From: a virus
DNA: 22,430 bases
Virus genome (UHGV): UHGV-0073206
Strand: one strand, 5' to 3'
A program made the translations under genes and the position numbers. Positions 1 through 22,430 of this stretch are shown one piece after another; position 1 is the first letter of the stretch; each line of letters opens with the position of its first letter. Below the pieces are notes generated by a model, which was not told the DNA's origin, searched no databases, and was given only the letters and a program-made list of their open reading frames with translations.

Positions 1-864
1 ATGAAGAACACAAGTAAGTTCCAGAATGTAGTGATTGTCACTATTGTCGGTTGGCTTGTGTTGTTTGTCTTTCTGCCCAACCTGATGATCATTGGCACCA
101 GCTTTTTGACCCGCGACGACGCCAGTTTCGTCAAAATGGTCTTTACGCTGGATAACTACACGCGTCTGCTCGATCCGCTCTATTTTGAAGTGCTATTGCA
201 CTCGCTGAATATGGCGCTGATCGCCACCCTCGCCTGCCTGGTGCTGGGCTACCCGTTTGCCTGGTTTCTGGCGAAGCTACCACACAAGGTGCGTCCGCTG
301 CTGCTGTTTCTGCTGATTGTTCCCTTCTGGACCAACTCACTGATTCGCATCTACGGGCTGAAAATTTTCCTCAGCACCAAAGGCTATCTCAACGAGTTTT
401 TGCTCTGGCTGGGCGTTATCGACACACCAATTCGTATCATGTTCACGCCCAGTGCGGTGATTATCGGTCTGGTTTACATTCTGCTACCGTTTATGGTGAT
501 GCCGCTGTACTCCAGTATCGAAAAACTGGATAAGCCGTTGCTTGAGGCGGCGCGCGATCTCGGTGCCAGCAAGTTACAGACTTTTATCCGTATCATTATT
601 CCACTGACGATGCCGGGAATTATTGCCGGATGTCTGCTGGTGATGCTGCCAGCGATGGGCCTGTTCTATGTATCCGACCTGATGGGCGGTGCGAAAAACC
701 TGCTGATCGGTAACGTCATCAAGGTCCAGTTCCTCAATATTCGTGACTGGCCGTTTGGTGCAGCCACCAGCATTACGCTGACTATCGTAATGGGCCTGAT
801 GTTGCTGGTTTACTGGCGCGCTTCTCGTCTGCTGAATAAGAAGGTGAGCGAAATAGATGATTAA
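1..864 (+). CDS. potB: Spermidine/putrescine ABC transporter permease PotB (host gene)
   Basis: 287-aa ORF beginning at window position 1 (MKNTSKFQNVVIVTIVGW...), multi-pass hydrophobic protein with ABC-permease EAA-type loop (LLEAARDLGASKLQTFIRIIIPL); recognised as E. coli PotB. No potC follows; sequence downstream is AT-rich non-coding then phage genes, so the last few codons may be insertion-derived. Confidence 0.9.
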   Translation: MKNTSKFQNVVIVTIVGWLVLFVFLPNLMIIGTSFLTRDDASFVKMVFTLDNYTRLLDPLYFEVLLHSLNMALIATLACLVLGYPFAWFLAKLPHKVRPLLLFLLIVPFWTNSLIRIYGLKIFLSTKGYLNEFLLWLGVIDTPIRIMFTPSAVIIGLVYILLPFMVMPLYSSIEKLDKPLLEAARDLGASKLQTFIRIIIPLTMPGIIAGCLLVMLPAMGLFYVSDLMGGAKNLLIGNVIKVQFLNIRDWPFGAATSITLTIVMGLMLLVYWRASRLLNKKVSEIDD

Positions 865-1263
865 TCCTTTATATTCAATGAAATAAGTTAGTTTTTAAAG
901 GGTTTTGTTGTTGAAAGAAACAGTATTGTATATTTCACCAAAATCAATCAGTTGCGTTCTAGTTTTGGAGAATGTTTTTTGAGGCTTTTTGTTAAAGCTT
1001 GTTATGCATTGCCTCAATTAATAACCTTTTTCCCAGCCCTCCCAACCGTTAAAAAGTCGGGAGGGCTTCAGGCACCAGTTGCAATTGATTTATTGGCCAA
1101 TACCAAACGCTCGGATTGAACCCAAATCCCCCAGGTTATTCAGTTCTTCCTTCATCTCCCGCTGACGTTGATAAATCTCGTGATTGCGATCGACCTGCGC
1201 CTGCGCCACCTGTCAGCGCACCTGATATCACTACAGACATAGTTTTTCTCGCGATAAATTAAA

Positions 1264-1794
1264 TCAGGAAGAGGCTTCCGGAGAGACGGGCCATTCAATG
1301 GCGTTATATGAGGTTTTATCAGTGATGGTGCTGAAATCCATCGCCTGCAGCGATTTCGCGTAAATGCGCCAGACTGTCAGCTTTTCTTTTTCTTCATCAC
1401 CGATGATTCCCAAAAGTAAATCCGTCTTCTTATCGGATATTTCCCGTTCGGCAATCGCAGTAAGACGTGCACGCTCCGACTCTGCCTGCTGCCTGTAGTC
1501 AACAGGGACCGGTAGTACTTCACCGTCTTTATAATACCAGCGCGCCTCTATACAAAAGCCATCCGGTAGTTCATCCACTTCCACAATGGTAAAACCAACG
1601 GGATAAAGACGGGATACATCTTCCGCCACGGAATAAATAACGCCGGTTTCAGGATGCGTGCACAGCTTGTATTTCTTCGTGAATTTATCCAGTGATTCAT
1701 AAAAATCCTGCCCGTCTTCACTACGGAAATACTGAATGCCGTCACCATAAGGCATGTCTTCAGGGTAGTAACGCGTAATGTTTGAGAGTTCCAT
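1264..1794 (-). CDS. Phage tail fiber assembly protein (Tfa family)
   Basis: Start at internal Met (MELSNITRYYPE...) preceded by strong SD AAGGAG; C-terminal region (...DLLLGIIGDEEKEKLTVWRIYAKSLQAMD...IEWP) resembles tail fiber assembly chaperones. The listed ORF 1264..1830 is an N-terminal over-extension. Confidence 0.65.
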   Translation of the reverse strand: MELSNITRYYPEDMPYGDGIQYFRSEDGQDFYESLDKFTKKYKLCTHPETGVIYSVAEDVSRLYPVGFTIVEVDELPDGFCIEARWYYKDGEVLPVPVDYRQQAESERARLTAIAEREISDKKTDLLLGIIGDEEKEKLTVWRIYAKSLQAMDFSTITDKTSYNAIEWPVSPEASS

Positions 1795-1808
1795 TATTTT
1801 CTCCTTAA

Positions 1809-2813
1809 TTAACCTGATACAGATCGCCATGCACCATTAATATAAATCTGAGCCTGTTTGTAATACACGCCACCGATATTGTCTGCAGAGTTACGGCCAG
1901 TATCCTGAACATTAATGCCTGACAAAACACAACCAGAAGGTGCTCGAAACGTCCAGCTGTGCTCGTTCTGGTCCTGAGTAAACGTGACTTCCGAAACAAG
2001 CAGTTCGGTATTGTCGAAACCACAGACCGGATCAAAGACAATCACCCGCTGGTTGGGTTGCCACAGCGTACCGTTACCCTGTCGCCAGCCCTGCACCACA
2101 TAGGTGGTTTCATCCGTCCGCGCCGCCCGTTGCCGGGCTTCAAAGTCAGCACGCGCAATACAGCCTGCCCCCGTAGCCTGCCCTGTCTGCCTGATATACA
2201 TCGGACGGTAACGGGCAATAAATGCGTCCTCTGTGCGGGCCCTCAGCGCGGTGGTGGTGGCCTCACCGAAATCATCGTCGTTTCCGGCACGCTGCCCCGC
2301 CACCTGGTAAACAGAAAACCGCTCCCGGATACTCTTCTCCGTATCGCAGGAAAGGATGTTTTCCCCGAGCACCAGCGCAGTATGCGCCCGCGTTGAGCCA
2401 ATACCGCCAATCACCAGCCTGCCGTGCGGGTCGTCGTAAGCCAGTGCCTGCTGCTGACCGAGTATTTTGTTGATTACCTCAATCACCGTTTCACCATGAT
2501 CGGGCTGGACGTCAGGAATAACACCCGACGGCGCACCGCTGTTCACCACCTCAATGCCGAAGGGCGCAGCAAGCGCCTGCGCAATCTGTACCAGCGATCG
2601 TCCGTTAAACTGTGTCGGTTCGGCTGCACAGTCAATCAGGTCAGCAGTCAGACTACGTCCGGCAATACCGGTGCTGACCGAACGGGCATCGTAACGAACG
2701 GGGGTCGCCTCCACCCAGCCGGTGATCACCAGTTCATCACCAATCAGCACCTCCACTTTTGAACCGTTTTTAATGCGCGGCTGAAGCGTGGTGATACCCC
2801 AGCTCGCGGACAT
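1809..2813 (-). CDS. Phage tail/baseplate protein (Mu gpP / late-control-D-like), probably a truncated or fused remnant
   Basis: 334 aa from Met with weak SD (GGGAAAG); soluble beta-rich composition typical of myophage baseplate proteins; lies between the tail tube gene and tfa where tape measure, baseplate and tail fiber genes would be expected. Family assignment is from recall and is weak. Confidence 0.4.
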   Translation of the reverse strand: MSASWGITTLQPRIKNGSKVEVLIGDELVITGWVEATPVRYDARSVSTGIAGRSLTADLIDCAAEPTQFNGRSLVQIAQALAAPFGIEVVNSGAPSGVIPDVQPDHGETVIEVINKILGQQQALAYDDPHGRLVIGGIGSTRAHTALVLGENILSCDTEKSIRERFSVYQVAGQRAGNDDDFGEATTTALRARTEDAFIARYRPMYIRQTGQATGAGCIARADFEARQRAARTDETTYVVQGWRQGNGTLWQPNQRVIVFDPVCGFDNTELLVSEVTFTQDQNEHSWTFRAPSGCVLSGINVQDTGRNSADNIGGVYYKQAQIYINGAWRSVSG

Positions 2814-2898
2814 CTTTCCCGGTGGGCTCATCAAACTCCAGTACGGAGAGTGTCTCGCCATGAGCGGTAATCGGTTTCTTTAACTCAAGCTCTTTCAT
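2770..2898 (-). pseudogene. Tail assembly chaperone fragment (42 codons: MKELELKKPITAHGETLSVLEFDEPTGKDVREL...)
   Basis: ATG overlaps the tube gene stop (TAATG) as in sheath-tube-chaperone modules; the frame terminates after 42 codons and overlaps the next ORF, consistent with a deletion removing the frameshift chaperone extension and the tape measure gene. Confidence 0.3.
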
Positions 2899-3254
2899 TA
2901 CTGGTAATCCCCTTCTTCACCGTGGAACTCAAGATCGACCGTGCCTTCTTCGGCATTATGGTTCGCTTCGCCGTGCAGCCAGGCAGACGACAGTACATAG
3001 ACCTGACCGTTCGCCAGCTCGGCAGTGATGGTCATCTCATCAGACGAGGTGATTTTGCTCACCGGAAAATTCTTCGGCACCTTGAAGGTCCCTTTGACAT
3101 AAGGCGCACGGTGAGTTTCCTTGCGGTCCACTGAACCGTCCAGGCCGATGATGTCATCATTGACCGTCCTGTTCATGGGCACCTCAATGCCGCCGGTCAG
3201 TGATAGCTGCTGACCGTCAATTTTGAAATAACAGGTTCCCCCGATACGGGCCAT
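2898..3254 (-). CDS. Phage tail tube protein (Mu gpM-like size)
   Basis: 118-aa ORF immediately downstream of the sheath fragment with start overlapping its stop; size and position match contractile-tail tube proteins. Confidence 0.5.
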   Translation of the reverse strand: MARIGGTCYFKIDGQQLSLTGGIEVPMNRTVNDDIIGLDGSVDRKETHRAPYVKGTFKVPKNFPVSKITSSDEMTITAELANGQVYVLSSAWLHGEANHNAEEGTVDLEFHGEEGDYQ

Positions 3255-4030
3255 TATGCAGACTCCTCTGAATACTGAAGACGGAACTGGTTAACCACGG
3301 CAAAGACACGCAACTGGTTAACATAGTCAGGCGGGAACAGCGTGTTCAGGCGGTTCGGATCGCTGGCATCACGCTCCACAACCAGGTACTGCTTGAACAG
3401 TTCGTAGTTTTCCACGATCCCCGCACGCTCGAGCTGACGGTAGGTTGCCAGCAGTTCCCCTTTGATCACCGCCGGGGTGACAATCGCCTGACCGGGACCA
3501 AAGCGGGTACCGTCACTGGCAAGCTTGTGACGCCCGTACTTACTGGTAATGACGGATTTCAGTTTGCGCAGTACATACGCGCTGGTATGCAGCGTCTCGC
3601 TGTCGAGGTAGCTGTTATCCGCAACCCCGTAAGCGTTTTTCCTGTACGTGGTGACATCACGCTGAATGCGCAGCACCCCGCTTTCGACATACGCCGTTGC
3701 CACGCCATGAGACAGCAGGGTCTGCTGCTCGGTCATTGTGAACCGTTTCCCCTTCGGCGCAGGCAGCATACCCACCAGCTCACCGGTCTGCGTGGGACGT
3801 GCCGGATCGTTGCGGATAAACACTGCCGCGCGGGCGGTACGGCTGGCTGCCAGCTCGTCGGCAGGCGTCTGGGTGTCTTTTTCGTACCCCGCCAGGGTAA
3901 TGTGCTGCTGGTTAAACTGGTCACCTGCGGTCACCAGTTCTGACAGCGTGCCGGTCTTTGCCGTATACACATGACCATACAGCTGACGCGCATAGCTCCA
4001 GCGACCGCTGGTATCGTTCATCTCGGTCAC
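3254..4030 (-). pseudogene. Tail sheath protein, C-terminal fragment
   Basis: 258-aa ORF directly upstream of the tube gene; sheath proteins are normally larger than 350 aa; the 5' end overlaps the out-of-frame tail of the terminase fragment, indicating a deletion junction near 4030-4090. Confidence 0.5.
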
Positions 4031-4595
4031 CGTCCTCCGGACGGCTCATGCTTTGAGCATGTACTTCAATACCAAATGCTTCACGCAATGGCTCCGTGCG
4101 TTGCGCCATCAGTCTGGCTGGACGAAAAACTTCCCACGCCTGTTTCTCTGTTGTGGCCCCGGAATACACTTCAGCGCCAAATTCATCATCGCAGGCAAAC
4201 ATATACAGACCAACGCCAGCAGACATTGCTGATTTCCCGTTTTTACGGGGTATTTCGTTGTAAGCCTCGCGAAATCGACGCAGACCGCTCTTTTTTCTCA
4301 CCCACCCAAACACAACACAGATACAGAACAACTGCCAGGGTTCAAGCGTAATGGGCATCCGCTTAAATGCCCACTCCCCTTTGGTGTGTGGCAAAAGCTG
4401 GATAAATTTCGCCACCCGCTCAGCTTTATCTTTATCAAATTTAAACGGATAGTTTTTTTTAACTGAATTTTCCAGGTCATCAAGGTGACGCTGGCAGGCT
4501 AGAACGACATAACGGCAAACCTGAATTTTTCCGCGAACCACGTCACGTGCATACTGATTTGCGGCATTAACGTTCACGTAATTTTTTCGTGTCAT
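3921..4595 (-). pseudogene. Terminase large subunit, N-terminal fragment (truncated)
   Basis: N-terminal ~180 aa ([20 protein letters not shown]...PITLEPWQ...[19 protein letters not shown]...) look like TerL and its ATG overlaps the terS stop; thereafter the frame carries low-quality sequence and ends at 3921. Full TerL would be more than 500 aa. Confidence 0.6.
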
Positions 4596-5062
4596 AGGTT
4601 TTTAAATGGATTATCGCTCCCCTGCTTCGGCGTGATAAGCCGCTGCCGACTGGCAGGATCGAGTCCTAATAAACTACCGAATGTCACCATTTGTCTGGCG
4701 GCCTCATTTGCCGCCGTGAGTGCCGGGTTTTTCTTTGGCCCCGCCTCACTCTCTACCGTAATCCCAACGCGCATAACCTCCTGCTGCGACTCATGCCAGT
4801 TGCGAAAAGCAGTGCAGAATGCAACGACGTTGTGCAAATCAGTAACATAAAGAACTCGCTGGGCACAGAGCTCACGAATAATGGTGTCCCACATATGACG
4901 AGCGGTTTCATCAAACCACTCGGGAGGCTCAGCATGGGTGATCGGCGTGAATTTTGGTTCAAACTTATTTAATGCCCGCTTGCCGGGATTGCCTGCCAGT
5001 TCCTTACGGGTAGTCGGCTTCGGCTTTCTCCCTCTTCCGGGCGCAACAGATTTTTCTGACAT
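4592..5062 (-). CDS. Phage terminase small subunit (P27 family-like)
   Basis: 156 aa, basic N-terminus ([21 protein letters not shown]), positioned immediately upstream of and overlapping TerL, downstream of an HNH endonuclease as in HK97-type packaging modules. Confidence 0.7.
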
Positions 5063-5085
5063 GTCAAATCCTGAAATTTTTAATT

Positions 5086-5165
5086 TCGCGGGTGTAAAAA
5101 TTTGACGAGGCGGGCGGTCCCGGACAGCCAGGGCTGCAGGGATTTGCCCCGCCCCTCCCTACAAG
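5086..5165. other. Candidate cos/packaging recognition region upstream of terS
   Basis: Intergenic GC-rich element (GGCGGGCGGTCC...GCCCCGCCCC) with partial dyad symmetry next to an AT-rich stretch, between the HNH and terS genes where cos sites lie in HNH-dependent cos phages. Confidence 0.25.
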
Positions 5166-5177
5166 TGAGAATAATTA

Positions 5178-5528
5178 TCACCTGATTCGTTCGCGCGCTG
5201 TTTTCGCTTTATGGCAGGGCCAGCACAGACTCTGCAGGTTGCTGTCTGCGTCTGTTCCGCCATGCGCTTTCGGGATGATGTGGTCGACGGTTTTCGCCTC
5301 GCTCACCACACCGGCACGCAGACACAACTGACACAGACCTTTATCGCGCTTCAGAATACGGGCACGAATCACCGTCCATTTTGAGCCATAGCCACGCTGG
5401 TGGCGGCTCAGTCCGCGCTGGTGCTGCACCCAGCCTTCACCACGATGTTTACCACAGTAGCCAGAACTGTCTGTTGTTGTGCCTGCGCAGCCTCGCTTAC
5501 GACAGGCGCGGGGGATCCGTGATGGCAT
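5178..5528 (-). CDS. HNH endonuclease (packaging-associated)
   Basis: Start at Met (MPSRIPRACRK...) preceded by SD AAGGAG; HNH motif DHIIPKAHGGTDADSNLQSLCWPCH and cysteine-rich N-terminus; sits upstream of terS. Confidence 0.75.
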   Translation of the reverse strand: MPSRIPRACRKRGCAGTTTDSSGYCGKHRGEGWVQHQRGLSRHQRGYGSKWTVIRARILKRDKGLCQLCLRAGVVSEAKTVDHIIPKAHGGTDADSNLQSLCWPCHKAKTARERIR

Positions 5529-5590
5529 TGGAATCTCCTTAATACCGACATTATCGCAGCCCCTCACTGAAGAGCTGCTGTAATGCCTGT

Positions 5591-5698
5591 TACTCACGAA
5601 TCAATCGAGCATGTTGACCGCTCATTTCAATGCGTAAGTATTGTGGCTTGCCGTCAATCAACGCGGTGATTAACTTATCACCTGTAGGTTTCCACATA
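5591..5698 (-). CDS. Small hypothetical protein (35 aa, MWKPTGDKLITALIDGKPQYLRIEMSGQHARLIRE)
   Basis: Not in the ORF track (below its size cutoff); ATG preceded by SD AGGAGA at good spacing; fills the gap between the lipoprotein gene and the HNH gene. Confidence 0.3.
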
Positions 5699-5870
5699 AT
5701 TTTCTCCTGTTTTAATGCCCCTTGCCGCCGGGCAGTTGATCAAAGTTCATCTTGATTCGGCAAGATTTAGAATGAATAAGATAAAATTGGCACACGCAGC
5801 AGAATTTCATGCTTTCCGGACGCTGACGCACCCTTCATTTTTCAGCAAAATATTCTGCTCTTACAGGCGA

Positions 5871-6053
5871 TCAGTTCTGCAGACACTGCCGAACACCGTC
5901 GACAATTTCACAGACCTGAGACGCGGTATCGAAAAGCTGGCGCGCCTTATCCAGGCTGACGCACCCCACCAATAAAAAAGGCACCAGTATCGCTACCAGT
6001 GCCCGTTTCACCGCCGTTCGCGGCATTCTGTGTGTCCAGTGTTTTCGCGCCAT
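5871..6053 (-). CDS. Small lipoprotein (signal peptide with lipobox LLVGC)
   Basis: 60-aa ORF with basic N-terminus, hydrophobic core and LVGC lipobox (MARKHWTHRMPRTAVKRALVAILVPFLLVGCVS...); ATG lies 1 nt after the stop of the upstream 37-aa ORF. Confidence 0.45.
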   Translation of the reverse strand: MARKHWTHRMPRTAVKRALVAILVPFLLVGCVSLDKARQLFDTASQVCEIVDGVRQCLQN

Positions 6054-6054
6054 A

Positions 6055-6168
6055 TCACCACCAACGCACAGCCCAAATCAGAACAGCGACCGCCACAAGG
6101 CGAATTGCAAAGGCCGCAGCCCTTGTCAAATCAAGGCTCGCGGGAGTTTCCATTTCAATACCTTTCAT
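6055..6168 (-). CDS. Small membrane protein (37 aa, one TM: AAAFAIRLVAVAVLIWAVRWW)
   Basis: Short ORF downstream of the endolysin terminator, translationally coupled to the lipoprotein ORF; below the ORF-track cutoff. Confidence 0.35.
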   Translation of the reverse strand: MKGIEMETPASLDLTRAAAFAIRLVAVAVLIWAVRWW

Positions 6169-6260
6169 AATGGACAACCTCAAAAAGAATCTTTTATACT
6201 TTCCCACGAGGATTTTCTCCGTACTCACTAATCACAATTTCCCCTTTGACGTGAAAACTA

Positions 6261-6298
6261 AAAACCCCGGACTGTTCCCCCAGCCGGGGTTTTGTTTT
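6261..6298. terminator. Bidirectional rho-independent terminator after the endolysin gene
   Basis: Stem CCCCGG(A)CTG / CAGCCGGGG flanked by A4 on one side and TTTTGTTTT on the other, giving a U-tract in either orientation. Confidence 0.6.
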
Positions 6299-6300
6299 AC

Positions 6301-6684
6301 TTATCGCTTCAGCTGAAAGTGAGGTCCGTCTTTCAGCGTTTTCCAGTCCCCGCCCCATTCGATAGCGATCCCCAGCTCTGCGGCAGCCTGCTTAAATGCC
6401 TGTGCGATTTTCTCGTACAGAGGCCACTCCCATGACACCTGACTGCCAATGTAGGCCACAACATCCACCGCATCACCGGTCAGGTGGCGGCTGTTCATGG
6501 TCTGGCTTTTCCCTTCCGCAACCAGCTGTTTCTGGCGATACTTACTGCGCAGGCCTTCCGTAATACCGAAATCAACCTCCGTCAGCTCCAGCGCACGGCG
6601 AACTACAGCAACCAGCTGTGGTTTGACACCCTCCAGATTTTTTTCACTGCGACGGCTGAATCTGAATTTACCCGGCATATTCAC
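6301..6684 (-). CDS. Endolysin, peptidase M15 family (L-alanyl-D-glutamate peptidase-like)
   Basis: 127 aa; motifs SRHLTGDAVDV and WGGDW...H match zinc-binding residues of M15/VanY-type phage endolysins; ATG overlaps the stop of the upstream membrane protein (ATGA). Confidence 0.8.
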   Translation of the reverse strand: MNMPGKFRFSRRSEKNLEGVKPQLVAVVRRALELTEVDFGITEGLRSKYRQKQLVAEGKSQTMNSRHLTGDAVDVVAYIGSQVSWEWPLYEKIAQAFKQAAAELGIAIEWGGDWKTLKDGPHFQLKR

Positions 6685-6956
6685 CTCAACAATGGAAAGA
6701 TTTTTGTGACGTTCCCGCGTGCGCGTATCACCAGCACGCAGAACAGCAGATTAAAAAACACTTCCAACCAGCCCGTTGCTAACGGGCGACCACACAGATA
6801 GCTGAGGGGCGCAAAGGCATACAGCAGCATCAGCAGCCAGGCCAGCCATGACACCAGCGGTTTATGCCTGGAATCACGGCGACGATAAAAAAAGAGCGTC
6901 AGCACGATAACCGCGCATAACGCCACATTCAGCAATCCGGGAAGGTTACTTAACAT
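6681..6956 (-). CDS. Holin/antiholin-like membrane protein
   Basis: 91 aa from Met MLSNLPGLLNVALCAVIVLTLFF..., 2-3 predicted TM segments; ATG overlaps the upstream holin stop and its stop overlaps the endolysin start. Confidence 0.5.
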   Translation of the reverse strand: MLSNLPGLLNVALCAVIVLTLFFYRRRDSRHKPLVSWLAWLLMLLYAFAPLSYLCGRPLATGWLEVFFNLLFCVLVIRARGNVTKIFPLLR

Positions 6957-7338
6957 TGCCGCCTCCTCCACCCCGCAGGCGGGAGAACACACCGGACACC
7001 AGCGATGCAATATCCTGCTGGTGGATGAACGAGAGAATCTTCACCGACACCACCGAGACCAGCACCGCGCAAAGCGCATCTGCTGATGTAGCGTCATACC
7101 CTGTTTTTGATGCAATCCAGGCTGACAGCACACGCGCTCCCAGCACGCCGACAATAAACGACACCAGAAAATGTGCCACCACGCGCCAGACTGAAAGTGA
7201 CTGTGGCATTGTTGCCACAAATAACGCCCCGGCGAACGCGCCAAACACAATCCCGAAATCCATCCCGGTAAACAGCCCGAATACCGTCGCGCCACCCAGC
7301 GCCGCAGCCGTGCCGGAACCGGATAAGGGTTCAGACAT
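6946..7338 (-). CDS. Putative holin
   Basis: 130 aa, Gly/Ala-rich hydrophobic segments (FGLFTGMDFGIVFGAFAGALFVA), strong SD AGGAGGAAGT before ATG; first gene of the lysis cassette. Confidence 0.5.
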   Translation of the reverse strand: MSEPLSGSGTAAALGGATVFGLFTGMDFGIVFGAFAGALFVATMPQSLSVWRVVAHFLVSFIVGVLGARVLSAWIASKTGYDATSADALCAVLVSVVSVKILSFIHQQDIASLVSGVFSRLRGGGGGNVK

Positions 7339-7394
7339 ACTTCCTCCTGAAAATAAAAAAGGGCCACCAGCGACCCGTAAAAAAACACCCCGTC

Positions 7395-7416
7395 AAAGGC
7401 ATCCGCAGATGCCTTT
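7395..7416 (-). terminator. Hairpin (possible weak terminator or processing site) between the cargo cassette and the holin
   Basis: Perfect hairpin AAAGGCATC-CGCA-GATGCCTTT; the U-tract on the minus-strand transcript is displaced by 9 nt, so terminator function is uncertain. Confidence 0.3.
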
Positions 7417-7425
7417 TGTGTGATG

Positions 7426-7578
7426 TTATTCAGATTTACGCAGTAAAGGCCGGAGCACGACCAGCGCCATCGCCACCAGCACACCATCTGCCAGCACCGA
7501 CATCAGTCGTCCGGTGAAATCAACCACCACTACCAGAAACAACAGGATGACAGCCAGCACAAGGCGCGCACTTTTCAC
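7426..7578 (-). CDS. Small two-TM membrane protein (50 aa), GTG start overlapping the upstream stop
   Basis: V/MKSARLVLAVILLFLVVVVDFTGRLMSVLADGVLVAMALVVLRPLLRKSE; GTG overlaps TGA of the TerB-domain gene (GTGA) with GGAG 9 nt upstream; below the ORF-track cutoff. Confidence 0.4.
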   Translation of the reverse strand: MKSARLVLAVILLFLVVVVDFTGRLMSVLADGVLVAMALVVLRPLLRKSE

Positions 7579-8177
7579 AGGTACTGCTCCAGCGGCAACT
7601 GCAGCGCCTGCGCAATTTTCTTCAGTTGCGCTTCTTCTTCCTGAGCGATACCGTCCTGGTCAGCGATATCCAGACACAGGCACAGCACATTAACTGCATC
7701 ATCAGTACCGGCAACATCAGCCAGCTGACGAAGAGCTTCGGCATTGGCAGAACGCGGCGACGCTTCATAACGGGCGCGGATATTTGCACTCATTTGTGCA
7801 ATCTCACCGGAGAACGGCGCAAAGGCAGGAAGTGCTGCAATGGTTTTTTCCAGTACCGCGATTTCTTTCGCGTCACAGGTGCCGTCAGCGTATGCAATGG
7901 AGTACGCGCCCCAGACGGTCGCCTCCACTGCGTCACGGTTCTCCATCTTCTTCACTTCGGTAATGGCCTTGCGGGTTTTCTTTTTGAAAATACTAAACAT
8001 CGTGACTTTTCCTTTTAGTGGGTGAGCCTGCATAACAAGCTGAGTCAGTATTAACTGGCAGCGTTCGCGTGAAAGGTAAGTATTCTGCGCAATTTCCCCG
8101 ACGGTCGCCGGTTCGGTGACGCTTAATTCATTAAACACCACTCTGGCGGTTTCGGTCATATCCTGCTGTTTTAGCAT
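7575..8177 (-). CDS. HTH + TerB-domain protein (N-terminal winged-helix-like segment, C-terminal TerB-like domain)
   Basis: Best start at Met MLKQQDM (8177) with A/G-rich SD; N-terminal ~55 aa contain an HTH-like segment (TVGEIAQNTYLSRERCQLILTQL); the remainder (MFSIFKKK...YADGTCDAKEIAVLEKTI...DIADQDGIAQEEEAQLKKIAQALQL) matches the two DG..E repeat pattern of tellurite-resistance TerB domains. The ORF-track start at 8300 would include the terminator and is less likely. Confidence 0.6.
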   Translation of the reverse strand: MLKQQDMTETARVVFNELSVTEPATVGEIAQNTYLSRERCQLILTQLVMQAHPLKGKVTMFSIFKKKTRKAITEVKKMENRDAVEATVWGAYSIAYADGTCDAKEIAVLEKTIAALPAFAPFSGEIAQMSANIRARYEASPRSANAEALRQLADVAGTDDAVNVLCLCLDIADQDGIAQEEEAQLKKIAQALQLPLEQYL

Positions 8178-8300
8178 GCCTTTTTCCCTTTTCTGGTTAA
8201 CGTGACATACCAATACCTCTTGTCGAAAAAGCCAGCAAGCTGAAAGACCAGTATTCACAACTACCAGCGCGTTTAATGTTCTGTGCCGTTTTTCAGGCAT

Positions 8301-8324
8301 AAAAAAACCCGCATAAAGCGGGTT
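8301..8324 (-). terminator. Rho-independent terminator downstream of the Q-like gene (tR'-like)
   Basis: On the minus-strand transcript: stem ACCCGC-UUUAU-GCGGGU followed by U7; located ~165 nt downstream of the Q-like gene stop, the expected position for a late-operon terminator read through by Q. Confidence 0.6.
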
Positions 8325-8489
8325 CTTTCAGGTGTCCATGTCTGCTATTCGCCTCGCGGTACAGCTTTGCGAAGCGTAGCTGGATTGAAACAGTTTATGG
8401 CTAAAAATACAAGCTTTTTTTCTAAAACTGCACAAACCTTACTACCAGCCAAAAATCCTCTTCGTGCAACAACAAACGCCCTCCAGATT

Positions 8490-9044
8490 CTAAGCGTCAG
8501 TAAAAGAAAATGCATCTCGCATCAGTGGATACAGAATAAACTCAGCTATTCTCAGCCACATATCTATACGATTGCGGCATGTTGCATAGCACCACTCAGG
8601 GTGAACCTCATTCAACAATTCAGCCATTTTGCGTTTACTCATCCCCCGCCCTTCGTACCTTTGCCGCAGGATATCAATCAATCCAGGATAACGTGCAAGC
8701 GCTTTACTTATCACCCCATCAATGCGTAACGCCTCTGCATCAGTACAGTGAGACAACCAGCTCTTCTGTCTGCCAGCGATCATCTCTCGCAAGAATGCTT
8801 CCAGCTCTGGTTTATCAATCCCTGACTCCCTGATTCTACGCAGGGCTTCATTGATTGCGGTTTTTGTCAGTTTTTTGGATGCCAGCAACTGATTGAACAT
8901 ATTTCCTGGTTTGCCACCACCTATATACGACCAACGCCCCCACATCCGTAATTTCCCCTGGATCCAGACGACTTCCAGCGTTTTTAGACGTAAATGCTCG
9001 CCGCTTTTGCCTGTAATTTCCGGATATATCATATTTACGATCAC
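8490..9044 (-). CDS. Late-gene antiterminator Q-like protein (QuuD-type family)
   Basis: 184 aa; N-terminal LRMWGRWS motif resembles the LERWGAW motif recalled for small Q-family antiterminators; position between rusA and the lysis cassette is canonical for Q. Start (GTG 9044 overlapping rusA stop, or ATG 9032) is ambiguous. Confidence 0.5.
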   Translation of the reverse strand: MIVNMIYPEITGKSGEHLRLKTLEVVWIQGKLRMWGRWSYIGGGKPGNMFNQLLASKKLTKTAINEALRRIRESGIDKPELEAFLREMIAGRQKSWLSHCTDAEALRIDGVISKALARYPGLIDILRQRYEGRGMSKRKMAELLNEVHPEWCYATCRNRIDMWLRIAEFILYPLMRDAFSFTDA

Positions 9045-9406
9045 TCACTCTCAATTTTGTAAATCTTCACGCCCAGCCGCCCCCCAGGAACGAGCTGACC
9101 GCGCACAATATTGATTTCATCAAACTGCTCGTCGTCTATGAGAAGTCCGGCATGCGTCAGCGCATCCAGTGGTGCTTTCAGGATATTGTCCAGGTCACGA
9201 CGACGTTTATCCGGTGGCTCTGCAATAATCTTTATCGCCAGCCTTCCGGACAGGTTTAATTTCAGCCGCTGCTGGCGAACAATAAGCGCCACATCACGGC
9301 GATAACGCTCACCGGCTTTTGATACAAAATATGTGCTGCCACGACGTCGCCAGTAAGTGTTCACCGTTGGCGGGTAAGGCAAAACAAATTCTATGCGTTC
9401 AGTCAT
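9041..9406 (-). CDS. rusA: Crossover junction endodeoxyribonuclease RusA (Holliday junction resolvase)
   Basis: 121 aa with RusA hallmarks (LPYPPTVNTYWRRRG, PPDKRRRDLDNILKAPLDAL, IDDEQF); typical nin-region location upstream of Q. Confidence 0.85.
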   Translation of the reverse strand: MTERIEFVLPYPPTVNTYWRRRGSTYFVSKAGERYRRDVALIVRQQRLKLNLSGRLAIKIIAEPPDKRRRDLDNILKAPLDALTHAGLLIDDEQFDEINIVRGQLVPGGRLGVKIYKIESE

Positions 9407-10390
9407 TCATGCTTTCCACTTCAGGACACCCGAATTTCTCGCGTGCATTAAAAAACGAATCAGCAACAACAGCTGGCTGCCGTGTTTTTCTTCAAAATCT
9501 TTTACCCCGGCGTGTAGTTCGCTATGGCATTTACGGCACAGCGGAATAACAAACAAATCATCAGCCTTTGTTCCCATCCCTCCCAGTCCATGACCAATGA
9601 TGTGATGCGGATCATCTGCCTGATTGCCACACGTCATGCATTTCTGCGTTTTTACCCAGCGCGTGTATACAGGCATCTCTTCCCGTTGTGGTTTCTGGCG
9701 CTGGAGATACTGAGCCGGTGACTCCGGATCAACGGCAATGCTGACCACCGTCTTTTCCTGTGGCGGGTTTTGCTGGTGGGCGTGAGGCAGTAGCGCAATA
9801 CTTTTTGTGCGCTGCTTCAGCATGCTGGTGGCGGTCTGCTCTCCCGGCACGATGTCGCTCTCGCGGTATACTGAGCGAATTTTTTCCGCGCGTAATCCCA
9901 GCGAACGACGTAACACCATCTCCGGTAGTGCGTCCGCTACGTTATTTATGGTTGCCCACCAGGATAATTCAGCCAGCGATAATTCCCGCTCCTGCGTGCC
10001 ATTCATTGCGTGGCGGATGACATCAATCATCCATGCTGACAGGTTTTGGTGAGCAAGTTGCTCGAGTGATTCGGAAGTCTGGTTACGCAGCTGGTTGTCG
10101 CAGTGCCAGCACAACACCATCGCGCCGGTACCGTAACGATGTATGACGGTTTCACTGTGATGGTAGTCACCATGAGGCCACTGGCAGGATTTAACGTGGC
10201 GTAACAGCCAGTCAGACAATGCACCAGCACCACCAGCAGCACGAATCACCCGCTCATCGCTGAAAAATGGCAGTAATGATTTATCCTCCGCCAGCGGCTG
10301 GCGAACAGCAGGAACGACTCCGGACGGCAGACCGCGCATGCTTTTCGGTTCCGGCTCCACCAGAACTCGAGGGTTATGAAATACCTGCAT
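9407..10390 (-). CDS. DUF968-family phage protein (YdfU-like) with C-terminal HNH-like zinc-finger motif
   Basis: Start chosen at Met MQVFHNPRVLVEPEP; C-terminus has CMTCGNQADDPHHIIGHGLGGMGTKADD...CRKCH; recalled as the YdfU/DUF968 family common upstream of rusA or Q in lambdoid prophages. The listed ORF to 10534 is an upstream over-extension. Confidence 0.7.
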   Translation of the reverse strand: MQVFHNPRVLVEPEPKSMRGLPSGVVPAVRQPLAEDKSLLPFFSDERVIRAAGGAGALSDWLLRHVKSCQWPHGDYHHSETVIHRYGTGAMVLCWHCDNQLRNQTSESLEQLAHQNLSAWMIDVIRHAMNGTQERELSLAELSWWATINNVADALPEMVLRRSLGLRAEKIRSVYRESDIVPGEQTATSMLKQRTKSIALLPHAHQQNPPQEKTVVSIAVDPESPAQYLQRQKPQREEMPVYTRWVKTQKCMTCGNQADDPHHIIGHGLGGMGTKADDLFVIPLCRKCHSELHAGVKDFEEKHGSQLLLLIRFLMHARNSGVLKWKA

Positions 10391-10463
10391 GGATTCACGG
10401 CCCGGTTTTAGCACCACCAGCCCAAGTTCCGGTACCGGAACAGGTCGAAGTAATACCCGCACG

Positions 10464-10742
10464 TTACCTCCAGATGCGTTGCTGGAATGTGCGGGACGGA
10501 CGCGGTGGGCGTTCGGAATAAGGGAGCCTGACATAGATTATCCAGTGACGATAATCGAGGCTGAGGGCTTTCTTAATCTCGTATCCGTGTCTGCGGTAGC
10601 GCTGAATCAGCCATTCAGCCTGTTCTTCGGTGCAGGGATCGTGCTGATACCAGTCAGATTTGAATGCATGAGAACGCCGCCCGTGCCTGCTGGCAGGGGC
10701 GGCAGAGTTATCCGAATTGTAAAATTTGGTATCGTGCGCCAT
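10464..10742 (-). CDS. Hypothetical phage protein (92 aa)
   Basis: Start at internal Met MAHDTKFYNSDN...; basic Arg/His-rich protein, no recognised family; downstream of the hok terminator. Confidence 0.4.
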   Translation of the reverse strand: MAHDTKFYNSDNSAAPASRHGRRSHAFKSDWYQHDPCTEEQAEWLIQRYRRHGYEIKKALSLDYRHWIIYVRLPYSERPPRPSRTFQQRIWR

Positions 10743-10814
10743 CTGTTTTCTCTGCTGGCGCAGCAGGTGCCAGTTGTTCAGGCTGACGGATGGATTGTAA
10801 ACCAGAACGACCAG

Positions 10815-10840
10815 AAAAAACAAAACCCGCCGAAGCGGGT
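10815..10840 (-). terminator. Rho-independent terminator of the hok transcript
   Basis: On the minus-strand transcript: CCCGC-UUCG-GCGGG followed by UUUUGUUUUUU. Confidence 0.6.
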
Positions 10841-10909
10841 TAAGTGCGGGTGCGTTGAGGATGCCTGACACATCAGCGGTGGCGAGGGATTTCTCCCCCG
10901 CCGGGTCTC

Positions 10910-11065
10910 TTACTCCTCAGGTTCGTAAGCTGTGAAGACAGCGACCTCCGTCTGGCCGGTTCGGATTCGTACCTCGCAGAGGTCTTTCCTCGTTACCAGT
11001 GCCGTCACTATGACGGTTAAACAGATGACGATCAGGGCGATTAACATCGCCTTTTGCTGCTTCAT
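10910..11065 (-). CDS. hok: Hok/Gef-family type I toxin (51 aa)
   Basis: MKQQKAMLIALIVICLTVIVTALVTRKDLCEVRIRTGQTEVAVFTAYEPEE: single TM helix followed by the conserved C...R..GQ/T.EV.A...YE motif of Hok/Gef toxins. Confidence 0.85.
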   Translation of the reverse strand: MKQQKAMLIALIVICLTVIVTALVTRKDLCEVRIRTGQTEVAVFTAYEPEE

Positions 11066-11122
11066 AGCCTGCTTCTCCTTGCCTTTCGGCACGTAAGAGG
11101 CTAACCTACATTTGTGAGACAT
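10910..11122 (-). CDS. mok: Mok-like N-terminally extended frame overlapping hok (translational-coupling ORF)
   Basis: 70-aa in-frame extension (MSHKCRLASYVPKGKEKQA + Hok); the size relationship matches recalled mok/hok pairs. Not independently verifiable here. Confidence 0.35.
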   Translation of the reverse strand: MSHKCRLASYVPKGKEKQAMKQQKAMLIALIVICLTVIVTALVTRKDLCEVRIRTGQTEVAVFTAYEPEE

Positions 11123-11241
11123 AGATTGGGCCTCAGATTAATGTTAAGCGTCTTGCAGGACGCGTAATGTTAACTGGGGCTTTTCTCTATCTGCCTTTTG
11201 GTGTTCATGCCTGAGACAGATAGCCTCAAGCACCCGCAGTT

Positions 11242-11269
11242 ATTCTACTTAACTAAGATTTCCCCGCAA
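11242..11269 (-). promoter_or_regulatory. Candidate hok promoter (-35 TTGCGG, 16-nt spacer, -10 TAGAAT)
   Basis: Hexamers read on the minus strand; the predicted start falls just upstream of a 5' segment (plus 11224-11239) complementary to the 3' segment (plus 10844-10860), like the tac/fbi fold-back pairing of hok mRNAs. Confidence 0.4.
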
Positions 11270-11324
11270 ACCGTTTTTGTCCGGCACAGTAAATATCCAA
11301 CTAAACCAATGGCGTTCGCTGTAT

Positions 11325-11543
11325 TTACCGCCAGCATTCAATGCACATGACCGCCATGAACACCCCTAAAAAAAGGGCATTTATATGTCCAAACATTAAT
11401 ATCAAAACATCAATTTTTTCCATATACCTTGCTGTGAAGATGATGGGCATACATGATGCGAACAACCAGAACGCAACAAACAAAAACTGCAATGCGTTTT
11501 TCATTATTCCCCCTACAATCAATGTGCAATAACATTTAAACAC
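11325..11543 (-). CDS. Small hydrophobic membrane protein (59-72 aa, two TM segments)
   Basis: AT-rich ORF; MKNALQFLFVAFWLFASCMPIIF...INALFLGVFMAVMCIECW; no recognised family; adjacent to the hok locus. Confidence 0.4.
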   Translation of the reverse strand: MFKCYCTLIVGGIMKNALQFLFVAFWLFASCMPIIFTARYMEKIDVLILMFGHINALFLGVFMAVMCIECWR

Positions 11544-11624
11544 ACCTCAATTTGGCCGGACATATAAATATCTAAACCAGAAAAAATCACTTACATAGCG
11601 TTACAAACTCTTTAGTCTAAATAT

Positions 11625-12140
11625 TCATCGTAAAACATCCTCCACGCTTATCAGTCCATTTCGTTTCAGGTAATCCATCGCCTTCTCCGGTAATTTGCAG
11701 TCCGGCTGAGCTTTTTTCAGTTGACTGACCAGTCGTTTAACCCACATTGTTAATTCGCTAACCTGATTGCCGGATGCTGGTGGATTGTCGGCTTTACCCA
11801 GAATGGCAGCGCAGCAGGCCTCTCTGAGCACCCAGTCAACAGCATCCTTCCATGCTCCTGTTTCGACTGGCGGATTCTCACGCTTTACCTGTTCATAAAA
11901 GCGCACGGCTTTAACCAGTCCTTCTGATGTCACCGGGACTGGCGGGCCGATGAATAAGGCCTGAATTTCATAGTTCGGCCTGTCGTTACAATCCTCTTTT
12001 GTCGGTACATATTTCCAGTCACCAGCCCACGGCTTCCCCTGAAAGTCTGTAACGTCTTTTTTCACGTAGCGATATCGCCATGCAACTGGTTTTGCCTGCC
12101 CTGCCGTTTCATGCCCTTCCTGATAATTAATCTCGCTCAT
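11625..12140 (-). CDS. Hypothetical phage protein (171 aa)
   Basis: Soluble, Trp/Pro-rich N-terminal half, start overlapping the upstream gene stop (ATGA); no confident family. Confidence 0.5.
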   Translation of the reverse strand: MSEINYQEGHETAGQAKPVAWRYRYVKKDVTDFQGKPWAGDWKYVPTKEDCNDRPNYEIQALFIGPPVPVTSEGLVKAVRFYEQVKRENPPVETGAWKDAVDWVLREACCAAILGKADNPPASGNQVSELTMWVKRLVSQLKKAQPDCKLPEKAMDYLKRNGLISVEDVLR

Positions 12141-12313
12141 TCATCGCCCCACTCATCACAATATGCTTCGACCGGAGTTTTTCCTGCTTCATAATCATCA
12201 CGCCATGCTTCAGCATCAGCAGCACTGCCACCACGTAACTCTGCATAGTCCATTAACAGTTCATGCCATTCTTCAAAACTGACGTTGTATTTAGTTGAAC
12301 CAAAATCAGCCAT
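12137..12313 (-). CDS. Hypothetical small protein (58 aa)
   Basis: MADFGSTKYNVSFEEWHELLMDYAELRGG...; SD GAGGAAG; start overlaps the end of the acidic ORF upstream and the stop overlaps the next gene start; below the ORF-track cutoff. Confidence 0.4.
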   Translation of the reverse strand: MADFGSTKYNVSFEEWHELLMDYAELRGGSAADAEAWRDDYEAGKTPVEAYCDEWGDE

Positions 12314-12488
12314 TTTGTTCTTCCTCTTCGTCTTTTATTTCGTGATATGAGTAATTGCAGTAGTTAAAGAAAATATCTTTTGCTTCGTCATGTATTTCAT
12401 CAGGCGTCGCATCATCATCCACTTCGAATTCATCCTCGAAATCTCCACCGGCTATTCCCGTTTCAATAATTATTTTAAACTTTCGCAT
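12306..12488 (-). CDS. Small highly acidic protein (60 aa)
   Basis: MRKFKIIIETGIAGGDFEDEFEVDDDATPDEIHDEAKDIFFNYCNYSYHEIKDEEEEQNG; Asp/Glu-rich throughout; a GC hairpin (GCCGCCCGAAAGGGCGG) sits between a distal SD-like AGGAGG and the ATG. Confidence 0.45.
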   Translation of the reverse strand: MRKFKIIIETGIAGGDFEDEFEVDDDATPDEIHDEAKDIFFNYCNYSYHEIKDEEEEQNG

Positions 12489-12581
12489 TTAACTACCGCC
12501 CTTTCGGGCGGCCTCCTGATGTTCTGAGGGTGCAGAAATCCCTCCGGTTAAGGATTAAATTTTTAACAGAGCTAAATTTAA

Positions 12582-12938
12582 TTATTCAGTTCTGGATTTT
12601 GTCGCCCTGCGTATCCGCGCTTTCGCGTTACGCTCAATCTGAATTAGCTTTTCTATATTTTTTCGCCTTTCCCGCTCCTCCTGACGCAAGAGCCTTACAT
12701 CATCTGCCAGTCTGGTTTCTCTTTTCGCCACAGAGAGCATCCAGTCAAATGGCTCCACAACTGCACCGCAGATTTTACAGCGGACCTGACGCTCTTTTTC
12801 GTCAACCCGGACAGAGGCGTGATGACAATATGGTCTTTCCGATGGCTCATAAAGAAAATTAACCTGATTACGAGGGTCATCCTCTTTTACCGGAAATAAA
12901 ACGATATTGCTTAACTCATCCTCTGGTTTTATTTCCAT
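12582..12938 (-). CDS. Hypothetical protein with zinc-ribbon-like C-H...C-x2-C motif and Arg-rich coiled-coil tail
   Basis: 118 aa; PYCHHASVRVDEKERQVRCKICG then RLLRQEERERRKNIEKLIQIERNAKARIRR; no confident family. Confidence 0.5.
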   Translation of the reverse strand: MEIKPEDELSNIVLFPVKEDDPRNQVNFLYEPSERPYCHHASVRVDEKERQVRCKICGAVVEPFDWMLSVAKRETRLADDVRLLRQEERERRKNIEKLIQIERNAKARIRRATKSRTE

Positions 12939-13018
12939 GCTCCTCTCCTTTGATGCGAATGCCAGCGACGCGTAATGCGTGTTCTAGGTCAATCAGGTAA
13001 AGCCAACTGCCATTTTCT

Positions 13019-13213
13019 TTAGGTACCCGAACGATTCAGGATTTTTTCCACCCGCAACTGGCGATTCTGGCGGTTGATCTCCTCGCTACGTTTTCGCCCT
13101 TCTGCCAGTTGCCACTCGCGCCACTCGTCCACTGTCCGGTACGGCGCGATTACATGCTGCGGGGTCAGCTTACGGATACGCTCAAGAACACCACCTGTCG
13201 CGATATTTTTCAT
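13019..13213 (-). CDS. Hypothetical small protein (64 aa)
   Basis: ORF immediately downstream of the replication gene, Arg-rich C-terminus; no recognised family. Confidence 0.4.
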   Translation of the reverse strand: MKNIATGGVLERIRKLTPQHVIAPYRTVDEWREWQLAEGRKRSEEINRQNRQLRVEKILNRSGT

Positions 13214-13219
13214 GGCCCG

Positions 13220-14185
13220 TTACCCCCTGAACCCCGGCGGAATTTCGGTATCCGGCTCAGAAATATGATTCACGCAACGCTGTACAGACGAACGCCCCAG
13301 GCGGATAACCAGTTCATCCCATTTTTCGCGAAGCTTTGACGGACTCATGATATTTTTTACCCAGAATGGATCCCGCTGCGCCCGACCAAACATTTCACAA
13401 ATTTGTCTGTGAGTTCTGCCATCCAGCATCCGCATTGTGCGCACGTCGTTGGCCCATGCGGTCCAGTTGGGTTCTTTCGGTCGCGAAATCTCGCCATCAT
13501 CGCTGGCGGCCTGCTCGTAAAGACTCACGATTCGTCCCCAGATCCACTGCGCACACGCCAAATCTTCCTGGTTGCCCCACTGGCGTTTTTTTGCACTGAA
13601 CACAACCGCGTCAGGGTGTCGGGTTAAAAAATCCTGTTCAACCGTCTGCGGGTCCGGTTGCGAAGCTTCCGGACGAGAAGTGTTTTTATTCTCTGTAGTA
13701 ATCTCTGTTGTATTCTCTGTAAGATCATCAGGCCATTTTGACCCGATGACATTGAGTCGTTTTGAACCAATGGAACGTGCCATTTTGGCCCCTTCCATCG
13801 TGTCATTCTGACCTGATGGAGCAGCGCATTTTGACCTGATGGATTCGCTCACTTTGCCACCATTTAAAAGCTCGCTCTCGTAATTAATCGTGTAAAAATT
13901 AGTCATATCACGCTTTGATTTATTGAGCTTTTCGCAACGCAAAAGCCCCAGCGTTTTCAGACTTGCAAATGCGCGTTTTAACGTTGACTCTGACCAGAAC
14001 GGGAACTGCTCCAGCCATTGTTCTGTTGTGTTATAAATCCAGCGAACACCATCACATTCCATGCCGGAACCGGTATCTCTCAACCAGTAATGCAACTGCT
14101 GCAACACGATGGCTTCGTTCAGACCAATTTTCATCGCCAGCTGCGTGTTTATAACCAGCGGACGTTCAGCAAAAAGGAGCTTCAT
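13220..14185 (-). CDS. Phage replication initiator (lambda O-like replisome organiser) with internal origin repeats
   Basis: 321 aa; N-terminal HTH-like region (LNEAIVLQQLHYWL) typical of phage replication initiators; the central low-complexity stretch (TENTTEITTENKN) is encoded by DNA repeats as in the lambda O gene; lies after cro/cII-like genes. No helicase-loader gene follows. Confidence 0.65.
   Translation of the reverse strand: MKLLFAERPLVINTQLAMKIGLNEAIVLQQLHYWLRDTGSGMECDGVRWIYNTTEQWLEQFPFWSESTLKRAFASLKTLGLLRCEKLNKSKRDMTNFYTINYESELLNGGKVSESIRSKCAAPSGQNDTMEGAKMARSIGSKRLNVIGSKWPDDLTENTTEITTENKNTSRPEASQPDPQTVEQDFLTRHPDAVVFSAKKRQWGNQEDLACAQWIWGRIVSLYEQAASDDGEISRPKEPNWTAWANDVRTMRMLDGRTHRQICEMFGRAQRDPFWVKNIMSPSKLREKWDELVIRLGRSSVQRCVNHISEPDTEIPPGFRG
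13683..13870. repeat. Candidate origin of replication: 3 copies of TTCTCTGTA-like repeat and about 6 iterons (~23-bp period, core CATTTTGACCYGATGG) with adjacent AT-rich segment
   Basis: Seen directly: ATTCTCTGTAG / ATCTCTGTTG / ATTCTCTGTAA at 13686-13722; iterons CCATTTTGACCCGATGAC, CGTTTTGAACCAATGGAAC, CCATTTTGGCCCCTTCCATC, TCATTCTGACCTGATGGAG, GCATTTTGACCTGATGGATTC, TCACTTTGCCACCATTT at 13733-13870; AT-rich 13861-13920. Confidence 0.55.
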
Positions 14186-14206
14186 CCCCCCCCCCAGAAC
14201 ACGTTA

Positions 14207-14632
14207 TCAATGCGCCACCACGGCATTTCCCGCCGGACCACCACGATTCATCTGATCGAACAACACGATCGCTGCCGCAACAAACTCATCGATATCTTTC
14301 ACCAGGCGCTCCCGTCGCTCGACAAGCTCCCGGTGATATTCCGAACTGTGGCTGCGCATTCGGGCCACCAGTGGAGGCGGCATTGCTTTTTCGATCGCCG
14401 GTAACAACGCCTGAATTTTTTTAACCGCATCAGGGGTGTCTTTTTCTACCCAGCGGAAAATTTTCTGGGTATTACGAGACAGGGCTTCCGGATGGCTGTC
14501 GTCATACAGTTCAGGAAACGTCATACCCAACTCAAAATAAGCCTGGGTTATTCCAGCTACTGGAACTTTTTCGCCATCAGGACGCGCCCAGGCATTCATC
14601 GCCATGCGGATGTGTTCATGCTTGATTTTCAT
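14207..14632 (-). CDS. YdaT-like protein (CII-analogous regulator family, Rac-type)
   Basis: 141 aa beginning MKIKHEHI..., matching the recalled YdaT N-terminus and size; follows and overlaps the YdaS-like gene. Confidence 0.6.
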   Translation of the reverse strand: MKIKHEHIRMAMNAWARPDGEKVPVAGITQAYFELGMTFPELYDDSHPEALSRNTQKIFRWVEKDTPDAVKKIQALLPAIEKAMPPPLVARMRSHSSEYHRELVERRERLVKDIDEFVAAAIVLFDQMNRGGPAGNAVVAH

Positions 14633-14888
14633 GAATCAACTCCGGTGCATTTGATGTGTTAACCTTGAATCCAACAGGTAAACCGTCGGTTGGGTTAGGA
14701 TAAATATCAGGGCGAATTTCATGCGGGGTAACTTCCCACTTCATTAGCTGACATAACGGAATTACCTGCTTTGGGGGAACGTCAAAGCTAAACCATTGCC
14801 AAACTGTCTGTTGAGCGACCCCCATATAACGACCTATTTCAGCTTGAGTGTATTTCTGCCTAATTTTTTCGCGAGTGCTATCTAGCAT
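14616..14888 (-). CDS. YdaS-like Cro-type HTH regulator
   Basis: 90 aa, HTH (TQAEIGRYMGVAQQTVWQW) and EV.P.EIRPDIYP segment resembling Rac YdaS; divergently oriented to the repressor gene across an operator-containing intergenic region; SD GAGGAGAG. Confidence 0.65.
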   Translation of the reverse strand: MLDSTREKIRQKYTQAEIGRYMGVAQQTVWQWFSFDVPPKQVIPLCQLMKWEVTPHEIRPDIYPNPTDGLPVGFKVNTSNAPELIHENQA

Positions 14889-14925
14889 TTTGCTCTCCTC
14901 TAAAAAACTATAAGCAAAACCTACA

Positions 14926-14959
14926 ATAAAAAACTGTACACAATCAACAGTTTTTTATT
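14926..14959. promoter_or_regulatory. Operator-like inverted repeat in the divergent repressor/cro-like promoter region
   Basis: AATAAAAAACTGT-ACACAATCA-ACAGTTTTTTATT; same half-site (AAAACTGT / ACAGTTTT) as the repeat at 15962-15992. Confidence 0.5.
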
Positions 14960-14997
14960 GTGATGCTTTTAACAGTATTTACCTGTAAAATTGAATA

Positions 14998-15399
14998 ATG
15001 ATGAACGCCCTAGAAGTATCTATGTACAGAATCAGCAAGCTTCTTCAGGAAACTGGATGGAGCCAGGCTGAGCTTGCCCGTAGAATTGGTGTGACACAAC
15101 AAACTGTTCAACAATGGGTCAGCGGTAAGGCTACACCTAAAGCCTCAAGTTTGGATAAACTGGTTGAGGTTACAGGGCATCCATTGCATTGGTTTTTATT
15201 GCCTCCTGAAGAGGGGGAGCAAATTTTCACCCCTGACACGATGAAAATTGGTCCTCGTCAACGCGAACTGCTCCAGGCTTTTAGTGCGTTTCCAGAGGAA
15301 GACCAAGAAAAAATGCTTCAAGAAATCAAAGACAAGAAAAAATCAATGGAAGAAACCATTGCCCGGTGGTTGGCGGCACAAAAAAGCCGCCGGGCGTGA
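14998..15399 (+). CDS. XRE-family HTH repressor (PaaR2/RacR-like), candidate prophage repressor
   Basis: 133 aa; HTH (GWSQAELARRIGVTQQTVQQWVSGK) then HPLHWFLLPPEE; occupies the cI position divergent from the cro-like gene and directly upstream of the antitoxin/toxin pair. Confidence 0.75.
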   Translation: MMNALEVSMYRISKLLQETGWSQAELARRIGVTQQTVQQWVSGKATPKASSLDKLVEVTGHPLHWFLLPPEEGEQIFTPDTMKIGPRQRELLQAFSAFPEEDQEKMLQEIKDKKKSMEETIARWLAAQKSRRA

Positions 15400-15426
15400 C
15401 CACAGTACAAGAAGAGGAGTTATGCC

Positions 15427-15618
15427 ATGAGTACAGCCCTTTCTCCGATAGTTTCAGAATTCGAAACTACCGAACAAGAAAACAGTTACAACGAATGGTT
15501 ACGCGCTAAAGTGGCGTCAAGCCTTGCAGACCCTCGTCCCTCAATTCCACATGATGAGGTAATGGCTGAAATGGAGAATCTTATTGCTCAAATTGCTGTA
15601 ACTAACAGGAGCGAGTAA
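15427..15618 (+). CDS. paaA2: PaaA2-like antitoxin
   Basis: 63 aa; SPIVSEFETTEQENSYNEWLRAKVASSLADPRPSIPHDEV matches the recalled PaaA2 antitoxin of the PaaR2-PaaA2-ParE2 module; SD AGGAG 9 nt upstream; stop overlaps the toxin start (TAATG). Confidence 0.7.
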   Translation: MSTALSPIVSEFETTEQENSYNEWLRAKVASSLADPRPSIPHDEVMAEMENLIAQIAVTNRSE

Positions 15619-15905
15619 TGTTACCCATTTTGTGGCTACCATCTGCTCGCGATGATTTGCGTCAGATCGTAGCCTATATTGCTAAGGAAAATATTCCTGC
15701 AGCACGCAGACTAAAAATACGGATTGAAACGTCTGTTTTAGCCCTCTCTGAGCATCCATATCTATATCCGCCAAGTGATCGAGTATCCGGTTTGCGGGAA
15801 ATTGTGGTTCACCCTAATTATATCGTTTTGTACCGAGTAGCAGCTTCAAGCATTGAAATTGCAAATATTGTGCATGCCCGCCGACAATTTCCCTTCCCTA
15901 TCTGA
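15618..15905 (+). CDS. parE2: ParE/RelE-superfamily toxin (ParE2-like)
   Basis: 95 aa; ParE-like features (DDLRQIVAYIAKENIPAARRL...LSEHPYLYPPSDRVSGLREIVVHPNYIVLYRV); translationally coupled to the antitoxin. Confidence 0.8.
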   Translation: MLPILWLPSARDDLRQIVAYIAKENIPAARRLKIRIETSVLALSEHPYLYPPSDRVSGLREIVVHPNYIVLYRVAASSIEIANIVHARRQFPFPI

Positions 15906-15922
15906 ACTGAACAATTTTCACA

Positions 15923-15947
15923 CCCCCTCATTCGAGGGGGTTTTTTT
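15923..15947 (+). terminator. Rho-independent terminator after parE2-like gene
   Basis: CCCCCTC-ATTC-GAGGGGG followed by TTTTTTT. Confidence 0.7.
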
Positions 15948-15961
15948 GTCCAACACAACAA

Positions 15962-16001
15962 TTAAAAACTGTTGACACAAAACAGTTTTTAATTGTAGAT
16001 T
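15962..16001 (+). promoter_or_regulatory. Early-left (dicB-operon) promoter overlapped by operator inverted repeat
   Basis: -35 TTGACA (15972-15977), 18-nt spacer, -10 TAGATT (15996-16001); overlapped by TTAAAAACTGTTGACACAAAACAGTTTTTAA sharing the half-site of the 14926-14959 repeat. Confidence 0.55.
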
Positions 16002-16177
16002 ATTTCCACTACCCCACCCCGCCCCACAGAACGCAGGGCAATACTTCGAGTTACCCGGCAGTGGTCAGGGGTTAAGTAGCCAGCCCGAGGCGTAAGAACA
16101 TGACGGCAGGGTTCAACTTTAACTATGCAGCAGGTTTTTGTTCCGCTACCCCGGCGTTAAGGGGAAATGAGGTCAGC

Positions 16178-16333
16178 ATGGATACTATCGATCTTGGCAA
16201 CAACGAATCTCTGGTGTGCGGCGTGTTTCCCAATCAGGACGGCACGTTCACCGCGATGACGTATACCAAAAGCAAAACGCTTAAAACCGAAAATGGTGCC
16301 CGTCGCTGGCTGGAAAGAAACTCAGGTGAGTGA
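16178..16333 (+). CDS. ydfA: YdfA/YdaF-like small protein (51 aa)
   Basis: Start at Met MDTIDLGNNESLV... with SD GAGG; matches recalled YdfA/YdaF of Qin/Rac prophages; first gene of the dicB-type operon. Confidence 0.6.
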   Translation: MDTIDLGNNESLVCGVFPNQDGTFTAMTYTKSKTLKTENGARRWLERNSGE

Positions 16334-16334
16334 T

Positions 16335-16463
16335 ATGGATTTCAACACAATCATGGAAAAGGCTTACGAAGAATACTTCGAAGGCCTTGCCGAAGGCGAA
16401 GAAGCCCTCAGCTTCAGCGAATTTAAACAGGCGCTTTCCAGTTCGGCAAAATCTAACGGCTGA
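16335..16463 (+). CDS. ydfB: YdfB-like small protein (42 aa)
   Basis: MDFNTIMEKAYEEYFEGLAEGEEALSFSEFKQALSSSAKSNG; start 1 nt after the ydfA-like stop; size and position match YdfB. Confidence 0.5.
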   Translation: MDFNTIMEKAYEEYFEGLAEGEEALSFSEFKQALSSSAKSNG

Positions 16464-16492
16464 TAAGCGAAGCAGCACCGCGAGGAATCAGT

Positions 16493-16711
16493 ATGCAGAA
16501 ACGAGAACCCGTCATCATCGCGCCAGACTATACCGATGATGAACTTTATGAGTGGATGCACCAGAAAATTAAGGCTGCGCAGGACCTGAAATGGGCCAAT
16601 GAAGCCAGGGCTAAGCAGGCTGAAAATCTGTCCGCTCTGGAGCAGGATATCACCAATCTGGAAAAAGCAGCGGCATTAAGCATTGCCAGAATGATTACAT
16701 ACCCACGTTAA
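16493..16711 (+). CDS. ydfC: YdfC-like protein (72 aa)
   Basis: 72-aa coiled-coil-like ORF third in the operon; size and order match YdfC of Qin-type dicB operons. Confidence 0.55.
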   Translation: MQKREPVIIAPDYTDDELYEWMHQKIKAAQDLKWANEARAKQAENLSALEQDITNLEKAAALSIARMITYPR

Positions 16712-16733
16712 TGGTTAACCAACGAGGCTAATA

Positions 16734-17339
16734 ATGGAATTTAAAGATTTACCAAAAGAAATCCAGATAATTGCTGCAACGACACTCGGTGATAGTCTGG
16801 TGAAAATTGACCCGGCATACACCAAAAAAGAAACCATCGATAATATGGTTCGTAATGTGCGCAATGCTTTTTCAGGGCTATATGGTTCTGATAATCAAAA
16901 ACAGGAAAACGATATTGATGAACGGGTAATTTCTGTTTGCCTGAATGGTCATGTTATTTCAGCAATCAGAACAGAAACGGCAACTGCTTTTGATTATCTC
17001 TGCATGATTCAGAGTCTTGCCGATGTTCTGTTGAAATCAAAAGATTTAGAAAACGATGCAAATTTACAGGGGCGCACAATAGCACATCCATATGCACATA
17101 TTTTAAGCTCTGTGGATGTTAAAAATAATACCCTGCAAGTTGCTTTCGAACATTCACCGCAAGAGTTAAAAACGAAAAAAGACGATGCGGATAAAAATAA
17201 TAACGATGCACCTGATTTGTTTATTATCAGCTCAAAGCTGCTGGAAATCATGAAGAGCGAGCTTGAAAAACACAACATCAAGCCCACTTCTGTAAATTTA
17301 CGATGGGTAATGAGGATTATTGACGCTTCTCTGTCATAA
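16734..17339 (+). CDS. Hypothetical protein (201 aa), AT-rich cargo gene inserted between ydfC-like and DicF-like
   Basis: Clean 201-aa ORF, visibly more AT-rich than flanking genes, starting 23 nt after ydfC-like; no recognised domain; Lys/Asp/Asn-rich with no TM segment. Confidence 0.6.
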   Translation: MEFKDLPKEIQIIAATTLGDSLVKIDPAYTKKETIDNMVRNVRNAFSGLYGSDNQKQENDIDERVISVCLNGHVISAIRTETATAFDYLCMIQSLADVLLKSKDLENDANLQGRTIAHPYAHILSSVDVKNNTLQVAFEHSPQELKTKKDDADKNNNDAPDLFIISSKLLEIMKSELEKHNIKPTSVNLRWVMRIIDASLS

Positions 17340-17439
17340 GCTTCTTATCCAGGAATGCTTCAAATGTATTGTAAATGGCGTCAATTTCCCCCATTTGCTC
17401 GGTAGCAAGAGAAATGGCGTGAGATAGTGAAAGGGGCAC

Positions 17440-17508
17440 CTAGCAATGGGCGTTAAAGGTTTCCACGGCCAGGCGCATAAGAAACATTACTTTTTCTTCT
17501 TGTGTCAT
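17440..17508 (-). CDS. 22-aa ORF with near-consensus SD (MTQEEKVMFLMRLAVETFNAHC); possible small peptide or chance ORF
   Basis: ATG preceded by AGGAGG at 9-nt spacing on the minus strand; lies within the ORF-poor segment downstream of the 201-aa gene. Confidence 0.2.
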   Translation of the reverse strand: MTQEEKVMFLMRLAVETFNAHC

Positions 17509-17832
17509 AAATTTCACCCTCCTGAGGGTTGGTAATTAAGGAGTTCTCCACGGGTGAGGTGGAGTGTGTGCGCCGGACACGGGTGAGCATCCGGCACTGA
17601 CAGTTTACAGAAAGGATATATCCCTGAAAAGTCAGGGCATAACGCGAAAGCGCACGGCGAGGTAGTTGGTTCATAGATAGCCTGTCGTTAAATTTTCGTC
17701 GACCGTGCGCTTCCGGTTGTGGCACTCCGCGAAATGGCGCGGCGGTAAGTATGGCGGGGTTATTCCTTCCCCGTTGAGGACACCGGGTTGTCAGGTTGAC
17801 CATACGCCTGAGTGACAACTCCGCTACAACAA

Positions 17833-17895
17833 CCCATGTTGATTACCTTTTGGCGGGTATTCGTTTTGTTTTTCCCGTGATACCCGCCCCTTTTA
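17833..17895 (+). ncRNA. dicF: DicF-like small RNA (divergent 5' region, conserved 3' terminator stem)
   Basis: ...UUGAUUACCUUUUGGCGGGUAUUCGUUUUGUUUUUCCCGUGAUACCCGCCCCUUUU has the same architecture as recalled DicF (…UUUGGCGGUAUCAGUUUUACUCCGUGACUGCUCUGCCGCCCUUUUU): GGCGG stem, CCGUGA, CCGCCC+U-tract; lies ~175 nt upstream of dicB as in Qin. 5' boundary is approximate. Confidence 0.4.
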
Positions 17896-17898
17896 AAG

Positions 17899-18054
17899 TG
17901 AATTTTGTGATGCGGTGAATGCGGCTCAGCGCACGCGGAACAGTTAAAACAAGCGGTCTTTTACTTGCGTAACAGACATCAACTAACAATCCGGCGTTAA
18001 TTGTTGACTGGTTAACGTCACCTGGAGGCACCAGGCACCGCATCACAAAATTCA
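17899..18054 (+). other. Perfect 19-bp inverted repeat pair (TGAATTTTGTGATGCGGTG ... CACCGCATCACAAAATTCA) enclosing 118 nt; candidate RNase III processing duplex between DicF-like and dicB
   Basis: Arms at 17899-17917 and 18036-18054 are exact reverse complements; located between the DicF-like terminator and the dicB SD. Confidence 0.45.
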
Positions 18055-18071
18055 TTGTTGAGGACGCGATA

Positions 18072-18260
18072 ATGGAAACGTTATTACCAAACGTTAATAC
18101 GTCTGAAGGTTGTTTTGAAATTGGTGTCACTATCAGTAACCCAGTATTTACTGAAGATGCCATTAACAAGAGAAAACAAGAACGGGAGCTATTAAATAAA
18201 ATATGCATTGTTTCAATGCTGGCCCGTTTACGCCTGATGCAAAAAGGATGCTGGCAATGA
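18072..18260 (+). CDS. dicB: Cell division inhibitor DicB
   Basis: 62 aa METLLPNVNTSEGCFEIGVTISNPVFTEDAINKRKQERELLNKICIVSMLARLRLMQKGCWQ, near-identical to recalled DicB; SD GAGGA at 8-nt spacing. Confidence 0.8.
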   Translation: METLLPNVNTSEGCFEIGVTISNPVFTEDAINKRKQERELLNKICIVSMLARLRLMQKGCWQ

Positions 18261-18460
18261 ATACTACATTTGCACTTGTTCTGACGGTTTTTCTTGTTTC
18301 CAGTGAACCGGTTGACATGGTTACTGGCGTATACGGCTCAATGAAAGAATGCATGGTTGCCGCAGCGGAACAGAAAATTCCCGGTAACTGTTATCCGGTC
18401 GATAAAGTTATTCACATGGATAATAACGAAATCCCGGCAGGACTTAAAACAGCACCGTAA
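18257..18460 (+). CDS. ydfD: YdfD-like small protein with N-terminal hydrophobic segment
   Basis: Start ATG overlaps the dicB stop (ATGA); MNTTFALVLTVFLVSSEPVDM...; position and size match YdfD of Qin-type operons. Confidence 0.5.
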   Translation: MNTTFALVLTVFLVSSEPVDMVTGVYGSMKECMVAAAEQKIPGNCYPVDKVIHMDNNEIPAGLKTAP

Positions 18461-18540
18461 TTAATATCCGGTTTCATTTTTATATGCCAGCAATGGCAGG
18501 GATTTGTTCACCCTTAAATCTGTAATGAGGTTAAAACAAA

Positions 18541-21012
18541 ATGAGTAAAGTCTTTATTTGCGCCGCCATTCCGGACGAACAGGCAATAAAGGAAGAAGGT
18601 GCAGTCGCTGTAGCCACTGCCATTGAAGCCGGCGACGAACGTCGCGCCCGTGCCAAATTTACCTGGCAATTCCTGGAGCAATATCCGGCTGCTCAGGACT
18701 GCGCTTATAAATTTCTTGTCTGCGAGGATAAACCCGGCATGCCCCGCCCTGCCATCGACTCTTGGGATGCTGAATATATGCAGGAAAACCGCTGGGATGA
18801 GGAGTCAGCTTCCTTTGTCCCGGTTGAGACTGAATCAGATCCGATGAACGTCACTTTTGACAAGCTGGCCCCTGAAGTACAGAACGCTGTCATGGTTAAG
18901 TTCGACACATGTGAAAACATCACCGTTGATATGGTGATTAGTGCACAGGAACTGTTGCAGGAAGACATGGCAACATTCGACGGACATATCGTTGAAGCGT
19001 TGATGAAAATGCCAGAAGTTAACGCCATGTATCCGGAGCTTAAGCTGCATGCCATCGGGTGGGTTAAGCATAAATGTAAGCCTGGAGCTAAATGGCCCGA
19101 AATTCAGGCAGAGATGCGCATCTGGAAAAAACGTCGCGAAGGTGAACGCAAGGAAACCGGAAAATACACGTCTGCTGCTGATCTCGTCCGCGCCAGAGCC
19201 AATCAACAGAACACTGAAAATTCAACAGGAAAAATCAGCCCGGTCATTGCTGCCACTCATCGCGAATACAAGCAGACATGGAAAACACTGGATGATGAAC
19301 TGGCCTACGCTCTGTGGCCTGGTGACATTGATGCCGGAAACATTGACGGCAGCATCCATCGCTGGGCAAAAAATGAAGTTATCGACAACGACCGCGAAGA
19401 CTGGAAGCGTATCTCGGCATCAATGCGCAAACAGCCTGATGCCCTTCGCTACGACCGCCAGACTATTTTTGGCCTTGTCCGTGAGCGTCCGATCGACATT
19501 CACAAAGACCCTGTGGCACTGAACAAATACATTACTGAATACCTGACTACAAAGGGCGTGTTTGAAGATGAAGGAACAAATCAGAGCGCAACTGATACTC
19601 TCTCGTCGCCAGTACCAGAAACTGATGCAGTGGAAACGGCAATTCCGGACAACGAAAAAACCGAATGCAAAGTGGAAGTCGAACCATCTGTAGAGCGTGA
19701 GGGGCCGTTCTACTTCCTCTTCACCGACAAGGATGGCGAAAAATACGGTCGCGCAAACAAACTTTCTGGTCTGGATAAGGCGCTGTCTGCTGGGGCTACT
19801 GAAATCACGAAAGAAGAATATTTCGCCCGCAAAAACGGTACATACTCAGGTTCACAACAAAATACTGGTGCATCTGACACGACCGCACAACCAGGGTCAG
19901 TAAAAGTTACCGCTGACGAAGTAAACAAAATTATGCAGGCAGCCAATATCAGCCAGCCTGACGCCGATGAACTGCTTGCAGTATCACGTGGTGAATTTGT
20001 TGCAGGAATTAGCGATCCGAATGATCCGAAATGGGTGAAGGGGATGGAAACCCGCGATTCTGTGAACCAGAACCAGCAAGAAACGGAACAGAACGGCCAG
20101 AAAGCGGAACAAAACAGCCCAAATGCGTTACAAAACGAGCCAGAAACGAAACAGCCTGAACCAGTAGTGCAACAGGAACCGGAAAAGATCTGCACCGCCT
20201 GCGGTCAGACCGGCGGCGGCAACTGCCCTGATTGTGGCGCGGTGATGGGCGACGCAACATACCAGGAAACATTCGATGAAGAGTATCAGGTTGAAGTTCA
20301 GGAAGATGATCCGGAGGAAATGGAAGGCGCTGAACATCCAAACAAGAAGAACACTGGCGGCAATCAGCATCACAATAGCGATAATGAAACTGGCGAGATG
20401 GCAGATCACTCAATTAAGGTGAACGGTCATCACGAAATCACATCCGCCAGTAGGACGTGTGACCATCTAATGATCGACCTTGAAACCATGGGAAAAAATC
20501 CTGATGCCCCGATCATCTCAATAGGTGCAATATTTTTCGATCCGCAAACCGGAGATATGGGACCGGAATTTAGTAAGACTATCGATCTGGAAACTGCTGG
20601 CGGAGTCATTGATCGGGACACCATTAAATGGTGGCTTAAGCAATCACGCGAAGCGCAATCTGCCATTATGACCGATGAAATCCCGTTAGATGATGCACTG
20701 TTACAATTGCGGGAATTTATCGACGAAAACTCCGGTGAATTTTTTGTTCAGGTCTGGGGAAATGGAGCCAACTTCGACAACACGATTTTGCGCCGTTCAT
20801 ACGAACGGCAGGGGATCCCCTGCCCGTGGCGTTACTACAACGATCGCGATGTACGCACAATCGTTGAGCTGGGGAAAGCCATAGACTTCGATGCCAGAAC
20901 GGCTATCCCATTCGAAGGTGAGCGCCATAATGCACTTGATGACGCTCGTTACCAGGCAAAATACGTTTCAGCTATCTGGCAAAAACTGATCCCGAGTCAG
21001 GCTGATTTTTAA
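18541..21012 (+). CDS. RecE-like (YdfE-like) protein with C-terminal DEDDh 3'-5' exonuclease domain
   Basis: 823 aa; central region (SRGEFVAGISDPNDPKWVKG...CTACGQTGGGNCPDCGAVMGDATYQETF) matches recalled Rac RecE including the CxxC-x9-CxxC zinc ribbon; the C-terminus carries DnaQ-like motifs (HLMIDLETMG; VWGNGANFD; HNALDDARYQAKY) instead of RecE's PD-(D/E)XK nuclease domain. No recT follows. Confidence 0.7.
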   Translation: MSKVFICAAIPDEQAIKEEGAVAVATAIEAGDERRARAKFTWQFLEQYPAAQDCAYKFLVCEDKPGMPRPAIDSWDAEYMQENRWDEESASFVPVETESDPMNVTFDKLAPEVQNAVMVKFDTCENITVDMVISAQELLQEDMATFDGHIVEALMKMPEVNAMYPELKLHAIGWVKHKCKPGAKWPEIQAEMRIWKKRREGERKETGKYTSAADLVRARANQQNTENSTGKISPVIAATHREYKQTWKTLDDELAYALWPGDIDAGNIDGSIHRWAKNEVIDNDREDWKRISASMRKQPDALRYDRQTIFGLVRERPIDIHKDPVALNKYITEYLTTKGVFEDEGTNQSATDTLSSPVPETDAVETAIPDNEKTECKVEVEPSVEREGPFYFLFTDKDGEKYGRANKLSGLDKALSAGATEITKEEYFARKNGTYSGSQQNTGASDTTAQPGSVKVTADEVNKIMQAANISQPDADELLAVSRGEFVAGISDPNDPKWVKGMETRDSVNQNQQETEQNGQKAEQNSPNALQNEPETKQPEPVVQQEPEKICTACGQTGGGNCPDCGAVMGDATYQETFDEEYQVEVQEDDPEEMEGAEHPNKKNTGGNQHHNSDNETGEMADHSIKVNGHHEITSASRTCDHLMIDLETMGKNPDAPIISIGAIFFDPQTGDMGPEFSKTIDLETAGGVIDRDTIKWWLKQSREAQSAIMTDEIPLDDALLQLREFIDENSGEFFVQVWGNGANFDNTILRRSYERQGIPCPWRYYNDRDVRTIVELGKAIDFDARTAIPFEGERHNALDDARYQAKYVSAIWQKLIPSQADF

Positions 21013-21073
21013 TGTTCAACCGTCGCCAGTTGTCGTTGGTATTCTGCAACTGGCGTGTTCCGGAGTGATAGCC

Positions 21074-21343
21074 ATGAGCGAACAGTACCTGATAACGCTC
21101 GACGAGTGGAAACCAAAACGGTTCAGTCTCCCAATAACAAACACTACCCTGGTGAAATACGGAAAACTAGGATACATCGTTCCAAGACCACAAAAAATTC
21201 GTGGGCGTTGGCTGATAGATCGCCGGGCAGTATTTGTTGGACCTGGTGAAACGGGAATTGCGCCGGAAATTCATACTGGCGATGATGATGCACTGAAGGA
21301 GATTTTAACTCATGTCACCGAGGCCACGAAAAAACAGCACTGA
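21074..21343 (+). CDS. xis: Excisionase (Xis-like)
   Basis: 89 aa from ATG with SD GGAG; small basic protein (LITLDEWKPKRFSLPITNTTLVKYGKLGYIVPRPQKIRGRWLIDRRA) immediately upstream of and overlapping the integrase gene. Confidence 0.65.
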   Translation: MSEQYLITLDEWKPKRFSLPITNTTLVKYGKLGYIVPRPQKIRGRWLIDRRAVFVGPGETGIAPEIHTGDDDALKEILTHVTEATKKQH

Positions 21344-22430
21344 CGTAACCGGTCTTTACGAAAAGTTTGATCGCAGAACTGGCAGGGTTTACTACCAGTA
21401 TAAAAACCCTGTGACTGGAAAATTTCACGGTCTCGGAACAGACAAAGGCAAAGCAGAAAAAATCGCTTCCACAGCCAATCAGCGAATAGCTGCAGCAGAA
21501 GCTGAATATTTCATGCGCAAAATTGATGAAAGTCCGTCAGCAACAAAACGTCGGGGTATCAGATTAAAGGCATGGGTTGATCGATATCTGAAAATACAGG
21601 ACACGCGACTGAAAAATGGGGATATTGCAACTACAACTCACAAAGAAAAAGCCCGAATGGCTGCATACCTGGTTTCCCGTCTGGGAAACCACCCATTGAA
21701 AGAACTGGAAGTAAGAGACTTTGCATTAATACTGGATGAGTGGCTGGATAAAGACATGGTCAGCACAGCGAGAGTAAATCGTGGATTATGGGTTGATATT
21801 TATAAAGAAGCACAGCATGCAGGGGAAGTTCCTCCTGGATGGAATCCTCCGGAGGCTACCCGTAAACCGATCCCTAAAGTAACCAGAGCCAGGCTCACCC
21901 TGGAAGACTGGCAAAAAATTTACAACGCAACGCCTGAAAAACACTTTATCCGTAACGCAATGCTTCTTGCGATTGTTACTGGTCAGCGCCGTGATGACAT
22001 TTGCCACATGCGTTTTTCAGATGTGTGGAACGAACACCTGCATATCACCCAGGGAAAAACCGGAATGCGTCTGGCGTTACCGCTTACACTACGCTGTGAT
22101 GCCATTGGGATAACGTTAAAAGAAGTTATTGATGGGTGCCGAGACAGAATATTAAGTCCATATCTAATCCATAGTCGGCACCAGAAACAACCGAAGCCGA
22201 TGAGTAAAGACAACCTGAGCGACTACTTTGCCAAAGCACGGGATCTGGCTGGGATAATTCCACCAGCAGGAAAAACTCCGCCAACATTTCATGAACAACG
22301 CTCTCTATCAGAACGGCTGTACCGTGCACAGGGTATCGATACAAAAACATTACTAGGACATAAAGTCCAGGCAACCACCGATCGCTATAACGATACTCGA
22401 GGTCAGGAATGGGTTAAGTTGGTTATTTGA
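21312..22430 (+). CDS. int: Lambda-family tyrosine integrase
   Basis: 372 aa; strong similarity to recalled lambda Int motifs: LAIVTGQRRDDICHMRFSD (Arg), PPTFHEQRSLSERLY (His-x-x-Arg), LLGHKVQATTDRYNDTRGQEW (catalytic Tyr); stop is the last codon of the window. Confidence 0.9.
   Translation: MSPRPRKNSTDVTGLYEKFDRRTGRVYYQYKNPVTGKFHGLGTDKGKAEKIASTANQRIAAAEAEYFMRKIDESPSATKRRGIRLKAWVDRYLKIQDTRLKNGDIATTTHKEKARMAAYLVSRLGNHPLKELEVRDFALILDEWLDKDMVSTARVNRGLWVDIYKEAQHAGEVPPGWNPPEATRKPIPKVTRARLTLEDWQKIYNATPEKHFIRNAMLLAIVTGQRRDDICHMRFSDVWNEHLHITQGKTGMRLALPLTLRCDAIGITLKEVIDGCRDRILSPYLIHSRHQKQPKPMSKDNLSDYFAKARDLAGIIPPAGKTPPTFHEQRSLSERLYRAQGIDTKTLLGHKVQATTDRYNDTRGQEWVKLVI

Follow-up and report, generated by a model that had tools for sequence, protein, structure and literature searches.

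What does a RecE-like protein do in a lambdoid early-left operon when its nuclease domain is not that of RecE and no RecT partner follows it? The question is raised by one gene in a 22,430-nucleotide stretch of a virus genome (UHGV-0073206; the whole stretch is called the window here), for which an earlier note, made from the letters alone, had described a RecE-like middle, a DnaQ-like C-terminus and xis/int directly downstream. The gene is complete (Table 1). It starts with ATG, GAGG is present about 10 nt 5' of the ORF, and the match to PHROG 2082 ('exonuclease') spans residues 1-823 of the 823-aa product. Relatives 95-98% identical to it are labelled 'exonuclease' or '3'-5' exonuclease'. 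The PGAP name is "3'-5' exonuclease", and '3'-5' exoribonuclease' is often used as well.

Analysis of the neighborhood showed that every Qin, mEp460 and potC-type relative has dicB and ydfD directly 5' of the exonuclease gene (PGAP names were taken from L001, L002, L004 and L006). On the other side, about 60 nt without an intervening gene separate the stop codon from xis, which is followed by int, as had been noted. A PHROGs scan detected no annealase families among the window ORFs, and tblastn with RecT found nothing in the window. The order kilR/dicB - nuclease - xis - int is common to Rac, the window, mEp460, Tritos and 640R1. No promoter-like site was found directly 5' of the exonuclease gene, and the operon containing it begins at an operator-like palindrome. 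Structural genes are largely missing from the surrounding prophage. DicF was not found in the window by Rfam, and the homologous position has diverged. In the annotation of phage Tritos, DicF is located just upstream of the exonuclease gene and is processed from the same transcript.

Table 1. Position of the exonuclease gene, the predicted domains of its product and the adjacent genes in the window
Feature	Coordinates	Strand	Evidence
dicB	18072-18260	+	PHROG 1251/1092 matches for the dicB and ydfD-like pair; PGAP names in relatives
ydfD-like gene	about 18257-18460	+	PHROG 1251/1092 matches for the dicB and ydfD-like pair; PGAP names in relatives
YdfE-type exonuclease gene, complete, stop codon included	18541..21012	+	ORF list, PHROG 2082
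Scaffold part 1, aa 1-204: alpha/beta and helical domains	18541..19152	+	AF2 model, dN/dS
Scaffold part 2, aa 247-338: helical domain	19279..19554	+	AF2 pLDDT 83-94, RecE BLASTP
Small beta-beta-alpha-beta-alpha domain, aa 390-431	19708..19833	+	AF2 pLDDT 83-91, alignment A6
RecE-type linker, aa 471-625	19951..20415	+	BLASTP against RecE and against the L031 protein; CxxC positions
DEDDh 3'-5' exonuclease head (predicted), DexA/Rv2179c family, aa 636-823	20446..21009	+	PF16473, 8kel match, motifs
Excisionase gene	21074-21343 (PGAP-record comparison); mechanical ORF 21065-21343	+	PHROG 629, PGAP annotation of L004
Integrase gene	21312-22430+, reaches the window end	+	PHROG 7244, PHROG 1, PGAP annotation of L004

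The gene occupies the same slot of the early-left operon, 5' of xis-int, as recE in Rac, and the two products were compared by BLASTP. Residues 262-625 aligned with RecE 278-591 (E=2e-63); the similarity starts in scaffold part 2, opposite RecE 278, and stops at RecE residue 591, ahead of the PD-(D/E)XK domain (RecE 606-866). The alignment is nearly identical over aa 473-625 and includes the CxxC...CxxC at 551-565, in agreement with the proposed RecE-like middle and zinc ribbon. The NCBIfam RecE model NF007259 was matched only at positions 260-602 of 877, with 272.6 bits against a cut-off of 1269. Rac RecE itself matches the Pfam families PF06630 (Exonuc_VIII) at 2-178 and PF12684 at 615-850, whereas PF06630 was unmatched in the window protein. 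Since its N-terminal 260 aa are unlike PF06630, the RecE-like portion is the middle only.

The first 260 aa belong to another family, probably YdfE_N. Precomputed Pfam matches to YdfE_N (PF27430) and YdfE_C (PF27432) exist for proteins 90-95% identical to the window protein, and from these matches on homologues, scaffold part 1 probably corresponds to YdfE_N. Its model is well defined (AF2 pLDDT mostly 84-96 over aa 1-200), its dN/dS is 0.12-0.29, and it is the portion retained in K-12 YdfE (aa 1-256). The small domain at aa 390-431 carries the motif ERxGPFYF...GRANKL...EEYxARKNGTY, the columns of which are nearly invariant in an 82-sequence alignment (A6); it is absent from Rac RecE, where the BLASTP alignment has a gap. 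The linker, nearly identical to Rac RecE 453-591, contains the motif PDADELLAVSRGEFVxGISDPNDPKW, a C4 zinc ribbon (C551/C554/C562/C565) and an acidic tail. While dN/dS for the whole gene is 0.19-0.35, it is about 1 over aa 546-635 in two of the three informative comparisons, suggesting that this region is weakly constrained or disordered; the third comparison gave 0.24. An alignment of aa 1-640 (A5) was dropped from structure prediction because MAFFT had forced aa 540-640 onto an unrelated Rad52-like tail.

The C-terminal part is the head announced by the note, DnaQ-like and not PD-(D/E)XK. PF16473 (Rv2179c-like) matched residues 642-813 with E=1.6e-67 over profile positions 2-177 of 177 (227.1 bits on the 823-aa protein; cut-off 27), and Pfam found no PD-(D/E)XK family in the whole protein. 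All five catalytic residues are present in the motifs D646-x-E648, N-F-D746 and H796-x4-D801. A PDB sequence search matched T4 DexA (8kel, E=6e-8); the DxE and D746 coincide with the equivalent motifs of DexA in the alignment, and H796 and D801, which lie beyond the DexA alignment, were assigned from the H-x4-D motif. The head has a dN/dS of 0.07-0.27. Rac RecE bears a PD-(D/E)XK (5'-3') head and is accompanied by recT, while the window protein bears a DEDDh head, predicted to be 3'-5', and has no recT.

DexA, a phage-encoded 3'-5' DNA exonuclease (PMC12153337), is of the same DEDDh family and is the sole solved structure (PDB 8KEL, 8KEN) detected by sequence. It differs in being a stand-alone protein of 227 aa from a virulent phage, with extra loops and only about 28% identity; the window protein bears a 635-aa scaffold ahead of its head. 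The founder of PF16473, Rv2179c of Mycobacterium tuberculosis, is related through the profile, which was matched full length, and gave no direct match in the PDB sequence search at E<=10. Unlike the window protein, Rv2179c is a stand-alone bacterial exoribonuclease and is not phage-borne. By analogy with T4 DexA, we infer that the head takes nucleotides off DNA 3' ends.

A head map, built by phmmer over 50%-identity representatives, revealed that the YdfE/RecE scaffold occurs with three heads: PD-(D/E)XK, DEDDh and a Rad52-like annealase fold. The L031 protein is 82% identical to the window protein over aa 1-498 and then continues into PD-(D/E)XK, with RecT alongside. Conversely, P0128 and P0122 join a RecE N-terminus to a DEDDh head and have no recT. 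Both recombination junctions, at about aa 498 and about aa 625, fall inside the RecE-type linker. RecT was found beside PD-(D/E)XK-headed genes in 3 of 3 loci and beside DEDDh-headed genes in none of 14. The third head had no Pfam match and an empty PDB profile search, only name-level 'exonuclease' matches in PHROGs, and a probability of 6% in hhalign against human RAD52. Its AF2 model (pLDDT 79) had Rad52(1-212) as the only significant PDB structure match (E=1.9e-5, probability 1.00). The modeled third head is therefore a Rad52-like annealase fold, and for this assignment only the structure comparison is decisive. The interchange of heads on one scaffold, with RecT following only the PD-(D/E)XK head, is new here.

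Together, these comparisons point to a modular accessory nuclease of the early-left operon, consisting of scaffold and DEDDh head, that would act alone on DNA 3' ends, a reading we favor with moderate confidence. Judged from sequence, the protein is most likely a 3'-5' exonuclease that acts by itself on DNA ends, and not a recombinase of the RecET type. It joins a non-catalytic scaffold (YdfE_N, YdfE_C and the RecE-type zinc-ribbon/acidic linker) to a head of the DexA/Rv2179c family, and in Qin/mEp460/potC-type lambdoid prophages, with the order repressor ... dicB - ydfD - exonuclease gene - xis - int, its gene fills the slot held by recE-recT in Rac. It may have originated by cassette exchange at conserved linker joints, a PD-(D/E)XK head plus recT being replaced by a DEDDh head. 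The scaffold probably delivers differing heads for DNA-end processing to a shared location or partner. For the protein, trimming or degradation of linear DNA 3' ends in lytic growth would be the most probable role, either as processing of recombination or repair intermediates or as DNA breakdown. The candidates for its biological role are end processing, scavenging and phage exclusion; the note had suggested nucleic-acid degradation, processing or anti-defence. If the head works alone, the gene does not provide a Red/RecET-type recombinase of the 'exonuclease plus annealase' kind. The co-occurrence of RecT with the PD-(D/E)XK head strengthens the view, already taken by the note, that this is not a two-component system like RecET.

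An alternative, which we consider unlikely, is that the gene encodes a phage-exclusion nuclease of the HREX/EcD type, the head being expressed from the prophage and degrading modified (e.g., 5hmC-containing) phage DNA while sparing that of the host. EcD (HREX) is an E. coli DexA homologue reported to digest T4 DNA and protect cells, and it is the only E. coli member of the DexA family with experimental data (PMC12153337). The head shares the DexA-homologue group with this reported anti-T4 protein (PMC12153337), and stand-alone relatives, 55-60% identical to the head, occur in other E. coli temperate phages. In a prophage whose structural genes are largely deleted, the gene has kept an intact frame and shows purifying selection, and 3,533 of the 5,426 complete E. 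coli genomes (about 65%) carry at least 80% of its length, which would also fit exclusion. Furthermore, it is cotranscribed with dicB. The dicB gene gives resistance to some phages.

However, the operon starts at the operator-like palindrome, and the gene has no promoter-like site of its own directly 5'. Operons of such kind are repressed in lysogens, as known for Qin DicA. In addition, Trp152 of DexA, which stacks on 5hmC and is needed for its recognition, aligns with Tyr766 of the head; Trp763 is located three residues upstream, and DexA D169 is outside the alignable region. EcD (HAK9828821.1) is a different protein, short, stand-alone and without the YdfE/RecE scaffold; it is set apart by the termini deduced from its primers (MIDTET...TIPETY), which are unlike those of the window protein. 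A 20-mer from the EcD primers gave one chance match in viral contigs (L007, with no matching ORF and the forward primer absent) and matches in eight metagenome contigs, from all of which the forward primer was absent. Finally, the same gene is found in the recombination slot of viable phages, which speaks against exclusion.

Less probable still is a 3'-5' exoribonuclease that matures or turns over the early-left transcript, a DicF-type sRNA or host RNAs. Such a role would agree with the Pfam family being named after the M. tuberculosis exoribonuclease, with the frequent PGAP name, and with the processing of DicF from the same transcript in relatives. On the other hand, DexA, the one relative of solved structure that sequence comparison detects, is a DNase, the scaffold otherwise bears a DNA exonuclease or a Rad52-like annealase fold, and the DicF region of the window is degenerate while the exonuclease gene is conserved.

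What the non-catalytic two-thirds of RecE contributes has long puzzled the recombineering field. Basic RecET activity does not require this portion, which nevertheless boosts linear-linear recombination. According to a review (PMC11611040), the RecE N-terminal part has no known function and raises linear-linear recombination. The reuse of the scaffold with a predicted 3'-5' exonuclease and with a Rad52-like annealase fold, and the association of RecT with the PD-(D/E)XK head rather than with the scaffold, provide a concrete handle on scaffold function and lead to the prediction that the abundant window protein is no recombinase of the RecET type. More speculatively, the YdfE/RecE scaffold could serve generally to deliver exchangeable heads for DNA-end processing (a 5'-3' PD-(D/E)XK nuclease with RecT, a Rad52-like annealase or a DexA-type 3'-5' exonuclease) to one common target. 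Under that reading, the DEDDh version would represent a third type of function in the lambdoid 'recombination slot', widespread and independent of an annealase, amounting to a distinct end-processing pathway or to a prophage-encoded exclusion nuclease. It would also follow that numerous prophage proteins of Salmonella, Enterobacter and Klebsiella annotated as 'exodeoxyribonuclease VIII' are annealase fusions without a nuclease domain, which flags a likely misannotation of a whole class of proteins.

For the window gene, the practical message is more modest: its product is a predicted prophage exonuclease that is common and has databases entries already. The description of the intact version as little studied was fair for the fusion itself, since no dedicated paper on YdfE or on the Rv2179c-like prophage nuclease was found; a relative of the head, EcD, has already been tested against T4. 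The implied rarity did not hold, as the gene is among the commonest in E. coli prophages, is named correctly by PGAP and has its own Pfam families. We conclude that it is real, intact, very common in E. coli prophages and already catalogued in databases.

That it is a functionless recE remnant decaying in a defective prophage, as the loss of most structural genes around it, the truncated K-12 copy and the IS-interrupted copies could suggest, is highly improbable given the intact 823-codon frame with its five catalytic residues, the low dN/dS of head and N-terminal domain, the 23,183 member sequences in a single 90%-identity cluster and the presence of the gene in the viable phages mEp460 and Tritos; the pseudogene reading was rejected on dN/dS and catalytic residues. 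The K-12 copy is a relic, as the note had supposed. With the same dicB-ydfD-ydfE order as in the window, K-12 ydfE corresponds to nt 1-767/768 of the gene (256 codons, 94-95% identity) and is then cut by IS2, so that everything after aa 256, the nuclease head included, is missing.

Pfam assigned residues 642-813 of the exonuclease to the Rv2179c-like 3'-5' exonuclease domain (PF16473; E = 1.6e-67, entire profile covered), while the generic RNase_T/DnaQ family matched weakly. The DnaQ-like motifs claimed in the earlier note (D-x-E, N/D and H-x4-D) were located in this head as an intact DEDDh set, formed by D646 and E648 (DLET), D746 (NFD), and H796 and D801 (H-x4-D). BLASTP against Rac RecE aligned residues 262-625 with RecE 278-591; near-identity starts at residue 473 and includes the zinc ribbon (CxxC...CxxC, 551-565) and the acidic tail. 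The likeness stops approximately 25 residues ahead of the PD-(D/E)XK Pfam domain of RecE (RecE 615-850), and the N-terminal 260 aa show no likeness to the PF06630 domain of Rac RecE. The NCBIfam RecE model matched at its central positions 260-602 of 877 alone (272 bits versus a cut-off of 1269). We conclude from the Pfam head, the catalytic residues, the RecE-like middle and the end point of the similarity that the description of a RecE-like scaffold with a DEDDh head was correct. PHROG 2082 spans the full length of the protein, and an AlphaFold2 model of aa 1-445 revealed three confident units (1-204, 247-338 and 390-431) with disordered linkers between them.

Of 5,426 complete E. coli genomes, 3,533 contain 80% or more of the gene, the median being two places per genome, and a single 90%-identity protein cluster holds 23,183 member sequences. 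Among species-representative genomes, the protein type is restricted to Escherichia and Shigella. Its PGAP labels are "exonuclease", "3'-5' exonuclease" and "3'-5' exoribonuclease domain-containing protein"; for near-identical proteins, precomputed Pfam matches are to PF27430 (YdfE_N) and PF27432 (YdfE_C). Since the gene is catalogued and extremely common, it is no discovery at the sequence level. Biologically, it is an uncharacterized variant of the RecE-type nuclease; the literature searched contained no study of YdfE or of a scaffold-DEDDh fusion. The suggestion that K-12 YdfE is a truncated relic of this gene type held, as Qin ydfE in K-12-type genomes corresponds to gene nt 1-768 (~94% identity) and is cut by IS2.

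A scaffold query (aa 1-640), run on 1.84 billion representatives at 50% identity, returned only 258 clusters at E ≤ 1e-3, and the scaffold family is therefore narrow. A phmmer map showed that modules combine freely in its long members: the N-terminus is of the YdfE type or RecE PF06630, the middle is common to both, and the head is DEDDh, PD-(D/E)XK or a tail without a Pfam match. The protein of locus L031 is 82% identical to the exonuclease, gap-free, over aa 1-498 and then continues into a PD-(D/E)XK head; a second junction lies at approximately aa 625, where Rac RecE diverges. The biggest class of tails without a Pfam match, from Salmonella, Enterobacter, Klebsiella, Kosakonia and others, is annotated "exodeoxyribonuclease VIII". 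Sequence-only methods revealed no Rad52 likeness for this class. When its AlphaFold2 model (mean pLDDT 79) was searched with Foldseek, the sole significant PDB match was human Rad52(1-212) (5jrb; E = 1.9e-5, probability 1.00, 180 columns), which identifies this head as a Rad52-like annealase fold rather than a nuclease. The Salmonella enterica protein L018:6001-8340 and the Rad52-like-headed P0133 class (P0129, P0139, P0163, P0270-P0385) have the YdfE_N/YdfE_C scaffold without a nuclease domain; the P0133-class head carries the motif DGEAQKKSLTDAIKKALSLLGFSAD, and its model shows a Rad52-like fold followed by a coiled coil. Judged from the modeled fold, the label on this class looks like a mis-annotation.

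To check the flanks of the compared loci, RecT and Rad52-like queries were run in tblastn, and Pfam was used in one case. A RecT-family gene lies directly downstream of all three PD-(D/E)XK heads (L003, which is Rac, L020 and L031), whereas an annealase was detected near none of the 14 DEDDh loci, including P0128 and P0122, which join a RecE N-terminus to a DEDDh head in Rac-like prophages. Thus, RecT follows the PD-(D/E)XK head, not the scaffold, and the lack of an annealase in the window is a trait of the DEDDh version and does not point to decay. At L018, which has the Rad52-like head, there was no RecT, and the neighbors had no nuclease-family Pfam match. In the window, PHROG scans of all sizeable ORFs yielded no annealase family and tblastn with RecT no match. 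Furthermore, the ~60-nt gap between the exonuclease stop and xis is too short for any gene, in agreement with the proposed lack of a RecT partner. The chief use of the analysis lies in these comparative results: three swappable heads, of which only one is tied to RecT, and a Rad52-like head behind "exodeoxyribonuclease VIII" labels.

An early-left-type operon carries the exonuclease as its final cargo gene, and the order dicB-ydfD-exonuclease-xis-int recurs in the viable phages mEp460 and Tritos and in other potC-adjacent prophages. As read from the sequence, the palindrome-embedded promoter is a plausible candidate operator and promoter for this operon. Deletions appear to have removed the head genes and most of the tail genes, which leaves a defective prophage with an intact exonuclease gene.

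Features of the operon region and of the residual structural genes
Feature	Position	Strand	Remarks
Tail sheath, C-terminal half alone	3254-4030		overlaps terminase-large fragment
Terminase-large fragment	3921-4595		then terminase small, HNH gene
HTH repressor	14998-15399		first in operon region
relB/relE-like pair	within 15427-16001	+	between repressor and dicB-type operon
Strong terminator-like hairpin	15922-15941		after relB/relE-like pair
Palindrome	15958-15996		16-bp stem, around promoter
Sigma-70-like promoter	15972-16001		sole one of region, embedded in palindrome
Small ydfA/ydfC-type ORFs			after promoter/palindrome, before 201-aa ORF
201-aa ORF	16734-17339	+	function not annotated; PHROG 1363 and others, all unannotated
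dicB	18072-18260
ydfD-like gene			between dicB and exonuclease
Exonuclease ORF, 823 aa	18541-21012	+	uninterrupted; ATG start; GAGG ~10 nt upstream
Excisionase, then integrase			downstream of exonuclease

The evidence best supports a stand-alone 3'-5' exonuclease of the DexA type on a RecE/YdfE scaffold, which most probably acts on DNA, a substrate suggested by DexA and by the other heads on the same scaffold. T4 DexA (8KEL; E = 6e-8) was the sole PDB entry found by sequence, and DexA and EcD are the closest experimentally tested relatives. Stand-alone DEDDh heads of 190-200 aa, 55-60% identical, are encoded at L022:4962-5561 and L023:4998-5570. Their hosts are the N15-like phage YDC107_1 and vB_EcoM-720R4, a prophage with yfdP/yfdQ-type genes, in which the head is annotated "exodeoxyribonuclease VIII". 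The exonuclease would be expressed together with the early-left operon, the DEDDh-headed gene substituting for the recE-head plus recT cassette, and may trim or degrade 3' ends during lytic growth. The observation in the earlier note was confirmed and its interpretation partly supported.

An HREX-like defense nuclease is a less probable alternative, given that EcD, a stand-alone E. coli DexA homologue, was reported to digest 5hmC-DNA and to protect against T4 (PMC12153337), and that the exonuclease gene is highly prevalent and kept in a defective prophage. However, the gene has no promoter of its own, and of the 5hmC-recognition residues of DexA, W152 is replaced by Tyr in the head and D169 is not alignable. 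The EcD termini (MIDTET...TIPETY, from primers) show that it is distinct from the prophage exonuclease. An RNase activity is suggested mainly by the family name. The reading as a relic is contradicted by dN/dS values against four orthologues of 0.19-0.35 for the whole gene and 0.07-0.27 for the head (N-terminal domain, 0.12-0.29); the acidic linker gave ~1 in two of three informative comparisons, as expected of a largely disordered segment, and 0.24 in the remaining one.

The gap before xis contains an inverted repeat, CGCCAGTTG ... CAACTGGCG (21024-21055), whose 9-bp arms pair perfectly around a 14-nt loop; no T-run lies behind it. The 201-aa ORF is flanked by the ydfC-like gene and the DicF/dicB region, and the closest E. 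coli relatives differ in the gene at its position. Rfam shows no DicF in the window; the DicF position of phage Tritos and K-12 Qin is diverged (17840-17900), with a 9-nt deletion, and just downstream (17901-18049) is a below-threshold STnc100-like match (34.6 bits versus a gathering score of 47). The order in 1264-5597 is tail-fibre assembly, baseplate/fibre, tail tube, partial tail sheath, terminase-large fragment, terminase small and HNH gene. Finally, a sok antisense RNA (RF01794; 120 bits) at 11060-11235 on the minus strand marks a hok/sok-type toxin-antitoxin locus, which agrees with the hokD annotation in related prophages.
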